Source of the DNA: Candidatus Moraniibacteriota bacterium
GTDB lineage: Bacteria > Patescibacteriota > Minisyncoccia > Moranbacterales > UBA11712
DNA: 64,000 bases
NCBI GenBank assembly: GCA_030679895.1
Contig: JAUXSN010000047.1
Location: forward strand, 65,328 to 129,327
Direction of reading: 5' to 3'
Positions within the stretch are counted from its first letter, which is position 1, and each line of letters opens with the position of its first letter. The notes under the pieces were generated by a model. It made no database searches. It saw only the letters and a list, made by a program, of their open reading frames with translations, and was not told the DNA's origin. This document shows, in pieces, positions 1-64,000 of this stretch. Position numbers and translations under genes: made by a program.

Positions 1-145
1 TTCGCAAAAGTTTGTCCAAATTGACAAGCAAAAAGCGCGAAAGAGAGTTCTCGTCTTCCCACTCAATACTATCTTTCTCCTTTTTCCCTTCAAAAAGAGA
101 AAGTTTGATGCTATTGTCTTCGTTTATTGTGAGAATTATTTTCAT
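1..145 (-). CDS. hypothetical protein, N-terminal part; gene runs off the window start
   Basis: Minus-strand ATG at 145..143, open to position 1. Translation reads MKIILTINEDNSIKLSLFEGKKEKDSIEWEDENSLSRFLLVNLDKLL. No homology recognised. Confidence 0.3.
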   Translation of the reverse strand, partial: MKIILTINEDNSIKLSLFEGKKEKDSIEWEDENSLSRFLLVNLDKLLR

Positions 146-186
146 CAGTCTTATTTTAACACAAATAGGAAATTTTCGAACTGCTA

Positions 187-330
187 TTTCAACTGCTTCT
201 GATTGTATTCCCTCAACTTCTCTCTGACTATTTTTTCCATTTCCAAATGTGAAACAGATCCGACATTTTTCAAAATTTCCTTTTCATTCAAAACCAAAAA
301 TCCATCCAGTTTTTCAATCCAATCTTTCAT
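187..330 (-). pseudogene. C-terminal segment of the RhuM-family gene, separated from the upstream ORF by a single in-frame TAG (331-333)
   Basis: Translated by hand: MKDWIEKLDGFLVLNEKEILKNVGSVSHLEMEKIVREKLREYNQKQLK. It follows the RhuM ORF in the same frame. Combined length is about 311 aa, typical of RhuM proteins. Confidence 0.5.
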
Positions 331-1119
331 CTACATCACCCGTTGTTCCACGCTTTGCAATTCAGCGAAAGACAAAAACTGCTCTACTAATAAATTCAAC
401 CTCTCGAGTTCCAGCTCCGCCAAATAGTTTTTCGCGATTTGCGCCTGCTCGCGCGTGATAATTTTTCCCTTCCAATTCGTAAGCCCCAAACTTTCTTTTT
501 TGCTGTCGATTCTTTTGACGATTATTTCCGCCGCCGTGAGTCCGGTGATGGCAAAATGGAATTTGTTTTGAACCGTGGCGAAAAATTTCTGGGCATAGTC
601 GGTTTTTGGGTTGTAGTCGACGCTGGTCGCGAAAACATCCCTCACTTTTTGATAGAAATTAGCTTCGGAAGTTCTGATTCTTCTGATCCGCTCTTCCCAC
701 TCTTCAAAATAGGTTTTCTTCACTCGGCCTTCGGACAGTCTTTCATCATCCATCGCAAAGCCTTTGACAATATATTCTTTCAATTTTTGCGTCGCCCAAA
801 TGCGAAATTGCGTGCCTCGCAAAGAATTAATTCTATATCCTACGGAAATTATGGCATCCAAGTTATAGTGCTTAACCTTGTAATTTTTGCCATCAGCCGC
901 AGTTACCGAGTATTCCTCGGTAACTGAATTTTCGTTTAATTCAGCTTCATTAAAGACATTCTTCAAATGCAGACTTATATTGTCCGTAGTGCAATCAAAA
1001 AGCTCGGCCATTTGCTTTTGCGAAAGCCAGACTGTTTCCTGATTCAATTTCACTTCAATCTTGGTTTCTCCGTCTTCCGTGTTATAGAGAATTATTTTAT
1101 TGTTTTGCTCTTTTTCCAT
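331..1119 (-). CDS. RhuM-family virulence/DNA-binding protein; N-terminal 262 aa before an in-frame amber codon
   Basis: Motifs YNLDAIISVGYRINSLRGTQFRIWATQ and the overall sequence are characteristic of the RhuM family (Pfam Virulence_RhuM). Confidence 0.8.
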   Translation of the reverse strand: MEKEQNNKIILYNTEDGETKIEVKLNQETVWLSQKQMAELFDCTTDNISLHLKNVFNEAELNENSVTEEYSVTAADGKNYKVKHYNLDAIISVGYRINSLRGTQFRIWATQKLKEYIVKGFAMDDERLSEGRVKKTYFEEWEERIRRIRTSEANFYQKVRDVFATSVDYNPKTDYAQKFFATVQNKFHFAITGLTAAEIIVKRIDSKKESLGLTNWKGKIITREQAQIAKNYLAELELERLNLLVEQFLSFAELQSVEQRVM

Positions 1120-1189
1120 CGTTTTGTTTTTCTTTTGTCGTTAATAAAAAATAGCACGTCCGAATGGCATACTATCACTATATCACTAT

Positions 1190-1230
1190 CTTGACTCCTG
1201 TCAAGCATTTTCCTAACATTAAATGTTAGG
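1190..1230. repeat. intergenic palindromes: cttgacTCCTgtcaag plus cctaacattAAatgttagg
   Basis: Two perfect short inverted repeats lie directly downstream of the metallophosphoesterase stop. Same family as 1962-2047, 2526-2544, 11895-11911 and 12968-12984. Confidence 0.7.
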
Positions 1231-1251
1231 AACGGTTAGAGAAGATGGAGA

Positions 1252-1938
1252 CTAAAGTTCAAGAAAATAAAAATTAGGATGCCTTCCATCTGAAAAAGCA
1301 TTTGCGATTCGATAAGTGATTCCGTTTTCATCAATCTGATGTTCCTTGTGTTGGTGTCCAGAGATCATCATTTTAACATTCTGATGAAACTCAATAGTTC
1401 TTTTGAAATCATTATAAATAGGGAAAAGACCATATCCGTTTCGATGATCGAATATCGGTTGGTGAGAGGCGATCAGAACATCCTTATTTGTGTTCAGAAC
1501 GTAATTCAACCATCGCAGTTGAGCAGGACAGATTCCACCGGATGATTTTTCCGGACCGCAGTAATTCGTATCAAGGACAACAACTCTCGTATTTCCGACA
1601 TCCTTTGTGAAATAATTCATTTTCATCCCGTCGTGATTCCCATTGACCGCAATGACTTTTATTCTTTTTTTCTTGAAAATATTGAGAACTTTCCTCCTGT
1701 ATGATTTTTTGCTCTCGATAATATCTCCAGTAATAATAACATTTTTAATTCCTTTTACTCTGAATATCCTGATTGTTTTTTTCAGAAGAGACTGATACAT
1801 ATTCGGATAAACAATCCTGCTATCCATATTCACTTTGTCCTTTTCCTTCCCTGCATGAATATCAGAAATCCAACCGACAGTTTCGGCTCTCACTGGGAAA
1901 GCAAGCAGAAAAATGATGATAAATAAGATTTTGTTCAT
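1252..1938 (-). CDS. secreted calcineurin-like metallophosphoesterase
   Basis: N-terminal signal peptide (MNKILFIIIFLLAFPVRA). GDIIESKK and GNHD motifs match the metallophosphatase fold. Confidence 0.75.
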   Translation of the reverse strand: MNKILFIIIFLLAFPVRAETVGWISDIHAGKEKDKVNMDSRIVYPNMYQSLLKKTIRIFRVKGIKNVIITGDIIESKKSYRRKVLNIFKKKRIKVIAVNGNHDGMKMNYFTKDVGNTRVVVLDTNYCGPEKSSGGICPAQLRWLNYVLNTNKDVLIASHQPIFDHRNGYGLFPIYNDFKRTIEFHQNVKMMISGHQHKEHQIDENGITYRIANAFSDGRHPNFYFLEL

Positions 1939-1961
1939 TTGTATACAAATAAGAGGTTTTT

Positions 1962-2047
1962 CCTAAAGTTTAACTTTAGGAATGGTTACTATCTTGACCT
2001 CTGTCAAGCATTTTTCCGCCAATATACCCCAACATTCAATGTTGGGG
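1962..2047. repeat. cluster of three intergenic palindromes (cctaaagttTAAactttagg; cttgacCTCTgtcaag; ccccaacattCAatgttgggg)
   Basis: Perfect inverted repeats read directly from the sequence. Same motifs as at 1190-1230, 2526-2544 and 14604-14622. Confidence 0.75.
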
Positions 2048-2057
2048 TGGGTTATTT

Positions 2058-2501
2058 TTAATTTGTTGGATTAAATGTAATGATAGATGACCGATTTATT
2101 TTGTATTTTTTGAATAATTTATCTTCTAAAAAACTACTTATCTTATATGCTTTATGTATCTTTTCCATTAGATCGTCGCGTAATTTATCTATGTCCTTTT
2201 GAGTAAGACCATCCTTCTTAAAGATATCGTGGGCGAGCTTATTTCTAATATCTCTTATTTCGTTAAACACACAGAACTCTGAAGAGTATATTTTTTTGGA
2301 ACACAGCAAACGCTTATTTGCTAAATCAAATGAACGCTCCTTACTTTCATTCACTAACACGCCTTCAATAATTGATGAATGAATAAAAACATCGCGATAT
2401 TGCTTTCTTAGATATTTATCGAACTGTTGAACTACCCAGTCATGATGACTTAGATTTTTAGACATTTCTTTTTTTATATTCTTTATAAACAAAATAACCA
2501 A
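2058..2501 (-). CDS. hypothetical protein with HEPN-like Rx4H motif (RNKLAHD)
   Basis: RNKLAHDIF fits the R-N-x-x-x-H-x-Y/I motif of HEPN/DUF86 (HepT-like) RNase domains. The likely start is the internal MSKNLS. Confidence 0.45.
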   Translation of the reverse strand: MVILFIKNIKKEMSKNLSHHDWVVQQFDKYLRKQYRDVFIHSSIIEGVLVNESKERSFDLANKRLLCSKKIYSSEFCVFNEIRDIRNKLAHDIFKKDGLTQKDIDKLRDDLMEKIHKAYKISSFLEDKLFKKYKINRSSIITFNPTN

Positions 2502-2522
2502 AAAATACTACTATTCCTAAAG

Positions 2523-2735
2523 TTAAACTTTAGGAAATTTTACATCTGGAATATATCCTTGCTCTGAACAGTAGCTAATAGAATATTTATTTGCTTCTTC
2601 TTGACTGTCGAATTGCTTGTCTAGTGAATTTTTTTGAATTTCAGTTTCAGAACCATTATGTGTGATTTTCTTATAACTGGAAATCCATTTACCATTAGTC
2701 AGTTGATAGGAGTTTGGCTCAAAGAATGTTTGCAT
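2523..2735 (-). CDS. small hypothetical protein (70 aa) immediately upstream of the HEPN-like gene
   Basis: ORF only. Its 3-prime end overlaps the palindrome cctaaagttAAactttagg (2526-2544). Confidence 0.3.
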   Translation of the reverse strand: MQTFFEPNSYQLTNGKWISSYKKITHNGSETEIQKNSLDKQFDSQEEANKYSISYCSEQGYIPDVKFPKV

Positions 2736-2829
2736 GTCGAATAAATTAAAAATAATTCAGCTTACGAATCGAATATTTTTTGTTGAGCTATCCGCAGAGC
2801 GTCGAAAAGTGGAAAGTAATTAAAGATTT

Positions 2830-3102
2830 TTATCCTTTCCTTCTTATATGATCAGAGATTTTACCCAATAATTCCGCAATAAAACCCAAAATTGCGCCTA
2901 CTATTGCGCCTTTTCCGATGAGAAACCAATCAAATTTATTTCCTTTAAACAGATAGAAGATAGCAACTATAATTCCAATGATTATGCCAGCCGTTAAACC
3001 GCCCCAAACCGCATTTCGTTTTCGCCAAAAGACTATCAACAAAACAACTGCTACTACTCCAAAAATTATCCAAATGTTAACATTTGACATATTTTTTTGC
3101 AA
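2830..3102 (-). CDS. small integral membrane protein (about 3 TM segments)
   Basis: Hydrophobic stretches IWIIFGVVAVVLLIVF, GLTAGIIIGIIVAIFYLF and GAIVGAILGFIAELL. Confidence 0.5.
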   Translation of the reverse strand: MQKNMSNVNIWIIFGVVAVVLLIVFWRKRNAVWGGLTAGIIIGIIVAIFYLFKGNKFDWFLIGKGAIVGAILGFIAELLGKISDHIRRKG

Positions 3103-3107
3103 AATTT

Positions 3108-3404
3108 TTATAGTTCATTCCCAATCCTTTTTTGACTGTCTTCGTATTTGCCAACTTTCCCATAAAACTTGACTGTTTTGCCGATACTAGGAACATGGAG
3201 TAAAAATGGACCATCAAGTTCATCTTTACCTTTATCAAGAATAGAAACTCCGTCATCAATTATCCAAGCGTCATCTTTTAATAATTGCTCATAAACAAAA
3301 TTGGGATTTTTCGCGGCTTTGCGCCAAAATGACAAATTCCCATGTTTTATGTAAATAAAATAGAAGATTACAGCTAAAATAATTATCCAAATGATTATGC
3401 TCAT
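3108..3404 (-). CDS. N-terminally membrane-anchored hypothetical protein
   Basis: TM helix MSIIIWIIILAVIFYFIYI followed by a soluble domain. Confidence 0.45.
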   Translation of the reverse strand: MSIIIWIIILAVIFYFIYIKHGNLSFWRKAAKNPNFVYEQLLKDDAWIIDDGVSILDKGKDELDGPFLLHVPSIGKTVKFYGKVGKYEDSQKRIGNEL

Positions 3405-3420
3405 ATTTTTTATTATTACT

Positions 3421-3639
3421 TTATGAAATATTCAACACTCTTTTTATAAATCTTCGCAAACTTCTTAACTTCCAAAATATCAAGTCTATATTCTCCTGAT
3501 TCAACTCTTGAAATATAAGATTGGGGGGGCGCTTAACTTTTTTAGCGACTTCGATTTGCCGAAGTCCGGCTTCCAACCTTGCTTTTCGCAATTTTTCGAT
3601 AAACTTGGCGTATTCCTTTGTTTCTATCGCCTTGCCCAT
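3421..3639 (-). CDS. XRE-family helix-turn-helix transcriptional regulator (short)
   Basis: FIEKLRKARLEAGLRQIEVAKKV is a typical HTH_3 (Cro/C1) motif. Confidence 0.55.
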   Translation of the reverse strand: MGKAIETKEYAKFIEKLRKARLEAGLRQIEVAKKVKRPPNLIFQELNQENIDLIFWKLRSLRRFIKRVLNIS

Positions 3640-3734
3640 ATACTATCAAGAATATATACGAAAAGCAAAAATACTGCTTTAAAAAGCAGTATTTTCGTTT
3701 TGGGCGGTTTGTTCCACCCGCAGAAGTTCAACCT

Positions 3735-5873
3735 CTACGATTTCAGAAACATCCTCGCCACTCTCAACTCTTCGTATGAAAATTCATCACCGAGGATTTC
3801 GCGGACGGGCGACAGGGCTGATCCGCCGGATTTTTGGAAGGCGCGCGCTATTTTTTCCATTTTCTTGGCCGGTGGACGCAAATAGTTGATATTGATTTCT
3901 TCTCCGGCACTGGTCAGCTTTTCGATATGCGATGTTATTGTCCCGGGAGTCATGCCTCTCGCTTTCGCCATTTTTTCAATGGACATTTTTTGCTGAACGA
4001 GTTTTTTGGTTTCCTCGTAGGTTGATCCCGCGCGGATCGCTCGGCGCGCCGTGGCTGGTTTTCCCGCCGGAATATTTTTTTCTTCGAGATTATTTTCCTT
4101 GGCATAGGTTCGGATGACCTCCGTGAATATTTTTCCGTATTGCTTCAGTTTTTCCTCGCCTACTCCGCTTATTTTGGAAAAGCTTTCTTCGCTTTGAGGC
4201 AAATACGATGCCATTTGAGTGAGAGCCAAATCGCCGAAGACGACAAAGGGCGGCACTCCTTTTTCGTCCGCTATCTTTTTGCGCAAAAGCCGCAACTGAT
4301 CAAACAATTCTCGATCATAGTCAACTTCAAACGCAGTTCTTTTTCGAATCGCTTCGGCGCCGGATTCGGGCTTAGACAAAAGGATATTTTCCCTATTTTT
4401 GAGAAATTCCTTTCCTCGTTCGCCCAGTCCGAGAACCGGATACTCATCTCCCATTTTTGCGATCAATTTTTTGGAAACCAATTGGCCGATGATATTTCTC
4501 AATTCAACTTTCGAAAAATCGTCCGCAATACCGAATACCGACAATTTTTGATGGCCGCGTTCCGATATTTTTTTATTCTTCGCTCCCGTGAGCACATCGA
4601 TGATATAGCTTGCGCCAAACCGTTCCCCCGTGCGGACAATCGCCGAAATAATTTTTTGGCTGATTACGGTCGCGTCGAATTCAACTTTTGGCGAAAGGCA
4701 AACATCGCACCCGCCGCATTTTTCCGATTCGTACTCCTCGCCGAAATAGGAAAGCAAATGACGGCGGCGGCACGCTGACAACTCGCAGTATTCAACCATC
4801 TGATTGAGTTTCTTGTATGCGTTGTCCCGTTCGCGCTCCTCCTCGATCTGCCGGATAAAAAATTGCTGCTTGATCGTATCCCCGAAAGAATAGAAAAGAA
4901 CGCACCGGCTTGGAAGTCCGTCGCGTCCGGCCCGTCCCGTTTCTTGATAGTATCCTTCAATTGATTTTGGCAAATTATAGTGGACGACCAAGCGCACATC
5001 CGGCTTGTCGATTCCCATCCCGAAAGCGATCGTCGCCACGATGATTCGCGCTTCATCGCGAATGAATTTTTCTTGATTCTTTTTCCGTTTCCCGCTTTCA
5101 AGACCGGCATGATACGCCAAAGCGGAAAAGCCTTCCTCGCGAAGATCCGCCGCCAAATTTTCCGTGTTCTTTCGGGAAAAACAATAGATGATCACTGATT
5201 CGTTTTTGTGCGCTTGTAATATTCCAATCAGCTGGTCATAGGAATCTTTTTTGGGAAGCACCGCGTAGGAAAGATTCGGACGATTGAAACTGGAAATGAA
5301 AACCTTCGCTTGCCCAAGTGACAGTTGGCGAATTATATCCTCCCGCACTTTTTCCGTGGCGGTGGCCGTGAGCGCCATCACCGGAACACCCGGAAAAATA
5401 TTTCGGAGTATTTTCAGATTTCTATAATCGGGACGGAAATCGTGGCCCCACTCGCTGATACAATGCGCTTCGTCAATGGCGATCAAGCTTATTTTCAACT
5501 CCGACAAAAAATTTTGAAAGCCGGGGTTCGCCAATCTTTCCGGGGCGGCGTAAAGAATTTTCAGCTCTCCCGTTCTCGCTTCCGTTTGTGTCCGGTCGAT
5601 CTCCGCGGGACTCAAAGTGCTGTTAATAAACGCGGCCGGAATACCATTGGCTTTGAGAGCATCAACCTGGTCTTTCATGAGAGCGATAAGCGGCGACACG
5701 ACCAGCGTCATTCCCGGCATCTTTAGCGCGGGAAGTTGATAGCAAAGCGACTTTCCCCCGCCGGTCGGCATAAGAACAAACGCGTCTTTTCCAAGAAGTG
5801 CCTGGCTGATAATTTCCTCCTGCAAAGGACGAAAACGATCAAAACCGAAACGATTTTTGAGAAGATTTAGCAT
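3735..5873 (-). CDS. recQ: ATP-dependent DNA helicase RecQ
   Basis: DEAH-box helicase motifs (LVVSPLIALMKDQ, DEAHCISEWGHDFR), zinc-binding RQC cysteines, a C-terminal HRDC-like region. Length 712 aa. Confidence 0.9.
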   Translation of the reverse strand: MLNLLKNRFGFDRFRPLQEEIISQALLGKDAFVLMPTGGGKSLCYQLPALKMPGMTLVVSPLIALMKDQVDALKANGIPAAFINSTLSPAEIDRTQTEARTGELKILYAAPERLANPGFQNFLSELKISLIAIDEAHCISEWGHDFRPDYRNLKILRNIFPGVPVMALTATATEKVREDIIRQLSLGQAKVFISSFNRPNLSYAVLPKKDSYDQLIGILQAHKNESVIIYCFSRKNTENLAADLREEGFSALAYHAGLESGKRKKNQEKFIRDEARIIVATIAFGMGIDKPDVRLVVHYNLPKSIEGYYQETGRAGRDGLPSRCVLFYSFGDTIKQQFFIRQIEEERERDNAYKKLNQMVEYCELSACRRRHLLSYFGEEYESEKCGGCDVCLSPKVEFDATVISQKIISAIVRTGERFGASYIIDVLTGAKNKKISERGHQKLSVFGIADDFSKVELRNIIGQLVSKKLIAKMGDEYPVLGLGERGKEFLKNRENILLSKPESGAEAIRKRTAFEVDYDRELFDQLRLLRKKIADEKGVPPFVVFGDLALTQMASYLPQSEESFSKISGVGEEKLKQYGKIFTEVIRTYAKENNLEEKNIPAGKPATARRAIRAGSTYEETKKLVQQKMSIEKMAKARGMTPGTITSHIEKLTSAGEEININYLRPPAKKMEKIARAFQKSGGSALSPVREILGDEFSYEELRVARMFLKS

Positions 5874-5886
5874 AAAAAATCAATTT

Positions 5887-5907
5887 CGCTAAGGTTCAAC
5901 CTTAGCG
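5887..5907. repeat. intergenic palindrome cgctaaggttCaaccttagcg
   Basis: Perfect 10-bp arms between the recQ start and the MFS stop. Related to aaggttcaacctt at 12193-12205. Confidence 0.7.
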
Positions 5908-5999
5908 AAGCGCTATATAATTATTTTCCGCAATTCCATTATACCATCCGCCGCCAGAAACAAAAATGGCTTTTCGCAAGCACCAAAATAATCCGAAAC

Positions 6000-7505
6000 C
6001 TACTCAATCACAATATTTTCTTCCAGCTTATTTTCTTTGTGCACCTTGATACCCAGCGCCGCTACCGCCCCCACAAGAAGAAAAATGGAAGCCACCGCGA
6101 AGACTGTTCCGTAGGCCGCGACTTGGGCTTTGAGGATGACGAGCCCCGCAAACTGTTTCATCACAAAAGGATTTTTGATGTTCACGAAGCTGTTCCGGGC
6201 GACGCTCAAAACATTCGAGTTTGTGGCATTGTTGAGAATAGTCGCGAAGATCGCGATCCCGAAAGCCCCGGCAATATTTCTGACCAAAGCCAAAACCGAG
6301 GAAGCGATGCCTATCTCCGCAGTGGGAACGATTGAAGCGATGATGTTCGTGCGCTGCGCCATTCCAAAACCGATCCCGAAAGCCATGATCGAAAGCGGGA
6401 TAATGATGCTCAAGGGACCGGAACGCGCATCTAAAAAAGAAAAAAGAAAAAGTCCGACCGCGGCGACAAACGTGCTGGCCGCGATGACGTATCGAGGCTG
6501 AATTTTTCCCGTCAGGCTTCCTCCGAGAGGCGCGGCTAAGACTATCATAAAGGCCATGGGCATGAATAAAAAGCCGGTCTGCGTAGCGTCATATCCCAAA
6601 AACATTTGGGCAAAAATGGGAATGAGGAAAACTCCTCCTATCATCCCCATAAATACGATGAAATTGTTGGCTAGCGTGTTCACAAAGGCTCCGATTTTGA
6701 AAAACTTCAAATCAACAATGGGCTCGCTATGATTTTTTTCAATCTGAATAAATATATATCCGAAAATGAGAATGGCCGCGTAAGAAAAAAAGCTATTGAG
6801 AGAAAACCATCCCCATTCCAAGCCTTTGTCGAGAACCAGAACCAGCGCCGAGAGAGCTAAACCCAAAGTGATCGCCCCCCACCAGTCAAATTTCGCTGTC
6901 TTTTTTTCAGAAACGGATTCCTGGATAAAGGCCAAAGCCATAAAAAGGCCGATTATGCCTACTGGCAAATTGACCAAAAAAACGCTGCGCCAGCCAAAAT
7001 TATCAATGAGCGGTCCGCCGATAAGCGGCCCGAAAACGGCCGCCGCCGCGAAAGACGCCGACCAGATACCAAGGGCCTGGGCTCTTTCTTTTCCTTCCCG
7101 GAACGTGACGGCCACAATCGCCATAGCGGTCGGATAATCCGCCGACACCGCGACCGCCTGAACAACCCTAAAGACTATCATCGAGCTGAAATTCCAAGAT
7201 AGGCCCGCCAGGACCGAACCAAAAATAAATATGGAAAAACCTAAGATGTAGATTTTCTTTCTACCGATCGTGTCGCCCAGTTTCCCCCAGATAGGGACAA
7301 AGATAGCATTAGCCAGGATATAGGCGGTGGCAATCCATCCGGCGGATGAAACCGTGATATTGAATTCGCCGATTATTTTCGGCAGAGCCAGATTAACGAT
7401 CGTCTGGTCCAGCCTCCCGAGAAACGTGCCCACGATGACCGTCAGCATGATTAACCAGCGGAAATTGTCAGGATTATCTTTTGCCCTTTTCAGTTTCTTT
7501 AGCAT
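6000..7505 (-). CDS. MFS transporter, DHA2 (EmrB/QacA) family, 14 TM segments
   Basis: 501 aa and highly hydrophobic. DHA2 signature G(x)LaDxxGRKxxyllg. Last gene of a MarR-adaptor-adaptor-MFS operon. Confidence 0.85.
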   Translation of the reverse strand: MLKKLKRAKDNPDNFRWLIMLTVIVGTFLGRLDQTIVNLALPKIIGEFNITVSSAGWIATAYILANAIFVPIWGKLGDTIGRKKIYILGFSIFIFGSVLAGLSWNFSSMIVFRVVQAVAVSADYPTAMAIVAVTFREGKERAQALGIWSASFAAAAVFGPLIGGPLIDNFGWRSVFLVNLPVGIIGLFMALAFIQESVSEKKTAKFDWWGAITLGLALSALVLVLDKGLEWGWFSLNSFFSYAAILIFGYIFIQIEKNHSEPIVDLKFFKIGAFVNTLANNFIVFMGMIGGVFLIPIFAQMFLGYDATQTGFLFMPMAFMIVLAAPLGGSLTGKIQPRYVIAASTFVAAVGLFLFSFLDARSGPLSIIIPLSIMAFGIGFGMAQRTNIIASIVPTAEIGIASSVLALVRNIAGAFGIAIFATILNNATNSNVLSVARNSFVNIKNPFVMKQFAGLVILKAQVAAYGTVFAVASIFLLVGAVAALGIKVHKENKLEENIVIE

Positions 7506-7510
7506 ATTGG

Positions 7511-8161
7511 CTAGTCCTTATAGATCCAAGCTTTGGCCGACATGCCATTTTTAAGTTCCGGATAATCAGAAGCGCTGAAGCGGATTTTTACGTTGAATTC
7601 CTGCTGCTCGCGGGCGCTGGAAATATTAAATACTATGTCGGAGCTTCTGGCCGTGGGGCTGATTTCGTCAACGACCCCCGAATATTCTTTGGATCCAGAG
7701 GCGTCCACCGCGAAAACGGCTTTTTGCCCGACCTGGATATCGCTCAATCCTTTGTTCTCTTCCACCTTCGCGACAACCCGAAGATCTCCGGGATTTATCA
7801 TACTCACAACCGCTTCTCCGGGCGAAAAATTTTTTCCGATATTATTTTTGACGGAAATGACAATCCCTTTGTTTTTTGTTTTCACGATATCATTTCCGAT
7901 TTGGGCGACGGGCTCGTTTGCCTCGACATTGTCGCCGGATTTGACGAACAGCTTTTGCAAAGTTCCCCCGATGCGCGAAGACAGATCCGTTGCCGGAGCA
8001 ACGAGCGATGATTTTTCGACATATATTCTGCTCTTCGATAAGGAAAGATAGCAGAGCGCCACCGCCCCGGCGACCAAAAAAGCCAAAAGGGCGAGGAGCA
8101 TCAATCTATTCCTGCCGGAACTATTTTTGACCGCCAGTTTTTCGTTATTGTTGTTTTCCAT
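7511..8161 (-). CDS. HlyD-family periplasmic adaptor, short form
   Basis: N-terminal TM anchor and a biotin-lipoyl-like beta domain. Adjacent to the MFS pump and a second adaptor. Confidence 0.6.
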   Translation of the reverse strand: MENNNNEKLAVKNSSGRNRLMLLALLAFLVAGAVALCYLSLSKSRIYVEKSSLVAPATDLSSRIGGTLQKLFVKSGDNVEANEPVAQIGNDIVKTKNKGIVISVKNNIGKNFSPGEAVVSMINPGDLRVVAKVEENKGLSDIQVGQKAVFAVDASGSKEYSGVVDEISPTARSSDIVFNISSAREQQEFNVKIRFSASDYPELKNGMSAKAWIYKD

Positions 8162-8179
8162 ATTTAATTTAATAAAGGC

Positions 8180-9250
8180 TTATTTATTCAGTTCAAAAAT
8201 ATTGTCCCCGACTGAAAGACCCGACACTACTTCGACTGTGTAGTCAGCTCCATATATGCCGGTTTGGATTTCTTTCTTTTCTCTTAAGCCGTTTTTTGAT
8301 ATATACACGAACTTCTTTCCTCCCTCCTCGAAAATGGCATCCCGAGGGATAAGCAGAACATCATTTTTCTTCTCGGCCGCGACAGACACGCTGGCGCCAA
8401 CTCCCGAACGCAGATCAGAAACATTTTCCCGAAAATTGAGCGTTACTTTATAATTCGAAACATTGTTGATCAGCTCTTCTGTCGGGTCTATGGAATTTAT
8501 TTCAGCGTCAAAAACGCGCCCCGATCCGTCATCCAAAGAAATTTGAGCGGAGTCGCCGCTATGTATATTCCGAACATCAATTTCAGAGGCAAAAGCTTCA
8601 ACCTTGAACGAATCCCGGCTGGAAAGAGTGATTATGGGAGCATTGGACTGCGCCACTTCCCCTTCAATGACATCTTGCTTTGACACAACACCGTCAAAAG
8701 GAGCAGTGATAATGGTTTTGTCTATTTGCGCCCTGGCATTTTCAACATTGGAAAAAGCGGCCGCGACTTTTTCTTCCTGGGAAACAACTTGCGCTTCACT
8801 AGCCTCGATCTGCTTCCTTTGCGCTTTTTTGTCATCCGAATTGGCCGTAGCGCTTTTCTTCAAAGAATCGAGCTCGGCTTTTTCTTTCTTATAAAGTTCC
8901 TGATATTGGTCAAGATCGGCCTGAGAACTTTTCGCGAGATCCACGGATTGGTTGTATTGCGCCTTGAGATCAGCTGCGTTCGCGTAGGCCAAAACCGTTC
9001 CGGATTTCACGAAATCTCCGGCTTTCTGGGTGAGCTTCGTGATCTTTCCGCCTCTTTCAAATCCCAATTCGGCGTCGTTTTGAGGCGCGATTTTTCCGTC
9101 CAGATCGAGCAAGTGCTCGATATTCCCCCTTTCGACCTGAAAAGTCGAATAATCGGGACGCTTGGACATGTTCTGATAAAGAAAATTGGCCACAATTCCC
9201 CCGATCACTAAAACGGCAATCAGGCTTGCGCTAAAAATATTCCTATTCAT
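8180..9250 (-). CDS. HlyD/EmrA-type efflux periplasmic adaptor subunit
   Basis: TM anchor, long coiled-coil (DLAKSSQADLDQYQELYKKEKAELDSLKK...), and C-terminal beta-barrel domains. Confidence 0.8.
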   Translation of the reverse strand: MNRNIFSASLIAVLVIGGIVANFLYQNMSKRPDYSTFQVERGNIEHLLDLDGKIAPQNDAELGFERGGKITKLTQKAGDFVKSGTVLAYANAADLKAQYNQSVDLAKSSQADLDQYQELYKKEKAELDSLKKSATANSDDKKAQRKQIEASEAQVVSQEEKVAAAFSNVENARAQIDKTIITAPFDGVVSKQDVIEGEVAQSNAPIITLSSRDSFKVEAFASEIDVRNIHSGDSAQISLDDGSGRVFDAEINSIDPTEELINNVSNYKVTLNFRENVSDLRSGVGASVSVAAEKKNDVLLIPRDAIFEEGGKKFVYISKNGLREKKEIQTGIYGADYTVEVVSGLSVGDNIFELNK

Positions 9251-9262
9251 TCCGGTTATGCG

Positions 9263-9691
9263 TTAATCATTAGTCCTTGAAATTTTTTCCAATATCTTGA
9301 TCAAATTCTCCTTTTCGCTGGCGTTGAGCGGAGAAAGAACCTTCTTCATCCGGTCAGCGACCATCGTCATCCCCTGAGTGAATTTTTTTTCTCCGAAACT
9401 CGTAATGTTCATGCGAACAATTCTTCTGTCGTTGCCGTCACGGATTCTTTCCACCAGCTTAGCCTCGACCAGATGATTAATAAGAGAGGTCGCTGAAGGA
9501 GGGGCGACGGACAGATATTCCGCGATATCTTTCATCAGCGGCTTATTTTCTTTGATATAGCGCAGAGTCTCAAGTTTCACCCCCGAAATATTTTCCTGCC
9601 TTTCATTGCGATATTTTTCCTTGATCATGCGGCTTACCGAAAAAATGAGCGAGATCGCCCTGTTGGTTGTTTCTTCCCGGCTTTTTGCCAT
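9263..9691 (-). CDS. MarR-family transcriptional regulator
   Basis: Winged-helix MarR pattern (TSLINHLVEAKLVERIRDGNDRRIVRMNITSFG). First gene of the efflux operon. Confidence 0.85.
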   Translation of the reverse strand: MAKSREETTNRAISLIFSVSRMIKEKYRNERQENISGVKLETLRYIKENKPLMKDIAEYLSVAPPSATSLINHLVEAKLVERIRDGNDRRIVRMNITSFGEKKFTQGMTMVADRMKKVLSPLNASEKENLIKILEKISRTND

Positions 9692-9817
9692 ATTATTAGA
9701 TATTATAATATTTAGATTACCTAATCATATAACCATGTCCGGATTCTGTCAATGGCAAACAGAAAAAGCAGGCCAGAAGCCTGCTCTCGCATTAATTTCG
9801 CAATATCTGCCCGCTTG

Positions 9818-10459
9818 CTACAGCATTCCCGTGTATAGTTTTTTATAATAAAAATCAACGTCCCGGATCCACTTGGACGCGCCCCGCCCGGTCTCCCCGG
9901 AACAGCTCCCCCCGCATTTCCAGACAAGCATTTTCCGCGGAGTGTCTATATTTTCAGCGACCAGGTTTTTTATCCGCTTTCCGACAACACTCACCGCCTG
10001 GGATCGGGACTTGAAACAGCTATATCCGGAGGCCGTTGTGTTTTCCCTTCCCCGATAGCCCCAGTAATTGAAACATTCCTTCCCGTTTTTTTTGGGCGTG
10101 CGCTTTCCCCAGTTGCTTTCTTTTTTAGCAATTGCGACCAGAAACGCCGCCACCTTTTTATCCTGCTTGGCGATATAGGGAGCCATTTTTTCAATCGGGT
10201 AATCGGAAACAACTTTGCCGATATTTTTTTCCAGTTTTGTCGGCACCCTCCGTTGGACTTGAGATATCGCTTCCGGATAAACTATATTCTGGCTTTCAAA
10301 GCAAAACGCGATAAAAAACAATGAAAAAGCGATTAAAAAACCAAAAAGAATATCTTCCGGAGTTTTGAGATATTTTTCCGTGATTTTTATTATTTTTTCT
10401 TTTTTATTTCCGCCTTCCTCGTTTCTGGAGGCGGTTCGGACAACTTTCTTTTTTCTCAT
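9818..10459 (-). CDS. membrane-anchored hypothetical protein, possibly lysozyme-like (ESNWG motif)
   Basis: One TM segment (LFGFLIAFSLFFIAFCF). AIAKKESNWGK is reminiscent of a Glu-Ser lytic transglycosylase active site. The match is weak. Confidence 0.4.
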   Translation of the reverse strand: MRKKKVVRTASRNEEGGNKKEKIIKITEKYLKTPEDILFGFLIAFSLFFIAFCFESQNIVYPEAISQVQRRVPTKLEKNIGKVVSDYPIEKMAPYIAKQDKKVAAFLVAIAKKESNWGKRTPKKNGKECFNYWGYRGRENTTASGYSCFKSRSQAVSVVGKRIKNLVAENIDTPRKMLVWKCGGSCSGETGRGASKWIRDVDFYYKKLYTGML

Positions 10460-10667
10460 AATGCTCTTTTTCGACTTTAAAACAGCAAAAAACGGGCTAT
10501 CACCCGTCTTCGTTTCTTTCTTTTTCTGATTAAATTATAGCACACATTTCATCTCGAATCAATCACCTTTTGTTTTCAAGCATTGACATGATTTAGCAAT
10601 TGATAATTGGCTCATTATGCAAAATTAAAATCCCATTTTTGGGGATTTTAATTCCTGCGCGCTCCTT

Positions 10668-11066
10668 TTATTCCGTCGCCGCACCATCGAATTCCGCTTC
10701 GTTGGCTTCAGCCTTTTCTTTGGTCGCGCGGACGATTCCGTCTTTGTGGTGCGCCGGTGAATAAATAGTGTAAAGCTTCAATTCTTCCGTTTCGGAAAGA
10801 TTGACGACATTATGCTGCGCTCCCGCCGGCACGACTATGGCTGATCCGTCGGTGACATCATATTCGTTGCCGTCAATGACGCATTTGCCCTGCCCTTTTT
10901 CAAAGCGGAAAAACTGGTCGTTTTCCGGGTGGACTTCCAAGCCGATTTCTTCTTTGGGCGCGAGATTCATCAGCACTAACTGGCTGTGTTTTCCGGTATA
11001 AAGCACTTTGCGGAAATTGCTGTTTTCCAAAGTGTCTTTTTCGATATTCGCATTGAATCCTTTCAT
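10668..11066 (-). CDS. cupin-domain protein
   Basis: Cupin_2-like motifs (GLEVHPENDQFFRFEKGQG...VVPAGAQHNVVN). Confidence 0.7.
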   Translation of the reverse strand: MKGFNANIEKDTLENSNFRKVLYTGKHSQLVLMNLAPKEEIGLEVHPENDQFFRFEKGQGKCVIDGNEYDVTDGSAIVVPAGAQHNVVNLSETEELKLYTIYSPAHHKDGIVRATKEKAEANEAEFDGAATE

Positions 11067-11196
11067 TATTTTTTTTATTAAAAATTAGCTTCTTAATTGT
11101 ATTACATAAAATAAAAAAAGAAAAATTCATTTCCCGTAAACATCGGCCAGACGCTATCAATGATTCCGCCTAACAACCTCGGATATTAGAAAATAT

Positions 11197-11448
11197 TCAA
11201 GGACAACTTTCTTCCCACGTTCGCAGACATTTCTTTTTTTGTTCGCACCAGCTGTACCCGGCCGGGATGAGGCATCCGTGTTCGTCTTTTTGTCCTCCGA
11301 TGGATTCGGGAGCGTTTTCTTTGTTTTCAGCTGACGGAGCCACGTCCACTGAGCTATTTTTGTCCTCATCGCTTCTCAATTTAACTACAACCGCGGCAGC
11401 GATAAGCAGCAGCGCCAAAACCGCGATAATGATAATTATTTTTTTCAT
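11197..11448 (-). CDS. small secreted Cys-containing protein
   Basis: Signal peptide MKKIIIIIAVLALLLIAAAVVV. The mature part carries four Cys (GCLIPAGYSWCEQKKKCLRTWEESC). Confidence 0.5.
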   Translation of the reverse strand: MKKIIIIIAVLALLLIAAAVVVKLRSDEDKNSSVDVAPSAENKENAPESIGGQKDEHGCLIPAGYSWCEQKKKCLRTWEESCP

Positions 11449-11680
11449 AAGAGCTGATTAAAATTATAGCCTATCAAGACATCGAAGAATGTAGAGATAT
11501 TGCCTATTCTCATTATACAGCATCCCAAAAAAACTTGTCCGCTTGTCATGGCGGGCGTAAAAAAGTCCGCATGCCCGGATTGCATTGTTTTAAGCGCTGT
11601 GCTAAATTGTTTTGACACTTTGAAAGTGTCTGGGTCTATCAAAGAAGCTGGCCGAATGTTTGGAAATCCGGAGGGAAAAA

Positions 11681-11911
11681 ATGGATACTCAAAAAACTTT
11701 GAAAATTTTGTTTGTAGGTTTTGGACACGTCAGCCTTCTCATAAGGGAAGAAGCCCATGAGCACGGAGGGCATCTCGTCGAAACTGAATTTTCACCTGAA
11801 GAGGCGAGGGTACGCCTTTCCGAAAAAAATCACGCTTTCAACCTCTTGTCAAGTACCCCTTTTTTCGCCGGAATTCGAGCAATGAATCTATTTTCTAACA
11901 TCGGATGTTAG
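11681..11911 (+). CDS. small hypothetical protein
   Basis: A GGAGGG Shine-Dalgarno sits 7 nt upstream of ATG 11681 (MDTQKTLKILFVGFGHV...). No homology recognised. Confidence 0.3.
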   Translation: MDTQKTLKILFVGFGHVSLLIREEAHEHGGHLVETEFSPEEARVRLSEKNHAFNLLSSTPFFAGIRAMNLFSNIGC

Positions 11912-12155
11912 GAAGTGGCCAGCCTCAACGGCTTGCGAGTAAAAGTCAACTATTTCATCGACAATTTTCCCAATTTGTGTTCTCCCTGAGCATTTCCAAC
12001 CAACGGTATTTGGCTTTTGCGAAATACACCACAAGAACCTTACTGTCATTTGCCACTGACAACATCTTTTTGAAAAAATGCCTATTATGAATATTATTTT
12101 TCTTTGTTTCCCCGCCGTGGAGAATGTATTTGGTCATACTTATGCTTATCAATTT

Positions 12156-12205
12156 CTCCCCCGCCGGGATTTGAGGTTCCGGATTGCCCGCCAAGGTTCA
12201 ACCTT
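12156..12205. repeat. composite intergenic repeat: CCCCCGCCGGgatttgagGTTCCGG hairpin plus aaggttcaacctt palindrome
   Basis: Near-identical copy at 14571-14622 (cccccgccggaatttgagctccgg plus cctaaagttcaactttagg). Confidence 0.7.
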
Positions 12206-12213
12206 ATTTAAGC

Positions 12214-12864
12214 TTATTTCGCGCAAATAAATGCGGATTCAGTTCCAATGTTGGATATAAATTTTATGAAAAAGAAATAAGTGGGATTTATGTATGTCCA
12301 GTTTTTCACGATTTTAAATCCCGTCTTTTCAAGAAGCTTCATCATATCTTTATGGAGAAAAAGGCCAATATGATGTTCTTTTTTATCCGCATATCCGAAA
12401 ACTTTTTTTCTGAATGAATTAAGATTAGGCGTATTGATATATAATATCCCCTCTCTTTTCAATGCCTTGAAAATGTTTTTCAGCGCCTTTTCAGGGTGCT
12501 CCAAGTGCTCTAGAACGTCGTTGCACGTGATTATATCAAAAGTTTCTTCGGGAAATGGCAGTTCGTCCTCTGCGTTAGCCACTATAAATTTCGCATCTGG
12601 CAGCTTTTGCCTCGCCACGCCTATTGCGTATTCTGACACATCAACCCCGAACTTTTCAAATGAATCTGGAAATCTTTGCAGTATGAAACCAAAGGCGCAT
12701 CCGACGTCCAGCACCTTCCCTGCTCCAAGTTTTTTGATATAAGGTTTGAGCGGTTTGAAGATAGTGTCAAAATAAAATTTTGCGAAATTTCCATAGCCCA
12801 GCTTATAAAAGAATGATTTCTTGCCATCGAAATACTCTTTGTTATATATTTCTTTATAATTCAT
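12214..12864 (-). CDS. class I SAM-dependent methyltransferase
   Basis: Motif I VLDVGCAFGFILQRF. Methyltransf_11-like layout. Confidence 0.85.
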   Translation of the reverse strand: MNYKEIYNKEYFDGKKSFFYKLGYGNFAKFYFDTIFKPLKPYIKKLGAGKVLDVGCAFGFILQRFPDSFEKFGVDVSEYAIGVARQKLPDAKFIVANAEDELPFPEETFDIITCNDVLEHLEHPEKALKNIFKALKREGILYINTPNLNSFRKKVFGYADKKEHHIGLFLHKDMMKLLEKTGFKIVKNWTYINPTYFFFIKFISNIGTESAFICAK

Positions 12865-12877
12865 AGCTTGTAATTCT

Positions 12878-12984
12878 GCTAAGGCTAAGCCTTAGCGAAG
12901 GTTAGTTGTTACGTAACATGTTACGTAACACAGACTCGGGGAGGCTAGTTTTTTTAACATCTATTTTCCAACATTCGATGTTGG
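12878..12984. repeat. two intergenic palindromes (gctaaggctAagccttagc; ccaacattCGatgttgg)
   Basis: Read directly. Same family as 1212-1230 and 5887-5907. Confidence 0.7.
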
Positions 12985-13002
12985 GAAGCGGCTAGAAAGG
13001 AA

Positions 13003-14154
13003 CTACAGATATCCTAGCACTTCGTAAACAAGCCTCCAAAGCTGAAAGACTTCCGGCAAATATTCCTTGAAGAAACTTGCAAACGTCAGGGGAGGAAAAA
13101 TTGGATTTACATGGGAGAAAATTTTTAGAAGGTAAAGCTGTGTTCGCGTCTTGTTCTTAAAAACATCATAAAGTTCAACCGACTGGCTAAAGGGAATGAC
13201 ATTGTCGTTGAGGCTGTGAACGACAAACAAATCAGCCGGAATGTTTTCAACTTGTTTTGCGGGATCGAGTTTCAAAATAAAATCTTTCAATTCCTGGGGA
13301 AGACTGTCGGTTAGTTCATTGACTCTTGCGGGATCGGTGTTCGTTATGAGATCAAAAATGGATTTTCCTTCGGCAGAAAGCCTGCCCGACATATCAGAAG
13401 TGTCTGCAGCCGGGTCGGCAATTTTAATTTGAGCAATTTGTTTTAAAAGTTCGGCATCTTCGCGATTCTTGATAAAATCGGCATAGTATCTCACAAAAAA
13501 CCAGCGGCTTTGCGGATCCGGCTCAATGAAATAGTCCTTTCCCTGATAGAAGAAGTGGCCGGTGGTGCAAAAGCCAATCACCTCGCGAAGATCGTAGTAG
13601 CCTCCGAAACTGATCATGAATTTGGTCGGGATTTGGTTTTGCAGATTCGAAACGGCGATCATTGCCGGTCCCGAACCGATGCTGAATCCCAAGACGCCGA
13701 TTTTCTCCGGCGCGATAATATCTTTGCGCTGGGAGATGTACTCGATGCTTTTTTCAATTTCCGAAATTGCTTTTGGATTAAGTTTGCCCGGACTCATATC
13801 AGGCAGTTGGGGGACCAAGACCGCAAAGCCCGCCCGAGAAAATGACCTGGCCAGGCTGTCCAAACGGGGGTCGTCTTTTCCCAGCTCGTTCACTCCGTGG
13901 ACATAAACCAGTGCCGCTTGCTTCCCTTTCTTTTTTGGCCGATAGAGATTGGTTTCAATCTTTTCTCCGTTGAAATCAATTTCAGGGTGTTCGACAACTA
14001 TATCTTTTCCTGCATAATCCAGCCATTTGGTTTTAGTTTGGGGAACAAGATCATGAATTACCAAAAGAGCCAGCAGTCCCCTTCGAACTTGGGGGAAAGA
14101 AAGCGCAACAAGCATTAAAACCAGGAAAATTATTGCAATTTTCTTCATAAACAT
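13003..14154 (-). CDS. secreted or membrane-anchored alpha/beta hydrolase (dienelactone hydrolase/peptidase S9-like)
   Basis: N-terminal signal anchor. GFSIGSG nucleophile elbow (GxSxG). Downstream catalytic His region. Confidence 0.75.
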   Translation of the reverse strand: MFMKKIAIIFLVLMLVALSFPQVRRGLLALLVIHDLVPQTKTKWLDYAGKDIVVEHPEIDFNGEKIETNLYRPKKKGKQAALVYVHGVNELGKDDPRLDSLARSFSRAGFAVLVPQLPDMSPGKLNPKAISEIEKSIEYISQRKDIIAPEKIGVLGFSIGSGPAMIAVSNLQNQIPTKFMISFGGYYDLREVIGFCTTGHFFYQGKDYFIEPDPQSRWFFVRYYADFIKNREDAELLKQIAQIKIADPAADTSDMSGRLSAEGKSIFDLITNTDPARVNELTDSLPQELKDFILKLDPAKQVENIPADLFVVHSLNDNVIPFSQSVELYDVFKNKTRTQLYLLKIFSHVNPIFPPLTFASFFKEYLPEVFQLWRLVYEVLGYL

Positions 14155-14173
14155 CGCTTAGGCGAAGACCTGA

Positions 14174-14455
14174 TCAAAGTTTGAACAATCTTCGCAGTTC
14201 TCCCTTTGCCTGCTCCAGAGTTTCTTTCCTTTCCGGATCAAGATTTTTTCCGGCGCGGTTGATATAAAAATTCAGCATTGACATCGCCGATTGAAACGGC
14301 GTTCCTTTCCGATGTATGCTCTCCTCGGCTGATCTTTTGAGGGATCTCGCAATTTTTTTCGGATCGTCCCAAGTGAAAACGCCTTTTTCCAAATCAAGAG
14401 CAGAGCTATGTCGGGTCACATAACGGGACCAGTATTTGCTTTTTGGTCTTTTCAT
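14174..14455 (-). CDS. DUF3175-family protein
   Basis: SALDLEKGVFTWDDPKKIARSLKRSAEESIHRKGTPFQSAMSMLNFYINRAGKNL matches the DUF3175 pattern. Confidence 0.65.
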   Translation of the reverse strand: MKRPKSKYWSRYVTRHSSALDLEKGVFTWDDPKKIARSLKRSAEESIHRKGTPFQSAMSMLNFYINRAGKNLDPERKETLEQAKGELRRLFKL

Positions 14456-14570
14456 CGGTTCTGGTTATTATGCCGGCCCAAATTTTACCGCCGGTTTAAT
14501 TTCTTGGAAGGGAAACTATGGCAAAGTTTTGATTTTTAAGTTTATTTTGTTGTTTTTCAAATTTTTCTTT

Positions 14571-14622
14571 CCCCCGCCGGAATTTGAGCTCCGGGTTTTT
14601 ATTCCTAAAGTTCAACTTTAGG
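14571..14622. repeat. composite intergenic repeat (copy of 12156-12205): cccccgccggaatttgagctccgg plus cctaaagttCaactttagg
   Basis: Direct sequence comparison. Lies downstream of the thpR stop. Confidence 0.75.
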
Positions 14623-14654
14623 AAATATTATGATAGACTTACCATTCTTTGGTA

Positions 14655-15203
14655 TTAGAATGCTAACGGAAATGATTCTAAAACGTAATATATCCGCTTC
14701 CCTTTCTCGTATTTGCTCTCAAAAAGCTCCACAGATAATACCGGAACGCTGAAATTTATTTCTCTCTTTAATTCAAAATCCTGTTGAATCACGTCTCGGC
14801 TGCCTTTTTTTATTCTTCCCAATGTGATATGAGGAATATATTTTCTTCGTTTCTTATATACTTCGCCCAAACTTTTATCAAGTCTGCTTTTCAGAGTGTT
14901 AAGCTCTTGATCCTCTTTACCTGTAATCCACATAAGCCGCTTTGATTTTTCGCTCGGACCCGCTTCAACGCAAAAAAATTCCAATTCAAAGCTTTTCTGT
15001 TTCGAGGTGGCTTCCCGGATTGCATCGCGTAATTCCGGAATCTTTTCTTCCAGTGTAAAGCCGAGAAAATTTAACGTAATATGATAATTCTCTTTACGCG
15101 ACCACGCAACTGGAAGTTTCTTAAGCTCTTTTTCAACGAAATGAAAAATGCGCTTTTTGATGTCATCCGGAATGGAAATTCCGACAAATATGCGCCTTTG
15201 CAT
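14655..15203 (-). CDS. thpR: RNA 2',3'-cyclic phosphodiesterase (2H phosphoesterase, ThpR/LigT)
   Basis: Two H-x-T/S-x motifs (YHITLNFLGF and PHITLGRIK). Confidence 0.8.
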   Translation of the reverse strand: MQRRIFVGISIPDDIKKRIFHFVEKELKKLPVAWSRKENYHITLNFLGFTLEEKIPELRDAIREATSKQKSFELEFFCVEAGPSEKSKRLMWITGKEDQELNTLKSRLDKSLGEVYKKRRKYIPHITLGRIKKGSRDVIQQDFELKREINFSVPVLSVELFESKYEKGKRIYYVLESFPLAF

Positions 15204-15279
15204 ATGGCTTTCCTTTCCCGGCTCACGCCGTTAATTTTTAATCTTAGGTTCAACATTAGCAAAGCTTAGCGAGGCTCGC

Positions 15280-15981
15280 TTAAATTTTCTTTGATTTTTT
15301 GATCAATTCCATTTTTTCAGATTTCTTCAGCTTTTTGATCCGGGCTTCTTCCCGAGAGGCCGAGGATTGATCTTTGAACTTTCGCGAATATACCAGCCTG
15401 ACCGGCCGGCGGGCCGAAGTATATTTCGAGCCCAGCTTCGAGTCGTTATGCTCGGCAATTCTCCGTCCAAGATCCGTGGTGATCCCGGTGTATAAAGTTT
15501 TGTCAGCGCATTCAAGGATATATAAATAATACAGTTTTTTAATATTTGATTTTGGAGCGGGTTGAGCGCGCATTTTGGAAAAAAATTTTTCAGGATCGAT
15601 GAAATTTTTGAAATTTTTGATCGCCACTTTTCCCCGGCTGATGTCGATATGCAGGTGCGGACCTTTTGTCAGTTTTCCGGTGTTTCCCGTCAGGCCCAAA
15701 ATTGCTCCTTTTTTGTATCTCCCGACTTTCGAAAAACTCTTGAGATGCATGAACCGCAGGATGACTTTCCCATAGCGCGAATCAACGAGTGCGGCATGAA
15801 CCGTATTTCCCCCTTCAGGAAAATTTCCAGCGACAACAATTTCGCAATCGTCCGGCGCATAGACCGCCGTCCCCTCGGGCACGATATAGTCCGCGCCGAG
15901 ATGACGCGCGGAATAGAAAGTCTTTTCGCCGAATCTATATCCCCGCTTGATCCTATTCCAGTTTTTCAAAGGATACCGCAT
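15280..15981 (-). CDS. fusion protein: N-terminal M23 (LytM) peptidase domain plus C-terminal GIY-YIG nuclease domain (YhbQ/UPF0213 type)
   Basis: M23 motifs HLGADY, TGNTG and GPHLHIDI. GIY-YIG motif KKLYYLYILECADKTLYTGITTDLGRRIAEHN...GSKYTSARRPVRLVY. One uninterrupted ORF. Confidence 0.75.
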   Translation of the reverse strand: MRYPLKNWNRIKRGYRFGEKTFYSARHLGADYIVPEGTAVYAPDDCEIVVAGNFPEGGNTVHAALVDSRYGKVILRFMHLKSFSKVGRYKKGAILGLTGNTGKLTKGPHLHIDISRGKVAIKNFKNFIDPEKFFSKMRAQPAPKSNIKKLYYLYILECADKTLYTGITTDLGRRIAEHNDSKLGSKYTSARRPVRLVYSRKFKDQSSASREEARIKKLKKSEKMELIKKSKKI

Positions 15982-16103
15982 ATTTTTTTAAGGCTAAGTC
16001 TTGGCGAATCTTGTTTGTTACATAACACATTTCTTACCTCATCCTACCAAAAACCCCTTTATTTTTCAAATATAAAGAGGCTGCCCAATTTGCCAATTAA
16101 GAA

Positions 16104-17099
16104 ATGTATGCTAGATTAAACAAACGCAAAATTGCTCTTACAAAACCAAATATCAGGAGGCTCCCGGTGAAAGGACTAAGCCCGCAATGTGGTGGCTCTG
16201 CTCCTTTTGTTGAGGAGCAGTCAATTGGAATTCCGGAAAAGAGCGGCCATCCGAGAGTTCAAAAATATCCCGAGACAGACCAGGCGATGCTGCGACTCGC
16301 GGAGCTTCTCTGGACGGAAAATTTTTTTCGGAGGATATATCCCCTTTTGAAGAGCGAGATCGCTTTGCTGTATCATCCAAGAGTCCTGGTCAAGGGATTA
16401 TACCTCCTCAATCCCCGTCAGAGAAATATGCTTCTTTTCTTCGAAAAAAGTGGCCGGGAGCTGGCGGCTGAGTTGAAAATTCATGAGGCTTCCGCCAGCG
16501 CGCTCCGGACACAGTCTTTCCGGCGTTTGGCTACTGCCATAAGCGATCAGAGGGCGTTTATTTTATCCCTTGGAGAGAGACTTGGCTCGCAGAGCGTGCC
16601 GATCAGTCTTCTCCCGGCTCGGCCAGCTTCAGTCAGAAGAAGCTGCGCTGAAAACAAGGGACGGCGCCTGGCAAGGATCTCGGCGGTTCTCCGCCCTGCG
16701 CTTGATTGGTTGCCAGCCAGTGAGGAACTTTCTTTTTTGGGGCCCGTTCGAAAAAAGCGCAAATGGCTGAGCAGGGTCATACTAGCCAAAGCTCCCCAGC
16801 TGAAACCCGAACAAGCGAATCAAAAAAAATTGGCTCAAGCCGTGAAAAATCCCGTTGATGGATGGAAAAGAGATTTTCTGCTGAACGAGCTCGGGATAAA
16901 GGCCTTAGTTTCCAAGGAGGATTGGAGAGAGGCCTTTCAGAGCTTGTCTGGATCCGAAAGAGATGTTGTGCGGTTTTGTCTTGCGAAGGGAAATAGTTTC
17001 ACTGCTTTTTCCCGCGAAAAATATGGCACTCCGCCATATGCGCGTTCAACTTATCAAAGGGCGAAGCGCAAATTACAGGAGGCATTTTCAAATCCGTAA
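16104..17099 (+). CDS. hypothetical protein with two sigma-70 region-4/LuxR-like HTH segments; GC-richer than the surroundings
   Basis: LNPRQRNMLLFFEKSGRELAAELKIHEASASALRTQSFRRL and LSGSERDVVRFCLAKGNSFTAFSREKYGTPPYARSTYQRAKRKL resemble region-4 HTHs. This is inference only. Confidence 0.4.
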   Translation: MYARLNKRKIALTKPNIRRLPVKGLSPQCGGSAPFVEEQSIGIPEKSGHPRVQKYPETDQAMLRLAELLWTENFFRRIYPLLKSEIALLYHPRVLVKGLYLLNPRQRNMLLFFEKSGRELAAELKIHEASASALRTQSFRRLATAISDQRAFILSLGERLGSQSVPISLLPARPASVRRSCAENKGRRLARISAVLRPALDWLPASEELSFLGPVRKKRKWLSRVILAKAPQLKPEQANQKKLAQAVKNPVDGWKRDFLLNELGIKALVSKEDWREAFQSLSGSERDVVRFCLAKGNSFTAFSREKYGTPPYARSTYQRAKRKLQEAFSNP

Positions 17100-17474
17100 T
17101 ACGGATAACAGATTGAATAAAAAAACAGGCGGTATCCGCGAGGATAGCCGCCTTTTATTTTATATTATTTCCCAATTCATCAAATGTCGGATCCCGAAAA
17201 TTATCCGGCATATTTCAAAAGTAGCCACACGGCTTTTTCAAATAAAAGAGGGACAGGCCATTTGGCCGGTCCCCGGAACTGTAAAGCTGATCGAAGAATT
17301 CGATCAATAAGACTGGAAAGATGAACCGTCAGAGGGTCTTCCGCCACTCTGATGAAGAGGCTGCTGTTCAGCAGCTAATTTCTGGGGCTGCTTTTCTTGA
17401 GCCGCCTTCCCACCGTCTTTACGGTCTGAATTTTCCGGCATACCGCCCGCCCTCCTTTGGCGCATAAGTCAGTT

Positions 17475-18386
17475 TCACAACTCTTCATTGAGCAGGTCAT
17501 CGATGGCTTTTGCCGTTATGCCCGGGTGGAACAAAGTCGGGTTGTGATGATTCCCGGGAATTATATTCCACCCGATCTTTTCATCCGGTACGGCTTGTTG
17601 GATCAGGGCAAAGCTTCCCCACGGAGGGTAAACAGTGTCCCGGCCGCCGGAAAGAAAGATGATCCGCGAAGGTACCCTCTTCAGAGTTTCGAGGAGGCCT
17701 CCGCGGCAAATTTCCTGAAATTCAGCCCATCTCAGCCTCAATCTTCCCCACCAAGGGCTTTTTTGCGCCCCGCAGAAATTGATCAAGACTTCGAGATCGT
17801 CGTCCTGGCTTTCGGCTGAACGAGAATATTCCTTGCGTAGCCGGATGCCCGATGCCGCAAATCTCCATAGCAGGGCAATTTTTCCGAAGAAGCCAACCTC
17901 CTCGAGGCCCGAGGGATGAAGAAGCACGAGTTTTTCGCACACCTCCCTATTTATCCGGGCCGCCTCGGCCAAAACTTCCGCACCCATCGAATGGCCGATA
18001 AAATAAGCCTTATGGATTGCAAATGTCTGGAGAACCGCTAAAACAATACCGGAATGATGACTACAAAGATCTTTTCGCCAGTATCGCGGCGGCGGATTTT
18101 CCGATTCCCCGTAGCCCGGAAGGGATATGAGGATAACCCTGTAGCCTAGACAGGCCAGCGAAAAAGCCAGCGGCAGGATTCCTTCCCAGCCGGAACCCCA
18201 ACCCGTCAGGAGAAGGATCGGCATGGATTTTTTCAGCGAAGGCTCGACTTCAACCGAGACATCCCGAAAATCAGTCCCTAAACTCATGCCGTCGGTATAG
18301 AACGGCAAATAATACTTCTTCTCAAGCCGTGTCAAGAATTCCTGGAGATGTTTCTTGAGTTGTGCTGCCATGGCGCCCCCTCCCAA
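17475..18386 (-). CDS. alpha/beta hydrolase fold protein
   Basis: GHSMGAEV nucleophile elbow. PILLLTGWGSGWEG oxyanion region. Confidence 0.7.
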   Translation of the reverse strand: MGGGAMAAQLKKHLQEFLTRLEKKYYLPFYTDGMSLGTDFRDVSVEVEPSLKKSMPILLLTGWGSGWEGILPLAFSLACLGYRVILISLPGYGESENPPPRYWRKDLCSHHSGIVLAVLQTFAIHKAYFIGHSMGAEVLAEAARINREVCEKLVLLHPSGLEEVGFFGKIALLWRFAASGIRLRKEYSRSAESQDDDLEVLINFCGAQKSPWWGRLRLRWAEFQEICRGGLLETLKRVPSRIIFLSGGRDTVYPPWGSFALIQQAVPDEKIGWNIIPGNHHNPTLFHPGITAKAIDDLLNEEL

Positions 18387-18591
18387 TTTTAGTTATTGGA
18401 TTTTGAATTATTTTTTCTATTCGGATTTTAAATAACTGTGATTATTTTTTATATCAGGAAAACAAAAATTTTGCAAAAAAATATTGAAGGACAAAAAAAC
18501 ACGCCGCTGAAGCATGCTCTTTGTTTTCCATAATTTGGATCGTGCTTACGGCCAAAATTGAAACTTTTTCTCTCTGCCAAAAAACTTTTTG

Positions 18592-18663
18592 AGCGGGTGA
18601 AGGGAATCGAACCCTCGTCCTCAGGTTGGAAACCTGATGTAATAGCCACTATACAACACCCGC
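18592..18663 (-). tRNA. tRNA-Gly(TCC)
   Basis: Reverse complement folds as a cloverleaf. Acceptor GCGGGTG/CACCCGC. Anticodon stem tcagg/cctga with loop TTTCCAA. T-loop GGTTCGATTCC. U73. Confidence 0.85.
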
Positions 18664-18720
18664 CTGTTAAGATTTTAAACTTATTGTAAATTGAATCTTC
18701 GAAATTGTAAATTTTGATTT

Positions 18721-18791
18721 TCGGGCTGCTGGGAATCGAACCCAGTCGACACGCTCCCAAAGCGTGCGTACTACCGGTATACGACAGCCCG
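18721..18791 (-). tRNA. tRNA-Pro(TGG)
   Basis: Acceptor CGGGCTG/CAGCCCG with A73. Anticodon stem cacgc/gcgtg with loop TTTGGGA. T-loop GGGTTCGATTCCC. Confidence 0.85.
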
Positions 18792-18897
18792 ATAACATAA
18801 ATTTAAATTCTCCGCGGCTACCAAATACCCCTTGCGATACAAAAGCAAAGGGCATTCGGCATATCGAAAAATATTTTGAATATTCTTTTTTCTGCGG

Positions 18898-19233
18898 TTA
18901 CATTGCTTCTGCCGCTGCTGCTTCCGGCTCGGCGCTTTTTTTCACCTGGCTTCTCACCGCTTCTTTCAATCGTTTTCCGGCGGTGAATTTGGGAGTGTTG
19001 ACCGCCCCGATTGTTATCCTCTCCTTGGTCTGGGGATTAATCCCTTCCCGGGAGGCCCGATGAGTGACTTTGAAGGTCCCGAAGCCGGCGATTGTCACTT
19101 TTCGATCCTCGTGAAGAGCATCCATAATGACATCCACAATCGTATCCACGGTTATTTCGATTTCTTTTTTGGTTTGGCCGGTTTTCCCGGCGACCATTTC
19201 CACTAGAGCTTCTTTGTTTATGTCTGTTGCCAT
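18898..19233 (-). CDS. hup: HU-family nucleoid DNA-binding protein with an Ala/Glu-rich C-terminal tail
   Basis: IAGFGTFKVTHRASREGINPQTKERITIGAVNTPKFTAGKRLKEAV is the HU/IHF fold signature. Confidence 0.85.
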   Translation of the reverse strand: MATDINKEALVEMVAGKTGQTKKEIEITVDTIVDVIMDALHEDRKVTIAGFGTFKVTHRASREGINPQTKERITIGAVNTPKFTAGKRLKEAVRSQVKKSAEPEAAAAEAM

Positions 19234-19365
19234 ATTTCACCTCACCTTCTAGATTTACTCTTTGTTTAAAGCCTAAAAGTATTGTAGTATTTTTTTGAAT
19301 TTTAGACAACGCGCGACAAAATTGTTATGTGTTTGCGGGCGGGCATGCTATCTGCTATGCGATAA

Positions 19366-20898
19366 TTATCTAGCTATTTCGACCGCCCTTGTTTCGCGAA
19401 GAACATTCACTTTGATCTCGCCCGGGTATTTGAGCTCCTGTTCAATCTTGTCGGCAATGGTCCTGGCCAGTTTCAGCGCCCCCAAATCATCAATTTGATC
19501 GGGTTTCACGAAAACCCGAATTTCACGTCCGGCTTGGATCGCGTAGGATTTTTCCACTTCCGGAAAAGAAGTGGCGACATTTTCAAGGTCAGTGAGCCTT
19601 TTGATATAGTCTTCCAACGTGTCTTTTCGCGCTCCCGGACGGGAAGCCGACAAAGCGTCAGCCGCCGCGACAATCATGGATTCATTGCTTTCGAAAGGAT
19701 AGTCTTCGTGATGGGATTTCATGGCGTCAATCACCGCTTTTTCTATCCCGAACTTTTTGAGAATGGTTATTCCGATTTCAATATGCGTCCCCTGGACTTC
19801 GTGATCAATCGCTTTCCCGATGTCATGCAAAAGTCCCGCTTTTTTTGCCAAACTCGCGTCCAACCCGAGTTCAGCCGCGAGAGCTCCGGAAAGATGAGCC
19901 ACTTCCAAAGAATGCAGGAGAACATTCTGTCCGTAGCTGGTTCGAAAACGCAGCCGACCGAGAAGCTGGATCAACTTCGGATCAAGTCCGGCTATTCCGA
20001 CGTCATAAGCCGCCGCTTCTCCGGCTTCCTTGATCTTGTTGTTCACTTCGGTTTTGGCAAAATTGACGGCTTCTTCGATGCGAGTCGGATGAATGCGTCC
20101 GTCCTCTATCAGCCTTTGAAGGGCTAATCTCGCGATTTCCCGGCGAACCGGATTAAATCCGGAAATAACAATGGCTTCCGGGGTATCATCAACAATGACT
20201 TCTATTCCCGTGAGTCTTTCAAGAGTTTTGATATTTCTTCCTTCGCGTCCGATGATCCTTCCTTTCAGCTCGTCCGAAGGAATAGCCACAGTGGAAGTCG
20301 TCGTCTCTGCCGCATGGCTTCCCGCATAACGCTGAAGGGCAATCGTCATGATGTTGCGCGCTTTCTTTTCAAGCTCTTCCCTTCCTTCCTGTTCCATTTT
20401 TTTCATTTGTCTCGCGACCAGATCTTTATTTTGCTCTTCCGCCAGCTGCAACAGAATTTTTTTGGCTTCTTCTTTCGAGAGTCCCGCAATTTTTTCAAGT
20501 CTTTTTAACTGCTCCTGCCTGGCATCTTCCGTTTCTTTTTTGATTTTTCTGATTTCTTCCGCCTTTTTAATAAGAAGATCTTTTCCGCGATCCAGTTCGT
20601 TCAGTTTTTTGTCCAAAGTTTCCTCCCGCGTCTCAAGTCTTTTTTCAAGCCGGAAGATCTGATCCTGCCGCTTTTTCTCCTCTTTTTTGGCTTCTTCAAG
20701 AACTTCGACCGCTTTATTTTTTGAATCCAACAAAATCGCCTGGGCTTGCGCTTCAGCGTCCGTTGTCATCTTATTTATTTTTCCCTCCGCGGTTCCTAAC
20801 TGTTTCTTAGCAATCGATTGGCGGGCGAGATACCCCAGAAACGAACCGGCTACTAAACTTAAAACTCCAATAGCAAGAAGACCGAAACTTAATTCCAT
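19366..20898 (-). CDS. rny: ribonuclease Y
   Basis: N-terminal TM helix, coiled-coil, KH domain (GRIIGREGRNIKTLERLTGIEVIVDD) and HD domain (HSLEVAHLSGALAAELG...LLHDIGKA). Confidence 0.9.
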   Translation of the reverse strand: MELSFGLLAIGVLSLVAGSFLGYLARQSIAKKQLGTAEGKINKMTTDAEAQAQAILLDSKNKAVEVLEEAKKEEKKRQDQIFRLEKRLETREETLDKKLNELDRGKDLLIKKAEEIRKIKKETEDARQEQLKRLEKIAGLSKEEAKKILLQLAEEQNKDLVARQMKKMEQEGREELEKKARNIMTIALQRYAGSHAAETTTSTVAIPSDELKGRIIGREGRNIKTLERLTGIEVIVDDTPEAIVISGFNPVRREIARLALQRLIEDGRIHPTRIEEAVNFAKTEVNNKIKEAGEAAAYDVGIAGLDPKLIQLLGRLRFRTSYGQNVLLHSLEVAHLSGALAAELGLDASLAKKAGLLHDIGKAIDHEVQGTHIEIGITILKKFGIEKAVIDAMKSHHEDYPFESNESMIVAAADALSASRPGARKDTLEDYIKRLTDLENVATSFPEVEKSYAIQAGREIRVFVKPDQIDDLGALKLARTIADKIEQELKYPGEIKVNVLRETRAVEIAR

Positions 20899-21099
20899 GT
20901 TTTTGATAGCTATTCAGTTGATAACACCTGTCCAGCATTTGAATTAATTTATAGTTCTTAATTCGCTTCTACTTCGACAATAATTTTAACCATTTTAATG
21001 TTATCAAGCGATGCTGTAAATTAACAATCACCGAAGATTATATTAAAACATCCTTCGTTTTTTGTCAAAATCGAATCGGATGTGCTAAAATTTAGCGGT

Positions 21100-22671
21100 A
21101 TGGCAAAACCAACTTTTCTAATCGTTCTCGATGGATGGGGCATCAATCCGTCCTTTGAGGGAAACGCTATCGCACAAGCGAATACTCCCACAATAGACAA
21201 GCTGCAACGCTTCTATCCGCAGGCGCTTCTGCAGGCTTCCGGAATTTCCGTCGGTCTTCCCTGGGGGGAAGTGGGAAATTCGGAAGTCGGACATCTCACT
21301 TTGGGAGCCGGCCGGGTGATTTACCAGAGTTTGCCCCGCATCACTCTTTCCATTCAGAACGGAAGCTTCTTTAAGAATGACGCGCTTAACGCCGCGATTG
21401 AAAATGTTCAAAAGAACAAGAGCGCTCTTCATCTGATGGGACTGGCATCAAATGGCGGTGTTCACAGCTCGCTTAACCATCTTTACGCTCTTTTGGAGCT
21501 GACAAAAAACCATAAGTTGGAAAAGGTATTTCTTCATCTTTTCCTGGACGGACGAGATGCCCCTCCCCAATCCGGAATTAAGATAATTGATGACATAGAA
21601 ATGCGCTTGAAAGATTATGCGAATGGCCGAATAGCCTCTCTTTGCGGAAGATATTACGCCATGGATCGGAATGATAACTGGGACCGTCTTGAAAAAGCTT
21701 ATAATCTTCTTACGCAAGGCGCGGGAGTCAGAGAAAAAAATGCCAAAGAGGCGATTCAAAAATCATATAGGAATAATATAACTGATGAGTTTTTTGAGCC
21801 AACACTAATCGAAGATGAAAAAGGAGAAATAAACTTCATTGAGGAAAAAGATTCCCTTATTTTCTTCAACTTTCGGGAAGATCGGGCCCGCCAGCTGACC
21901 AAAGCCTTTACCCTTCCAACCTTCACCAAATTCAAGCGCCAAAAATACCTGTCTGATTTGGATTTCACCTGTATGATTCAATATGAAGATAATCTTCCCG
22001 TAAGAGTCGCTTTCCCTCCGGAAAAAGTGGGAAATTGTCTTGGTAAAATCATCAGCCAGCAGGGATTGCGCCAGCTTCGAATCGCCGAAACGGAGAAATA
22101 CGCTCATGTCACCTACTTTTTTAACGGCGGAGAGGAAGATCCTTTTCCAAATGAGGATAGGATATTGATACCCTCGCAATCTGTTTCAACCTATGACAAA
22201 GCCCCTGAAATGAGCGCTTTTCCTATCACAGAAAAAGTGATCAGGGAGCTGGGAACCGGACAATATTCTTTTATTCTGATGAATTATGCTAATCCGGATA
22301 TGGTCGGACACACCGGAAATCTCAAGGCCACTATTTCCGCCATTGAAGTTGTGGATCGGTGCCTGGGAAAATTGATACCCGAAGTTCTTAAACTGGGCGG
22401 AACTCTTTTTATTACCGCTGATCACGGAAATGCCGAAGAAGTGACTAATCCCCGCACTGAAGAAGTCGATACCGAACACTCAACTTTTCCTGTTCCTTTC
22501 ATTCGCATTACTCCAAGCAATCAACGCCAAAAAGGAGAATCCAGAATAACAGCAGAAAGGACTAACGTGCGGGGCATCCTAAGCGATGTTGCCCCGACAA
22601 TCTTGAGCTCCATGCAAATAAAAATCCCGCCGGAAATGACGGGGCAAGATCTTCTGGACATTCTAGCTTAA
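21100..22671 (+). CDS. gpmI: 2,3-bisphosphoglycerate-independent phosphoglycerate mutase
   Basis: iPGM motifs (LIVLDGWG, SEVGHLTLGAGR, ITADHGNAE). Start chosen at MAKPTF, downstream of a putative promoter (TTGTCA..TAAAAT, 21062-21091). Confidence 0.85.
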   Translation: MAKPTFLIVLDGWGINPSFEGNAIAQANTPTIDKLQRFYPQALLQASGISVGLPWGEVGNSEVGHLTLGAGRVIYQSLPRITLSIQNGSFFKNDALNAAIENVQKNKSALHLMGLASNGGVHSSLNHLYALLELTKNHKLEKVFLHLFLDGRDAPPQSGIKIIDDIEMRLKDYANGRIASLCGRYYAMDRNDNWDRLEKAYNLLTQGAGVREKNAKEAIQKSYRNNITDEFFEPTLIEDEKGEINFIEEKDSLIFFNFREDRARQLTKAFTLPTFTKFKRQKYLSDLDFTCMIQYEDNLPVRVAFPPEKVGNCLGKIISQQGLRQLRIAETEKYAHVTYFFNGGEEDPFPNEDRILIPSQSVSTYDKAPEMSAFPITEKVIRELGTGQYSFILMNYANPDMVGHTGNLKATISAIEVVDRCLGKLIPEVLKLGGTLFITADHGNAEEVTNPRTEEVDTEHSTFPVPFIRITPSNQRQKGESRITAERTNVRGILSDVAPTILSSMQIKIPPEMTGQDLLDILA

Positions 22672-22677
22672 ATAATT

Positions 22678-23403
22678 TTAGAGGTATCTTATAATAAGAT
22701 CAAATTCTTCCTTTCTTTCCGGATGACAGGCTAGCTCGGTTTTTCCTTCCGGAAGATTCTTCGTGAATTCATCGATGTCTCCGACCCAATCAAGACTTAC
22801 GAAATAATCCGAGGAAGAAATTTTTGAGCGAAAGAATTTTTTCCTACTTAGTCTACGCATATTTTTCAAAATCAAGTTTACGCTATTCAATCCTCCCAAA
22901 AAATCTTTCTTTCCGAAACGAATAAAGGGAATGCTATGTTTTTTCGCTAGCTCAAGCGCGACTTTAAAATAGGCAGGGAAAAAATGGGTGTGTTCGTGTG
23001 AACTTATCCCGTCCGGTGTCCGGCCGAAAATTTTTTCGAATTTTTCAATCTGTCCTTTCCATTCTCGGCTAACCATTTGCGTTCCGCTTCTGGGATTTTC
23101 CGGTACCGGCCAGTCACCCCAAAGATAGTTTACTAAAAAAACAATTGCCTGCCTCAAAGTGTTGTCTATGAGCAAATTTCTTCGCCTCTTTTGCCAAATC
23201 AACTCGAAATGAATATCCAGCTTCACGCCCGTAGCGAGAAGTTCTTCAGCCTCTTTTTCGCTGATATCGCCCTCGACCATCACCGATACCCGATCAAGCT
23301 TTCCCAGCCTGACCAGTCCTAAAATATTCTTATTGGCCAGCTCGCTTTTGCCGAAATCATCAGCGGATATGATCAACTTTTCCCTTTCTTTTTTTTCCAG
23401 CAT
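22678..23403 (-). CDS. ChbG/YdjC-family carbohydrate deacetylase
   Basis: N-terminal ISADDFG and conserved His residues of the YdjC family. Confidence 0.7.
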   Translation of the reverse strand: MLEKKEREKLIISADDFGKSELANKNILGLVRLGKLDRVSVMVEGDISEKEAEELLATGVKLDIHFELIWQKRRRNLLIDNTLRQAIVFLVNYLWGDWPVPENPRSGTQMVSREWKGQIEKFEKIFGRTPDGISSHEHTHFFPAYFKVALELAKKHSIPFIRFGKKDFLGGLNSVNLILKNMRRLSRKKFFRSKISSSDYFVSLDWVGDIDEFTKNLPEGKTELACHPERKEEFDLIIRYL

Positions 23404-23449
23404 AGCTTATCTTGTTTCCTTAATACTTCCAGGTTATTTTCTTTTCAGG

Positions 23450-23533
23450 TGCCAGCGGTGGGGGTCGAACCCACATGGAGCAAGCTCCACGACATTTTAA
23501 GTGTCGCACGTATGCCGATTCCGTCACGCTGGC
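23450..23533 (-). tRNA. tRNA-Leu(TAA)
   Basis: Acceptor GCCAGCG/CGCTGGC with A73. Anticodon stem cgaca/tgtcg with loop CTTAAAA. Long variable arm. T-loop GGGTTCGACCCCC. Confidence 0.8.
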
Positions 23534-24006
23534 ATTTTTTTCTTCCTATTTCTTCCTCGATGAGTCGGTTGTAAACTATGACAGTTGGGGCAAAGCACCC
23601 GAAGATTCTCCAGCCGATTGTCACTACTTTCCCCGTTTATGTGATCTAATTCCAGTGGTAACCTTCCATCTTTTGATCTTTTATTCCAACCGCACATCTC
23701 ACACTGTTGCGATTTTATTTTTTCGGCAAACAATCTTTTCTTCAATTTAAAACTTTGGAAATCGCTATTTCTCACCAAAATATCTTCCAGCTTTATAAGC
23801 GGCTTGCCGATACCTCGCAAGCCTTTGTTCCAACCTTGTCCGGTAAAATGTTTTGTGTCGACTTTATAAAACTTCAGATATTTCTTTAACTGGGCATAAT
23901 TTCCTCCAGCCATTTTCAAATTCAACTCCCTCAAGACCTGTCTAAAGCTCTTTGATACTTTAACGGCTTGTCTTAATTGTTGTTCCGTCCAGCTTCTTTT
24001 TCTCAT
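23524..24006 (-). CDS. HNH endonuclease
   Basis: CEMCGWN...LELDHINGESSDNRLENLRVLCPNCH is an HNH motif with zinc-binding cysteines. Flanked by tRNA-Leu and tRNA-Cys. Confidence 0.75.
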   Translation of the reverse strand: MRKRSWTEQQLRQAVKVSKSFRQVLRELNLKMAGGNYAQLKKYLKFYKVDTKHFTGQGWNKGLRGIGKPLIKLEDILVRNSDFQSFKLKKRLFAEKIKSQQCEMCGWNKRSKDGRLPLELDHINGESSDNRLENLRVLCPNCHSLQPTHRGRNRKKKMPA

Positions 24007-24077
24007 ACGGCATACTAATTAGTATATACTATGTTATTAGTATACCATATAAAATTATCTCGGGCAATTCAATATTG

Positions 24078-24148
24078 AGGTCCGGAGCGGAGTTGAACCG
24101 CTTTACAGGGTTTTGCAGACCCTTGCCTAACCGTTCGGCCACCGGACC
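24078..24148 (-). tRNA. tRNA-Cys(GCA)
   Basis: Acceptor GGTCCGG/CCGGACC with U73. Anticodon stem agggt/accct with loop CTGCAAA. T-loop GGTTCAACTCC. Confidence 0.8.
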
Positions 24149-24226
24149 ATATTGAGCCAACTGATAAAAAATTACCACCATTTAGGGTGACGGTCAACGA
24201 TATGAATTCCGAATTAATAATTTAAA

Positions 24227-24871
24227 TCAAAACAACGCTTCTTGTTTATTTTCTTCACTAAATCTATCGGCATCCATTTGAACTTCTTTTTTTATATTTT
24301 TCTCCTTTTCGATCGCTTTCAAAACTTTCGGGATTTTTTTGAAGTCTGTCTTGAGCGTTTCCCGAAGACTTCCTTGATAAAGCGCGGCGGCAGGATGATA
24401 AAGGGCATAGAATACTTGTTTTCCGATCCCGGTAATTTCGCGCCGAAGCGCCATCCCGTGCATTTGGGAAATTTTTTGGTTCGGCAAAAATCGCTCCATC
24501 GCGTGCCGGCCCAAAGTGACGATCAGTTTCGGCTTGATGGTCTTTATCTGCTCGAGGAGCCATGGCCAGCAAGCCTCCGCTTCCTCGGGCAATGGATCGC
24601 GATTTCCCGGCGGTCGGCATTTGACGATGTTTGCAATAAAAACATCTTCCCGCTTCATTTCAATCAGCCCAATCATTTCATCCAAAAATTTTCCCGCCGC
24701 TCCGACAAAGGGACGCCCGAGCTTATCTTCTTTTTCTCCCGGACCTTCGCCAATAAACATGATTTCCGCTTTTTCATTTCCTTCGCCCGGCACGACATTG
24801 AGACAAGTATCGCGAAGATGGCATTTTCGGCAAGCTTTCATTTCTTCCTCAAGTTTTTTGTATCGAGACAT
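24227..24871 (-). CDS. family 4 uracil-DNA glycosylase (Fe-S)
   Basis: CRKCHLRDTC cysteine cluster. GEGPGEKEDKLGRPFVGAAG matches the UDG family 4 motif. Confidence 0.8.
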   Translation of the reverse strand: MSRYKKLEEEMKACRKCHLRDTCLNVVPGEGNEKAEIMFIGEGPGEKEDKLGRPFVGAAGKFLDEMIGLIEMKREDVFIANIVKCRPPGNRDPLPEEAEACWPWLLEQIKTIKPKLIVTLGRHAMERFLPNQKISQMHGMALRREITGIGKQVFYALYHPAAALYQGSLRETLKTDFKKIPKVLKAIEKEKNIKKEVQMDADRFSEENKQEALF

Positions 24872-24891
24872 CTAAAATTATATAACTTATT

Positions 24892-25902
24892 TTATTCTAT
24901 TTTCCATCCATCTCCGTCTTTTGCTAATTTTCCTTTTATCTCAAAACCGCTGGATAATCGATGTCCGCCGCCGCGCAAAAGCCGGGCAATTTCCGAAACA
25001 TCAACATTTTTATACTCTTCGCTGCGTAGGCTGCCCTTGACCCGGCCTTTTCCTCTTTCTGACAAAACCAAAGAAAACTTCGTTCCGGAAACGGTGTTGA
25101 GAATTTCCGCCACTCCGGATATGTCTTCAGCGTCGCCATGAAGTTCTTCCAAATCCTGTTTGGTTACATAAGACATAATCGCTCCCGTCTTTGGATTGAT
25201 TTCAGCCCTTTCCATCGCCCTTCCCCACAGCTTCAGGGTTTCAAGCCTTTTGTTTTTGAAAACAAGACGGATGATTTTTGAAATAGAGGCTCCTTTCCTC
25301 ATCAGTTTGGCTGCTATCTCCATTACTTTGGGGGTAGTATTGGCGTGTTGAAAAATTCCCGTATCCCCCAATATCCCAAGCAAGAGAAATTCTGCCATTT
25401 TTCGGTTCAGCTCGATTCGATAAAAATCAAAAAAATCATAAAGTATCTCACAGACTGAAGAGTATTTTTCGTCGCTTACTGTTATGTCCGGTTTTATCTT
25501 TTTCATCCTCAAAGTCGTGTGGTGGTCGAGAAGAATTATCTTCTGATTTTCATTTTTTGAAGATACAATTTTTTCAAAGCCCCTTTCAACCGCGTCACAT
25601 CCGATGATCAGGTCGAAACTGGAAAGTCTCAACTCTTCCGGGCCAGTCACATTTTCACCCGCCAAAAAATCCTTGAGATGCTGGGGAAGAGCGTTCGAGC
25701 AGGTTACTTTCACTTCTTTTCCTAGGAAGCTGGATATATATTCTTTCAGAGCAAACACCGATCCTATCGTATCCCCGTCCGGCGCCGAGTGAGCCACGAG
25801 CAAAACCCTCTGGCTTTTTTCCAGTTCGTTTTTTATTTCGGTAAATTCTTTGGCAAAAGGATAATTCATATGCAATGTGTCATTGTGAGTGAAGCGAAAC
25901 AA
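24892..25902 (-). CDS. DHH/DHHA1 phosphoesterase (NrnA-like oligoribonuclease / pAp phosphatase)
   Basis: VAHSAPDGDTIGS, DHHTT and a GGGH-type DHHA1 motif (GGGHRLSSGF). Confidence 0.75.
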   Translation of the reverse strand: MFRFTHNDTLHMNYPFAKEFTEIKNELEKSQRVLLVAHSAPDGDTIGSVFALKEYISSFLGKEVKVTCSNALPQHLKDFLAGENVTGPEELRLSSFDLIIGCDAVERGFEKIVSSKNENQKIILLDHHTTLRMKKIKPDITVSDEKYSSVCEILYDFFDFYRIELNRKMAEFLLLGILGDTGIFQHANTTPKVMEIAAKLMRKGASISKIIRLVFKNKRLETLKLWGRAMERAEINPKTGAIMSYVTKQDLEELHGDAEDISGVAEILNTVSGTKFSLVLSERGKGRVKGSLRSEEYKNVDVSEIARLLRGGGHRLSSGFEIKGKLAKDGDGWKIE

Positions 25903-25963
25903 TTCCGTCTTTCTGCATTGCTTGGGCTTGCTTCGGTCGCTCTGCTCCCTCGCAATGACATAT

Positions 25964-26305
25964 TTATTTGATTTCTTTCAATATTTTCTCTATCTTGTCT
26001 GCTTCGGCTTCCGTCTTGTCAGGGACAAATTCGATCCTGGGAAGCGGTCTCATATTGAGTTGTTTATTCAATTTTCCCTGGATAAAATATATTTTCTTGC
26101 CGAGTGCCCGGAGAGTTTCACCGAATTTTTTTTCCGGGAAAACACTGGCAAACACTCTAGCATAGCGCAGATCTCTGGAAGTGTCAACCTTCGAAATCGT
26201 TACAAAAACGCCGAGGGGAATATCGACCTCCTCGGCAATTATTTTGGCTAAAGTCTCTTTTATCAGTTCGTTGACACGGTCAACGCGTGAAAAAGTCATA
26301 AGCAA
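25964..26305 (-). CDS. rbfA: ribosome-binding factor A
   Basis: RbfA KH-like signature (RVNELIKETLAKII...RYARVF). Located downstream of infB. Confidence 0.85.
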   Translation of the reverse strand: MLMTFSRVDRVNELIKETLAKIIAEEVDIPLGVFVTISKVDTSRDLRYARVFASVFPEKKFGETLRALGKKIYFIQGKLNKQLNMRPLPRIEFVPDKTEAEADKIEKILKEIK

Positions 26306-26324
26306 TAAGATTAATGGTCCTCAA

Positions 26325-28106
26325 TTACAAAATTTTCTTGACTACTTCCTCATGGAAACAAACAAGCACGTCTCCCTCTTTTATCTTTGTTTCCCCCAAA
26401 AAAGTGATTCCGCATTCAACACCTTCTTTCACTTCATCAACATTCACTTTGTTTTGTTGAAGATTGATAAGCTTCCCCCGCCCTAAAGATTTTTCCTCCC
26501 GCAAAACTTCAATATTTTCTTTGTTGGCCATCTTGCCGGAAGTTACTTTGCCGCCCACGATCATGTCCTTTTTGCCTGTCATGAAGACCGCCAGCACTTT
26601 GAGCTTCCCTAGGTCCGTGCGAACAATTTCTTCCCCCAGCATATCACTTAAGCGTTTCTTGATCTCATCAACCAGCTCATATATTACCCGATAAGTTTTT
26701 ATCTCCACATTATTCATCTGAGCCAGCCTCTTGGCAACGGTGGTCGGTTGCGAATTGAAGCCGAAAACAACAGCTTTGGAGTTTTGCCCGAGCTTTACGT
26801 CGGATTCGGTGATATCTCCCACTCCCTGTTTGATATAATCAAGGCCGACTTCATCCGATTTTATAGTTCCCAGAATTTGTTCAATAGCTTCAAGGGAACC
26901 CTGCACGTCCGTCTTGAGGATTATGTTCAATTTTTTTATGTTCTCGTTCTCAATGGTTTTCATCATTTGCCGGGAATCAAATTTTTTCGTCTCGCCAAAT
27001 CCCCCCGCTTGCATTTCTTTTTGTGCGACTTTCGCCGCCTTGAGATCCGTCACGCCCTGTAGGACATCGTTTACATTTGGCGCGCTGTTGAGTCCGATTA
27101 CCGTTACCGGTGTGGAAGGGCCGGCTTCTTTCAGTTGTCTTCCCTTGAAGTCTTCAAGTCTTCTTACTCTTCCGACTATTGATCCTGCGGCAACGTCTTG
27201 CCCCTCTTTCAGCGTTCCTGTTCTCACAAGAACCGTGGCAATATTCCCTTTTTTCGGATCAAGACGCGATTCGATCACCACTCCGAGCGGCGGCCTTTTG
27301 TTATCCGCCCGCAAATCTTCAACTTCCGCGACTAGAAGAATCATATCAAGCAGTTCATCAATCCCGATATTCTGCTTGGCTGAAATTTCCGCTGAGACAA
27401 CATTGCCTCCCCACTCTTCGATCATGATTTCCCGATCGGCCAGCTCCTGTTTCACCCTTTGCGGATTGGCGTTGGGTTTGTCAATTTTGTTGATGGCCAC
27501 GACCATCGGAATTTTCTTTTCTTTGAGATATTGGATCACCTCTTCCGTCTGCGGACGCACCCCGTCATCAGCCGCGACGACCAAGATGGCAATATCGGCA
27601 AGGCTGACTCCGCGTTCACGCATCGACGAAAAAGCTTCATGTCCCGGCGTATCCACAAAAGTGATAATTTCGCCTTTTTTCTTCACCTGATATGCGCTGA
27701 TGTGCTGGGTGATGCCTCCCGCTTCTTTTTCAACTACTGAAGTTTTGCGGATAGCATCAAGGAGAGTTGTTTTTCCATGATCAACGTGACCAAGAATGGT
27801 CACGACCGGCGGGCGATGTTGAAGATTTTTTCCTGATCCCTTCTCTTTTTTTAATATTTCATCAAGATTTTCAAGGGTCATCGCTCCCGAATCGCTTGTC
27901 TCAATATCTTTTTCCGTTTCAATCCCGAGATCCGAAGCAATCACAGCGGCGGTTTCAAAATCAATCTCATCGTTTATCGTCGCCAAGATTTTATTTTTCA
28001 TCAGTTCTTTGATGACCTCCACAATCGGCAAACCCAAAAGCTCCGCAAAGCGCTTCACGGTTACAAGTGAGGGTATTTTTATTTTTTCCTTCACAATTTC
28101 TTCCAT
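26325..28106 (-). CDS. infB: translation initiation factor IF-2 (short form)
   Basis: GTPase G1-G4 motifs (GHVDHGKTTLLD, DTPGH, NKID) and C-terminal beta-barrels. Confidence 0.9.
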   Translation of the reverse strand: MEEIVKEKIKIPSLVTVKRFAELLGLPIVEVIKELMKNKILATINDEIDFETAAVIASDLGIETEKDIETSDSGAMTLENLDEILKKEKGSGKNLQHRPPVVTILGHVDHGKTTLLDAIRKTSVVEKEAGGITQHISAYQVKKKGEIITFVDTPGHEAFSSMRERGVSLADIAILVVAADDGVRPQTEEVIQYLKEKKIPMVVAINKIDKPNANPQRVKQELADREIMIEEWGGNVVSAEISAKQNIGIDELLDMILLVAEVEDLRADNKRPPLGVVIESRLDPKKGNIATVLVRTGTLKEGQDVAAGSIVGRVRRLEDFKGRQLKEAGPSTPVTVIGLNSAPNVNDVLQGVTDLKAAKVAQKEMQAGGFGETKKFDSRQMMKTIENENIKKLNIILKTDVQGSLEAIEQILGTIKSDEVGLDYIKQGVGDITESDVKLGQNSKAVVFGFNSQPTTVAKRLAQMNNVEIKTYRVIYELVDEIKKRLSDMLGEEIVRTDLGKLKVLAVFMTGKKDMIVGGKVTSGKMANKENIEVLREEKSLGRGKLINLQQNKVNVDEVKEGVECGITFLGETKIKEGDVLVCFHEEVVKKIL

Positions 28107-28127
28107 TATAAATAGTAGATACTTAAT

Positions 28128-28652
28128 TTATGCATTTTTTCCTATTCCTTCCGCTCCTACTTCGGCCTTCTTGATCGCCTCGACTTCTTCATCCGTCAAT
28201 GGATACTTCATTGCTTTTCCTTTTGATACAGGCTTGGCATAAACCCGGTTCCCCTCGCGGGAATGAAGACTGGAGAATACCACTCCCGAGCTCTCACCAT
28301 CGAGGAGAGCAATTGAAAAACTTTGATTTCCGCCCAGATCCTTGAAAGGATTGAATCTCACCACACCGACTTTGTGTACCGACCGGCTGGCCAAATTGTG
28401 AATCTTATTGGATATTCCATAAAGATCCTGAATATCCCGATCAAGTTCTTTGATTCCTTTCACGTGACCCAAAATAATTTTTTCGAGATCCTCCGCGCCT
28501 TTTCCGGAAAAAAGCTGTTGCTGATTTTTGTTGATCCGGCTGATGCTGAAATGCAGGAATATATTCCAAACAAGGAGAAGAACCGCGACAATAACCGCGC
28601 CGATCACGCTGATCCCCAAATTGTTTTGGATGATCGAAGTTAAGCCATTCAT
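28128..28652 (-). CDS. DUF4446-family membrane-anchored protein
   Basis: N-terminal TM segment. VRFNPFKDLGGNQSFSIALLDGESSGVVFSSLHSREGNRVYAKP matches DUF4446. Confidence 0.6.
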   Translation of the reverse strand: MNGLTSIIQNNLGISVIGAVIVAVLLLVWNIFLHFSISRINKNQQQLFSGKGAEDLEKIILGHVKGIKELDRDIQDLYGISNKIHNLASRSVHKVGVVRFNPFKDLGGNQSFSIALLDGESSGVVFSSLHSREGNRVYAKPVSKGKAMKYPLTDEEVEAIKKAEVGAEGIGKNA

Positions 28653-28793
28653 AAAAGAAAAATAAGGATTTTTTATCCTTATCTTAAATTAGCACCGTTT
28701 TTCCTATATGTAAACCTTTACCGCGCTTTCAGCGGTTCGAGATCAGATCGGAATAAAATTTCACTTTTCCACCTGTGGAATCAATATCCGAAA

Positions 28794-29237
28794 TTATTTT
28801 CCCAAGATATTCAGCGCCTCAAGCGCGCGGATTTTGACGTTTTGAGGAGCGTCAAATTTTTCAATTTCTTCCTTCGTAAACCATCTCAGATCATTTGTTT
28901 CGCCATCTTTCGGCTTCAGCTCAAACTTACTGGCAGACGCATAGTACGTAAAATCAATATGCTGATGAAAATCATTTATGTCCTGCAGCATTATATGTAG
29001 AGGCCGGATCAGATCCCTGGTTCCATCCATTTCTAGATTCTCATCAGGATTATACAAAACTATCTCGAGCCCCGCTTCTTCTTTCGCTTCACGTATTGCC
29101 GCTTCTTCCGGCAGTTCATCACGGTCAACATGACCCCCGATCGGAAGCCATTTCTTGAGACTTTTATGGAAATGCAATAGAACCTTGTTTTCGTGAACGA
29201 TTGTGGTTGTGACAGTAAAGTGTCTTGTTATCTCCAT
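28794..29237 (-). CDS. NUDIX hydrolase
   Basis: Nudix box GGHVDRDELPEEAAIREAKEEAGLEI. Confidence 0.8.
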   Translation of the reverse strand: MEITRHFTVTTTIVHENKVLLHFHKSLKKWLPIGGHVDRDELPEEAAIREAKEEAGLEIVLYNPDENLEMDGTRDLIRPLHIMLQDINDFHQHIDFTYYASASKFELKPKDGETNDLRWFTKEEIEKFDAPQNVKIRALEALNILGK

Positions 29238-29238
29238 A

Positions 29239-30192
29239 TTATTTCAATTTATTTTCAAAAATCTTCCAAATGTTATCGTAAGTCATCTTTTTGATCAGCT
29301 CTTCGCTAACACCGATGCTCGGGAGATAATTTTCGACGAAATCTTTATACAAATAGAGCGAGGGATACCCGGACATATACGGCGGGAACATTTTTTCGCC
29401 GACTTGATGAGGCGCATGATCCGTCTCGATCCAATCTATTTTCCCTTCGAACAAATATTTTCTCAATCCTTCGACTGATTCTTTGCTCCTAAGCGGTGGA
29501 TTCATCTTGTAGAGTAACCCATCAGGCCGCGTAAGCATTTCATCTGTCCATATGACATGATGCGGCGTTACTCCACAGGTTATTTTTATCTCCTTGCGCG
29601 CTTCTTCGATCAATTCCATCGATTCGGGACAAGAAACATGGCACACATGCAGTGTTCCCGAAAATCCGGTTTCTCTCACAAGCTCGATTTGGTCTTCAAC
29701 TGATTCCGCCTCCGCTTCGTTAGGCCGGGATTGGGAATGCGTGAGCGGATTTTTGGGATCCCAGAGATCATTTTTCAAAAAACTTTCTTTTTCACAATGT
29801 ACCGCGATTACACCTTCGTAGTTCAAGCTTTTTAGTATTGCGTAAACTTTCTTTTGGTCTTCTTTTTCCAACACCGTGAGATCGCCCACCGATTTTCCGG
29901 CGAACATTTTGAGGCCGATGACATTTTTATAATTTTCGTAGCACTTCACCGCTTCTCCGAGCTGGCCTTCGTCCGCCGTCACCCCGATCCAGATGTAATA
30001 GTCGCTAATTCTTTTTTTCGGAACAAGCTTCAAGCGCTTTTTGATATCCTTTTCGGTCGTGATCGGCGGATCAGTATTGGGCATATCAAAAATTTTTGTC
30101 ACACCTTGAGCGCTCGCGACTTCCAGCGCGTGTTTGATGGTTTCTTTGTAAGATTGTTTGCCGTCGCGGCAATGGACATGAGGATCGATCAT
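29239..30192 (-). CDS. pyrC: dihydroorotase-like cyclic amidohydrolase
   Basis: MIDPHVHCRDG and DMPNTDPP at the N-terminus, TDHAPH at the C-terminus. These are type-I dihydroorotase motifs. Confidence 0.65.
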   Translation of the reverse strand: MIDPHVHCRDGKQSYKETIKHALEVASAQGVTKIFDMPNTDPPITTEKDIKKRLKLVPKKRISDYYIWIGVTADEGQLGEAVKCYENYKNVIGLKMFAGKSVGDLTVLEKEDQKKVYAILKSLNYEGVIAVHCEKESFLKNDLWDPKNPLTHSQSRPNEAEAESVEDQIELVRETGFSGTLHVCHVSCPESMELIEEARKEIKITCGVTPHHVIWTDEMLTRPDGLLYKMNPPLRSKESVEGLRKYLFEGKIDWIETDHAPHQVGEKMFPPYMSGYPSLYLYKDFVENYLPSIGVSEELIKKMTYDNIWKIFENKLK

Positions 30193-30277
30193 TTTTTTGA
30201 ATTACGAATTATGAAGGATAAATGTTTATTGTCATTCCCGTGAAAGCGGGAATCCAGATTTTTAAATTTCATCAAAA

Positions 30278-30667
30278 TTATCTATCGTAAATTTTGTCAT
30301 TTTCGATCGTCTCTCTCATATCTTTCCCAGCCAAAATTTGCTTGAAGGCGATGAATTTTACCACCTCCTCTGTTCGGTTTTCAAAAGTGTGTGAAATATA
30401 TCCCGGTTCGATCACATCACCTGTTTTCACGGTCTGCTCTTTTATTTTTCCGTTTTCTTTCCATCTCGCCACCAGCTCTCCTTCTATAATATATATCGTT
30501 TCCCAGATTTTCGCATGGTGGTGCCATTTCAAAATGGTTTTCGGCTGCTGCTCGTCATACTGAAATTCATATTCCGAAAAACCGTATATCCAGGCTTTGC
30601 GCCCTTCAGGACTGTCAAAAACTTTCGCATATTCGCGTGAAACAATTTTCATAGATTTATTTTTCAT
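30278..30667 (-). CDS. cupin-domain protein
   Basis: WHHHAKIWETIYIIEGELV is a cupin_2 motif. Confidence 0.65.
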   Translation of the reverse strand: MKNKSMKIVSREYAKVFDSPEGRKAWIYGFSEYEFQYDEQQPKTILKWHHHAKIWETIYIIEGELVARWKENGKIKEQTVKTGDVIEPGYISHTFENRTEEVVKFIAFKQILAGKDMRETIENDKIYDR

Positions 30668-31007
30668 TCCAATCAGTCATTTTTCTTTTCGCCTTTTCGG
30701 TCGTGAACCCTTTTGGATAGCGTTCTTCCAATTTCGCTATATTCTCCCCAATCACGTCTTCAATGTCCCAGCCAAAGAAATTGCAAATGGCCGCCATATA
30801 CCAAAAAGTGTCACCAATGTTTTCGCGAATTCCTGAAGTTTGATCATTTCCATGCGCGAAAGTTTTTTTGATGCAGCTTGCCACATCTCCAGCTTCCCCC
30901 GAAATTCCCAGGCCCCAGGTCATTATTTCTTCGTTGGGGTTGTCGAATTTCTTGGAAACAATTTTCACGAATTTTTGATATTCTTCAAGATTAATTTTCT
31001 TTGGCAT
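30657..31007 (-). CDS. MazG-like nucleotide pyrophosphohydrolase
   Basis: LGISGEAGDVASCIKK...NIGDTFWYMAAICNFFGWDIEDVIGENIAKLEERYP matches the MazG NTP-PPase fold. Confidence 0.75.
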   Translation of the reverse strand: MPKKINLEEYQKFVKIVSKKFDNPNEEIMTWGLGISGEAGDVASCIKKTFAHGNDQTSGIRENIGDTFWYMAAICNFFGWDIEDVIGENIAKLEERYPKGFTTEKAKRKMTDWNEK

Positions 31008-31030
31008 ATATTTTAATTAACTTTTTGATG

Positions 31031-31117
31031 CGGAAGCGGGAGGATTCGAACCTCCGGTGCCATTTCTGACACGGCAGTTTTCGAAACTGCTGCTTTCGTC
31101 CACTCAGCCACGCTTCC
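31031..31117 (-). tRNA. tRNA-Ser(CGA), class II
   Basis: Acceptor GGAAGCG/CGCTTCC with G73. 3-bp D stem with a long D loop. Anticodon stem gcagt/actgc with loop TTCGAAA. Long variable arm. Confidence 0.8.
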
Positions 31118-31120
31118 ATT

Positions 31121-31191
31121 TGGACCTGGGGAGAATCGAACTCCCGTCTCAGCAATGCGAATGCTGCGTACTACCACTATACTACAGGCCC
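31121..31191 (-). tRNA. tRNA-Ala(CGC)
   Basis: Acceptor GGGCCTG/CAGGTCC with the G3:U70 Ala identity pair and A73. Anticodon stem cagca/tgctg with loop TTCGCAT. Confidence 0.8.
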
Positions 31192-31202
31192 ATAAATAAA
31201 TT

Positions 31203-31496
31203 TTATGTAATTTTCTTCAATCTGTCCGCTTCTTCCTGGAGCAGCTGGCTATCCTCGCCGTATTCTCCCGAATGCATGCTCGATCCTTCATAACTCGTCG
31301 CTTTATGGTCAATATGAATATTGACGTGGAAGCCAAAATCCACAATTCGACAAAAAAGATGAAATCTCGGAAAAGGCTGGTCAGTGAGGCGTCGCACAAA
31401 AGCCATCTCTTCCCCTTCTCTCTTTTGAAAAGCATACCCTGCCCGGCGGAAAAAATTCGCGACGCTTGCAGATGGATTTTCGATGATGAATTTCAT
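31203..31496 (-). CDS. hypothetical protein
   Basis: ORF only (97 aa). No confident family assignment. Confidence 0.35.
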   Translation of the reverse strand: MKFIIENPSASVANFFRRAGYAFQKREGEEMAFVRRLTDQPFPRFHLFCRIVDFGFHVNIHIDHKATSYEGSSMHSGEYGEDSQLLQEEADRLKKIT

Positions 31497-31613
31497 ATCA
31501 AATAGTCATTGATGAATGGACATTAAAATACTAGCTAATCTTTCGGATTATGTAAAACTCCGTCCCGCTAAGCGGGACGGAGTTTTACGAATATGTCAGG
31601 ATTTGAAACTAAC

Positions 31614-31838
31614 CTATTTTCTTTTCTTGGTAATCAAAGCCGCAACAGCCGCGCCAATCGCCGCTCCAATACCGGCCGATATGATCGCCGCTTTTTCCGG
31701 ATTTTTTTTGACGTATTGTTCCACTTTCTTAGCCGCTTTGGCCATTTCAACCTTCGCTTTGGCAAGCTCCTTTTGCGCGAACACTTTCACATTCTTTTTC
31801 ATCGCTTCCACTTTTTTCTTGGCCTCTTTTTTATTCAT
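31614..31838 (-). CDS. YqjD/ElaB-like (DUF883) tail-anchored Lys-rich protein
   Basis: Lys/Ala-rich helical N-terminus and a C-terminal TM (AIISAGIGAAIGAAVAALI). Paired with a YqjE-like gene as in the E. coli yqjDE operon. Confidence 0.5.
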   Translation of the reverse strand: MNKKEAKKKVEAMKKNVKVFAQKELAKAKVEMAKAAKKVEQYVKKNPEKAAIISAGIGAAIGAAVAALITKKRK

Positions 31839-31845
31839 GGTATTT

Positions 31846-32163
31846 TTACTTTTTAATTATTATCAATCCAATGATTAAAGCAAAGAATCCGACCACCGCG
31901 TATCCGATTCCATTGCTGATTTTTACAAAATCGTTAATGAAAATTACAACCGCAATCAAGGCAAAGATAAATCCGATGAAAATCAGAAACATGCCGAGAA
32001 CATGCTTCTGGATGGAAAGGTAAATATTATGAAGCTGGGTTTTGATCCTTTCAACGAATCCGCCGGCTAAATTCTTGGCAAATTCTCCCAAATAGCCTTC
32101 GATTTTTTCCTTCCAGTCTGTTCCGTGACTTTCTAAATTTTCGCTTTGTTTTTTCTCTGTCAT
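31846..32163 (-). CDS. YqjE-like / Holin-X (Phage_holin_3_6, DUF1469) family membrane protein
   Basis: Two TM helices (LGMFLIFIGFIFALIAVVIFI; GYAVVGFFALIIGLIII). Confidence 0.45.
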   Translation of the reverse strand: MTEKKQSENLESHGTDWKEKIEGYLGEFAKNLAGGFVERIKTQLHNIYLSIQKHVLGMFLIFIGFIFALIAVVIFINDFVKISNGIGYAVVGFFALIIGLIIIKK

Positions 32164-32243
32164 ATATTTATCTTACTTTTATATTATCGCATTTCCTGTT
32201 GTTTCTTGCAAACAACAGGAGAGAGGAAATCTTTATGAAATGG

Positions 32244-32660
32244 CTAATTTACCATATCAAGGGGATTAAAATTTTGCTCTTTCAATTTCAAGAGGGGATA
32301 AAATAATGGCTCCGGAAGTTCGTCCCAAGAAAACCAATCCCATTTCTCCCATTTTTCAGGTTCCATAATTTTGGGCTCACCTGAATCATAATCCGCAACC
32401 ATGTGAATCGTCACTACATGCTTTCCTTCTGTTTCAGGAATATCATTCGTCACCGCTCCGAATCTGATATTTTTTATTTTTATTCCCGCTTCTTCCAGTG
32501 TTTCTCTTTTTGCGCACTTCTCCCAGTTTTCGCCAAATTCAAGCCATCCGCCTGGCGGGCTCCAGGTATTCTTCCCGTGTGAACCGATTCTTTTCCCCAT
32601 CAAGATTTTTCCATTTCGCAAGATGTATACTCCAATGCCCACTCGGACTTGTTTTTCCAT
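32244..32660 (-). CDS. NUDIX hydrolase
   Basis: Nudix box GGWLEFGENWEKCAKRETLEEAGI. Start trimmed to MEKQVRV so the CDS does not overlap the tRNA-like sequence. Confidence 0.75.
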   Translation of the reverse strand: MEKQVRVGIGVYILRNGKILMGKRIGSHGKNTWSPPGGWLEFGENWEKCAKRETLEEAGIKIKNIRFGAVTNDIPETEGKHVVTIHMVADYDSGEPKIMEPEKWEKWDWFSWDELPEPLFYPLLKLKEQNFNPLDMVN

Positions 32661-32674
32661 AAAGTTATTTAAAT

Positions 32675-32739
32675 TGGTCGGGCTGGAGGGAGTCGAACCC
32701 TCTGTTTCACGAACCTTCACCCCGCACCAAAATTCGCTT
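32675..32739 (-). other. 3-prime half of an outer Pro-type tRNA-like gene (anticodon-stem 3-prime strand, variable loop, T-arm, acceptor 3-prime strand CAGCCCG-A, encoded CCA)
   Basis: Minus-strand sequence ...TTTTGGTGCGGGGTGAAGGTTCGTGAAACAGAGGGTTCGACTCCCTCCAGCCCGACCA. Confidence 0.55.
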
Positions 32740-32810
32740 TCGGGCTGCCGAGAATCGAACTCGGATTACACGAACCCGAATCGTGCGTAATGCCACTATA
32801 CCACAGCCCG
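32740..32810 (-). tRNA. tRNA-Pro(CGG), complete and nested between the two halves of the outer tRNA-like gene
   Basis: Acceptor CGGGCTG/CAGCCCG with A73. Anticodon stem cacga/tcgtg with loop TTCGGGT. T-loop AGTTCGATTCT. Confidence 0.85.
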
Positions 32811-32861
32811 ATATTTTTGGTGCGGGGCGCGTCGCGCGTGTTGCCGATACACTACAGCCCG
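32811..32861 (-). other. 5-prime half of the outer Pro-type tRNA-like gene (acceptor CGGGCTG, D-arm GTGT-ATCGGCA-ACAC, anticodon-stem 5-prime strand CGCGA) followed by CGCGCCCCGCACCAAAAATAT
   Basis: CCCCGCACCAAAA here is a 13-bp perfect inverted repeat of TTTTGGTGCGGGG in the 3-prime half. Confidence 0.55.
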
Positions 32862-33494
32862 TTATATTATTTCTTCCGAGACTTTTTTTAGTATTTCCAC
32901 CGCTTTTTGATTATTTCTCAACTTTCCCAAATCGTCAATGATGCCATCCGCTTCTTTTTTGAGGGACAACTGCTTGCAAAGGAATATCTTGATCGTTTTA
33001 TCGGACGGCTTTTTTTCAAAATACTTGGCGACAATAGCGTACCAATGTTCCAGAGTTTCATATGAAACAATCTGATCGCTAAGTTTTATTTTCAAGTTCG
33101 GAGGATTATTCAAAAGGTGGACAAGCTTTTCCCAATTACTATATTTTTCGTAGAGCAATTCATCTTCCAGCAGCCTTGCCGGAAGGCCTCCAAAATCTTC
33201 GGCGTATTTCAGCGAATAAAAATTATATTTATTCAAAATTTCGTTTCTTTTCATATCGCACCATATATGAAATTTCCATCCGGCTTCAAAAGGAGCGAGT
33301 CCGTTGAAGTCCAGATCAAGCGTCTCAAAATTATGGTGCGTCTGGGACCGGGAGATCTCCTTGGACATCCGCCGGATATCCGGAAACAAACTTCCCAAAA
33401 TGAAACTGTCCGCCTCTTTCATCGGATGCCGGTCGAGATATTTTTTTGCGTAAACGATATGCGCGACTTGGGAAGCCATAAGCGGAAATTTCAA
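32862..33494 (-). CDS. hypothetical protein
   Basis: ORF of 210 aa. No family recognised. Confidence 0.4.
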   Translation of the reverse strand: MKFPLMASQVAHIVYAKKYLDRHPMKEADSFILGSLFPDIRRMSKEISRSQTHHNFETLDLDFNGLAPFEAGWKFHIWCDMKRNEILNKYNFYSLKYAEDFGGLPARLLEDELLYEKYSNWEKLVHLLNNPPNLKIKLSDQIVSYETLEHWYAIVAKYFEKKPSDKTIKIFLCKQLSLKKEADGIIDDLGKLRNNQKAVEILKKVSEEII

Positions 33495-33601
33495 AATCTA
33501 AATTTCAAAAAAAATCCAAATGACTAAATGTCAAAACTTTTTGGATTTCTGATTTTGAGCTTAATTTGGCATTTGAACTTTTGTATTTGAATTTCGTTAA
33601 A

Positions 33602-35161
33602 CTATTTCACCCAGTACTTATTTTTTATTTCCTTATCTTCCTCTTCTTTTTTCTCCTCAATTTTTTCTTTCGCCATTTCTCGCAGCTTCGGCAGATTTTC
33701 TTTTGACAATTCTTTCGCTCGCTTCAATAATATATTCTTTTTATTTTCCTCGGGATTTTCGATGACTTCCGAAAGCAAAACGTCCAGGATCGCGCCAAGC
33801 ATCGGACCCGGTTGCAATTTCAGTTCTTTCATCAAATCATTTCCGTTCACTTTGAGCATCTTCACCGAAAGCGGGTCGCTCGAAATTTTGTCGACCATAT
33901 ATTTGAAGTGTCGGAGCTTATACGGAACGGCTTTCGGAACGCCCGAACCAAGCCGGTCGCCGACACGAAGGTCAATCAGGTCGTCAATGTTTTCCAGCCC
34001 CACTTTTCGTACCAACCGGCGCACGCTCGAAGCGCCCACTTCGTCGACGTTATAATAGAACATATGGTTGTCGACAAGCAGCCGGACTTTTTTGATAATT
34101 TCCGAAGAATATTTCAATCTCTTCAAGATTTTCTCGACCACCCGCGCGCCGACGTGGTCATGGTTATAGAATGTTGAGTAGGCGCCTTCGCCTCTTTTGG
34201 TTTCAGGCTTGGCGATATCGTGAAACAAAGTCGCAAGGCGCACTTCCAATTTTTCTGAAGGACAATTCTTGAGAGACAAAATGGAATGTTCATAGATGGT
34301 ATAAATATGATGCCGGTTCTGCCCGACGCCGTATCCCTTTTCGAGTTCGGGAATAATATATTGAAGCAATTTCAATTCGCGCAGCAGTTCAATTCCCTCC
34401 GCCGCAAAGTCCGAAACCAAAATTTTGTTCAGCTCATCCTGAATTCGCTCAAGCGCGATGAATTTCAAATTTTTTGCGTTTTTCGCAATCGCTTTTTTTG
34501 TCTTCTCTTCGATCACAAACGGAATTCTCTCGCTCAATTTTCTCGGCCCCGTGGTTCTTTTGATATTTATATCACCGCCAAGCGTAACCGCAAACCGCAC
34601 CGCCCGCATCATCCGCAAAGCGTCCTCATCAAACCGCTCATTCGCGTCCCCCACCGCACGAATTATTTTATTTTTCAAATCTTCCTGACCGCCGAATAAA
34701 TCGATAATCTCATATCTGGGATTTTTCAAGATCCGACCTTGAGGAATTTCCCGATGAATAGTCGGGGAAGGAAAAGGTCGTACCTTAGAAAAATCTATCC
34801 GCAACGCTAGCGCATTGATCGTGAAATCCCTCCTCGACAAATCTTCTTCCAGCGTCTTCGCAAACTTCACCTCATCCGGCCGCCGCTTGTCCGAATATTT
34901 CGATTCAATACGATATGTCGTCACCTCAACAACACCAACTTCTGATTTCACACCAACGGTGCCGAATGCATTTTCATAAAAACTATCGGGAAACAATTTA
35001 GCAACTTCTTCCGGCTTCGCGTTCGTCGTCACGTCCCAATCCTTCGGTTCAACATCCATGAGAAGATCCCTCACGCACCCGCCCACAACAAAAGCCTCAA
35101 AACCAGCGGCTTCAAGTTTCTGGATAATTTCGATTATGGGTTTTGGAATTTTCTTGATCAT
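33602..35161 (-). CDS. cca: CCA-adding tRNA nucleotidyltransferase with HD domain
   Basis: Pol-beta NTase head (VVGGCVRDLLM...DWDV), poly(A)-polymerase-like body, HD motif (HDIAKP). KE-rich C-terminal tail. Confidence 0.85.
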   Translation of the reverse strand: MIKKIPKPIIEIIQKLEAAGFEAFVVGGCVRDLLMDVEPKDWDVTTNAKPEEVAKLFPDSFYENAFGTVGVKSEVGVVEVTTYRIESKYSDKRRPDEVKFAKTLEEDLSRRDFTINALALRIDFSKVRPFPSPTIHREIPQGRILKNPRYEIIDLFGGQEDLKNKIIRAVGDANERFDEDALRMMRAVRFAVTLGGDINIKRTTGPRKLSERIPFVIEEKTKKAIAKNAKNLKFIALERIQDELNKILVSDFAAEGIELLRELKLLQYIIPELEKGYGVGQNRHHIYTIYEHSILSLKNCPSEKLEVRLATLFHDIAKPETKRGEGAYSTFYNHDHVGARVVEKILKRLKYSSEIIKKVRLLVDNHMFYYNVDEVGASSVRRLVRKVGLENIDDLIDLRVGDRLGSGVPKAVPYKLRHFKYMVDKISSDPLSVKMLKVNGNDLMKELKLQPGPMLGAILDVLLSEVIENPEENKKNILLKRAKELSKENLPKLREMAKEKIEEKKEEEDKEIKNKYWVK

Positions 35162-35186
35162 AAATTTATCCTAGCACGACAAGATT

Positions 35187-35939
35187 TTATTTCAAATTTA
35201 TTTGCTTATCTTCAGCCCATAGCCAATTGATTTCAAATATGCTTTTAAGCGTGCTATATATTTTTTCGCTTTCAATAATAAGCCCAATTTTTTCTTCAAA
35301 GGCTATGACGCCGATTTTATTTTTTCCGTAGAGATTTACCTCGACGCTAAACGGGAACTTTTCTGACGGAATTAGTCTTGTTCTTCGTAAAGATTTTTCG
35401 TCTTCCTCTTTGAAGCGGATGATGCGTGGATCATCGGGAGCCAGCGCCCGAACCCAAATCTTTCTTTTCACGCGCTCTGGCACATAGTAATCATACAAAA
35501 ATTTCTCGTCGAATGATTCGATATATTTTTCCGAAATCCAGGCCAGCAATTCCTGATCTGGATAATTGAGAGTATCCATGTAGACATCTTTCAAGCCGCC
35601 TAGTCCTTCGTAAAATTTTATCTTGGGCTTTTTGTCGATGAAATTTGAAATCGACAAAAGTTCCGGCAAAATACTTTTGAGCGAAAGCATCTTTTCATTC
35701 AGCTCCTGCTCAAGTTTTCTTGGATCTTCAGCGAGATAGAGCGTGCTTTGCTTTTTAACGGTCGAACTGACGAGTCCTTTTTCTTTGAGCGTTTCAATTG
35801 CATTATACACAGTCGTTCGTTTCACGCCCGATTTCTTGGAGATTTTGGCGATATTCGCTTCACCAACCTCAAGAAGGCTCAAATACACTTGAGCTTCTTT
35901 ATCATCCAGTCCTAGGTTTTCGAGTTCTTTTTCGAGCAT
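35187..35939 (-). CDS. TrmB-family transcriptional regulator
   Basis: N-terminal winged HTH (LGLDDKEAQVYLSLLEVGEANIAKISKKSGVKRTTVYNAIETLKEKGLV) and a C-terminal TrmB-like domain. Confidence 0.7.
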   Translation of the reverse strand: MLEKELENLGLDDKEAQVYLSLLEVGEANIAKISKKSGVKRTTVYNAIETLKEKGLVSSTVKKQSTLYLAEDPRKLEQELNEKMLSLKSILPELLSISNFIDKKPKIKFYEGLGGLKDVYMDTLNYPDQELLAWISEKYIESFDEKFLYDYYVPERVKRKIWVRALAPDDPRIIRFKEEDEKSLRRTRLIPSEKFPFSVEVNLYGKNKIGVIAFEEKIGLIIESEKIYSTLKSIFEINWLWAEDKQINLK

Positions 35940-36137
35940 AATGACGTCTTTTTGGTCATCATTTATAGTATATTATATAAGCCTTTAATTGTCAATATTG
36001 CAAATATTATGACTTTTCTATGGACATATTATCAATTTTGATATATAATACCCTGTTAAGCTGAAATTGGATTCCAGTAAAAGCTTGACGCAGAACCTTA
36101 AAAATCACGCTCGATCGAGCGCAAAAGGAGAAAAATA

Positions 36138-36842
36138 ATGAATATTGAAGAAATCTTAGGCACTATTGAGGAAGTTTCGGTCAGTGATCGCGTAAAATTC
36201 TTTCGTAAGATTCGGGACCTTAACCTCAACCCGGACAAGCCCGGAAAAGTTCTTGAGGAGATGATGCAGGAAATCCCTGACAAAATAACTGAGCTAATCC
36301 GGAAAACTTCTTTCGCTCCGATAGCATTGATTGGCCGCGGACGGGCATTCGACCACGAGCTGGAAAATTTCCTCTTTTGCTTCGAAGAGGCGAATGTTTA
36401 CCTGTATCCCACTGTTACTAAGGCGCTCTGGGACAAGCTACTAAATGAAACACCAGAGCGCAATCTTTACGGGCTGAAGTTTATTGCTCGCTATATCGAA
36501 ACGCATCCCGATTGGGAAAAGTTCGCCCGTTTTATCTTCAATGATCTGTTTGACGGCCCTCGCCGGAACTGGGAAAGCCAAGATGCTGTTCTTAAAGGAC
36601 TTGTATCCGTGAATGGCCTCTGGCCTCGTGCCATCATCCAAGCCATCGAGGAATTGCCGAATACGTCGAAACTCAGATGCTTAACACGGACAATCAGCGA
36701 AGAAGAGAAGGCGCGTCGTATCGTTGACCTTCAAGGAGAATGCGAAGAAATTGAGCGCCACGGGCTCGACTCCGGGAAAGAACTCTCCGTGGAGCAATCT
36801 CACATGGTAATCAACGAGATTAACAAATTGTTCTTTGGTTAG
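36138..36842 (+). CDS. hypothetical protein, GC-richer orphan gene
   Basis: AAAGGAG Shine-Dalgarno 8 nt upstream. No recognisable family. Followed by a terminator. Confidence 0.5.
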   Translation: MNIEEILGTIEEVSVSDRVKFFRKIRDLNLNPDKPGKVLEEMMQEIPDKITELIRKTSFAPIALIGRGRAFDHELENFLFCFEEANVYLYPTVTKALWDKLLNETPERNLYGLKFIARYIETHPDWEKFARFIFNDLFDGPRRNWESQDAVLKGLVSVNGLWPRAIIQAIEELPNTSKLRCLTRTISEEEKARRIVDLQGECEEIERHGLDSGKELSVEQSHMVINEINKLFFG

Positions 36843-36853
36843 CCACTCTTTAG

Positions 36854-36884
36854 GGAAGTGTTTAATACAGCACTTCCTTTTTTC
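36854..36884 (+). terminator. rho-independent terminator
   Basis: ggaagtg-tttaataca-cacttcc hairpin followed by TTTTTT. Confidence 0.7.
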
Positions 36885-37068
36885 TTTTCACCTCACCCTA
36901 ACCCTCTCCTTAAAAAAGGAGAGGAAATTTTTTATTGAAGAAGATTCGCGATCAGCGCAATATTTTTACCAACTATCCGGAATTTCCGGATAACTGAAAA
37001 TATATTTTGCATCAGTTCAATTATGCAATTAATGCATACCGCTTTCCTACTTCTGAAAATTTCGAAAT

Positions 37069-37090
37069 GAAAAAAGAGCCCAGTGGGCTC
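37069..37090 (-). terminator. rho-independent terminator downstream of the NTase gene
   Basis: gagccca-ct-gggctc hairpin followed by a T run on the minus strand. Confidence 0.6.
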
Positions 37091-37112
37091 ATATTATTAT
37101 CAAAAAAATATT

Positions 37113-37673
37113 TTATTTTGTTTTGTTCAGAACAAAGTTCAGAAATTTTTCCGTCGCCTGAATCTTCGCCCATCTTTTGATGTATTTCCAATCAAGTTTT
37201 TTTTGAATCGCGATTATTGATTCAATATCCTCCAATTGGCGCGTGGACTTTGTCTTCTCATACCACTGCAATTTTATGAGAACAAGATCCTCAGGTGAAC
37301 AAAAATACAATTTTTTTCCGGCGATTATTTTTGGAATTCTCCTCTTGATGCGAGATTTGTCAAACAGTTCATCTTTGAGTATCCAGAAATCCACTTTCAC
37401 CCCGCTCGACGGATGGATGAAATTAAATTCCCCGCCTCTGGCGAGCGCGTCTTGAATCATTTTCTTGTCCACATATGAATCCTTGTCAATTTTTCGCAGC
37501 TCCTCAAAAATTTCATCCAACTTTTGAGGGACGAGTTCGATAACAATATCAATATCCGCTGTGAATCTGGGCCTGCCCCAAACAACCACGGCAATACCGC
37601 CGGTTATAATATAAGGGATTTTGAGTTTATTTAGCGTATTTCCTATGCGAAACAGCAGTTCTTCTTGTTCCAT
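37113..37673 (-). CDS. nucleotidyltransferase-fold protein (Pol-beta superfamily; AbiEii/MNT-like)
   Basis: IITGGIAVVVWGRPRFTADIDIVIE is a GS/GG...D-x-D nucleotidyltransferase motif. Confidence 0.5.
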   Translation of the reverse strand: MEQEELLFRIGNTLNKLKIPYIITGGIAVVVWGRPRFTADIDIVIELVPQKLDEIFEELRKIDKDSYVDKKMIQDALARGGEFNFIHPSSGVKVDFWILKDELFDKSRIKRRIPKIIAGKKLYFCSPEDLVLIKLQWYEKTKSTRQLEDIESIIAIQKKLDWKYIKRWAKIQATEKFLNFVLNKTK

Positions 37674-37812
37674 TTTGATTCAGTGTTTTATTTAATTTCT
37701 TGGCAAAAGAGAAAAATTTGCTAGCCAGTCGTATTTTTTTGCCAACCGGCATTTTTCTGAAAATATTGTCCTGAACTTCCTGCACAGTTTTTTCCTTAAT
37801 TGTTGTTTTCAT
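37627..37812 (-). CDS. small ORF overlapping the NTase start; possible partner or antitoxin
   Basis: 61-aa basic ORF that overlaps 37113-37673 by 47 nt. No motif recognised. Confidence 0.25.
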   Translation of the reverse strand: MKTTIKEKTVQEVQDNIFRKMPVGKKIRLASKFFSFAKKLNKTLNQNGTRRTAVSHRKYAK

Positions 37813-37841
37813 AATGCAAGTTTATCATATAATCGCATTGA

Positions 37842-38921
37842 CTACATCCCCGTTCGCTTCATCGCCCCTTCAATCAACTTGTCGAGAAGCTCCGTGAAAT
37901 TCATTCCGGCAAGCTTGGCCGCTTCGGGAGCCAGACTGGTAGGCGTCATACCGGGAATAGTATTGATGTCGGTAAAATAATATTCGTGCGTTTTTTCGCT
38001 CCAGAGAAAATCGATGCGGGCGAGATCATTGCATCCAATTGATTTGAAAGTGGAAACGGCGCAGCTCTTCAACTTCTCTTCATCATCTTTTGAAATTTCC
38101 GCCGGGCAGACGTGCTTTGATCCCCCATCTTCATACTTGGCTTTGTAGTCATAAAATTCCGAAATGAGCGGAATAATTTCCGTGACAGCCAAAACTTTCG
38201 GATCTTCATTCCCCATGACCGTCACCGTGAATTCCCTTCCTTTTATATACTGCTCCAAAATCACCTCGTCTCCGTGAGAAAAAGCGTCCCGAATCCCCTT
38301 TTCCAAATTTTCTTTTGTCTTCGCGAGAGATATTCCGACCGAAGAACCGAGTTCCGATGGTTTCACCATCATGGGAAGAGATAATTTTTCCATTATATCG
38401 TCGAGATTATAGTTTTCTCCTTTATTGATCACAATATCTTCAGGTATCGGCACCCCAAACTTTGCGGCAATGATTTTTGCTTTCGGCTTGTTCATCCCGA
38501 TCGCATGCGCAAGCACTCCTGAAAAAACATACGGCATGCCAAGCATATCGAGCATTCCCTGCAATCGACCATCTTCCCCGTATGGCCCATGAAGAATCGG
38601 AAAGACCAAATCGATTTTTTCTTTGAGTTCTCCTTCAGTATAATTTGAAATGCTTTTTTCGGAATCTTTGATAGTCACCAGTTTTTGTGAATCATCAAGA
38701 CTGATCGCGCCTTCTTTCCCGATTTTATCCTCATTCATTTTCATGTATTCCGCCCCCTTATTCCCAATCAGCCAATTTCCGCCCTTCGTGATCGCAATCG
38801 GAATCACATTATATTTTTCCTTATCCAAATTCTTCATAACTCCCCTTGCGGACGAAAGCGAAACTTCGTGCTCCCCGGATTTTCCGCCGAAAATAACGGC
38901 GAGATTGATTTTTTTGTTCAT
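37842..38921 (-). CDS. ddl: D-alanine--D-alanine ligase
   Basis: ATP-grasp Ddl motifs (LAVIFGGKSGEHEVSL, HGPYGEDG, DINTIPGMT). Confidence 0.9.
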   Translation of the reverse strand: MNKKINLAVIFGGKSGEHEVSLSSARGVMKNLDKEKYNVIPIAITKGGNWLIGNKGAEYMKMNEDKIGKEGAISLDDSQKLVTIKDSEKSISNYTEGELKEKIDLVFPILHGPYGEDGRLQGMLDMLGMPYVFSGVLAHAIGMNKPKAKIIAAKFGVPIPEDIVINKGENYNLDDIMEKLSLPMMVKPSELGSSVGISLAKTKENLEKGIRDAFSHGDEVILEQYIKGREFTVTVMGNEDPKVLAVTEIIPLISEFYDYKAKYEDGGSKHVCPAEISKDDEEKLKSCAVSTFKSIGCNDLARIDFLWSEKTHEYYFTDINTIPGMTPTSLAPEAAKLAGMNFTELLDKLIEGAMKRTGM

Positions 38922-39010
38922 AAATTTATAATTATTTCTTATTTAAACATATTCTACTAATAAAAGTGATCTCCACAATGGCCGTTCTAACGAAGCCTGT
39001 ATTTTAATTT

Positions 39011-39451
39011 TTATCCGAAATATTTTTTAAATGCAACATATTCTTCCTTGCGCCAAAAATCTTTCTCCTTAAATTTAAATTTTTTTACATCAATCCATTT
39101 ATATTCACTATGCTCGGATGATAACTTGATTCCTCCGGACAAATATTCGGCTAGATAAACAGTAATAAAAACATATATATTTTTATTTTTAATATATCTT
39201 CGGAATTGAAAAATTGGATTACCCAATTTATATCTTAAGTCACTCCCCAGTTCTTCCTTAACTTCTCTCTCTAATATCTTTTCAAGCGGCACAAGATGTT
39301 CATCATCATCTATTCTGCCTCCGGGCAAATCATACTTATTCCCCGGCGAATCAATAAGAAACAAGTATTTCTCACCACGCTTGAGGAGAATTTTCATTGC
39401 GACATTATAAGTCGCATATACTTTCTTTGCTATTTTGTTAATCGGCGCCAT
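39011..39451 (-). CDS. NUDIX hydrolase
   Basis: Nudix box PGGRIDDDEHLVPLEKILEREVKEELG. Confidence 0.75.
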   Translation of the reverse strand: MAPINKIAKKVYATYNVAMKILLKRGEKYLFLIDSPGNKYDLPGGRIDDDEHLVPLEKILEREVKEELGSDLRYKLGNPIFQFRRYIKNKNIYVFITVYLAEYLSGGIKLSSEHSEYKWIDVKKFKFKEKDFWRKEEYVAFKKYFG

Positions 39452-39953
39452 AAAATATTTTTACCAGCTTCGGCAAATCTTCTTTTGTCTTTTCTCCTTC
39501 TACAATTCTTTTCAGCAATTCTTTCGGCGTCAGCCAAAAATATTCAAAATAATCATTTTTGTTATAATCGGGCGCTTCATCTGATCTTATCTCATAAACT
39601 TTCATAAAAGAAGAGACCCCATTTTTTTGTGGCGTTAAACTGCCAAGATATCGACACGATATTTTTTCAATGTCGATGTTAACTTCATCCCTCAATTCAT
39701 GTTTCAATGCATCTTCGTACGACTCCCCGCTTCCAACATGCCCGCCAACACTCATGTCAAGACAAAGGGGAAATATTTTTTTACTCGCAATTCTTCTGGG
39801 AATCCAAATCTCGCCTTTCGAATTTATAATAAAGACATTTATTACTCTATAATTAGAAATATTTTCAGAGTATATTTCCGAACGTAATTTCTTTCCGATT
39901 ACATTGTCATTATCATCTACTAAGTCCAAAAATTCATCGACAGAAGCCATAGC
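39438..39953 (-). CDS. NUDIX hydrolase (IDI-like)
   Basis: Nudix box GGHVGSGESYEDALKHELRDEV. Start trimmed to MASVDEF because the longer ORF overlaps tRNA-Arg. Confidence 0.7.
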   Translation of the reverse strand, partial: AMASVDEFLDLVDDNDNVIGKKLRSEIYSENISNYRVINVFIINSKGEIWIPRRIASKKIFPLCLDMSVGGHVGSGESYEDALKHELRDEVNIDIEKISCRYLGSLTPQKNGVSSFMKVYEIRSDEAPDYNKNDYFEYFWLTPKELLKRIVEGEKTKEDLPKLVKIFYGAD

Positions 39954-39974
39954 TCTTGCGTTATAATTATTTTC

Positions 39975-40049
39975 TGGTGCCCTTGGAGGGAATCGAACCC
40001 CCATTTTTCCCTTAGGACGGGATAGCTCTATCCATTGAGCTACAAGGGC
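39975..40049 (-). tRNA. tRNA-Arg(CCT), CCA encoded
   Basis: Acceptor GCCCTTG/CAAGGGC with A73 and CCA. Anticodon loop GTCCTAA on a 4-bp stem with an A-A mismatch. T-loop GGTTCGATTCC. Confidence 0.7.
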
Positions 40050-40094
40050 AAACTTTAAATTTTCAATTTCTAATTTTCAATTTTCAATCAATTT

Positions 40095-40403
40095 TTAATG
40101 ACTGAATTTCCAATTAACTTTAAGTAGCACTTCAAAGTTATCTTCTCCCGCCGATTTTACTTGAAATTCATATCCACACTTTTTACAAATATATTCAATC
40201 ACATACTTATCCCCTTTCTTATCAACATGAACCGGTTCCATCATTCCTCCACACTCCGCCGCGCGGTCGCCCGGATTCACATCCACGTGACGCCCCCAAA
40301 GACAAACGGGGCAATGGTCCGTGTATCCATTACCTTTCACTTCTGCCCCGCACTTTTCGCAAGTAAAGTTCTCGATTCTCCGTTGGAATTTTTTAGATTG
40401 CAT
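40095..40403 (-). CDS. RNHCP-domain zinc-ribbon protein
   Basis: FTCEKCG...YTDHCPVCLWGRHVD...ECGGMMEP...CKKCGYEF pattern. Start trimmed to MQSKKF to clear tRNA-Ala. Confidence 0.6.
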   Translation of the reverse strand: MQSKKFQRRIENFTCEKCGAEVKGNGYTDHCPVCLWGRHVDVNPGDRAAECGGMMEPVHVDKKGDKYVIEYICKKCGYEFQVKSAGEDNFEVLLKVNWKFSH

Positions 40404-40406
40404 TTG

Positions 40407-40477
40407 TGGACCCACGGGGAATCGAACCCCGGTCCGATCCATGCCATGGATCTGTTCTACCATTATACTATGGGCCC
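40407..40477 (-). tRNA. tRNA-Ala(GGC)
   Basis: Acceptor GGGCCCA/TGGGTCC with G3:U70 and A73. Anticodon stem gatcc/ggatc with loop ATGGCAT. Confidence 0.8.
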
Positions 40478-40544
40478 ATGCACTCCCTTATACTATTTCT
40501 AAAAATGCTTTCGGTCAATGAAAAGTTTGTGCTAAACTCATTAT

Positions 40545-42038
40545 ATGAGAAATGGTTTCACAAGAAAAACAAGCTGGCTTTGGCAAAACACAGAGAAAAT
40601 CCTGATTATTCTGTTTTTGGCGACTTTTACCTTGAATATCCGCAAAGTCTTTTTGACGCCTTATTCTTTCTTAAACGGAACATTCAATGAATATCTGACC
40701 ATGAGCTTCAGCTGGGCAGATGCGCTGATGATCGCCACGATTATTATTTATACTATAAAATATATAATATGTCAATCGAAATCCGGTTCATCAAGCTTAC
40801 ATGAAACATCTCAAGGAAATACTACAAAAGAAAATAATAAAGGATATTTGTCAAGTGTAATACACTGTATTACGAATGCTTCATGTGAAACATACTTTCT
40901 ATTGCTTTTTATCGCTTGGTGCTTTATATCCATAATTTGGTCGCCTTATAAGCCAATCGCTGTTTATAGGTGCTTAACTTTGCTAGAAATCTTACTATTC
41001 TTTTTTATCGCGTACAAAAATTTAGTCGCCAACAGTCGTTTTTTAAGGATTTCTTTTGTTGCCTTAATAGCAAATGGCTTCATTCAAGCTATAATTGGCA
41101 TCCTCCAGTTCATTTACGGTCATTCGCTCGGTTTGCGCTTGTTTGGCGAGAGCATCGTTTCACGTGAAACGCCGGGAGTGGCGAAACTTGTCATTGATGG
41201 CGAGAAGCATATTCGGGCTTATGGAACATTCCCTCACCCGAACATTTTGGCCGGATTTTTGATTATCCCTTTAATCATGATTCTGATTAGCTTACTTAAT
41301 AGATGGCAACCAAAGCTCTTCTTCAATTCAGCATCTTCAGAAGAAACAAATCAGTCAAAACTTGTTTCACGTGCAACAAGTTTGAATCAAATTCCAGCCT
41401 CCTTAATTCTGGTTTTTCTTTTTATTATAGGATTAGGTTTTATCCTGGCTTTCTCAAGATCGGCTTTCTTGGGTCTTTTTGCGGCCTTGCTGTTTATCTT
41501 ATACAGTTTTATACGAAATTTAAAATGCAAGAAACAAATTTCAATAGTTCTTCTATTTATAATAATTGCTTCGGTCGGATCCATTTATTTTGTGAACCGC
41601 AATACTTCGTTATTTTCGGATCAGTCGATGAGAGAAAGAGCCTCTTATGCAAATGTTGCACGTGAAACAATTTCCGCCCATCCGTTGGCCGGAATTGGAA
41701 TAGGGCAATTTGCTTTAGAAGAATATAGCGAAAATCCTAACCTAGAAGGTTGGCAATACCAACCGGTCCATAATGTTTATTTATTACTTGCCAGTGAACT
41801 CGGCATAGCGGGTTTAGTCCTGTTTTTAATTTTTATGGCAACTTTATTTCTTGGAGAGGGGAGGGGAGGAAAAGATGATTATAGATTGACATATTATTCT
41901 TTTTGTTGTATTATACTTCCCTTCTTGGTCATAGCACTCTTCGACCACTATTTTTGGGATATCAAGACGGGCACCATAATATTTTCTTTGATAATAACCT
42001 TCATCCTTCTCCGCAATCGAAATCTGGTGATAAATTAA
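40545..42038 (+). CDS. O-antigen ligase (Wzy_C)-like polytopic membrane protein
   Basis: At least 10 TM segments. Central periplasmic loop with a Wzy_C-like region (GIGIGQFALEEYSEN). Confidence 0.7.
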   Translation: MRNGFTRKTSWLWQNTEKILIILFLATFTLNIRKVFLTPYSFLNGTFNEYLTMSFSWADALMIATIIIYTIKYIICQSKSGSSSLHETSQGNTTKENNKGYLSSVIHCITNASCETYFLLLFIAWCFISIIWSPYKPIAVYRCLTLLEILLFFFIAYKNLVANSRFLRISFVALIANGFIQAIIGILQFIYGHSLGLRLFGESIVSRETPGVAKLVIDGEKHIRAYGTFPHPNILAGFLIIPLIMILISLLNRWQPKLFFNSASSEETNQSKLVSRATSLNQIPASLILVFLFIIGLGFILAFSRSAFLGLFAALLFILYSFIRNLKCKKQISIVLLFIIIASVGSIYFVNRNTSLFSDQSMRERASYANVARETISAHPLAGIGIGQFALEEYSENPNLEGWQYQPVHNVYLLLASELGIAGLVLFLIFMATLFLGEGRGGKDDYRLTYYSFCCIILPFLVIALFDHYFWDIKTGTIIFSLIITFILLRNRNLVIN

Positions 42039-42242
42039 TCCGAAAATAGATGGGTATTTCTAATTAGACAAGTTAAGTTAGACAATTTTTTTTTAGCTGT
42101 TATAATTACAAATACAAACCCCGTTCAAACATTAGCGAGGGTCAAAACAAATACGAATAGAAATTAAATTTGGGATTTTGACTCAAGCAAGTTTATTGCG
42201 GGGTATTAGTTTGCTTTTTTTCTAACAACTAAAAAATATAAA

Positions 42243-44828
42243 ATGAAAATTAATTTGAAAAGAGCAGGAGAGGCGATGCCCGCCGGAAGGCAAGGCGCCC
42301 CGTACACAGACCGAAGAGATATGGAACGGAGAGAAATGGCAAGCAGGCCTGCTACCGCATCGGAACCTAAAAAAGACACCCGCGTGCCAAAAATAATTGA
42401 TTGGATAATTGCCGGCGCTGTCTATCTCTTGGCTTTTTTGGTACCGATATTTTTTCTCCCAATAGTCCCCAGTATTCTTGAGCTCAATAAGCAAATACTA
42501 ATTGTTGTCCTCGGAGGAATTGCGTTTCTTGCCTGGGTCGGAAAATTGGCATGGGAGGGGAAAATACGGGTGAAAAAGAACTTTCTTCTTATTCCCGTTC
42601 TTTTGCTTCTTCTTATTTTAGCTTTCAACACTATTTTCTCCGTTTACCGCGACCAAAGCATGTGGGGAAGTTTTGGTACCGAGAGCATGTCTCTCGTGAC
42701 TCTCATCGCCCTGATCGCGGTTTTCCTGGTCATCACGAATAATTTTAGCACCAGAAGAAAAATCAACGCGCTTGTTCTTATTGTCATTGGATCATCCGCT
42801 TTGGCTAATATCTACGCCATATTTCAAATTTTTGGAAAATTTATTTTCAAAAATCCAGCCACTGCCCAAAATTCCTTTAACACCATCGGCTCTGTTTACG
42901 CTCTGGCAATTTACTTAGGCGCTATTCTTATCCTTTCCGTGGCTATGCTTCTTGAAAAGCAGTCGATGCCCATAAAAATCGCTCTGATTATTTTTTCGCT
43001 GCTTTTCGTTTTCACTCTTATAGTGGTCAACTTCTCAACAGCTTTGATAATCTTCCTGGTTGGCATGGCTGTCCTTTTGGGGCTTTCCATCATCACAAGC
43101 GGCAGTGAAGAAAAAAATCGGGCTCTTATCTTTCCAATGGTCGTTTTGACTTTAATCCTTCTTGCCGCTCTTATCGGCAAGCGCGGCTCGATTGTTGGTG
43201 TGCAACTTCCGGTAGAAGTTGGCCTTTCCTCCAGTGCTTCCTATGATGTTATGAAGGGTACCTGGAAAGACAAATTTTTGCTTGGTTCCGGTTTGTCATC
43301 CTATGATTTGGCCTACCTCAAGAGCAAGCCGAGTGAAATTAATCTTACTAACTTTTGGTCGGTGAAGTTTAACGAGGCCAGCAGCCGTTTTTTCACTCTG
43401 GCGACTACCACCGGATTTCTTGGAGCGGCCGCTTTTCTTTTCTTGATCGGTTCAATTTTGGTTTATATTTTTTCCTCTTTTGTAAAGATTTTTGGACGAA
43501 GCGAAGAAGGAGCGTACACTCTTATCGGCCTTACGGCTATGTGGATTTATCTTACTCTGGTTTATTTCCTCTACCCGTCAAATATCACAGTCGACTTTAT
43601 GTGGTGGATCGCAACGGCCTCCATAGTAGTTCTGACATCCATAGTTTTTCACAAAAAGGAAGAAATCATCAGTGAGACTTCATCTCCGCGCGTTTCTTTG
43701 ATCCTGTCTTTTATTTTTGTTCTAATAATCGTAGGATTTATTTCTCTTATTTTTCTTGAGGGACAAAGATATGTTGCCGCCACGGCTTATAATAAAGCTC
43801 TTGCCAGCGATACCGAGGGCGCTCAAGTTGATGAGCTGGTCAACAAATTGTCTCGCGTGATTAGCTTAGACCCCAGCCGGGATCTTTATCATCGCAACCT
43901 GTCTGTCGCGCTCTTTGCCACTCTTAACGATCGCATTTCTAAAAAAGGAATCGGCAATCTGTCGGAAAATGATCGGGCGGAAATCAGCAATTTTTATTTC
44001 GCCGCGGAAGATGAGGCTCGGACGGCGATTAATTTGAATCCCAGGAATTCTGATAATCTTGTTCAGCTCGCCCAAATCAACCAAAACGTAATCGGATCAA
44101 AAGACGGCGCGGATGAGGCGGCTCGCAATAACTATATGGAATCTTTGAAATATGACCCGAAAAATCCTTCTACCTATTACCAGATTGGACAGATTTATCT
44201 CATGATGGCTGATCTTGAAAGCGCGAAGAGCGCCAGCCAGCAGCAAGGATCCAATAAGAGCCCCCAGCTCTCTGATAAGGCAAAGGAATACACCGCTTCC
44301 GCTCAACAGAATTTTGAAAAAGGGGTGGAGCTTAAAAACAATTATATTCCCGCCCAGTTTATGATAGCGGTATGCCTCGACAGGCTTGGCAAGATTAATG
44401 AAGCCATCGCCAAGTTGGAAGAAAGCAAGAAAATGAATTCGCAGGATGTGGGGATAGTCTTCCAGCTGGGAGTCTTCTATTATAAAGCCGAAAAATATGA
44501 TGAGGCTCGCAATGAGTTTGAACAAGCGATAAAATTGGCTGAAAATTATTCCAACGCCCGTTATTTTCTCGGGCTCATCTATGATAAGCAGGGAAATAAA
44601 CAAAAGGCTCTGGAACAATTTAAAAAAGTATCGGAGCTCAATCCGGATAACGAAGATATCAAGAAGATTGTTTCCAATCTTGAAGCCGGCAAAAGCGCTC
44701 TTTCCGGACTTCAGGAAGATGCGATTGACCAGAATACCGGGGAACAATCAGGGGAAAACCAGCCTTCTGTTCAACGGGATCAAGCGCCCGTTCCGCCGGA
44801 AACTCCCATAGGCCCTTCGGCTCCATAA
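42243..44828 (+). CDS. O-antigen ligase-like membrane domain fused to C-terminal TPR repeats (861 aa)
   Basis: N-terminal polytopic membrane region (about 12 TM). C-terminal 300 aa form tandem TPR motifs (YYQIGQIYLMMADLESA; FQLGVFYYKAEKYDEARNEFEQAIKL; YFLGLIYDKQGNKQKALEQFKKVSELNP). Confidence 0.7.
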   Translation: MKINLKRAGEAMPAGRQGAPYTDRRDMERREMASRPATASEPKKDTRVPKIIDWIIAGAVYLLAFLVPIFFLPIVPSILELNKQILIVVLGGIAFLAWVGKLAWEGKIRVKKNFLLIPVLLLLLILAFNTIFSVYRDQSMWGSFGTESMSLVTLIALIAVFLVITNNFSTRRKINALVLIVIGSSALANIYAIFQIFGKFIFKNPATAQNSFNTIGSVYALAIYLGAILILSVAMLLEKQSMPIKIALIIFSLLFVFTLIVVNFSTALIIFLVGMAVLLGLSIITSGSEEKNRALIFPMVVLTLILLAALIGKRGSIVGVQLPVEVGLSSSASYDVMKGTWKDKFLLGSGLSSYDLAYLKSKPSEINLTNFWSVKFNEASSRFFTLATTTGFLGAAAFLFLIGSILVYIFSSFVKIFGRSEEGAYTLIGLTAMWIYLTLVYFLYPSNITVDFMWWIATASIVVLTSIVFHKKEEIISETSSPRVSLILSFIFVLIIVGFISLIFLEGQRYVAATAYNKALASDTEGAQVDELVNKLSRVISLDPSRDLYHRNLSVALFATLNDRISKKGIGNLSENDRAEISNFYFAAEDEARTAINLNPRNSDNLVQLAQINQNVIGSKDGADEAARNNYMESLKYDPKNPSTYYQIGQIYLMMADLESAKSASQQQGSNKSPQLSDKAKEYTASAQQNFEKGVELKNNYIPAQFMIAVCLDRLGKINEAIAKLEESKKMNSQDVGIVFQLGVFYYKAEKYDEARNEFEQAIKLAENYSNARYFLGLIYDKQGNKQKALEQFKKVSELNPDNEDIKKIVSNLEAGKSALSGLQEDAIDQNTGEQSGENQPSVQRDQAPVPPETPIGPSAP

Positions 44829-44850
44829 AAAAATCAGCAGAAGAAACCAA

Positions 44851-44889
44851 AAACTCCCCTGTCAAAAGCAGGGGAGTTTTATTTTTCTT
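44851..44889 (+). terminator. rho-independent terminator
   Basis: actcccctg-tcaaaag-caggggagt hairpin followed by a T run. Confidence 0.75.
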
Positions 44890-44997
44890 ATTTGACAGAT
44901 TTTTATTTATTGATTAATATGTTTATAGAATTTTTCTGAAGCGATTTGAGATGTCCGAGAGATCGGACATTTTAATTTAAATTTTGAATTTATTATT

Positions 44998-46359
44998 ATG
45001 GCGAAAAAAAAGAAATTGAAATCCCAATCCGAGGATGCTCAAGCCGGGCGTTTGGGGCAATTCGGAAGCGCGATCGCGCAAATTTGCGAAGAAAAAGGAA
45101 TCTCGAAAGAAAAAGTGGTTGAGGCTATTGAATCGGCTCTTTCCGCCGCCTATAAAAAAGATTACGGCCGGCGCGGCCAGCACATCCGAGCCCAGTTCAA
45201 TGAAATCACGGGGAGCGCTGATTTTTATCTGGTAAAAGAAGTCGTCGATGAGACAACCCGCGTTTTTGAAACCGAAGAGGAAAAACTTGCCCGCCAGAAT
45301 GAATCCTTGAGCCAGGCTGGCGGAGAAGATAAAAATAAAGGAAAGGAAAAACCGGAAGAAAAAAAGGTTGCGGTTAAAGAAGAGAAAATCGGCGAAGATC
45401 AAATAAAGATTCCGCGTTATAATCCTGAAAGAGATCTTACGCTGGAAGAGGCGAAGGAATCCAGGCCGGACGCCAAAGTTGGAGACGTTATCGAAGAAAA
45501 GATGGAGCCAAAAAATGATTATGGCCGGGTAGCCGCCCAAACCGCGAAACAAGTTATCATCCAAAAGATCAGAGAAGCGGAACGCGATGCCATGTATGAC
45601 GAATATAAACAAAAAGAAGGCGAGGTTTTGAGCGGTATTATCCAGAGAATTGAAGGCCGCAATATTTTTATTGATCTCGGAAAATCCACTGGAGTTTTAT
45701 TTCCCTCCGAACAAGTCGACGGTGAAAGATACCGGCTGGGCCAACGGCTCAAAGTATATATAATGAAAGTGGAAGCTGATCCGAAAGGACCCGGGATCAT
45801 TCTCTCCCGAACGCACCCGGCGCTGGTCCAAAAACTTTTTGAAATTGAAGTTCCTGAAATTTTTGCCGGCACGGTTGAGATAAAAGCTATGGCTCGGGAA
45901 GCCGGTTCGCGCGTCAAGATCGCCGCTTCTTCCACTGAAGAGGGGATTGACCCCATTGGATCATGCGTAGGCCAAAAAGGAACCCGCGTCCAGGCCGTCA
46001 TTGACGAGCTGGGCGGAGAAAAAATTGATATCATCGAATGGAATGAAGACGCGGCAAAGTTTATTTCGAACGCTCTTTCTCCGGCCAAAGTTTTGGGTGT
46101 TGAGATAAACGAATCAAAAAAAGAAGCCCGTGTATCCGTGCCATCTGATCAATTGTCGCTTGCCATCGGAAAACAGGGACAAAATGTGAGGCTGGCTGCC
46201 AAACTTACCGGCTGGAGAATTGATGTCGTTTCCGGAGAAACGAAAGCGGAGGAAACGAAAAAGGCAGAAGAGAAGAAAGAACCCGTCGAAAGTGCTGAAG
46301 AAGCAGAAAAGGAAGACAAAACGAAAAAAGAAAAGAAGAAAAAGGAAGAAAAGGAATAA
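44998..46359 (+). CDS. nusA: transcription termination/antitermination factor NusA, with a KE-rich N-terminal insertion and tail
   Basis: S1 domain (GEVLSGIIQRIEGRNIFIDLG). Two KH domains (IGSCVGQKGTRVQAVIDELGGEKIDII; LAIGKQGQNVRLAAKLTGWRIDVV). Confidence 0.85.
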   Translation: MAKKKKLKSQSEDAQAGRLGQFGSAIAQICEEKGISKEKVVEAIESALSAAYKKDYGRRGQHIRAQFNEITGSADFYLVKEVVDETTRVFETEEEKLARQNESLSQAGGEDKNKGKEKPEEKKVAVKEEKIGEDQIKIPRYNPERDLTLEEAKESRPDAKVGDVIEEKMEPKNDYGRVAAQTAKQVIIQKIREAERDAMYDEYKQKEGEVLSGIIQRIEGRNIFIDLGKSTGVLFPSEQVDGERYRLGQRLKVYIMKVEADPKGPGIILSRTHPALVQKLFEIEVPEIFAGTVEIKAMAREAGSRVKIAASSTEEGIDPIGSCVGQKGTRVQAVIDELGGEKIDIIEWNEDAAKFISNALSPAKVLGVEINESKKEARVSVPSDQLSLAIGKQGQNVRLAAKLTGWRIDVVSGETKAEETKKAEEKKEPVESAEEAEKEDKTKKEKKKKEEKE

Positions 46360-46386
46360 ACCATTAATATTTAATACAAAAAAATA

Positions 46387-46494
46387 TTCATCCCGTTAGA
46401 CGTTACTTCTTTGATATTTCAAGAATCAATGTTAGCGGGAATCGTATTTCAAAAAGTAATTATTAATAAAAAAATATATGTCTAACGGGATGAA
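46387..46494 (+). promoter_or_regulatory. 15-bp perfect inverted repeat (ttcatcccgttagac ... gtctaacgggatgaa) spanning the ppa 5-prime UTR and start codon
   Basis: Read directly. The second arm covers ppa codons 1-6 (ATG at 46478). Confidence 0.5.
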
Positions 46495-47020
46495 TCTATG
46501 GCACGACGTTTCTCTCGGAGACAACGCTCCCGAAGAATTCAACGTAATCGTTGAAAATCCTAGGGGATCAAAGAATAAATATGAAATAGACAAAGAAACG
46601 GGACTTATCAAATTAGACCGGGCGATGAAAACAGCCCAGGATTTTCCTTTTGATTATGGATTTGCTCCGCAGACGCTTTGGGAAGATGACGACGCGCTTG
46701 ATGTCGTTATTTTAGCCACTTATCCCATTCATCCGGGCATACTGCTCAAGGTTAGGCCGGTAGCAATTATGCATATGACGGATAGCGGCGATTCTGATGA
46801 TAAGATAATTGCCGTTCCCGTTAAGGATCCGCGCTGGGAAAATGTTAAAGACCTGGGCGATATTAATCCGTACACCCTAAAAGAGTTTAAGCACTTCTTT
46901 GAAACTTATAAATCGATTGAGGACAAAGTCGTTATTATCAATGGCATAGAAGGCAAGGATAAAGCGTTTGAAGCAATAAATAAAAGCGTTGAATTGTATA
47001 AGAATAAATTCAAGAAATAA
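46478..47020 (+). CDS. ppa: inorganic pyrophosphatase (family I)
   Basis: EIDKETG...DRAM...DALDVVIL...DSGDSDDKIIAV motifs of family I PPase. Confidence 0.85.
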   Translation: MSNGMNLWHDVSLGDNAPEEFNVIVENPRGSKNKYEIDKETGLIKLDRAMKTAQDFPFDYGFAPQTLWEDDDALDVVILATYPIHPGILLKVRPVAIMHMTDSGDSDDKIIAVPVKDPRWENVKDLGDINPYTLKEFKHFFETYKSIEDKVVIINGIEGKDKAFEAINKSVELYKNKFKK

Positions 47021-48297
47021 TGGAAATAAAGAAACTTCCAAAATCACAGATTGAAATTCAAATCTCCGTTCCGGCCGCGGAACTTGAAAAGTTTTTGGAT
47101 ATGGCGGCGGAAGAGCTGTCAAAAGAAATAAAGATCGACGGATTTCGTCCCGGAAAAGCGCCTCGAAATATTGTCGAGCTGAAAGTCGGATCCGAAAAAG
47201 TGCTTGCCCACGGCGCCGAAAAAGCCGTTAAGAAAAATTATGCCGATTCGATTGCAAAAAATAAAATAGAGGCAATCGGCGAGCCGAAAATCACCATCAC
47301 CAAAATCGCTTCGGGAAATGATTTGGAATTTAAGGCTGTGGTCAGCATTATGCCGAAAGTTGTTTTGAGCCATTACCGAAAAGAAGTGGGGGAAATCAAG
47401 AAAGAGGACGATGCAAAAATTTCGGAAAAGGAAATCGCCGAAGAACTTGAAAATCTGGCCCGCAGCAGGGCAAAGCTCATCACCGTCACCCGCTCCGCGC
47501 GAATTGGAGATCGGGTGGAAATTGATTTTGAGGCTCGAATGGATGGAAAAATTATCGAGGGAGGAGCCAGCAAAAATCATCCTCTTATTATCGGGGAAAA
47601 TTTCTTTATCCCCGGCTTTGAAGATAACCTGGTCGGGATGAAAGAGAAAGAGGAAAAATCATTTGGCCTTTCTTTCCCGGCTGATTATCACAAAAAGGAA
47701 CTAGCCGGAAAACCCACGGCTTTCAAAATCAAGATGGGTCTGGTTCAAAAGAAAGAATTGCCCAAAATAGGCGACGAGTTCGCTAAAAGCCTGGGAAAAT
47801 TCGATAATTTGGAAAAATTGAAAATCAATCTGAAAGAAGGAATGGAAATGGAGAAAAAGAAAAAAAATCAGGAAAAATGGCGGGCAGAGGCTATTGAGGA
47901 AATTATCAAAAAAAGCCAAATGGAAATTCCGGATGTTTTGCTGGAAGGCGAGACGGACAAAATGATGGCTGAATTTGAGCAGAACATCGCCCAAATGGGA
48001 ATGGCGATGGAATCCTATCTTGCTAATATTAAAAAATCAAAAGAAGATCTTCGAAAAGATTGGCAGGAAGCCGCCATAAAAAGAGTAAAAGCGGCTTTGG
48101 CGCTTCGTGAAATCGCGCAAGCGGAAAATATCAAGATCGATGCCAAAGAGATCGAGGAAGAAATGAACAAGGTTTTAGCGTATTATAAGAATATGGGCAG
48201 TATGGAAAAAGATGTTGATATGGAAAGACTGTACAGCTATACCAAGGGCGTGCTGCTCAACGAAAAAGTATTCCAGCTTTTGGAGAATCTTAAATAA
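47020..48297 (+). CDS. tig: trigger factor
   Basis: N-terminal ribosome-binding domain (GFRPGKAPRNIV), FKBP-like PPIase domain, C-terminal domain. Sits upstream of clpP as in the canonical tig-clpP arrangement. Confidence 0.85.
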   Translation: MEIKKLPKSQIEIQISVPAAELEKFLDMAAEELSKEIKIDGFRPGKAPRNIVELKVGSEKVLAHGAEKAVKKNYADSIAKNKIEAIGEPKITITKIASGNDLEFKAVVSIMPKVVLSHYRKEVGEIKKEDDAKISEKEIAEELENLARSRAKLITVTRSARIGDRVEIDFEARMDGKIIEGGASKNHPLIIGENFFIPGFEDNLVGMKEKEEKSFGLSFPADYHKKELAGKPTAFKIKMGLVQKKELPKIGDEFAKSLGKFDNLEKLKINLKEGMEMEKKKKNQEKWRAEAIEEIIKKSQMEIPDVLLEGETDKMMAEFEQNIAQMGMAMESYLANIKKSKEDLRKDWQEAAIKRVKAALALREIAQAENIKIDAKEIEEEMNKVLAYYKNMGSMEKDVDMERLYSYTKGVLLNEKVFQLLENLK

Positions 48298-48308
48298 TCT
48301 AAAAAATC

Positions 48309-48893
48309 ATGCAAAATCAAATCCTCATCCCAACCGTCATCGAAAAAACCGCCTATGGAGAACGGGCCTATGATATTTATTCCCGGCTTTTAAAAGAAAG
48401 AATAATTTTCCTCGGCGGGGTGATTGATGATATCGTCGCTAATTCAGTGATCGCCCAGTTGCTATTTCTGGACAGCCAAAATAGCAAAGAAGATATCAAA
48501 ATTTATGTAAATTCTCCCGGCGGGCAGGTCAGCTCGGCTTTGGCGATTTATGACACTATGCAATATGTCAAAGCGGATGTTTCCACCATTTGCATTGGAC
48601 TGGCAGCTTCCGGCGGGGCGCTTCTTTTGGCGGCCGGAAAAAAGGGCAAGCGTTTTTGCCTTCCCAACAGCGAGATACTCATCCATCAGGTAATGGGCGG
48701 AGCGAGCGGACAAGCGACGGATGTGGCCATTCACGCCAAGCATATCGTGAAGATGAAAGAAAGGCTCAATGAAATTTTGGCTAAGCATACCGGGCAGAAA
48801 ATAAAAAAGGTTCAGGAGGATACCGAGCGCGACTATTTCATGAATGCCGAAGAATCCAAGGCTTATGGAATTGTGGATAAGATTATAAAGTGA
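48309..48893 (+). CDS. clpP: ATP-dependent Clp protease proteolytic subunit
   Basis: Catalytic Ser/His/Asp motifs ([14 protein letters not shown]; IHQVMGG). Confidence 0.9.
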
Positions 48894-48902
48894 TCCCGAA
48901 AC

Positions 48903-48935
48903 AAAAACGCTCCCGCTAAGCGGGAGCGTTTTTTT
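48903..48935. terminator. bidirectional rho-independent terminator between clpP (+) and the 3D-domain gene (-)
   Basis: aaaaacgctcccgc-taa-gcgggagcgttttttt. Confidence 0.8.
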
Positions 48936-49500
48936 ATTCTACAACACTCGCTATCAGATTTCTTCGACCGAAAGCGAAAGCTTCTTTCTTGGTCTGCATA
49001 TAGATATCAAAGTGGTTTTCTTTAATAGCTCCGCCGCGGTCCTCGCAAACATAAGTTCCCATCCCGTCAATTTCGATCTTGGTGCCGAATTTATACTGTC
49101 TGGGGCAAGCAAGCGTCCGGTTCGCCTGGACTCGTTTGCCGCTCGCGGTGATTCCGTCGCTCTTTCCGCATTCATCGGCCGCGGCCGTATAGGCGCTGGC
49201 GTTGGCAATGAAACTTCCGGAAGAAAGCAAACTCATATTTTTTGGCCGATATTTTCCGATGGCTATCAAATCCGCCGATGTGTGCGGAAAATATATAGCC
49301 GCGATAAAGTTATCATTGACGGAAACGATTCCGTCAGCCTTTATCTTCGGCGCCTGGTTTTTGTCTTCGTTCTGGTTATTGTCATTATTTTTTGATATTT
49401 GTTGTGTATTTTGGTTTATAATCTCCGCAGCCTCGGCCTTACCGCTTATCGAAATATTTAAGGCCAAGCTGATAAGAATCGCGCTTGCCAAAATACGCAT
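48934..49500 (-). CDS. secreted 3D-domain (MltA/RlpA-like) protein
   Basis: Signal peptide. C-terminal 3D domain with conserved Asp residues (ASGKRVQANRTLACPRQYKFGTKIEIDGMGTYVCEDRGGAI). Confidence 0.65.
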   Translation of the reverse strand: MRILASAILISLALNISISGKAEAAEIINQNTQQISKNNDNNQNEDKNQAPKIKADGIVSVNDNFIAAIYFPHTSADLIAIGKYRPKNMSLLSSGSFIANASAYTAAADECGKSDGITASGKRVQANRTLACPRQYKFGTKIEIDGMGTYVCEDRGGAIKENHFDIYMQTKKEAFAFGRRNLIASVVE

Positions 49501-49938
49501 TAGTTTAATTTAATTGTTAATGTTAAATCACTGTTTCAGGCCATCCGCCAAAGGCGGATTATTTGTCGAGCCGAAAGCTCCCCAAATAAAAAAAGCCCTT
49601 TTCAGGACTTAACGAACCAGTATAGCATTATAAACATCTAAAGTCAAGGGCAGAGGCGCTTGCCTCTTGACAAAAGAAAGGAGTATTTTGGGGCTTGTAT
49701 AAAGCTTTTATTGATAAATATGGAGATTTTGAAAAAGAATAATTTTAAACGGAACGGGTTTATTTTAGCTCCTTTCCCTTTTTACTTAGTGATGTTTCAC
49801 AGGCGAATTGATTGTTTCACGAAAAAACATGGGCCAAAAACTTCAGGTAGCCGAAAAGTGGTCTTTTTCTTGTCCGGCAATTGACGGAATGCGTTATTAA
49901 TTATAAGATAATATAGCTTTAAAAAATCATTTTTTATT

Positions 49939-50403
49939 ATGGAAAAAATATACCAGTACAACCGCAAAGTCAGACAATCAAGAAAGTGTCCCGATCTCAA
50001 AAGCGGTGATATTGTCAAAATCCATCGCAAAATAAAGGAAGGGGACAAAGAGAGAATCCAGATCTTCGAGGGCATTATCGTAAGCATAAAGGGAAAGCAA
50101 AGCTCTTCCCCGATGGTTACCGTAAGGAGAGTTTCTTTTGGCACGGGAGTTGAAATCACCGTTCCCTTGTATTCTCCCGCGATTTCGAAGATTGAAGTCG
50201 TCAAAAGAGCCAAGGTCCGGCGTTCTAAATTATACTACCTGCGAGAAAAGGGGTTCCGCCTTTCGAAACTGAAAATGAAAGAGCTTGGCCAGTTTGTGGC
50301 TGAAGAGAAAGAACCGGAAGCGGAGAAACAAGAATCTGAAGAAAAAAAGGGGGAACAGCCGAAAAAGACGGAAAAAGAATTATCCGACAAAGAAAAAAAG
50401 TAG
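49939..50403 (+). CDS. rplS: 50S ribosomal protein L19 with a KE-rich C-terminal extension
   Basis: PDLKSGDIVKIHRKIKEGDKERIQIFEGIIVSIKG...VRRVSFGTGVEITVPLYSPAISKIEV matches L19. Confidence 0.85.
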   Translation: MEKIYQYNRKVRQSRKCPDLKSGDIVKIHRKIKEGDKERIQIFEGIIVSIKGKQSSSPMVTVRRVSFGTGVEITVPLYSPAISKIEVVKRAKVRRSKLYYLREKGFRLSKLKMKELGQFVAEEKEPEAEKQESEEKKGEQPKKTEKELSDKEKK

Positions 50404-50425
50404 CTATTATCCCAAATTACTTTTA

Positions 50426-50509
50426 GCCGTGGTGCCGGAATCGGTAGACGGGCCAGCTTGAGGGGCTGGTGTCCATTAGGGCGTGGGAGTTCGAGTCTCC
50501 CCCACGGCA
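50426..50509 (+). tRNA. tRNA-Leu(GAG), class II
   Basis: Acceptor GCCGTGG/CCACGGC with A73. Anticodon stem ccagc/gctgg with loop TTGAGGG. Long variable arm. T-loop GAGTTCGAGTCTC. Confidence 0.8.
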
Positions 50510-50591
50510 CACTCGGGAAAGGGGTCGGGAAAACGGGAGTTTTCCCGCGGCGGAATTATTCAAACCGAGGGGTTTGAAGGAGTGCAACGAC

Positions 50592-50665
50592 GGGCGCGTA
50601 GCTCAGTTGGTTAGAGCATCTGTCTTACAAACAGAGGGTCAGAGGTTCGAGTCCTCTCGCGCCCA
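50592..50665 (+). tRNA. tRNA-Val(TAC)
   Basis: GGGCGCGTAGCTCAGTTGGTTAGAGC... with anticodon loop CTTACAA, T-loop GGTTCGAGTCC and A73. Confidence 0.85.
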
Positions 50666-50768
50666 CATTCGCCGGGCTAGCTTCAGCCATAGGCTGATCC
50701 GCTTACGGCGGACAGTGGTAGAGTCCGAGCAGAAAATGCGCGCACTTTAAAAATAAAAAATGATATTT

Positions 50769-51082
50769 GCCTGGGTAGCTCAGTGGTAGAGCAGAGGACT
50801 GGTTTTCGGTCCGTCTCGCGGTAACGCGGGAATGAAAATCGGGTGAATTCGAGGAAACCTAAATTCAAATCAGGAAGATTTGGCTAAGGCAATCTCGAGC
50901 CAAGCTTCGATGGGCAATAGTTATCGAAGAAGGTGTAGAGACTAGCAAGTGAGTCCCAACAATAACCTTGCAAAAGCGCCCGATATCCCAAAGAGGGATA
51001 ATGAAATAGTCCGATCCTTAGGGAAACCTAAGTACGAAAAAGGAAAATCCTTGTGTTGGCAGTTCGATTCTGCCCCCAGGCA
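50769..51082 (+). tRNA. tRNA-Phe(GAA) interrupted by a group I intron in the anticodon loop
   Basis: 5-prime exon GCCTGGGTAGCTCAGTGGTAGAGCAGAGGACT (to U33, 50800). 3-prime exon GAAAATCCTTGTGTTGGCAGTTCGATTCTGCCCCCAGGCA (from 51043). Joined, the exons give a canonical tRNA-Phe close to the E. coli tRNA-Phe. Confidence 0.8.
50801..51042 (+). mobile_element. group I intron (IC3, Azoarcus/cyanobacterial tRNA-intron type), 242 nt, no ORF
   Basis: Internal guide GGTCC (50808-50812) pairs with exon GGACU via a U-G wobble. Terminal omega-G at 51042. Core near-identical to the Azoarcus intron (GAGCCAAGCTTCG...GAAGGTGTAGAGACTAG...; GAATTCGAGGAAACCTAA). Confidence 0.8.
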
Positions 51083-51208
51083 CAAATTGCGGTTAACTAA
51101 CGGAACGCTTCACGTTAGGATTAATAATGTAAAACTATTTTTCAGAATTATTGGCTGGATTGACGGTCTCAAGCAATATATGCTTTCTTGATATAATTCT
51201 AATGCAAT

Positions 51209-51280
51209 GCGGGTATCGTATAGTGGCTATTATATATCCTTGCCAAGGATAAGATACGGGTCCGACTCCCGTTACCCGCT
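51209..51280 (+). tRNA. tRNA-Gly(GCC)
   Basis: Acceptor GCGGGTA/TACCCGC with U73. Anticodon stem tatcc/ggata with loop TTGCCAA. Confidence 0.8.
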
Positions 51281-51292
51281 CATTTCGGAAAA

Positions 51293-51325
51293 GAAAATCC
51301 CCGCCTGTGCGGGGATTTTCTTTTG
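51293..51325. terminator. bidirectional terminator between the tRNA cluster (+) and the pseudouridine synthase gene (-)
   Basis: aaaatccccgc-ctgt-gcggggatttt flanked by A and T runs. Confidence 0.75.
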
Positions 51326-51328
51326 AAG

Positions 51329-52018
51329 CTATTGTTTCAGATAAGTTTCGAATTCTTCAGGCGGATCGCTTTTGAAAAAATATTTCTGGCCATCCGGACC
51401 TAAAAATGAGATCGATTCGGCATGCAAAAACATTCTGGGAGTTCCGATATTTTTATACTCTTTGAAGGTGTATTTTTTATCCCCGACGATCGGATGTCCG
51501 ATGGAATGAAGATGCACCCGGATTTGATGCGTCCGGCCGGTTTTGGGAGAAACTTCGAGCAGGGAATAATCGTCCCATTCATCCAAGACTTTATAATAAG
51601 TCAGCGAATATCTTTCTTTTCTCACATTTATTTTCCCCCTCACCAACGCTTGTTTTCGAAAGTCTCTTTTTGATCTTCCCATTTCTCCTTCAACTTTTCC
51701 CTGCTTTTCCTTGAATTTCCCGAAAACCAGCGCTAAATATTTTTTTTCTATTTTTCTGTTCTTGAATAAATCCTTCAGGTACTCAAAAGTTTTTTGATTT
51801 CTTGCCACAAGCAGAACGCCCGAAGTTTCCTTGTCCAGGCGGTGAACTATTCCCGGGCGAATTATTTTATCATCGCCGACATTTTTGATTTCCGGAAATT
51901 CTTCAATCAAAAAATCAACCAAAGTTTTTTCTCTTGCTCCGATGCCTTCATGAACCGAAAGTCCGGCTGGCTTGTCGACGACAATTATATTTTCGTCTTG
52001 ATGAATAATCTTCAGCAT
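51329..52018 (-). CDS. RluA-family pseudouridine synthase
   Basis: HRLDKETSGVLLVAR catalytic Asp motif. Start trimmed to MLKIIHQ because the longer ORF overlaps tRNA-Leu(TAG). Confidence 0.8.
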   Translation of the reverse strand: MLKIIHQDENIIVVDKPAGLSVHEGIGAREKTLVDFLIEEFPEIKNVGDDKIIRPGIVHRLDKETSGVLLVARNQKTFEYLKDLFKNRKIEKKYLALVFGKFKEKQGKVEGEMGRSKRDFRKQALVRGKINVRKERYSLTYYKVLDEWDDYSLLEVSPKTGRTHQIRVHLHSIGHPIVGDKKYTFKEYKNIGTPRMFLHAESISFLGPDGQKYFFKSDPPEEFETYLKQ

Positions 52019-52021
52019 TGA

Positions 52022-52102
52022 TGGGTGAGAGAGGATTCGAACCTCCATGGGTTGCCCCGCTAGCTCCTAAGGCTAGTGCGTATACCATTTCGCCACTCAC
52101 CC
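52022..52102 (-). tRNA. tRNA-Leu(TAG), class II
   Basis: Acceptor GGGTGAG/CTCACCC with A73. Anticodon stem ctagc/gctag with loop CTTAGGA. Long variable arm. T-loop GGTTCGAATCC. Confidence 0.8.
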
Positions 52103-52276
52103 GTGAAAGAGTGGATAATAAAGCCCTAACAAAATAACACAATCGGTTTAGATTGAAAAGGGACAATCTTTTTATAGTTATCAAAACAATTGAAGAAAAA
52201 CCACTAAATGTGATTTAAAAAAGCCCAAATAGAGAAGACTTCTCGCATGAGCTTTTCATTCACTTGCTAAAAGCGT

Positions 52277-52645
52277 TTAAAAATTCGTAGAAGATCCTCC
52301 CAACAGGCTGTTGACGGCAACTATAATCACATATCCCGCCAGCCCCACAATCACCCCGATAATCGACCATTGCATTTGTTTTTTTGCTCCACTCACATCT
52401 TTTTTTTCACCCGTCATGCTTCCTCCCATTAAGTACATAGTGCCGCTCAAAATAAAGCTGATTATCGCCAGAAATCCAAAAACACCCAAAATCCATTTTG
52501 TAATATTTGATATAATATCCTTTAGGGATCCGGAAGCAAGGCCGCTGCTGGTGGGAAGGGTGACTCCATCCGCTCTTCCAAAATGCGACAACGCGATAAA
52601 CGCGATGAACAATAATATAATTGATACCGATCGCTTAAATTTCAT
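52277..52645 (-). CDS. VirB2/TrbC-like pilin-fold membrane protein, paralog 1 (122 aa)
   Basis: Signal peptide, hydrophilic segment, TM1 (WILGVFGFLAIISFILSGTMYL), charged loop (GEKKDVSGAKKQMQWS), TM2 (IIGVIVGLAGYVIIVAVN) and tail LLGGSSTNF. Confidence 0.6.
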   Translation of the reverse strand: MKFKRSVSIILLFIAFIALSHFGRADGVTLPTSSGLASGSLKDIISNITKWILGVFGFLAIISFILSGTMYLMGGSMTGEKKDVSGAKKQMQWSIIGVIVGLAGYVIIVAVNSLLGGSSTNF

Positions 52646-52675
52646 CTTTGATAAAAATTATTTTATTAATTGCGG

Positions 52676-53053
52676 TCAAAATGTCGTGCTCGAACCACCT
52701 AGCATAGTATTAACCGCGTAAATAACCACATACCCGACCAATCCCACGATTACTCCCGTGATCGACCAGTACATCTGCTGTTTCGCCTTCTTTTGCTGGT
52801 CATCATCCCCGGCCGCTGTCAAATACATAATGCCGCTGATCACGAAACCGATAATCCCAAAAAAGCCAAACAATCCCAATATCCAATAAGTGACATACTT
52901 AATAATGTTATAAATTGTTCCGGCAGGCAGACCCATTGATGAATAATCGGAAGTGCTCCATCCGGTGGCTTCGCTCGCCTTGGCAAACAGGCCCAATGCA
53001 AGAAGCCAGAACGCAACCAAGACATATTTTTTTATGACTTTGTCTGTTTTCAT
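52676..53053 (-). CDS. VirB2/TrbC-like pilin-fold membrane protein, paralog 2 (125 aa)
   Basis: Same architecture. Loop GDDDQQKKAKQQMYWSI. Tail MLGGSSTTF. Confidence 0.6.
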   Translation of the reverse strand: MKTDKVIKKYVLVAFWLLALGLFAKASEATGWSTSDYSSMGLPAGTIYNIIKYVTYWILGLFGFFGIIGFVISGIMYLTAAGDDDQQKKAKQQMYWSITGVIVGLVGYVVIYAVNTMLGGSSTTF

Positions 53054-53167
53054 GATAATTTAAAAAGGATTAAACCTGCTATTATTATACATAATAAAAT
53101 CAATTCTGACAAAACGGCTCCCTGCCAAGCGGGGAGCCGCAAAATATTCATACAAGATTCAATGCCC

Positions 53168-53527
53168 TTAGAATGTAGTGTTAGATCCTCCCAGCAAACT
53201 GGTTACCGCTGTGAGCGCCACTAGGCCCACCAAGCCGACAATAATTCCGGTTATCGAATAATACATCGCTTTTTTGGCTTTTTTTTGCGAATCCTCGTCT
53301 CCGGCCGCCACCAAATACATTATTCCGCTGATCACAAAACCGATAACGGCAAAGAAACCCAAAAGGCCCAGCATCCACATCATAACGCTCTTGATGATAT
53401 TAAATATGCTGCCAGACTGCAAATTTGTCCCGCTTGGAGTTGCAAATTGAGCCATAGCCAGATACGGCAGAAGAGACGCCGTTATCAATCCCGCCCGGAC
53501 TAATATTTTTTTCGTTTTTCTTTTCAT
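53168..53527 (-). CDS. VirB2/TrbC-like pilin-fold membrane protein, paralog 3 (119 aa)
   Basis: Same architecture. Loop GDEDSQKKAKKAMYYSI. Tail LLGGSNTTF. Confidence 0.6.
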   Translation of the reverse strand: MKRKTKKILVRAGLITASLLPYLAMAQFATPSGTNLQSGSIFNIIKSVMMWMLGLLGFFAVIGFVISGIMYLVAAGDEDSQKKAKKAMYYSITGIIVGLVGLVALTAVTSLLGGSNTTF

Positions 53528-53573
53528 TCTTTCACCTCCTTTCGGATTAAGAGTATTTTTTTATTTAAAACTT

Positions 53574-54266
53574 TTAGCCGCCGATAAGGCTGCTGATCTG
53601 TTTAGCCAGAGCCAAAGAGCCTATGGCAATCGTGATGCCGATGAGCGAATACTTCACTATGTTCTTTCCGGTTTCGAATTTTTTCTGATCCCCGGTCGCT
53701 CCGAACATCGTTATTCCGCCGATCACCAGACTTATAATAGCAAGGAATCCGACAATTGACAAAAGCAGGTTGAGAACATTCGTCGCGATCTGCTTGAGGG
53801 TCGTACCGCCGGTCGCGCTTGTTCCTGTTCCTCCCAAAACAGATTTTATTTCATTATAGAAAGTCGGCGCCGCTATGACAATAGCCAGCCCGCCCAGAGC
53901 GTAAAGCAGCGTCTTTTTGCCCCGTTCCATCATCTCTTTGCTTCCGCCGGAAATCATATACATCACCCCGCCAATGATGATAAAGATAACGGCGATCGTC
54001 CCGGCGATCCCTCGCAAATAGCTCATTATGCTGCCCAATACTCCTTCGATGGTATCGTAGCTGAGCGGATTTGACAGGGACACGTTGGCGGCACCGGCCA
54101 AATTGGTATCAAGAGTGAAGAAAACCGACACAGACAGAAAAAAGATGACCGAAAGCGAAGAAATTGAGATTAATTTTTTCATTTTGGTTTTTGGGTAAAT
54201 TATTATAAGGCTAGACATTTGAGAGCGTTTGCTAACAGGCGGAATTTTGATGGACCAAAGAAACAA
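53574..54266 (-). CDS. tandem-duplicated pilin-fold membrane protein (two TM-loop-TM units, 230 aa)
   Basis: Two consecutive units (…IIIGGVMYMISGGSKEMMERGKKTLLYALGGLAIV… and …IISLVIGGITMFGATGDQKKFETGKNIVKYSLIGITIA…). Internal LGGTGTSATGG linker. Start ambiguous between M1 (54266) and M29 (54182). Confidence 0.55.
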   Translation of the reverse strand: MFLWSIKIPPVSKRSQMSSLIIIYPKTKMKKLISISSLSVIFFLSVSVFFTLDTNLAGAANVSLSNPLSYDTIEGVLGSIMSYLRGIAGTIAVIFIIIGGVMYMISGGSKEMMERGKKTLLYALGGLAIVIAAPTFYNEIKSVLGGTGTSATGGTTLKQIATNVLNLLLSIVGFLAIISLVIGGITMFGATGDQKKFETGKNIVKYSLIGITIAIGSLALAKQISSLIGG

Positions 54267-55034
54267 CTAGGGCTCCAATTGATCCTGATGCGCATTTAAT
54301 AGCTTTCTCAAGCACTCCTTATCGTTTGAGATAAATATTTGACCATAAAACATTGACCAATCTACCGAAAATGTTTTTCCGGAATCAGATTTTAAGTTTG
54401 CAAAACGGATAGTTGATGAATTTAGGCCGTTCGACATTTCAAACTTGGTTTCGTTAAAATTCGGGGATTGCGAAAAGGATTCGCCCGGAAAAAATAAAGG
54501 GGAAAGATCTTGAAACATTTTGTTTTCCCATTTTTTCACATTTTCTGTCAATGGATCAACTGAATTTACATAGCTTTTCAAATCCTGATCTTTGTTGACT
54601 TCAAAAATCAGTCCCGCTGCTGACACGGAAGGATCTGAAGAACAATTAAAAAGCGCATACTCCAGCTTATCGCTTAGCTGCAGAACCGGCTCGTCTATCT
54701 TCAAACCGCTCGATTGCAAAAAGGTCCGGAAAAGCACGATTTTGCCGGCTGAATCCTTGACTGTGAATTCAGATATTTTTGATTTTTGATTTTTAGCGCT
54801 TTCAATATTGCTCTTTATCTGACGGTTGATGTCTTCAGGCGTAACGGCCTGTTGAGAAATATTATTTGATCCGTTTCCTGTAGCTTGCGGGAGCGTGTTG
54901 TTGATATTTTCATTTGAACTTGGAGGAATACTGGTATTTATCGAGCTCGTATTTTTTGAAAATATAATCTTTAGACTGATCACTATCAGGGGCAAAGAAA
55001 TTACAGCGAGTATAATAATATTTTTTTTCTTCAT
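54267..55034 (-). CDS. secreted Asn/Ser-rich hypothetical protein
   Basis: Signal peptide MKKKNIIILAVISLPLIVISL. Low-complexity N/S-rich region, then a globular part. Embedded in the pilin-like array. Confidence 0.5.
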   Translation of the reverse strand: MKKKNIIILAVISLPLIVISLKIIFSKNTSSINTSIPPSSNENINNTLPQATGNGSNNISQQAVTPEDINRQIKSNIESAKNQKSKISEFTVKDSAGKIVLFRTFLQSSGLKIDEPVLQLSDKLEYALFNCSSDPSVSAAGLIFEVNKDQDLKSYVNSVDPLTENVKKWENKMFQDLSPLFFPGESFSQSPNFNETKFEMSNGLNSSTIRFANLKSDSGKTFSVDWSMFYGQIFISNDKECLRKLLNAHQDQLEP

Positions 55035-55098
55035 ATAAATTAAATTTAATTAATGTCTTTATTATGTTATTACAATCGGCCGGATGAATATCAAGCGG

Positions 55099-55914
55099 TC
55101 AGGTGCCGGGTAACCGCATAGTAAAATTCCCATTATTGCTGGCCCATTGCATATAGTTGTTCGTATTCCAAACCTTTGGGTTTTCGCCGGTATTCCCTAA
55201 GTGATAAATGTTTCCGTCATAATAGAAAGCGGCGTGTCTTCCGCCATGCCCATTACTTGATGTCAGTACTGTGCCGTTAACAAGCTGTGACTGGTCAAAG
55301 GGGATTGAATTCTTCTGATGCTCTTCAGTAGATCTTCCCGGATCCCAACCCATCGAATCGATACAAAGTGATTGGATATATTTAGAGCAATCATATCCAT
55401 TTTGGCCATAAACAACATTGGAATATTTTTGTAGAGAATTGGCAATTTTAGATCCATCAGTCGGCATCGGCGTCCTGTTTCCTCCAGCTCCCGCTCCAGC
55501 GCCAGCGCCAGTTGCGAGGGTTGGCGCTACCGTCTGGGTCGTGTCACACGTGAAACTCGACCAGCTTCCGGCTTGCTTGAAGCCTAAAGCGTTCATAACG
55601 GCGTTGACAATAAGCCAGGAACAAAGCAGCAAAACAAGAGCGATGATGGAAGAGGTAAAGGCTTTTTTAGCCTTTTCAATGAGACCTTTGCTGCCGGCCG
55701 AAACCATATAGAGAACTCCCGCGATTGTTATTCCCAAAAGACAAGCCGCCAAAAGAAGTTTGAGAAGAAAATCAAAAATACCTTTGATGCCGAGAACCAA
55801 ATGGCAGAGAGTGCACTCGTCGGTGCAGGGAACCAGGCCATCCGCCAGCACGGATTTTAACGGTATGATCAGCAATAAGAGGATTATTGATAGGAAAAGT
55901 ATCTTTGTTTTCAT
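55099..55914 (-). CDS. pilin-fold N-terminal membrane domain fused to a C-terminal papain-like (CHAP/NlpC-P60-like) domain via a GAGAGAGAG linker
   Basis: Signal peptide, Cys motif PCTDECTLCHL, TM1-loop(KAKKAF)-TM2 as in the paralogs. C-domain carries Cys (NGYDCSKYIQSLC) and His (SNGHGGRHAAFYYDGNIYH) candidates. Confidence 0.55.
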   Translation of the reverse strand: MKTKILFLSIILLLLIIPLKSVLADGLVPCTDECTLCHLVLGIKGIFDFLLKLLLAACLLGITIAGVLYMVSAGSKGLIEKAKKAFTSSIIALVLLLCSWLIVNAVMNALGFKQAGSWSSFTCDTTQTVAPTLATGAGAGAGAGGNRTPMPTDGSKIANSLQKYSNVVYGQNGYDCSKYIQSLCIDSMGWDPGRSTEEHQKNSIPFDQSQLVNGTVLTSSNGHGGRHAAFYYDGNIYHLGNTGENPKVWNTNNYMQWASNNGNFTMRLPGT

Positions 55915-55930
55915 CTTTTGAATTTTTTGA

Positions 55931-57361
55931 CTATTTTTTGATCAGCAAATTCACGCTGTTTTGCGCTTGTTCGATGGCTTTGTTCGGATCGTCATTTTTG
56001 AGCGCAACATTATCGATCATATCGTCAAAAATCTTTTCAACAGCCAGATTGTCAGGCTGCGGCCAGCTCTTGGCGATAAGATTTCCTTCGGCAAAAGCCG
56101 CCATCAGCACGTCGCTTTTTTGCTTTTCGATGAGATCGCGGCGAGCAACCGGTTTTTTTTGGTTTTCCGCGTATTCTTTAGCCGGATCGTAAGCGGCGCT
56201 TTCCGTGGATGAAACCTGGCTAAAAGCAGGAGGCATAGTCAAATATCTTACAAACTTCCAGGCCTCCGCCGTTCTCTCTTCGTTGGTTGCCTGAACATTT
56301 CCGCTGGCTGCCGAACTTGAATCGCTCTGTATTACTTTATTTTTGGAAACCGCGTAGCCCCAATAATTGGCGAAGTTGATATTGAGTCCTTTTCCGCTCT
56401 TGTCCATATTCTGCGGAAGAGTTGATATTCCCAGATTCAGCTTTGGCGCTTTCGCTTGAATCTTGGGAAGCAGCCAGGAATAATTAAGCGTCATAGCCGT
56501 TTGGCCTTCGATAAAACTGTCCACTGAATTGTGCATCAGCGCGTTCCAGCAGTATTCCTTATTGTCCCGGTTGGAAAATTTTGTGTAATAGGAAAGAGCG
56601 GCTTGGCCGGGCGGCACTTGATTCTTGTTAGCCAAAGATTCTTCGGTAAAATCCGCGAAAGCGGCCGCTTTTCTCTTCTCATCATACATTTGAGTTCCGG
56701 CTTGCATCATAATGGCCGTCAAAATATCCGTGGCCCGGTTGATTTTTCCCTCGCCCGCGCCGGCGTCACTCGAAGCCCCCATGGCCGCACCGGAGATAAG
56801 GATATTTCCGAATGAATCAACTTTTGTAATTTTGGTCACGGCTTCATCAAATTCGGCCCACGTGCGGGGGGGAGACGAAATACCGGCTTGATTTAGAAGA
56901 TCCTTATTGGAAAATAAGGCTAAAGAATCAACCGAGAGGGGCAGGGCATAGACTTTGGAGTCTTTCACAAAATCCTGCGAGACAACGTCGACGAACGTAT
57001 CCTGCGCCTGCTTGGCGTTGACAATCTGATCGGGTGCCGGAAATAATTTATCCTGGTGCTTCGCAAGCCACGAATTGTGAATCAAAAAAACATCGGGTCC
57101 GTTGCCAGCCGCCAAAGCGTCCCGCAGATCGTTTTCATAGGAATCAATCGTGAGTTTTTTATATTGAATGTCTTTTATTGCCGGATTTCTTTTTCTATAC
57201 TCGCCAATCGCTTTTGCCATAGTGTCCGAATCATCAAAAAGTCCCCAGACTTCAAGGCTGACTTGCCGGCTGGAAACAGTTGACCGGCAGCCGCAACCGG
57301 AAAGAAGAATCACCGAAGAAAGCAAAAGGAAAGATAACGCGATTGATATTTTTTTATTCAC
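55931..57361 (-). CDS. extracellular solute-binding lipoprotein (ABC transporter SBP, family 1/MalE-like), orphan
   Basis: Lipobox LLSGC. SBP_bac_1-like fold over 476 aa. No permease or ATPase genes adjacent. Confidence 0.75.
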   Translation of the reverse strand: MNKKISIALSFLLLSSVILLSGCGCRSTVSSRQVSLEVWGLFDDSDTMAKAIGEYRKRNPAIKDIQYKKLTIDSYENDLRDALAAGNGPDVFLIHNSWLAKHQDKLFPAPDQIVNAKQAQDTFVDVVSQDFVKDSKVYALPLSVDSLALFSNKDLLNQAGISSPPRTWAEFDEAVTKITKVDSFGNILISGAAMGASSDAGAGEGKINRATDILTAIMMQAGTQMYDEKRKAAAFADFTEESLANKNQVPPGQAALSYYTKFSNRDNKEYCWNALMHNSVDSFIEGQTAMTLNYSWLLPKIQAKAPKLNLGISTLPQNMDKSGKGLNINFANYWGYAVSKNKVIQSDSSSAASGNVQATNEERTAEAWKFVRYLTMPPAFSQVSSTESAAYDPAKEYAENQKKPVARRDLIEKQKSDVLMAAFAEGNLIAKSWPQPDNLAVEKIFDDMIDNVALKNDDPNKAIEQAQNSVNLLIKK

Positions 57362-57480
57362 CCCATTGGAAATTAATTTTTATTTTTTGTCGCATTTCCG
57401 CAAGTTTATCTTGCTTTGATTTTACAATAAGTCGGGAAAAGAAACAACTGGCGTAAATTTGAAATTTGACTATTGTCAAA

Positions 57481-57518
57481 AATAAAATAAAGAGGCGGTT
57501 CCTAAAAAGAACCGCCTC
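57481..57518 (-). terminator. rho-independent terminator downstream of gyrA
   Basis: gaggcggttc-tttttag-gaaccgcctc hairpin followed by a T run on the minus strand. Confidence 0.75.
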
Positions 57519-57544
57519 AAGTTGAATATTCGTATTAAAAATTG

Positions 57545-59977
57545 TTACAGCACCGTTGTTGCCGCGATTTTATCGTCCTGATTGAGCCGCATCACGCGGA
57601 CTCCCTGCGTCGCCCGGCCCAAAGCGGAAATGCTTTTGACAGGCGTGCGGATGATCTGTCCCTTGGCCGAGCTCGCGATCAGATCCGTGTCCAGATTATC
57701 CGTGTTGACTATATGAGCCGAAACCAGCTTTCCGGTTTTGGGCGTAATTTTAGCCGTCTTTATCCCGCTTCCGCCCCGGCGCTGAATTTTATAACCCTTA
57801 AGATCGGATCTTTTTCCAAAGCCGTTTTCGGAAAAAACCAGGAGTTGATTCCCTTTTTGGTCCTTGAGCACCACGTCCATCCCGACAACCGCGTCATCGC
57901 GCCGGAGCTTTACGCCCCGCACTCCGGCGGCAGTGCGGCCCATTGGCCGGACATCTGTTTCCTTGAAATGAATAGCCTGGCCGCTACCGGTAGTGATGAT
58001 GACTTCGTCCTTTCCGGTTGTCGGCGCGATCCAACGGAGTTCGTCGTCTTTCACCAGATTAAGCGCGATCAATCCCGATCTTCGCACCTTGGCAAAATCT
58101 TCGATGGCCGTTTTTTTCACTGTCCCGAATTTCGTTGTCATAAAAAGATATTTCGCCCGGCTTCCTTTGCTGATGGAAATTACGGCTGTTATCTTTTCCC
58201 CCGGCGCGATTTGGAGAAAATTGACAATCGCTTGTCCCTTGGCAATTCGGGAGGAAACCGGAATCTCATAAGCCATTGTCTGGAATACTTTGCCGCTGTT
58301 GGTAAAAAAGAACAAACTGTCGTGGGTCATCGCCGTCACGACCCAGTCAATCGTATCGCCCTCTTTGGTTGACGCCCCAATGACGCCTTTTCCGCCCCGT
58401 TTTTGAACTTTATAGAAAGAAGGGGGCATCCGCTTGATATAGTCATCCTCCGTGAGGACAATCATCGTTTCTTCATCGGGAATAAGATCCTCCTGCTTGA
58501 ATTCTCCCACGGCCGATCTCACTACTCGTGTTCTTCTTTTATCTCCGTATTTTTCCTTGAGATCCGTCAGTTCTTTTTTTATAACAGCCAGAATTTTTTT
58601 GGCGCTTTTCAAAAGTTCTTCCAGTTCTTTGATTAAATTTCTTTTTTCCTTGAGTTCATCCTCGATTTTCTTCCGTTCCATCCCGGCGAGAGTTTGAAGT
58701 TTCATTTCCAAAATAGCTGTGGTCTGTTTGTCGGAAAACTTGAAGCGCTTCATCAAATTCCGGTGAGCTACTTCCTTGTCGGATGATTTTCTAATCGTGC
58801 TGATGATCGCGTCGATGTGATCAAGCGCTTTTTTGAGCCCTTCCAGAATGTGGGCCCGATCCTTGGCTCGCTCAAGCTCGAATTTTGTCCGGCGCGTCAC
58901 AACCACGCGCCGATGCGCGATAAAATATTCAAGAATCGCCTTCAGATTCAGGACTTTTGGCTCAATTCCGTCCACAAGAGCCAGCATATTGACGTGGAAA
59001 GACTTTTGAAGATCGGTCAGGCTGTAAAGTTTGTTGAGAACTTTTTTCGGAAAGGCTTCTTTTTTGAGATCAATCACGATTCTTACTCCGTCCTTATCGG
59101 ACTCGTCGCGGATGTCCCGGATGCCTTCCAACTTCCCCGTCTTCACCAGTTCGGCCATTTTTGCGATCGTAGTCGCTTTGTTGGAAGCGTAGGTCATCTC
59201 GGTCACAATGATTTGAAATTGGCCGTTTTTCGCTTCCACGATTTCAGCTTCGGCCCGCGTTACAATGCCTCCCCGGCCAGTCAGGTAGGCCTGTTCAATA
59301 TCAGCCTGATTATAAATCGAACCGCCGGTCGGGAAATCGGGGCCTTTCACAATTTTTGTCAGATCCTTGATTTCGCAGTCGGGATTTTCAATGAGATATG
59401 AAAGGCCGTCGACCAGTTCGTTCAGATTGTGAGGAGGTATATTCGTCGCCATTCCCACCGCGATTCCCATAGTGCCGTTGAGAAGCAGCTGGGGAACCTT
59501 GGCCGGGAGAACCGACGGCTCTTCGCGGGAAGAATCATAGTTGGGAACAAAATCAACCGTATTTTTCTCGATATCGGCCATCATCTCTTCGGCAAGACTT
59601 GTCAGCTTGGCTTCCGTATATCGCATGGCCGCCGCGCTGTCCCCATCCATCGAACCAAAATTTCCCTGGCCGTCCACCAGGGGATAGCGCATCGAAAAGT
59701 CCTGGGCCATGCGCACCATCGAGTCGTAAACCGCCGTGTCTCCGTGCGGATGGTATTTGCCCAGCACTTCCCCGACGACCGTGGCGGATTTTCTGTACTT
59801 GGCAGAATGGGTGAGGCCAAGTCCCCGCATAGCGAAAAGAATCCGGCGATGAACCGGTTTCATCCCGTCGCGGACATCCGGAAGCGCCCGGGAAACAATC
59901 ACGCTCATTGCGTAAGCCAGGTACGACTCTTTCATTTCACTGGTGATTTCCCTCGGTTTTATGTATCCAATTTCCAT
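57545..59977 (-). CDS. gyrA: DNA gyrase subunit A
   Basis: Active-site region ([10 protein letters not shown]), QRDR-like segment ([17 protein letters not shown]), C-terminal beta-pinwheel repeats. Length 810 aa. Confidence 0.95.
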
Positions 59978-59983
59978 ATATTT

Positions 59984-60349
59984 CTAAGGTAGTTGCGGAA
60001 TTTCGCTATTTTGTTCATTATTCTCCTGTGTCTGATTTTGAACGGCATTTAAATTATCTGCTCCAGCGTCATTCAGCTCCTGCGTGCCTATCTCATTCTG
60101 ATCCGGAAGTTGATTCCACATTTCTTCGATTGATTTTTTGCTATCGCCCATATCGCCTTTCAGGTTGTTCAGCTGATCCACTGCTGAAGGGTTGGCGTCA
60201 ACTTGTGATTCTTTGTTCATTTCAGAAAAAGAAACCAGCCAAATGACCAGTATTATCAAAAAGGACACTGCCGTTGCCGCAACAACAATTCTTTCCCGCT
60301 GGCGGGCGGGCTTGGCTCTTAATTTTTCAATATATTCGTTGATACTCAT
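59984..60349 (-). CDS. membrane-anchored hypothetical protein with a Gln/Asn/Glu-rich tail
   Basis: Single TM segment (IVVAATAVSFLIILVIWLV). Confidence 0.45.
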   Translation of the reverse strand: MSINEYIEKLRAKPARQRERIVVAATAVSFLIILVIWLVSFSEMNKESQVDANPSAVDQLNNLKGDMGDSKKSIEEMWNQLPDQNEIGTQELNDAGADNLNAVQNQTQENNEQNSEIPQLP

Positions 60350-60352
60350 GCT

Positions 60353-61021
60353 TTATGAGCTTAGCGCTTCCATCAGCGCCACTTTTAATTCCTCTCCTTC
60401 CAGATCTTTCTTCTTGAGAATCAATTTGGCCAGTTTTTCCCTCGGGCAAAGTCCGATTTCTTTGCAAAATTTCTTTTCGTCGTCGATTTTCACCTTCGAA
60501 CCCGGTATACTATAATGTATCGGCAAAACTATCTTAGGCTCAACCTGATCCACTACCGCTTTAGCCTCTTTGCCGTCCAAAGTGAATGTTCCGCCTATTG
60601 GTACAGCCAAAATATCCACGCCGTTAATTTCCTCGAGTTGTTTTTTATCAAGCGGTCCGCCCAAGTCTCCCAGATGGCAAAAACGAATTCCTTCGCTTTC
60701 CAACACAAAAATTGTATTCAGCCCCCGCTCGGCTCCTTCTTGCTTATCGTGAAAAGCGCTGATTCCCCGAATGGATACGCCCTTGATCGAATATTCTCCC
60801 GGCAGATCCAGCACTTGAGGTTCGCCCTTCAAAGCTTCCGCGTTGTTGTGGTCGAAATGATCATGGCTCACGGTCACGATATCCGCCTTTCCTTGAGGCG
60901 GACGCAAACCGACTTCTTTATGGAATGGATCGGTAAAAATAATCACATCTTCTCCCGACCCGCGCCCTTCCGGCTTAGTTGTTATTTTGAAGCACGAATG
61001 CCCGTACCATTGAATAGTCAT
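60353..61021 (-). CDS. MBL-fold metal-dependent hydrolase (UPF0173-like)
   Basis: VSHDHFDH metal-binding motif. Confidence 0.75.
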   Translation of the reverse strand: MTIQWYGHSCFKITTKPEGRGSGEDVIIFTDPFHKEVGLRPPQGKADIVTVSHDHFDHNNAEALKGEPQVLDLPGEYSIKGVSIRGISAFHDKQEGAERGLNTIFVLESEGIRFCHLGDLGGPLDKKQLEEINGVDILAVPIGGTFTLDGKEAKAVVDQVEPKIVLPIHYSIPGSKVKIDDEKKFCKEIGLCPREKLAKLILKKKDLEGEELKVALMEALSS

Positions 61022-61106
61022 AAAAAAATCAGCTTATAGCTTAATTGATGGTAATAGAATAATAGCACGGCCAGAATAATATTTCAATGGCCTAAGCTTC
61101 AAGAAT

Positions 61107-61955
61107 CTAGCCCTTTTCCTGCTTTTTCTTTTGTTTTTCCCTATAAAAATTCGCAAGCTCTTCAACTTTTTTCCAATCCAGTTCATATTCTTTGTTTCTT
61201 GCGGATACTTTGTAGGTTTTCTTACCTTCTGGGTCTGTTTTTATGTCAATTGACCACCCCTCAAGGAGAAACAGTGAGCCGCCAATTTCATTTAGATTTT
61301 TTATGGGAGGCTTAAGACAGGCTAGAAGTATGGGTTCCGTGACTGTTTTGTGGTTTATGGCAATTAATTCATCTTCGGTACCTGACAACATTTCGTTGAT
61401 TGATTTGGCCTCTTCTGTTAAATAATAAGCGACTCGTTGGGCAACTTCTTCAGCTGATTCTGTTTCATAATCGTATTTTTTGTCCCATAGAGAGAGCCAG
61501 TATTCTACGGCTGGCTCCTCTATTTCCTCTACTACCTTTTCCTGCTCATCTGGATCCAAGGAATCATAGTTTTCCGGCTTTGGATTGAAACGAGGATTAT
61601 ATTCTTTTTTAATGAAATCGGATGAAAAATGAGGTGCATTTAGGATTCCTTTTACTCTCGTGGTCATAATTTGTGTTTTTTTCTCTCTTTCAAATGAACC
61701 ATACGTAATCCCTTCAGCGGTTTCCTTATTACGATCGAATTCCGAAGAATGAATTTCTGAAACATTCTCTGATGGAATATTATTACCTAACTCTCGACTT
61801 GCCAGCTTTCCTTTTTCTGACAAACCGGATTGCGATATTTTTCCTCCGACATGGGGATCAAATTGCGCTTTGTGGGCATGGCGGAGAAAATTAATTTTTA
61901 ATGCGCAATTTCTTCCGCGTTCGAATTTCTCTTTTGCCAGTTCCAAATCAGGCAT
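61107..61955 (-). CDS. putative histidine phosphatase-family protein
   Basis: INFLRHAHKA resembles the RHG catalytic motif. Assignment is tentative. Confidence 0.4.
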   Translation of the reverse strand: MPDLELAKEKFERGRNCALKINFLRHAHKAQFDPHVGGKISQSGLSEKGKLASRELGNNIPSENVSEIHSSEFDRNKETAEGITYGSFEREKKTQIMTTRVKGILNAPHFSSDFIKKEYNPRFNPKPENYDSLDPDEQEKVVEEIEEPAVEYWLSLWDKKYDYETESAEEVAQRVAYYLTEEAKSINEMLSGTEDELIAINHKTVTEPILLACLKPPIKNLNEIGGSLFLLEGWSIDIKTDPEGKKTYKVSARNKEYELDWKKVEELANFYREKQKKKQEKG

Positions 61956-62907
61956 GCGATTTAATAAAATAATTAATCTCTTCTAAATCACCCGACGACC
62001 TTGTGCCAAATTGAGTACATTTAAAAGCTCCGCAAGCATTGGCAAACTGGCCAACTTTTTCAAGATCCCAACCTCTTAATAGCCCGTAGGAGAGCCCACC
62101 CATAAAAGCATCGCCCGCACCAACTGTGTCAAACGGCTTTATCTTAAATCCAGGAATGTGAAGGATTTTATCACTGGTCACGACAATGCATCCTTTTTCA
62201 GCCATTGTTACAACAACCATTTTGGGCCCCATCTTTAATATTTTTTCAATAACTTTTTGAGATATATTTTTTTTCTTCGTTAGTCCTAAAGCACCTGTTT
62301 TTGACAACTTGACGATGTCAGCTAATTTTAAGAGTCTTAAAAATTCTTTTTTTGTTCCGATTTTTTCTTTTTCTATCAAATACCAGGGGTCATCATCAAT
62401 ATCAACCAATATTTTAGTGCCACTCTTTTTCGCAATTTCCGCTCCCTCCAGCGCCGTGGCTAAAGGAATTACGGCCACTTCTGTATGAAAATGTCTCGCC
62501 GAAGCAATTATTTTATAAAATTTGTTTCTAACATGACTCGAAGTTAATTTCCTGGTGGCTCCTGGTATTCCGACCATATTCCATTCTCCTTTAGGATCAG
62601 TAGCAATCCAAAATTGTTGAGTTGGGGCTTTAGAAACATAAACAGGGAAAGAATTAATCTTGGCTTTTTTAAATTTATCAGTGAGATGCTTCGCCCAACT
62701 GTCATTTCCCAAAGCTCCTATCCAGGCAGCTCTAAGTCCGAGTTTGGCGACTTGGACAAGATTATTAGATGTAACACCACCTTCAGAAATTTCCAGTTGC
62801 GTTGCAATCACTTTATGATTGGGAGAGGGAAGTTTTGGCACTTTAGCTCTTAGATCTACCCCGCACCCGCCTAAACCAACGATGTCGTATTTTTTATTGA
62901 ATCGCAT
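61948..62907 (-). CDS. PfkB-family carbohydrate kinase (ribokinase-like)
   Basis: N-terminal GGCGVD-type motif (LGGCGVDL). C-terminal DTVGAGDAFMGG anion-hole motif. Confidence 0.8.
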   Translation of the reverse strand: MRFNKKYDIVGLGGCGVDLRAKVPKLPSPNHKVIATQLEISEGGVTSNNLVQVAKLGLRAAWIGALGNDSWAKHLTDKFKKAKINSFPVYVSKAPTQQFWIATDPKGEWNMVGIPGATRKLTSSHVRNKFYKIIASARHFHTEVAVIPLATALEGAEIAKKSGTKILVDIDDDPWYLIEKEKIGTKKEFLRLLKLADIVKLSKTGALGLTKKKNISQKVIEKILKMGPKMVVVTMAEKGCIVVTSDKILHIPGFKIKPFDTVGAGDAFMGGLSYGLLRGWDLEKVGQFANACGAFKCTQFGTRSSGDLEEINYFIKSHA

Positions 62908-63072
62908 ATATTTTTCCCTTACTTTTACATTTTTATGTTAACAGATTTATTCTTATTATCAAAACAAGAAACCGCCTTACCCTTGCCAAAAAACCCCTTC
63001 TATTATATACTCACAAAGAAACAAAGAGGGGATTTTTTGTTTTATATAATCATTAATCTAACCATTAATCCA

Positions 63073-64000
63073 ATGCTAGACAACATTTACGACACTCTGG
63101 CGAAAGAGGTCGACAAAGCAACCGAGGAAAAAGAAGAAAAAAGCGAAACTTCAGATATAAGCGCGAAAGGGGAAGATGAAAATTCAGCCGAAACTGACGA
63201 AACGAAAACAATTGTAGAGGAAAAAAGCGAGGCCGCTTCTGCCATGGCCGATTTTTTTAATCAGACCAAAATAGTTTTTCCGAAAGAGGGAGATGTTATT
63301 GAAGGAAAAGTAATCCAAATCGAATCAAACGCCATATATCTCGACCTTGGGATATTCGGAACCGGAATCGTTTTGGGGAAAGAAATTAAGGACGGCCTTG
63401 GCGCCACTGACCGATTGAAAGCCGGCGACAGCGTTTCAGCCACGGTTACCGATCTCGAGAATGACGACGGTTATATTGAACTGTCCATTCGCGAAGCGTC
63501 GATTGAAAAAGCCTGGCAAAATCTCGAAGTAAAGCAGGTTGAAGAAGAAACTTTTGATACTAAAATACTGGACGCCAACAAAGGCGGACTCATTGTCGAA
63601 GTAAACGGAATCATCGGCTTTCTTCCCGTTTCCCAGCTCTCCAGCGAACATTATCCCCGGGTTGAAGAAGGAGAGAAGAACAAAATTTTGGAAAAACTTC
63701 GTTCTTACATCGGAACTGAAATGCAGGTTCGGGTTATTGATACTGATCGGGAAGGCGAAAAGCTGATCGTAAGCGAGAAAGCGGCTTATAGCGGCCGGGA
63801 AAGAAAAGCGATCTCCGAACTTAAGGTCGGGGACGTGATTGAGGGGGAAGTCAGCGGCGTGGTGGATTTCGGAGCTTTTATAAAATTTCTGCCGCCGAGC
63901 AAAAAAGATTCGGCCATTGAGGAGGACAAGCTCGAGGGATTGGTTCATATTTCAGAATTGGCCTGGCAACTCATCGACAATCCCCGCGACGTCATCAAAA
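63073..64000 (+). CDS. rpsA: 30S ribosomal protein S1 (partial; runs off the window end)
   Basis: Acidic N-terminal leader followed by repeated S1 domains (GDVIEGKVIQIESNAIYLDLG; GIIGFLPVSQL; GDVIEGEVSGVVDFGAFIKF). Not in the ORF track because no stop codon falls within the window. Confidence 0.8.
   Translation, partial: MLDNIYDTLAKEVDKATEEKEEKSETSDISAKGEDENSAETDETKTIVEEKSEAASAMADFFNQTKIVFPKEGDVIEGKVIQIESNAIYLDLGIFGTGIVLGKEIKDGLGATDRLKAGDSVSATVTDLENDDGYIELSIREASIEKAWQNLEVKQVEEETFDTKILDANKGGLIVEVNGIIGFLPVSQLSSEHYPRVEEGEKNKILEKLRSYIGTEMQVRVIDTDREGEKLIVSEKAAYSGRERKAISELKVGDVIEGEVSGVVDFGAFIKFLPPSKKDSAIEEDKLEGLVHISELAWQLIDNPRDVIK

Follow-up and report, generated by a model that had tools for sequence, protein, structure and literature searches.

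Disrupted tRNA genes, whether they carry introns or are split or permuted, are a long-standing puzzle, and the first interruption of such a gene has mostly been inferred from archaeal end states. In the split tRNAs of Nanoarchaeum, leader sequences hold the halves together. For bacteria, we know of no case of protein-only tRNA splicing, and to our knowledge there is no tRNA splicing endonuclease in the bacterial group considered here. The anticodon loops of tRNA genes are reportedly classic integrase targets, as Williams is said to have set out in 2002. Fragments of tRNA genes that stem from element integration are widespread (PMC9897764), and an archaeal element with a recombinase has been described in which a complete tRNA is preceded by orphan 5′ tRNA fragments (PMC3293823). 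In Patescibacteria, the group I introns of tRNA genes are self-splicing, longer than 200 nt, preceded by U at the 5′ splice site and terminated by G, and 35/36 is a known intron site in these genes (PMC13011429). Our literature searches found no precedent for a complete tRNA gene nested inside another.

Such a nested tRNA-Pro locus occupies 187 nt on the minus strand (32861..32675) of the 64-kb stretch of DNA analysed here (the window), and direct reading bears out its originally predicted layout letter for letter. Read along the minus strand, the locus and its neighbours comprise the following features.

33602..35161, minus strand: CCA-adding enzyme gene (open reading frame; the L011 and L019 orthologs carry PF01743, PF12627, PF01966 and PF13735)
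32862..33479, minus strand: conserved upstream gene of 205 aa without a Pfam family, syntenic marker for orthologous loci
32910..32938, minus strand: promoter-like site TTGACG-17-AATAAT, located some 50 nt before the outer 5′ end; by consensus match, a candidate promoter of the entire locus
32832..32861, minus strand: outer (O-type, ancestral) tRNA-Pro(CGG), positions 1-31, with acceptor 5′ strand, D arm and anticodon-stem 5′ strand; no difference from the intact L011 and L003-L007 orthologs
32828..32831, minus strand: outer anticodon-loop positions 32-35, now CGCG, ancestrally TTCG; TT to CG accounts for the sole two differences from the intact ortholog
32815..32827, minus strand: left palindrome arm, CCCCGCACCAAAA; homologs are the left arms of the 39-nt L006 and L023 elements and the L019 leader
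32811..32814, minus strand: linker ATAT, 4 nt, between left arm and inner tRNA; AAAAATAT also precedes the native inner-type gene in L022
32740..32810, minus strand: inner (I-type) tRNA-Pro(CGG), complete, without encoded CCA, the presumed working gene (ARAGORN; Rfam, 58.8 bits)
32733..32739, minus strand: linker AAGCGAA, 7 nt, between inner tRNA and right arm; its counterpart in the alignment is the 3′ part of the loop in the empty L006 element
32720..32732, minus strand: right palindrome arm, TTTTGGTGCGGGG; homologs are the L006 and L023 right arms, GTGCGGGG
32716..32719, minus strand: element tail TGAA (compare CAAG in L006 and L023), with a boundary uncertain by 1 nt
32713..32715, minus strand: outer anticodon-loop positions 36-38, GGT, unaltered by sequence comparison
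32675..32712, minus strand: outer tRNA-Pro(CGG) 3′ half, with anticodon-stem 3′ strand, variable loop, T arm, acceptor 3′ strand, A73 and encoded CCA; identical to L011 and L007
32244..32660, minus strand: downstream NUDIX hydrolase gene, syntenic marker

The complete inner tRNA-Pro(CGG) of 71 nt was confirmed both by ARAGORN, which called it at 32739-32811, and by the Rfam tRNA model, which matched 32740-32810 with 58.8 bits (E 4e-10; threshold 29 bits). Neither program called the outer halves, and the palindrome and the orphan halves described below matched no known RNA family in Rfam. The perfect 13-bp inverted repeat lies where it had been predicted (32815-32827 and 32720-32732), and the non-tRNA sequence around the inner tRNA amounts to only 21 nt and 27 nt. 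At the RNA level, the helix of the arms reaches 15 bp through one additional C-G and one additional G-U pair. The 187 nt are predicted to fold into the outer acceptor, D arm and 5-bp anticodon stem, the long helix, the inner tRNA and the outer T arm, with an energy of -84.8 kcal/mol (z = -4.5), which 0 of 200 shuffled sequences equalled. Leader-trailer pairing as a general trait of the tRNAs of this genome was considered and rejected, this tRNA being the only one of the 14 in the window that shows it.

The same locus, identical in sequence, is present in an independent Logan assembly of run SRR13727519. Among the related loci examined, only this genome and its Logan copy have the nested form, in which right arm and 3′ half are kept, and since these two copies are identical they offer no variation that bears on constraint of the outer halves. 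A search of the 64-kb window for other orphan tRNA pieces found none; a cluster of weak tRNA-like matches near 15.5 kb proved to be ordinary coding sequence. Promoter-like consensus sites number six in the region, with 3.0 expected. The genes of the surrounding region, among them IF-2, Ddl and a class II CCA enzyme, are bacterial. The window also holds a real group I intron, in tRNA-Phe at 33/34.

The history of the outer gene can be read from its relatives. Synteny is complete in L011, which for either flank is the nearest relative (protein identities of 86% and 74%), and there an intact tRNA-Pro(CGG) of the outer type stands in the identical position between the same flanks, directly abutting the stop codon of the upstream gene just as the outer 5′ half does in the window. 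Intact genes of this type are also found in L003-L007. After removal of 112 nt at 35/36, the outer gene equals its L011 ortholog at 73 of 75 positions, and the only differences, U32U33 to C32G33, recur at the same junction in L019. Base-for-base identity with intact tRNA-Pro(CGG) genes of relatives upholds the claim that the outer halves are a second tRNA-Pro and not a chance likeness, and, as judged by sequence comparison, they are the ancestral tRNA-Pro(CGG) gene of the lineage. The statement that no 7-nt anticodon loop could be rebuilt was wrong: excision of 112 nt (32716-32827) at 35/36 joins CGCG to GGT, and the resulting loop, CGCGGGT, has 7 nt, CGG in register and G37, with G in place of U at position 33.

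The inner gene has a different kinship. An inner-type gene stands alone and intact at the same locus in L022, from which the inner tRNA of the window differs three times, one compensatory stem pair among the differences. The inner tRNA is identical to the L019 tRNA over 71 of 71 positions, and the inner-type gene of L019 is preceded by the same CGCG-CCCCGCACCAAAAATA as in the window. Compared with the outer tRNA, 57 of 73 aligned positions are identical (about 78%; 76-91% across the repeated blocks). The inner tRNA forms a cloverleaf and carries the identity elements of bacterial tRNA-Pro that served as our criteria, namely U8, G18G19, the T-loop TTCGA, U33, G35 G36 G37, A73 and C1-G72. All three tRNA types encountered at this locus score alike as tRNAs (57-60 bits). 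By these comparisons, the inner tRNA is the allele native to a sister clade at the same locus, and it is probably the only functional gene of the locus.

The repeat arms, too, have homologs. Empty elements of about 39 nt occur at this locus in two relatives: that of L006 lies ahead of the tRNA and outside any tRNA, that of L023 within an orphan fragment. The insert of the window, once its tRNA is removed, aligns to both. By this alignment, the arms are part of an element that is separable from the tRNA it surrounds. Terminal inverted repeats of the kind found in MITEs are present, as perfect 13-bp arms in the window and as homologous arms in L006 and L023. Target-site duplications are absent from the junctions CGCG/GGT in the window, TAA/CGGG in L006 and TTA/CGCA in L023. 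No second copy of the element, nor any further copy of the arms, was found in the 64-kb window, and each related locus examined has one element; an 11-mer arm match in L017, isolated and lacking a partner arm, was dismissed as chance. The arms resemble the 3′ end (GCCCCGC-A-CCA) and the 5′ start (GCGGGGTG) of a tRNA, and a mascRNA-like minihelix match in Rfam was below threshold (E = 8). The junction pattern TCGGCAACACGCGCGA-N(6-36)-CGGGCTGT had no match in JGI metagenome contigs. A phage or viral origin of the insert was rejected: blastn found no match to phages, the inner T-arm/acceptor 25-mer was absent from viral contigs, and the palindrome-with-cargo pattern was absent from viral and phage collections, while viral 17-mer and empty-palindrome matches were due to chance and lay in coding DNA without tRNAs.

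Rearrangement of this locus is not confined to the window. In three other related genomes, orphan 5′ halves with the same breakpoint lie upstream of a complete tRNA-Pro(CGG) of a foreign type. In L020/L021, the series runs from an I-like 1-31 fragment through CCCG and an arm-like leader to a complete T-type tRNA; in L019, a complete inner-type tRNA comes after two stacked orphans; and in L023/L024, a 15-nt spacer separates an I-like 1-35 fragment from a complete O-like tRNA. The rearranged genomes all have a fragment of the clade's native type next to the upstream stop codon and a complete tRNA of a foreign type. The palindrome arm is present at four of five junctions, and in L019, L020 and L023 the 3′ end of the new tRNA lies exactly at the end point of the old one. 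The orphan 5′ halves are decaying: they have substitutions in the acceptor, truncation and an insertion of 39 nt, and all of them lack a 3′ partner. A long recombination tract was rejected, since the window falls with the outer-type clade on either flank. A relative with 86% identity was considered as a carrier of a larger insert and rejected, the extra space being a nucleoside-deoxyribosyltransferase-like gene as in L015 and L019. In a 94% relative (run SRR22388187) the contig stops within the outer D arm and is uninformative. A second related contig has a gene-free gap of 393 nt at the locus, which may be a deeper nest with 3′ halves still in it; this contig and that of the 86% relative come from JGI metagenome 3300075153 (42,630 bp and 10,894 bp).

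Collectively, the locus, which looks intron-like, is most probably the recent scar that a gene replacement left behind. We consider it probable that the original tRNA-Pro(CGG) gene was cut at the DNA level at 35/36 by a 112-bp palindromic insert carrying a replacement tRNA, that such displacement is recurrent and that the inner gene is the one that works. The insert would be a small GC-rich palindromic element with a complete tRNA-Pro(CGG) of a different type in its loop, and the outer halves would be leftovers rather than exons, still pristine because the event is recent. In this group, the patescibacterial candidate phylum Moraniibacteriota, tRNA-Pro(CGG) alleles that arrive mostly behind the left arm of the element would repeatedly displace the resident gene at 35/36, and later deletions would take the right arm and the old 3′ half, leaving decaying 5′ orphans. 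One transcript would cover the inner gene and what is left of the old one; RNase P would free the 5′ end of the inner tRNA and a 3′ endonuclease its 3′ end, with the 15-bp leader-trailer helix as a possible extra cleavage site, and the CCA-adding enzyme would complete the tRNA, since the inner gene has no encoded CCA. The proposal of a non-canonical processing substrate is no more than trivially true, in that the inner tRNA needs to be cut from a longer transcript. The proposal that a tRNA gene had inserted into and inactivated a tRNA-Pro paralog is correct in essence but falls short; the interrupted gene is the ancestral resident of the locus and no paralog, and the proposal had left out that the insert is a same-anticodon allele of a sister clade within a palindromic element and that the event recurs at 35/36.

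For the way in which the insert entered, our tentative preference, held at somewhat less than even confidence, is site-directed insertion of a non-autonomous cassette flanked by the palindrome. A mobile cassette is weakened by the lack of a target-site duplication, a second copy, a nearby recombinase or transposase (no such families were found among 10 ORFs within about 5 kb of the locus) and a viral or phage copy. A bolder extension, which we regard as doubtful, is that the insert represents a new class of miniature non-autonomous palindrome cassettes that bear a tRNA, home to 35/36 of the resident gene encoding that isoacceptor, destroy this gene and assume its function and promoter. If so, the host would become dependent on the tRNA copy of the cassette, and reciprocal invasions between clades would be its footprint: inner into outer-type in the window, outer into inner-type in L023, third into inner-type in L020 and inner into third-type in L019. 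Nested and half-deleted loci would then be successive stages, with the window the freshest, and a model for the origin of split and intron-bearing tRNA genes.

The strongest alternative dispenses with a mobile element and supposes that recombination or repair repeatedly patched the tRNA-Pro(CGG) alleles of related strains into the resident gene, by illegitimate or short-homology recombination or by template switching, the sites of which would be the palindromic anticodon arm and the GC-rich palindrome close to it. In its favour, the incoming tRNAs are sister-clade alleles of the same locus and not exotic genes, the element is single-copy wherever it was searched for, and no enzyme gene lies nearby. 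On this account, tRNA genes would be the only near-identical islands between these diverged genomes, and the concentration of breakpoints in the anticodon loop would follow from its position between the longest blocks of identity (ACGCGCGA and GGTTCG). The CGCG junction, common to the window and L019 behind different 5′ halves, would fit a patch endpoint inside an 8-nt identity block, and the 3′ ends of the new tRNAs in L019, L020 and L023 are as expected for a crossover in the shared CCCGA. However, the identity blocks measure merely 6-8 nt, far short of what RecA-type recombination usually needs, and with both flanks of the window of the outer type there is no long homologous anchor tract. 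The arm at four of five junctions and the exact palindrome-with-cargo insert are also left without explanation, and we judge this account unlikely.

Very improbable, in our assessment, is the reading of the insert as what is left of a larger integrative element, be it phage, plasmid or island, that had integrated by a site-specific recombinase in the anticodon loop with its own tRNA-Pro(CGG) and was then deleted down to 112 bp, the arms being inverted core sites of its recombinase at both junctions. Integrase targeting of tRNA anticodon loops and the orphan tRNA fragments known from integrated elements, both cited above, provide a precedent, and the layout of stem, spacer and arm followed by arm, spacer and stem resembles attL/attR. 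Against it, the locus lacks an element body, no integrase lies within 5 kb, phage and viral collections gave no match, and the empty L006 element lies outside any tRNA. Moreover, the junction spacers differ (CGCG and TGAAGGT) and neither equals the ancestral loop, unlike the product of a conservative recombinase, and the functional tRNAs are whole foreign genes, not host/element chimeras.

Least credible of all, and close to dismissal, is removal of the 112-nt insert at the RNA level, which would yield both an inner and an outer tRNA-Pro(CGG) from a tRNA-encoding intron, as the original prediction had suggested, or from a split tRNA joined by a helix: excision at the 35/36 intron site does restore the 7-nt loop with CGG in register, the outer halves are without mutation, the helix brings both junctions together, and cuts by RNase P and RNase Z would give a 3′-OH and a 5′-phosphate that a ligase could in principle join, but the product would have G33 instead of the near-universal U33 and would be redundant with the inner tRNA of the same anticodon, removal of the inner tRNA alone leaves 41 extra nt and no loop, and the orphan 5′ halves of relatives are decaying without 3′ halves, L019 already having the look of a relative that kept the inner tRNA and lost the outer 3′ half. 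Nor does the insert carry an intron signature. The group I core RF00028 had no match at the nested locus even at E<=10 (it did match elsewhere in the window, at 50792-51033), and the sole excision to give back a 7-nt loop with CGG has a 5′ exon ending in G35 and an insert of 112 nt ending in A; the insert is too short for group I, and these boundary nucleotides are wrong for it, U and G being needed there. A bulge-helix-bulge (3-nt bulge, 4-bp helix, 3-nt bulge) is not predicted; both the MFE and the centroid structure place a 2 x 5 internal loop by the continuous 15-bp helix.

The value of the locus lies in the graded series that closely related bacteria provide, from an intact gene, through a palindrome beside the gene and a gene nested at 35/36 between perfect halves, to stacked 5′ orphans whose 3′ relic is lost; these graded states make the process directly testable in public samples. 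A tRNA gene of a minimal genome would appear to be replaceable in place by the allele of another clade, and standard tRNA finders, which show only the inner gene, miss this history. If the insert is a self-targeting tRNA cassette, it is a new kind of mobile element; if there is no cassette, the locus is an unusually clean case of tRNA genes as exchange hot spots between diverged genomes.

Compared with known systems, the element shares with MITEs, REP/REPIN and Correia-type elements, as these are generally known, its small size, its terminal inverted repeats or hairpin, the lack of transposase capacity and positions that differ among genomes (L006, L023 and the window). It differs from them in having no target-site duplication and one copy per region examined, always within the same locus of about 200 bp. 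We know of no description of a complete tRNA gene as cargo in any of these families. Fragments at att sites, as in the Caldiarchaeum tRNA-Thr (PMC3293823) and a prokaryote-wide survey (PMC9897764), likewise involve a tRNA gene as target and orphan pieces, non-functional relics, beside a complete working tRNA, with relatives or populations showing different states of one locus. Unlike the window, however, att-site systems have a body with a recombinase gene, a direct-repeat fragment and a working tRNA that is a host/element chimera, whereas the insert described here has 112 bp, a whole tRNA of the other type as its sole gene, inverted repeats and both old halves kept around it. An identity block of the att type is lacking, the repeated blocks of outer and inner tRNA being 76-91% identical, and the working tRNA is no chimera. 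The 35/36 group I introns of Patescibacteria (PMC13011429) match in phylum, in the unusual insertion point and in an interrupted gene that standard tRNA finders miss, but the insert of the window has no ribozyme core, measures 112 nt, and has a G before it and an A as its last nucleotide. The disrupted tRNA genes of archaea, finally, differ in that the host here is bacterial, the halves are contiguous and not dispersed, and a second tRNA lies in the insert; what the window shares with them is a long GC-rich helix that flanks the break and joins the tRNA halves, and with it an illustration of how a tRNA gene can split.

The nested locus was read directly from the sequence; its parts, from 5' to 3', are as follows.

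Features of the nested tRNA-Pro locus
32861..32675, minus: whole locus, 187 nt
Minus: outer tRNA positions 1-31, CGGGCTGTAGTGTATCGGCAACACGCGCGA, 5'-most part of the locus
Minus: CGCG, between outer positions 1-31 and the left arm
Minus: left arm, CCCCGCACCAAAA, after CGCG
Minus: linker ATAT, from left arm to inner tRNA
Minus: inner tRNA, 71 nt, between linkers ATAT and AAGCGAA
Minus: linker AAGCGAA, from inner tRNA to right arm
Minus: right arm, TTTTGGTGCGGGG, after AAGCGAA
Minus: tail TGAA, then GGT, between right arm and outer 3' half
Minus: outer 3' half, TCGTGAAACAGAGGGTTCGACTCCCTCCAGCCCGACCA, end of the locus

The locus has three layers, since the palindrome occupies the outer anticodon loop and itself holds the inner tRNA in its own loop. 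ARAGORN assigned the inner tRNA as Pro(CGG) and the Rfam tRNA model scored it at 58.8 bits, while the outer halves were called by neither. The arms are perfectly complementary over 13 bp, and no further copies of them were found elsewhere within the 64-kb window. In the predicted RNA fold of the 187 nt (z = -4.5), the outer acceptor stem, D arm, 5-bp anticodon stem and T arm form around a 15-bp helix that presents the inner tRNA; the predicted DNA fold is similar. An identical locus is present in the independent Logan assembly of run SRR13727519. The original prediction of a complete tRNA-Pro(CGG) nested in a second Pro-type tRNA and bracketed by a perfect inverted repeat was therefore accurate. 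We also observed that the right-arm end CGGGGTG pairs at 6/7 positions with the outer acceptor 3' strand CAGCCCG (window 32679-32724, minus), giving with the outer T arm a tRNA-like minihelix that weakly matches Rfam mascRNA (14 bits, E = 8), and that the left arm is similar to a tRNA 3' end (GCCCCGC-A-CCA); tRNA ends are thus a possible source of the arms.

The host context is bacterial, with neighbouring genes for IF-2, D-Ala-D-Ala ligase, a class II CCA-adding enzyme with HD domain, and NUDIX and MazG hydrolases, a GC content of about 42%, and retrieved relatives that are metagenome-assembled genomes labelled Moraniibacteriota, Parcubacteria or Patescibacteria. A 186-aa protein at 37113-37673 (minus) matches DUF6036/DUF2204 and, weakly, the AbiEii toxin nucleotidyltransferase family, and could be one partner in a toxin-antitoxin or abortive-infection pair. 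In the window, 13 tRNAs were called, and there are no orphan tRNA pieces other than those at the nested locus. One further gene, a tRNA-Phe(GAA) at 50769-51082 (plus) for which ARAGORN gave no call, is split by a group I intron (RF00028, 87.3 bits, 50792-51033) that follows U33 and ends in G; its exons, GCCTGGG...GAGGA-CT and GAAAA-TCCTT...CCCAGGCA, join to the loop CTGAAAA.

Scanning one genome per species with the outer T-arm/acceptor 22-mer returned 8 loci. At five of them (L003-L007) the 22-mer sits in an intact tRNA-Pro(CGG) with a normal TTCGGGT loop flanked by CGCGA and TCGTG; the L007 gene equals the outer halves at all positions, and L003-L006 differ by one variable-loop base, L004 and L006 also in the encoded CCA. 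L011 (GCA_003154175.1), which is nearest to the window on either flank (protein identities of 74% and 86%), is fully syntenic across Ddl, CCA enzyme, 202-aa gene, tRNA, NUDIX, 105-aa gene and 74-aa gene, and carries an intact outer-type gene right behind the same stop codon and ahead of the same spacer. By this comparison, the outer halves represent the ancestral gene of the locus. The 22-mer also occurs, by happenstance, in the tRNA-Pro(CGG) of an array of 39 tRNA genes in about 4.2 kb (L008 1650-5878; DYIX01000082.1, labelled Haliangium ochraceum MAG), which covers nearly all amino acids and looks like the tRNA-gene arrays of some bacteria and large phages.

We then enumerated all single excisions leaving a 7-nt loop. 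The original prediction held that no such loop could be rebuilt by excision at the canonical 37/38 position, but removal of 112 nt (32716-32827) gives CGCG|GGT (C32 G33 C34 G35 G36 G37 U38), the one excision that restores the CGG anticodon. The joined outer gene is then identical to L011 at 73/75 positions, which places the break between 35 and 36, with every loop nucleotide still present. The only two differences are adjacent, TT to CG at positions 32-33, and leave a G at position 33, which is almost always U in tRNAs. The same change is seen wherever the perfect arm CCCCGCACC abuts position 35, and diverged leaders (L020; the upstream junction of L019) carry CC in place of CG; two random substitutions would hit exactly 32-33 with a chance of about 4e-4.

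The inner tRNA has a different affiliation. In L022 the same site holds only an intact inner-type tRNA, which follows AAAAATAT and lies beside a NUDIX gene 82-84% identical to that of the window; this tRNA shows three differences from the window's inner tRNA, one a compensatory stem pair. The L019 copy, preceded by CGCG-CCCCGCACCAAAAATACAT, is identical at 71/71 positions. By identity in the upstream gene, the genomes fall into clade A (window and L011, sharing 74%) and clade B (L019, L020 and L023, 66-73% among themselves), with 57-63% between clades. These relationships indicate that the outer type is native to clade A and the inner type to clade B, making the inner tRNA the sister clade's allele of the same locus.

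The arms were found to have counterparts elsewhere.

Palindromes without a tRNA inside
L006 19-57: empty 39-nt palindrome, CCCCAGCACT...AGTGCGGGG plus CAAG, placed after the upstream stop codon and ahead of an intact outer-type tRNA
L023 1068-1106, also L024: 39-nt homolog, inside an orphan tRNA fragment (a 5' half lacking its 3' partner), between TTA and CGCACGA

Both are GC-footed (CCCCAGCACT...AGTGCGGGGCAAG). The window insert minus its tRNA measures 42 nt and aligns to the L006 and L023 elements, with invariant arm cores and a common xAAG tail. No Rfam family matched the palindrome, and no T-run follows it in L006 or L023, so it is not an obvious terminator. The alignment identifies the arms as part of a separable palindromic element.

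Events of this kind are seen repeatedly at the locus.

Loci with orphan fragments
L020/L021: stop codon, inner-like 1-31, CCCG, arm-like leader CCCTGTTAAATAT, then a complete third-type tRNA-Pro(CGG), acceptor CGGGACA/TGTCCCG
L019: truncated inner-like fragment followed by a leader, a third-type-like 5' half, CGCG and the left arm, with a complete inner-type tRNA last
L023/L024: inner-like 1-35 (native TTCG), 15-nt spacer, then a complete outer-like tRNA

At all three, the fragment adjoining the upstream gene is native to the clade and the complete tRNA is of a foreign type, every break is compatible with position 35/36, and the new tRNA's end coincides exactly with the old one's. None retains the 3' half or right arm, which would fit subsequent loss by deletion between the common CCCGA ends. 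Acceptor-stem substitutions, one truncation and one insertion mark the orphans as relics. Some relatives hold additional sequence here. An extra nucleoside 2-deoxyribosyltransferase-like gene (~120 aa) separates the 202-aa gene from the tRNA-Pro locus in L019 (1456-1827), where it truncates the oldest orphan, in L015 (697-912) and on the P0002 contig; L023 962-1044, between 202-aa gene and orphan, is an AT-rich stretch of ~80 nt with repeated TTCAAAAT/GTGCAAA motifs, absent from other relatives. At the orthologous locus of a 10,894-bp contig of JGI metagenome 3300075153 (encoding P0125), 393 nt without a called gene separate the 201-aa gene from NUDIX, far more than an intact tRNA (~90 nt) or the window nest (201 nt) occupies, so this gap may be a deeper nest; a 77-aa GIY-YIG ORF lies ~1.4 kb downstream.

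Transcription of the nested locus could start at a promoter-like site (32938-32910) or read through from the gene upstream. RNase P would cut ahead of inner C1 and a 3' endonuclease behind A73, the single-stranded 4-nt and 7-nt linkers keeping the inner acceptor stem accessible, and the inner tRNA would be completed by the CCA-adding enzyme encoded 800 bp upstream. The 15-bp helix could be a site for a double-strand-specific nuclease, and the outer pieces (~51 and ~65 nt) would be by-products.

Collectively, the intact outer gene in L011 and L003-L007, the clade B origin of the inner allele and the recurrent 35/36 breaks support the insertion considered in the original prediction: the ancestral gene was probably replaced in place by a sister-clade allele borne in a palindromic element, and the nested locus would represent one step in a process that recurs at position 35/36. 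One candidate entry route is a site-directed cassette, as suggested by the exact palindrome-with-cargo architecture, the junction CGCG-CCCC that the window and L019 share behind different 5' halves, homologous leaders before two different cargo tRNAs and the empty element at three different positions; however, there is no target duplication, every sequence searched holds a single copy, no enzyme gene lies within 5 kb of the locus and no copy was found in the viral sequences searched. Its main rival is short-homology or illegitimate recombination with sister-clade DNA, whose endpoints would fall within the identity blocks of 8 nt and 6 nt on either side of the loop. An integrative element that was later deleted is a less likely source, given that the junction spacers are unlike each other and none of the working tRNAs is a chimera. 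Removal of the insert as an intron, also entertained originally, is not supported, since the locus lacks a group I core even at E<=10 in a search that detects the true intron at 50792-51033, neither the length of the insert nor its boundary nucleotides suit group I, structure prediction gives no bulge-helix-bulge motif, protein-only tRNA splicing is to our knowledge not known in bacteria, the joined product would carry G33 and the anticodon that the inner tRNA already provides, and relatives retain only decaying 5' halves. A survey of Patescibacteria introns reported group I introns only, none in tRNA-Pro, and 35/36 as a recurrent insertion point in tRNA genes (PMC13011429).

Should the insert prove to be a self-targeting tRNA cassette, the interest of the locus would be higher. 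Our literature search found no account of a complete tRNA gene nested in another's anticodon loop. The closest precedent is the tRNA-Thr locus of the archaeal Caldiarchaeum, where a complete tRNA is likewise preceded by an orphan 5' fragment, the two being separated by an element that bears a recombinase (PMC3293823), and integrating elements are known to leave tRNA gene fragments behind (PMC9897764). In contrast to both, the window insert is tiny, its repeats are inverted rather than direct, it carries an entire foreign tRNA and neither old half has been lost.

Follow-up and report, generated by a model that had tools for sequence, protein, structure and literature searches.

A group I intron with a P7.1-type hairpin in the anticodon loop of tRNA-Phe(GAA) in a Moraniibacteriota genome

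The stretch of DNA analyzed here (64 kb at its full length and called the window below) carries a tRNA-Phe(GAA) gene at positions 50769 to 51082 that is split by a 242-nt group I intron, at positions 50801 to 51042, between U33 and G34 of the anticodon loop. The gene is made up of three parts.

50769 to 50800, forward strand: exon 1, comprising the acceptor 5' strand, the D arm, the anticodon-stem 5' strand, C32, and U33, and ending in ...GAGGACU (ARAGORN, joined and genomic sequence)
50801 to 51042, forward strand: group I intron of 242 nt, from G50801 to ωG51042 (RF00028; ARAGORN i(33,242); minimum free energy [MFE] z-score of −3.66)
51043 to 51082, forward strand: exon 2, comprising the anticodon GAA, A37, A38, the anticodon-stem 3' strand, the variable loop, the T arm, the acceptor 3' strand, and the discriminator A

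Exon 2 opens with GAAAAUCC and does not encode CCA at its end, while the intron begins with GGUUUUCGGUCC and has G51042 as its last base. When the exons (50769 to 50800 and 51043 to 51082) were joined, ARAGORN recognized a 72-nt canonical cloverleaf, tRNA-Phe(GAA), with the anticodon loop CU-GAA-AA. In the genomic sequence with introns allowed, the same program reported tRNA-Phe (gaa) i(33,242) at 50769-51083, with the intron after position 32/33. A boundary shifted by +1 gives an identical mature tRNA because the intron and exon 2 both start with G, and the 33/34 boundary is preferred since it alone places U at position −1 in the U·G wobble at the 5' splice site. The Rfam model RF00028 (Intron_gpI), which has a gathering score of 50 bits, matched positions 50792 to 51033 over its full length (model positions 1 to 253) with 87.3 bits and an E value of 6.8e-21, and this was the sole non-tRNA Rfam match in the window. 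An earlier note, made from the sequence alone, had described a group I intron after U33 of this gene, an exon 1 ending in GAGGACU, an exon 2 resuming 242 nt further on, and a canonical tRNA-Phe on joining, and had named a covariance match to RF00028 as a check; each of these points was borne out, far beyond chance expectation.

With default settings ARAGORN found 13 tRNAs in the 64-kb window, tRNA-Phe not among them, and the Rfam tRNA model gave no match to the interrupted tRNA-Phe gene. Because both of these miss the gene, such a genome would be scored as being without tRNA-Phe, and its completeness would be underestimated. The interrupted gene was the only tRNA-Phe in the 64-kb window, and the cell must splice this RNA to make the tRNA-Phe, the only one as far as the window shows. 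A Pfam search of the three open reading frames (ORFs) that overlap or adjoin the intron returned no domain, which indicates that there is no homing endonuclease, as the earlier note had also stated. A promoter and terminator scan of positions 50250 to 51450 found none. A GC-rich hairpin with a T-run at 51294-51325, seen by eye, lies below the T-count rule of the terminator scan.

The precursor segment folds 3.7 standard deviations better than its shuffles, and the unconstrained MFE structure already holds P2, P3, P4, P5, P5a, P6a, P8, and P9. For comparison, 77 homologous tRNA-Phe introns were aligned with MAFFT and examined against a 70-pair model. The helices and other structural parts are given below in window coordinates, together with the extent of pairing and of double changes among relatives.

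50796 to 50812, forward strand: P1, formed by exon GGACU (50796-50800) and guide GGUCC (50808-50812), with the wobble U50800·G50808 marking the 5' splice site
50803 to 50807, forward strand: UUUUC, the 5' portion of the internal guide, which forms P10 (5 bp) with the five opening bases of exon 2, GAAAA (51043-51047)
50815 to 50830, forward strand: P2 hairpin (50815-20/25-30) with a GUAA (GNRA) tetraloop at 50821-50824; 97.4% paired, with double changes in 6/6 pairs
50839 to 50845, forward strand: P3 5' strand, pairing with 50977-50983; 99.6% paired, three pairs with double changes
50849 to 50898, forward strand: region of P4 (50849-54/50893-98); 99.8% paired, co-varying at three pairs
Between P4 and P5, forward strand: J4/5, AAA
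50858-62/50885-89, forward strand: P5, with a receptor-like motif, CCUAAA...UAAGG; predicted by MFE
50866-71/50877-82, forward strand: P5a; predicted by MFE
50899-900/50933-34, forward strand: P6
50905-11/50923-29, forward strand: P6a; 96.8% paired, with double changes in 7/7 pairs
50912 to 50922, forward strand: loop L6a, GGGCAAUAGUU
50938 to 50944, forward strand: P7 5' strand, GAGACUA, in which G50938 and 50940-44 pair with 51007-12 and A50939 is bulged; 100% paired, invariant
50945 to 50971, forward strand: P7.1-type hairpin of 27 nt (50945-49/67-71), between the P7 5' strand and P3', with the stem GCAAG/CUUGC and a 17-nt loop, UGAGUCCCAACAAUAAC; stem 98.7% paired, three pairs with double changes
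50977 to 50983, forward strand: P3 3' strand, CGCCCGA, partner of 50839-50845
50985 to 50999, forward strand: P8 hairpin, AUCCC/GGGAU (50985-89/95-99), with the loop AAAGA; 78.9% paired, of varying length, with double changes in 5/5 pairs; present in the MFE structure
51007 to 51012, forward strand: P7 3' strand, UAGUCC, partner of 50938 and 50940-44
51017 to 51032, forward strand: P9 hairpin, CUUAGG/CCUAAG (51017-22/27-32), capped by a GAAA tetraloop (51023-51026); among the 42 sequences having P9, 98.8% paired and with double changes in 6/6 pairs
51042, forward strand: ωG, the final intron base; G in 79/79 tRNA-Phe introns with the boundary set at U33/G34

The hallmarks of group I introns are thus present, namely, P1 with its U·G wobble, P10, ωG, and the P3-P8 and P4-P6 domains with the P3/P7 pseudoknot. 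Across the 77 tRNA-Phe introns the 70-pair model was 93.0% paired, compared with at most 53.1% when the partners were slid, and the co-variation score was 0.411, compared with 0.158 ± 0.004 for shuffled alignments (0/500). Changes on both sides were seen at 46 of the 70 pairs; every pair co-varies in P2, P6a, P8, and P9, as do three pairs each in P3, P4, and the extra hairpin. P5 and P5a are variable in length, align poorly, and are about 60% paired. That J6/7, P7, and the P7.1 loop do not vary is subject to ascertainment bias, since the pattern used to find the relatives was derived from the window intron, and P7 and the P7.1 loop, being invariant parts of that pattern, carry no co-variation evidence.

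The guide region changes together with the tRNA that it interrupts. The U·G wobble of P1 was found in 77/77 aligned tRNA-Phe introns, and two P1 pairs co-vary with the anticodon stem of the tRNA (GC/CG in 47/29 and AU/CG in 42/35). P10 is 98.4% paired, with a UA-to-CG double change in 34 sequences that tracks A37/G37 of the tRNA. Exon and guide occur as GGACU/GGUCC, GCCCU/GGGGC, or CGCCU/GGGC, and the P10 alternatives are GAAAA/UUUUC and GAAGA/UCUU[CU]. As read from these sequences, the guide has co-evolved with each host tRNA, and such joint change is what selection for accurate splicing predicts. The earlier note had pointed out both the U·G wobble by which the guide pairs to exon GGACU and the terminal G of the intron, and both are confirmed.

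These observations bear on whether the gene still works. It could in principle be a decaying pseudogene whose intron no longer splices, with tRNA-Phe supplied by another gene outside the window, and the view of the genome is limited to 64 kb. However, the core elements are all intact and complementary (the U·G of P1, 5/5 pairs of P10, ωG, and the P7 bulge), joining the exons yields a perfect cloverleaf, and relatives keep the arrangement while showing compensatory changes, implying that splicing is selected for. In addition, one complete genome with this intron class has a single tRNA-Phe gene by all three tools, and it is rare for an intact copy to occur alongside an interrupted one of the same anticodon (Nakagawa et al. 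2026, PMC13011429). We consider decay highly improbable and the locus very probably a functional tRNA-Phe(GAA) gene interrupted at U33/G34 by an ORF-less, 242-nt self-splicing group I intron.

Group I splicing follows a standard two-step pathway. In the folded precursor, exon GGACU would pair with guide GGUCC to form P1, setting U33 in the U·G wobble, and an external guanosine would attack after U33. The adjoining guide bases UUUUC would hold GAAAA of exon 2 in P10 and so align exon 2, ωG51042 would replace the cofactor in the G site in P7 (by analogy the G-binding helix), and ligation of the exons would give the anticodon loop CU-GAA-AA. The structure carrying out these steps would be a compact Azoarcus-like core, consisting of P2 and P9 with GNRA caps, P3-P8, and P4-P6, plus the P7.1-type hairpin. 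The GNRA loops L2 and L9 may dock as they do in Azoarcus. A strict 11-nt GAAA-receptor test of the receptor-like P5 was positive in 12/39 P9-bearing introns and in 1/40 P9-less introns; because this enrichment is weak, we go no further than to infer docking of L9 with P5.

Catalysis by the window intron may be expected by analogy with its relatives. The tRNA-Asn intron of GCA_016700035.1 spliced itself accurately in vitro, and its ωG-to-C mutant did not and stalled (Nakagawa et al. 2026, PMC13011429). Since this relative has the same P7.1 motif, self-splicing of the window intron is supported by homology. A different view is that splicing in the cell needs a protein cofactor or chaperone, the RNA being unable to splice on its own. 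For many group I introns splicing in vivo does depend on proteins, and the peripheral domains of the window intron are small; against this, introns of the size of that in Azoarcus are very stable. Two Patescibacteria tRNA introns, including one that bears the same P7.1 motif, also spliced protein-free in vitro (PMC13011429). A requirement for protein therefore appears improbable to us, and autonomous self-splicing remains the reading that we favor.

The distribution of the intron was assessed by scanning one genome per GTDB species with a motif that combined J6/7-P7 and the hairpin loop. The same tRNA-Phe(GAA) 33/34 arrangement was found in at least 78 further species-level genomes. Among the 120 matches listed, ARAGORN with introns allowed assigned the host tRNA as Phe(GAA) in 79, Asn(GTT) in 10, and "Thr(TGT)" in 6, the last being, according to the literature, usually Asn with a wrongly set boundary. 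The share of 79/120 for Phe is biased by ascertainment because the search pattern was derived from the window intron; the absolute number of at least 78 species is unaffected by this bias. With the boundary set at U33/G34, U at position −1 and ωG were present in 79/79 cases (78 loci and the window), in which the intron lengths ranged from 200 to 439 nt, and 12 of the 15 relatives tested passed the RF00028 gathering score. The hosts among the 120 matches listed were nearly all CPR/Patescibacteria metagenome-assembled genomes (MAGs), with labels that included Saccharibacteria, Moranbacteria, Falkowbacteria, Doudnabacteria, Berkelbacteria, Gracilibacteria, Peregrinibacteria, Yanofsky-, Wolfe-, and Harrisonbacteria, and others. 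Titles that named Gammaproteobacteria or Bdellovibrionales are doubtful, since those contigs share long protein-coding flanks with CPR-titled contigs.

A tRNA-Phe(GAA) intron at 33/34 has already been listed, with its sequence, for Doudnabacteria GCA_016699995.1 (Nakagawa et al. 2026, mSystems, PMC13011429, Table 1/S3). That survey covered complete genomes only and contained one Phe case among 95 Patescibacteria (PMC13011429). Bacterial tRNA intron classes had previously been raised from 4 to 21 (Williams, bioRxiv 2020). The earlier note had called an occurrence in tRNA-Phe and in a CPR-like genome unusual, and in view of the published Doudnabacteria case and the at least 78 further species this does not hold. 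Judging from the loci recovered, the tRNA-Phe 33/34 class is much commoner in draft genomes than in the published complete-genome survey, and the family of P7.1-bearing tRNA introns is spread widely across Patescibacteria (CPR), occupying 33/34 in tRNA-Phe and 35/36 in tRNA-Asn. The intron is thus of a kind that is already published (2026) and common in CPR bacteria, and it is not a new kind of element. The family offers a natural collection, rich in members, of very small self-splicing ribozymes with guides that have co-evolved with their tRNAs.

That the window itself comes from a CPR-like genome, as the earlier note had suggested, agrees with its flanks and with the order of its tRNA genes. 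Among the loci compared, the best flank match was to a Moraniibacteriota MAG (L097), with 71.5% DNA identity over 2.2 kb that include the trigger-factor gene; this MAG has a second matching block downstream and the same interrupted tRNA-Phe. The whole window gene has 72 to 78% DNA identity to many loci. The tRNA cluster Leu(GAG)-Val(TAC)-Phe*-Gly(GCC), in which the asterisk marks the interrupted gene, recurs in Moranbacteria-like loci, and the window intron belongs to a P9-bearing subfamily that is found in Moranbacteria/Falkowbacteria-like genomes. It is possible to suppose that the intron arrived recently and horizontally, by reverse splicing or homing, rather than having long resided in the CPR tRNA-Phe gene by vertical descent. 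P7.1-bearing relatives are in fact spread over several phyla and over several different tRNAs, among them Phe, Asn, Gln, and Tyr, which implies that transposition between sites has happened. However, the intron has no endonuclease ORF, the closest syntenic genome among the loci compared has an intron at the same site, the cluster order is common to other Moranbacteria-like loci, and the guide sequences follow the local tRNA sequence. A recent arrival seems unlikely in our estimation, and long vertical residence may be the better account of this locus.

The earlier note had assigned the intron to the Azoarcus, or IC3, type. The stretches on which this rested (GAGCCAAGCUUCG, GAAGGUGUAGAGACUAG, and GAAUUCGAGGAAACCUAA) are present and core strings are common to IC3 introns, so that the resemblance stands; the IC3 assignment does not, given the 27-nt hairpin and the alignment scores. 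In the seven IC3 references (that of Azoarcus and six taken from the supplement of Nakagawa et al. 2026), the P7 5' strand runs straight into P3' without a hairpin, whereas the window intron has its 27-nt hairpin at this place. The spacing from P7 to P7' is 61 nt in the window intron and 25 to 42 nt in the five of seven IC3 references in which it was measured by regular expression. The IA1/IA2-labelled references, the window intron, the Doudnabacteria Phe intron, and the Asn intron have spacings of 59 to 76 nt, all with the hairpin. Global alignment scores of the window intron were 163 to 202 to the IA1/IA2-labelled and Patescibacteria Phe/Asn introns and 121 to 133 to the seven IC3 introns. 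The closest labelled relatives of the window intron are therefore IA1/IA2 and not IC3, within a reference set that holds seven IC3 introns and a small IA group (3 IA1, 1 IA2, and 1 IA3).

One might still hold that the intron belongs to IC3 (the type of Azoarcus and cyanobacterial tRNA-Leu) and that the extra hairpin is no more than an insertion particular to its lineage. Such a placement would account for GAAGGUGUAGAGACUAG, GAGCCAAGC, and GGAAACCUAA, which are common to the window intron and the IC3-labelled introns, as well as for the GNRA loops of P2 and P9, the short P5 with its receptor-like CCUAAA...UAAGG, and the lack of P5abc and P2.1. It is at odds with the P7.1-type hairpin between P7 and P3', the wider P7-to-P7' spacing, and the lower scores to IC3 than to the IA1/IA2-labelled and Patescibacteria Phe/Asn introns, and published subgroup covariance models placed zero Patescibacteria tRNA introns in IC (Nakagawa et al. 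2026, PMC13011429). We regard it as having little probability. Like the IA1/IA2-labelled tRNA introns, the window intron has one co-varying hairpin between P7 and P3', whereas classical IA introns have two (P7.1 plus P7.1a or P7.2), and for this reason we speak of an Azoarcus-like core plus a P7.1-type element. An intron of this description, which current literature groups with IA1/IA2, would seem to be the most suitable reading of the sequence, rather than plain IC3.

The loop of the extra hairpin suggests a further contact within the fold, which would occupy the following positions.

50953 to 50957 with 50912 to 50915, forward strand: candidate loop-loop pairing of L7.1 G(U)CCC with L6a GGGC, predicted for the window by homology

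Among the genome loci listed, with hairpins read by eye, CCC in L7.1 occurred with GGG in L6a in 98/98 relatives, and CCU occurred with AGG in 12/12. Labelled introns from other phyla have the combinations ACCCAAG/CUUGGGU, GACC/GGUC, and GCCC/GGGC. An independent metagenome scan for the UGAGGA loop variant, with 120 loci listed that were mostly tRNA-Asn, included the cognate pairs GAGA/UCUC, GGGG/CCCC, UGGUUU/AAACCA, AAGAAU/AUUCUU, GACGAC/GUCGUC, and UCCAC/GUGGA. Over the 60 distinct loop segments of this metagenome set, the cognate complement had a mean of 4.12 bp, compared with 2.96 ± 0.10 bp when permuted (0/20000); co-variation of the two loops is thus strong in this set.

It is therefore likely that the P7.1-type loop, UGAG(U)CCCAACAAUAA, forms a real Watson-Crick pairing with the P6a loop in this family, and in the window we infer an L6a-L7.1 contact of 3 to 4 bp. 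Such a contact would probably act as a clamp between the P4-P6 and P3-P9 domains and thereby tie the two core domains together. A literature search for a P6a/P7.1 contact found no description; since the older subgroup IA literature lay outside that search, newness of the pairing is not claimed. It may perhaps be hitherto undescribed, although we lean slightly toward an earlier description, and that the pairing is at once real in the family and undescribed is rather doubtful. If both were true, it would be a new tertiary module, one that would help to explain the activity of tRNA introns of 200 to 250 nt with few peripheral elements.

Among known introns, that of Doudnabacteria GCA_016699995.1 resembles the window intron in its tRNA-Phe host, its U33/G34 site, its phylum, its core strings, and its P7.1 hairpin with the loop GUGAGCCCAACAAUAA, and 154 of 201 aligned positions are identical. 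It differs in its length (211 nt, compared with 242 nt) and in being without the P9 hairpin. It represents a GAAGA/P9-less subfamily, with the guide GGGCC for exon CGCCU, whereas the window intron falls in the P9-bearing subfamily. The Asn(GUU) 35/36 intron of GCA_016700035.1 shares with the window intron the motif AGAGACUAG...GUGAGCCCAACAAUAA, the overall core, a GNRA-capped P9, and the absence of an ORF, and its 157 identical positions amount to 65% of the length of the window intron. However, it is located in another tRNA at a site two bases further 3' (35/36), and its J6/7 is GGUUCAGAGACUAG.

The IC3 introns of Azoarcus tRNA-Ile(CAU) and of cyanobacterial tRNA-Leu(UAA) and tRNA-fMet are, like the window intron, small and situated within the anticodon loop, with GNRA loops on P2 and P9 and with J6/7-P7 and P4-P6 sequence in common; those in tRNA-fMet and some Ile2 genes are also at 33/34. 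Unlike the window intron, they have no hairpin between P7 and P3', most have a longer P9.0/P9 3' domain, and their similarity to it is lower. The tRNA-Phe(GAA) intron of Elusimicrobiota GCA_023213235.1 has the same host tRNA species as the window intron but is located at 31/32 and is labelled IA3 (Table S5, PMC13011429). It also lacks the P7.1 motif and has low similarity to the window intron, with a score of 111.5.

An extra pairing between P7 and P3' was reportedly recognized by Michel and Westhof in 1990 in phage introns of subgroup IA (T4 td and Twort). The T4 td and Twort introns have two hairpins at this place (P7.1 and P7.2) and are located in protein-coding genes. The window intron, in contrast, has one hairpin, with a conserved loop of 16 to 17 nt, and is located in a tRNA gene.

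The loop of hairpin P6a (L6a) and that of the P7.1-type hairpin, an extra hairpin between the 5' strand of P7 and P3', were found to be complementary and to co-vary among the 120 loci listed from a separate metagenome scan for the UGAGGA variant of the P7.1 loop (L122 to L241), and a contact of this kind is predicted in the window. The two sides of the candidate contact in the window are:

50912-50915, L6a side of the loop-loop contact
50953-50957, loop of the P7.1-type hairpin

Among the listed metagenome loci, a set independent of the genome-scan loci, cognate L6a/P7.1-loop complementarity averaged 4.12 bp versus 2.96±0.10 bp for permuted pairs (0/20000). The pairing is a candidate kissing contact joining the two core domains; no description of it was found in the searchable literature.

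The P9 hairpin was absent from 35 of the 79 tRNA-Phe introns (matches listed plus the window intron), such as those at loci L002, L010, L033, and L036. In 23 of these 35, the intron tail (~10 bases) pairs over 5 bp, with co-variation, to the 3' strand of the anticodon stem in exon 2 (CAGCU/GGCUG, AUGCU/GGCAU, and GACGC/GCGUC), and thus the tail mimics the exon-1 strand of that stem. The window intron is a member of the P9-bearing subfamily rather than of the P9-less one.

Some of the UGAGGA-type introns may sit in additional, undescribed host tRNAs. With provisional boundaries, ARAGORN suggested tRNA-Asn(GTT) as host at 44 of the listed metagenome loci, followed by Gln(CTG) at 6 and Lys(CTT), Tyr(GTA), and Thr(CGT) at 2 each; 60 loci had no ARAGORN host call.

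The interrupted tRNA-Phe gene of the window does not encode CCA, and its order among neighboring tRNA genes is also kept in Moranbacteria-like loci. The features concerned are:

50426-51281, same-strand cluster of tRNA-Leu(GAG), tRNA-Val(TAC), interrupted tRNA-Phe, and tRNA-Gly(GCC)
33602-35161, minus strand, gene resembling those of CCA-adding enzymes, with a PolyA_pol head, tRNA_NucTran2_2, and HD domains
51294-51325, GC-rich hairpin AAAAUCCCCGC-CUGU-GCGGGGAUUUU, then CUUUU

The hairpin lies directly 3' of tRNA-Gly, ahead of a convergent open reading frame (51329-52048), and is likely a bidirectional terminator. It was not called in a terminator scan of the region because the T-run rule was unmet.

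CPR-type interrupted tRNA-Phe genes also occurred on MAG contigs whose record titles give "uncultured Gammaproteobacteria" or "Bdellovibrionales" (L012, L014, L018, L021, L026, L044, L069, L078, L095, L114, and L119). These titles look wrong, since the contigs have long protein-coding flanks in common with CPR-titled contigs. Separately, a Falkowbacteria MAG (L099) carries a full 16S rRNA gene (2324-3799) ~1.1 kb upstream of its interrupted tRNA-Phe, which could serve for phylogenetic placement of that intron host.

Follow-up and report, generated by a model that had tools for sequence, protein, structure and literature searches.

A five-gene array of VirB2-like pilins in a conserved Moranbacteria operon

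[quoted passage not shown] It probably represents, for Moranbacteria, the VirB2-like pilin array already known from Patescibacteria, with pilins that would serve a distal T4SS. The array is a conserved chromosomal operon, syntenic across Moranbacteria (Patescibacteria/CPR, class Paceibacteria). VirB2-like pilin arrays of Patescibacteria were already published in 2023-2025 (PMC10633639; PMC12102498; PMC12857230) with 2-11 genes, and in Ca. Southlakia epibionticum ML1 the T4SS cluster SEML1_0006-0019 includes a pilin series that is essential (Wang et al. 2023, PMC10633639). A literature search combining Moranbacteria and pilin found nothing.

Gene content and operon structure

Five pilin ORFs are present on the minus strand at 52277-55914, where the original prediction had placed them, and its VirB2/TrbC-family assignment was borne out by a Pfam profile search, in which all five proteins passed the gathering cut-off of PF18895 (T4SS_pilin, TrbC/VirB2 clan; 26.6 bits). 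Three are small pilins, namely s1 (53168..53527, minus strand, 119 aa, 41.8 bits), s2 (52676..53053, minus strand, 125 aa, 37.3 bits) and s3 (52277..52645, minus strand, 122 aa, 31.2 bits), the last being the most divergent among the small paralogs. The double pilin (53574..54182, minus strand) consists of a signal peptide and two tandem hairpin units, matching PF18895 in two stretches with 70.1 bits and PF04956 (TrbC/VirB2, cut-off 27.9 bits) with 52.1 bits. Its earlier description as a 230-aa protein of two units held for the units and not for the extent of the ORF, which opens mechanically at TTG 54266; translation more likely begins with ATG 54182, for a product of 202 aa with the N terminus MKKLIS. 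The fifth member is a fusion of a pilin hairpin with an NlpC/P60 domain (55099..55914, minus strand, PF18895 34.9 bits). Against the Mbov_0395 model (NCBIfam NF045849, cut-off 40), s1, s2 and the double pilin reached 36.5-39.8 bits and s3 and the fusion less, and no further pilin genes were found in the 64-kb window with our own pilin HMM. Patescibacterial VirB2 arrays are defined as at least two PF04956/PF18895 genes in a Patescibacteria genome, in tandem or split by one non-pilin gene (PMC12102498); with five pilin-domain genes and one intervening gene, and with homologs and syntenic loci from Moranbacteria/Moraniibacteriota, the locus falls within this definition.

The intervening gene (54267..55034, minus strand), located between the fusion and the double pilin, encodes a 255-aa protein. 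The first gene of the operon encodes a solute-binding lipoprotein (SBP_bac_8, sugar type; 55931..57361, minus strand; PF13416 71.2 bits against a cut-off of 27) with the lipobox LSGC, and 16 nt separate its end from the next gene. A strong terminator-like hairpin of 12 pairs, detected after gyrA by consensus scan (57492..57518, minus strand), delimits the operon on its upstream side. Within the array, s1 is preceded by an AGGAGG ribosome-binding site and followed by a terminator-like GC-rich hairpin and UUUU (53111..53138, minus strand), for which RNA folding gave -20.6 kcal/mol and a z-score of -3.8, with 0/200 shuffles folding as well. A promoter-like site ahead of s2 (53084..53112, minus strand; TTGTCA-17-TATAAT, 11/12 matches) is a pattern match from the consensus scan.

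Related loci numbered 81, comprising 79 from a scan of species genomes with a small-pilin profile together with loci L001 and L002. All 81 carry same-strand pilin genes (2-9 per locus, median 5), the syntenic order being GyrA, solute-binding protein, fusion, unknown, double pilin, small pilins and RluD. The fusion, double and small classes are retained in many of these loci, and two-unit pilins are present in 57/81.

Topology and C-terminal tail

The predicted helix-loop-helix topology was confirmed by hydropathy scanning, which displayed a signal peptide and two transmembrane (TM) segments per unit and, for the double protein, a signal peptide and four TM segments. The one hairpin modelled, that of the fusion protein in AF2, folds as a pair of helices (H36-71 and H76-109) with a pLDDT of ~80-87. 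The Lys-rich loop, which reads G-D/S-x-x-x-K-K-A-K-K in the pilin alignment, is retained in homologs, as is the C-terminal tail in homologs of the small class. The tail LLGGS(S/N)T(T/N)F, initially ascribed to the array as a whole, occurs in the three small paralogs only (LLGGSNTTF in s1, MLGGSSTTF in s2 and LLGGSSTNF in s3). The double pilin carries VLGGTGTS at its internal junction and terminates in LIGG, and the fusion shows ALGFKQAGSWSSF at the tail position, after which the protein runs on. The (L/M)LG…F-COOH tail is confined to the small class, with Phe as the terminal residue in 107/120 homologs. In the PDB, neither sequence nor profile searches returned a significant pilin for s1, the double pilin or a 32-sequence profile, the best match being 8dft ('Pilin protein', E 0.64).

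Non-pilin partners and the hydrolase fusion

The enzymatic domain recognized earlier in one array member is a C-terminal NlpC/P60 peptidoglycan endopeptidase domain. In the fusion, the signal peptide is followed by the Cys-rich GLVPC..CTLCH motif and then the hairpin (residues 36-109), from which a Gly/Ala linker leads to the endopeptidase domain (~150-271), with Cys176/His227 as the predicted endopeptidase residues. Its score against PF00877 (NlpC/P60) is 20.9 bits, under the cut-off of 23; precomputed PF00877 matches exist for several fusion homologs, the L009 ortholog reaches 29.9 bits, and the protein shows the two traits that characterize NlpC/P60 members, a papain-like alpha+beta fold and a Cys-His pair for catalysis. 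Depending on the genome, the partner of the pilin hairpin is an NlpC/P60, SLT, subtilase or Ig-like domain; the catalytic domain is exchanged (NlpC/P60, SLT, others) and the anchor and gene position stay constant. Since the hairpin is fused to differing domains across genomes, it clearly works as an anchor module.

The lipoprotein, which had been called an orphan, is not there by chance: in 41/70 related loci having enough upstream sequence, a solute-binding protein gene precedes the first pilin gene and ends <400 nt away from it. No ABC permease or ATPase to accompany it was found by Pfam search of the ORFs in the 64-kb window. The N/S-rich 255-aa protein lies inside the array as described; with a predicted helix at residues 4-27 and no obvious cleavage site, however, it looks membrane-anchored and not freely secreted. 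From its N-terminal TM helix, a linker that is N/S-rich and disordered leads to an alpha/beta domain at the C terminus, in which the cysteines C131 and C241 form a conserved pair, and the protein was considered as a VirB8/PrgL/TraM-like component, judged by an N-terminal TM helix together with an NTF2-like extracytoplasmic domain. A second match of the HMM for this family at 11197-11448 (E 4e-4) was spurious, arising from a TM segment and low-complexity sequence.

Instead of polymerising, the hairpin proteins could be resident membrane components, either small integral subunits or anchors of an envelope complex, in which the pilin-like hairpin would do no more than hold proteins such as wall hydrolases in the membrane. 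The fusion of one hairpin type to these various domains would suit such a role, as would the covalent two-unit form with four TM segments kept in 57/81 loci, the outcome that no structural match specific to pilus subunits was found, and the general absence of pili from Gram-positive T4SSs (PMC12102498). We nevertheless regard this explanation as doubtful: the profiles matched are pilin families, the three small proteins match mature VirB2-type pilins in size and topology, both helices are highly conserved in sequence, which fits tight subunit packing, and the essential Southlakia series is interpreted as pilins by the field.

Relationship to a T4SS

The reported absence of VirB4, VirB6 and VirD4 from the 64-kb window was confirmed by Pfam search of ~50 ORFs, and hydropathy revealed no multi-TM VirB6-like protein among the unassigned ORFs of the window. 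The large neighbours that recur within ±10 kb of related arrays include no VirB4-like ATPase: they are IF2, a TPR protein, UvrD, iPGM, H+-PPase, DHH and PMT_2, and three further recurrent families have neither a Pfam match nor signs of an ATPase. The linkage to VirB4/VirB3/VirB6-type machinery by which T4SS pilins are recognized was therefore seen neither in the 64-kb window nor, among the recurrent large ORFs, within ±10 kb in related loci. Neither a TraF-like nor a signal-peptidase gene was found in the operon. Among the entries of Table S1 of PMC12102498 considered here, VirB4 is listed for 13/15 Moranbacteria assemblies examined, including GW2011_GWE2_35_2-, the source of array locus L017, and the array-bearing MAG GW2011_GWF2_35_54 (locus L055) is listed without VirB4. 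The VirB4-negative Moranbacteria cases are incomplete MAGs, and pilins are also located away from virB4 in ~40% of pilin-bearing patescibacterial assemblies (PMC12102498). Between the two options left by the original prediction, a pilin module for a T4SS whose genes lie elsewhere is the better fit because VirB4 is listed in 13/15 Moranbacteria assemblies, including the array-bearing source of L017; the stand-alone filament has no positive support.

The latter option would be a surface filament or an attachment/uptake organelle, T4SS-independent and built from operon products, with the solute-binding protein capturing host-derived sugar. What can be cited for it is that the ±10 kb around the array in related genomes yielded no VirB4-like gene, that the array is tightly linked to the lipoprotein (41/70 loci) and a wall hydrolase, and that the L055 MAG is listed without VirB4. 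This organelle is improbable, given that the operon has neither an ATPase nor a polytopic channel protein and that VirB4 occurs in most Moranbacteria assemblies, the negative ones being incomplete MAGs. VirB2-family pilins, moreover, are not known to be assembled in the absence of a machine powered by VirB4. A more elaborate version, to which we likewise give little credence, holds that the Moranbacteria VirB2-type pilins form a self-contained core-genome surface organelle uncoupled genetically from virB4, in which the solute-binding protein, a pilin-anchored wall-cutting enzyme and non-redundant pilins from one operon act in host attachment or host-sugar capture, independent of a T4SS or loosely dependent on it.

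Divergence of the paralogs

Homologs of s1 (n=131), many at 60-77% identity, are Moranbacteria/Parcubacteria proteins, some of which are labelled 'pilin' by NCBI. s1 shares 71% identity with its closest L001 ortholog and 48-59% with in-window paralogs; s2 shares 65% with the L001 s2 ortholog, and s3 shares 60% with the L002 s2 ortholog and 48-53% with in-window paralogs. Because cross-genome orthologs (60-71%) are closer than in-window paralogs (48-59%), the pilin paralogs are, judged from these identities, ancient.

A role of the paralogs as interchangeable variants that vary the surface or switch the host range, proposed for Bartonella/Anaplasma VirB2 arrays and suggested for Patescibacteria in PMC12102498, is very unlikely despite the several divergent copies in tandem, since each small paralog is closer to a foreign ortholog than to its window neighbours and the fusion, double and small classes are conserved in many of the 81 loci, pointing to long-standing, non-redundant roles rather than rapid diversification.

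Proposed mechanism

In the favoured explanation, an array serving a distal T4SS, the operon products would be exported via the Sec pathway and the pilins inserted as hairpins of two helices, the Lys-rich loop facing the cytoplasm and both termini the outside. The structural subunits would be the three small pilins and the covalent double pilin, with s1 as the likely candidate for the major subunit because of its strong ribosome-binding site, the terminator-like hairpin after it and homologs up to 77% identical. A monoderm-type T4SS (VirB4/VirB6-like) elsewhere in the genome would then pull the subunits from the membrane and polymerise them, and the resulting pilus or conduit may be used at host-cell contact. 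The hairpin of the fusion would serve as the membrane anchor for the NlpC/P60 peptidoglycan endopeptidase, which may open the cell wall locally in the role of VirB1. No patescibacterium is known in which a pilus made of these proteins has been observed.

Comparison with known systems

Like Agrobacterium VirB2 and RP4 TrbC, whose family threshold (PF04956) is passed by the double pilin, the Moranbacteria pilins possess a signal peptide and measure ~70-100 residues when mature, and a short basic loop joins their two hydrophobic helices into a hairpin. VirB2 and TrbC belong to diderm hosts, are encoded by single genes beside virB3/virB4 and are cyclised head to tail (TrbC by TraF). In contrast, no TraF-like peptidase was seen here, and the small class has a conserved ...LG(A/G)xxxxF-COOH tail. 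The Mycoplasma ICE proteins Mbov_0395/MMCAP2_0565 (NF045849) are likewise small, two-helix and pilin-like and come from single-membrane organisms, but the Mbov_0395 type is present in one copy on a mobile ICE beside conjugation genes, whereas the Moranbacteria array is core chromosomal, syntenic and multi-copy. Tandem amplification of virB2-like genes is shared with the clusters of Bartonella and Anaplasma phagocytophilum, whose paralogs are thought to serve antigenic variation in animal pathogens; those of Moranbacteria are ancient and orthologous across genomes. Compared with the wall hydrolases of Gram-positive T4SSs (the VirB1 analogues PrgK, TraG of pIP501, CwlT and Tn916-like Orf14/Orf17), the Moranbacteria anchor is a pilin-family hairpin with a Cys-rich motif, and the catalytic domain is swapped between genomes on a fixed anchor and gene position.

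The closest resemblance in architecture is to the patescibacterial arrays, including that of Southlakia, which share with the window divergent tandem PF18895/PF04956 genes, sometimes with a non-pilin gene among them, in an ultrasmall monoderm bacterium, with neither a relaxase nor a coupling protein nearby. The Southlakia pilins lie within the T4SS cluster, whereas the Moranbacteria loci examined showed no VirB4-like gene up to 10 kb from the array. Unlike Southlakia and the published arrays, the Moranbacteria array is headed by a solute-binding lipoprotein and a pilin::peptidoglycan-hydrolase fusion. The s1/s2 identity of 59-67% exceeds the within-array maximum of 54% in PMC12102498, and array abundance is highest in Microgenomatia and Saccharimonadia (Quinonero-Coronel et al. 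2025, PMC12102498), whereas the window belongs to Paceibacteria/Moranbacteria.

Biological significance

Patescibacteria, which live attached to hosts, account for a large share of bacterial diversity, and in the one species tested both their T4SS and its unusual pilins proved essential. The new details are modest, namely the operon headed by a solute-binding protein and the pilin-anchored, interchangeable wall hydrolases. As a clean and well-conserved example, the Moranbacteria array offers three features that could guide experiments, which are the pilin classes, the hairpin-anchored hydrolase and the solute-binding protein at the head. The small, covalent double and hydrolase-anchoring classes are old and distinct, which suggests major and minor roles and not variation, and the hairpin-anchored peptidoglycan hydrolase may be the 'missing VirB1' of the literature.

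Pilin Genes and Family Assignment

The region 52277-57361 comprises seven tightly packed minus-strand ORFs, five of which had been predicted to encode VirB2/TrbC-like pilins, and this family call proved correct. All five exceeded the curated Pfam cut-off (26.6 bits) of PF18895 'Type IV secretion system pilin', namely the small pilins s3 (52277-52645, minus strand, 31.2 bits), s2 (52676-53053, minus, 37.3 bits), and s1 (53168-53527, minus, 41.8 bits), the double pilin (53574-54266, minus, 70.1 bits in two stretches), and the fusion protein (55099-55914, minus, 34.9 bits). The double pilin also passed PF04956 TrbC/VirB2 (52.1 bits; cut-off 27.9), and s1, s2, and the double pilin scored 36.5-39.8 bits with the NCBIfam Mycoplasma ICE pilin-like conjugal transfer model, whose cut-off is 40. 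A hydropathy scan displayed a signal peptide and two hydrophobic segments per pilin unit, and a signal peptide with four hydrophobic segments in the double pilin; a W-L-G-x-x-G-F helix, a Lys-rich loop, and a second helix were common to the aligned pilins. The double pilin contains the two units expected, but the length of 230 aa first assigned to it is doubtful, as its most likely start is the ATG at 54182, which yields 202 aa.

The 255-aa protein encoded inside the array (54267-55034), taken in the original prediction for a secreted N/S-rich protein, looks membrane-anchored instead and not freely secreted. It matched no Pfam or NCBIfam family and belongs to a narrow one (112 representatives at the 50% identity level in a set of 1.84 billion proteins), which of the 81 related loci occurs solely in the 16 nearest the window. 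Two cysteines and several aromatic residues are kept in positional orthologs of 22-24% identity.

C-Terminal Tail

The LLGGSxTxF tail had been attributed to all five paralogs, but the alignment confined it to the three small ones, the double pilin and the fusion lacking it. The tail was well conserved across 120 small-class homologs, with a terminal Phe in 107, a terminal Tyr in 3, and the consensus (L/M)-L-G-(A/G)-(Q/S)-x-(x)-(Q/T)-F-COOH. Conservation was likewise strong at the signal-peptide site (A-x-A-Q) and along both helices. The double pilin stops at ...LIGG (53574-53582), where s1, s2, and s3 run five residues further (S-x-T-x-F), a sequence difference that would fit a trimming of the small pilins at the C-terminus. 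No TraF-like peptidase was found in the operon.

Fusion Protein

The array member described at first as fused to an enzymatic domain carries NlpC/P60 on its hairpin, as do its counterparts in the related loci L003 and L009; L005 was assigned to this group because BLAST matched its domain to the one in the window. The domains attached to this one hairpin differ from genome to genome. An SLT lytic transglycosylase is found in L016, L046, and L081, and L046 (7023-9512) joins a subtilase (Peptidase_S8), the pilin hairpin, and SLT in a single 829-aa chain. The positional orthologs of the fusion gene in L001 (7374-8360) and L002 (7514-8377) carry, instead of NlpC/P60, a Cys-rich C-terminal domain that had no Pfam match and whose SCHYGG...AAD...HxH motifs recall, by eye, LAS/M15 zinc peptidases. 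Fusion homologs have a Cys-rich GLVPC...CTLCH motif before helix one and a conserved F-T-C-D after helix two; their C30, C34, C37, and C123 never vary, and the predicted topology places all four outside the membrane. The best reading of the fusion is a putative VirB1-type enzyme that would open the wall, with a pilin module as its anchor. Structural matches of its hairpin were generic helical hairpins and were given no weight.

Related Loci and Synteny

Detectable homologs of s1 numbered 131, all with PF18895, and came from Candidatus Moranbacteria/Parcubacteria metagenome bins, some of them named 'pilin' by NCBI. The window's gene order is repeated on three long contigs as GyrA, the solute-binding lipoprotein (SBP), the pilin fusion, an unknown ~250-aa protein, the double pilin, and two or three small pilins, followed by RluD, L19, ..., ClpP, trigger factor, and NusA. 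A small-pilin profile run against a set in which each species was represented by a single genome gave 79 loci, nearly all labelled Moranbacteria or Moraniibacteriota. Many MAGs with this Moranbacteria-specific operon go under the names 'uncultured Bdellovibrionales', 'Candidatus Saccharibacteria', or 'Bathyarchaeia archaeon' (L006, L016, L019, L023, and others; L008), which probably reflects mislabelled taxonomy or bin contamination.

ORF mapping with our own HMMs on these loci plus L001 and L002 displayed 2-9 same-strand pilin-domain ORFs (median 5) in 81/81 loci and a two-unit pilin in 57 of the 81; of the 70 loci with enough upstream sequence, 41 had the first pilin gene preceded by an SBP gene that ended at a distance of <400 nt. 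No VirB4-like ATPase occurred among the recurrent large neighbours of related arrays, which were housekeeping genes. In more distant Moranbacteria, three recurrent large-protein families of about 490-700 aa without a Pfam match adjoin the arrays (L065:6027-8075, L059:3385-4854, and L075:10317-11855), the 490-aa family occupying the place held by the SBP in other loci.

Genomic Surroundings and Transcription Signals

The window is ordinary chromosome, with RecQ, an MFS transporter, RNase Y, iPGM, IF2, CCA-adding enzyme, NusA, trigger factor, ClpP, L19, RluD, GyrA, and 13 tRNAs. As already noted for VirB4 and VirD4, neither a T4SS ATPase nor a coupling protein was found in its 64 kb, nor were a relaxase or an ABC permease; none of its ORFs without a family is a polytopic membrane protein by hydropathy, and the pilin HMM retrieved no pilin gene in it beyond the five.

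The SBP gene (55931-57361) ends 16 nt ahead of the fusion gene, and a strong terminator-like hairpin lies at 57492-57518, 3' of gyrA. A stable hairpin with a U-run (53111-53138; -20.6 kcal/mol, z -3.8) 3' of s1 is directly followed by a near-consensus promoter-like site, an arrangement that points to two transcription units and high s1 expression without proving them.

Several neighbouring features were also recorded. The tRNA-Leu(tag) at 52022-52102, directly downstream of the array, shares 27 nt with the beginning of the mechanically called RluD-like ORF (51329-52048, minus); this gene therefore probably starts at an internal Met. A 121-aa single-TM protein (59984-60349, minus), whose PilO match stays below threshold (20.3 bits vs 22), is encoded between gyrA and a gene for a metallo-beta-lactamase fold; about a dozen related loci keep these three genes in synteny upstream of their pilin operon. 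An unusual single ORF (15280-15981, minus) combines Peptidase_M23 (residues 26-121) with a GIY-YIG nuclease (residues 151-223). Positions 1-4000, with low GC (0.34-0.37 vs about 0.42-0.49 elsewhere) and a RhuM-family gene (331-1119), may be an acquired island.

Proposed Mechanism and Biological Meaning

We favour, as reasonably probable, a model in which Sec would export the hairpin pilins to a store in the membrane, from which a monoderm-type T4SS, encoded at another site in the genome, would assemble them; the fusion enzyme would remove peptidoglycan locally. That they serve as non-polymerising membrane components or anchors is rather unlikely, and that they build an organelle independent of a T4SS is more doubtful still. 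Inside the window, the small pilins share 48-59% identity over their full length (52-67% over the mature part) and 20-36% with the double and fusion units, and each is closer to an ortholog from another genome (s1 71%, s2 65%, s3 60%). The pilin classes are therefore old and maintained, which argues for distinct structural roles and not rapid variation; a variation cassette is contradicted by this orthology and is very improbable.

In Ca. Southlakia epibionticum, the pilin series is essential (Wang et al. 2023, PMC10633639). Quinonero-Coronel et al. 2025 (PMC12102498) applied PF04956 and PF18895 to 3,035 genomes of Patescibacteria and located pilins near virB4 in 1,135 of 1,948 assemblies, and a 2025 review (PMC12857230) considered these systems unique among monoderms in that they could potentially produce conjugative pili. 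Table S1 of PMC12102498 lists VirB4 for 13 of the 15 Moranbacteria assemblies examined, including GW2011_GWE2_35_2-, the source of L017; GW2011_GWF2_35_54 (L055) is listed without it.

Since published Patescibacteria pilin comparisons already cover such arrays, the window is a further example of a described kind; these systems are of biological importance, but this locus leaves existing knowledge unchanged. A constant SBP heading the operon, pilin-anchored, interchangeable hydrolases, and orthology of the paralog classes were not found stated in Wang et al. (PMC10633639), PMC12102498, or PMC12857230. The pilin-anchored hydrolases bear on the remark in PMC12102498 that VirB1 is missing from most VirB2-bearing genomes.
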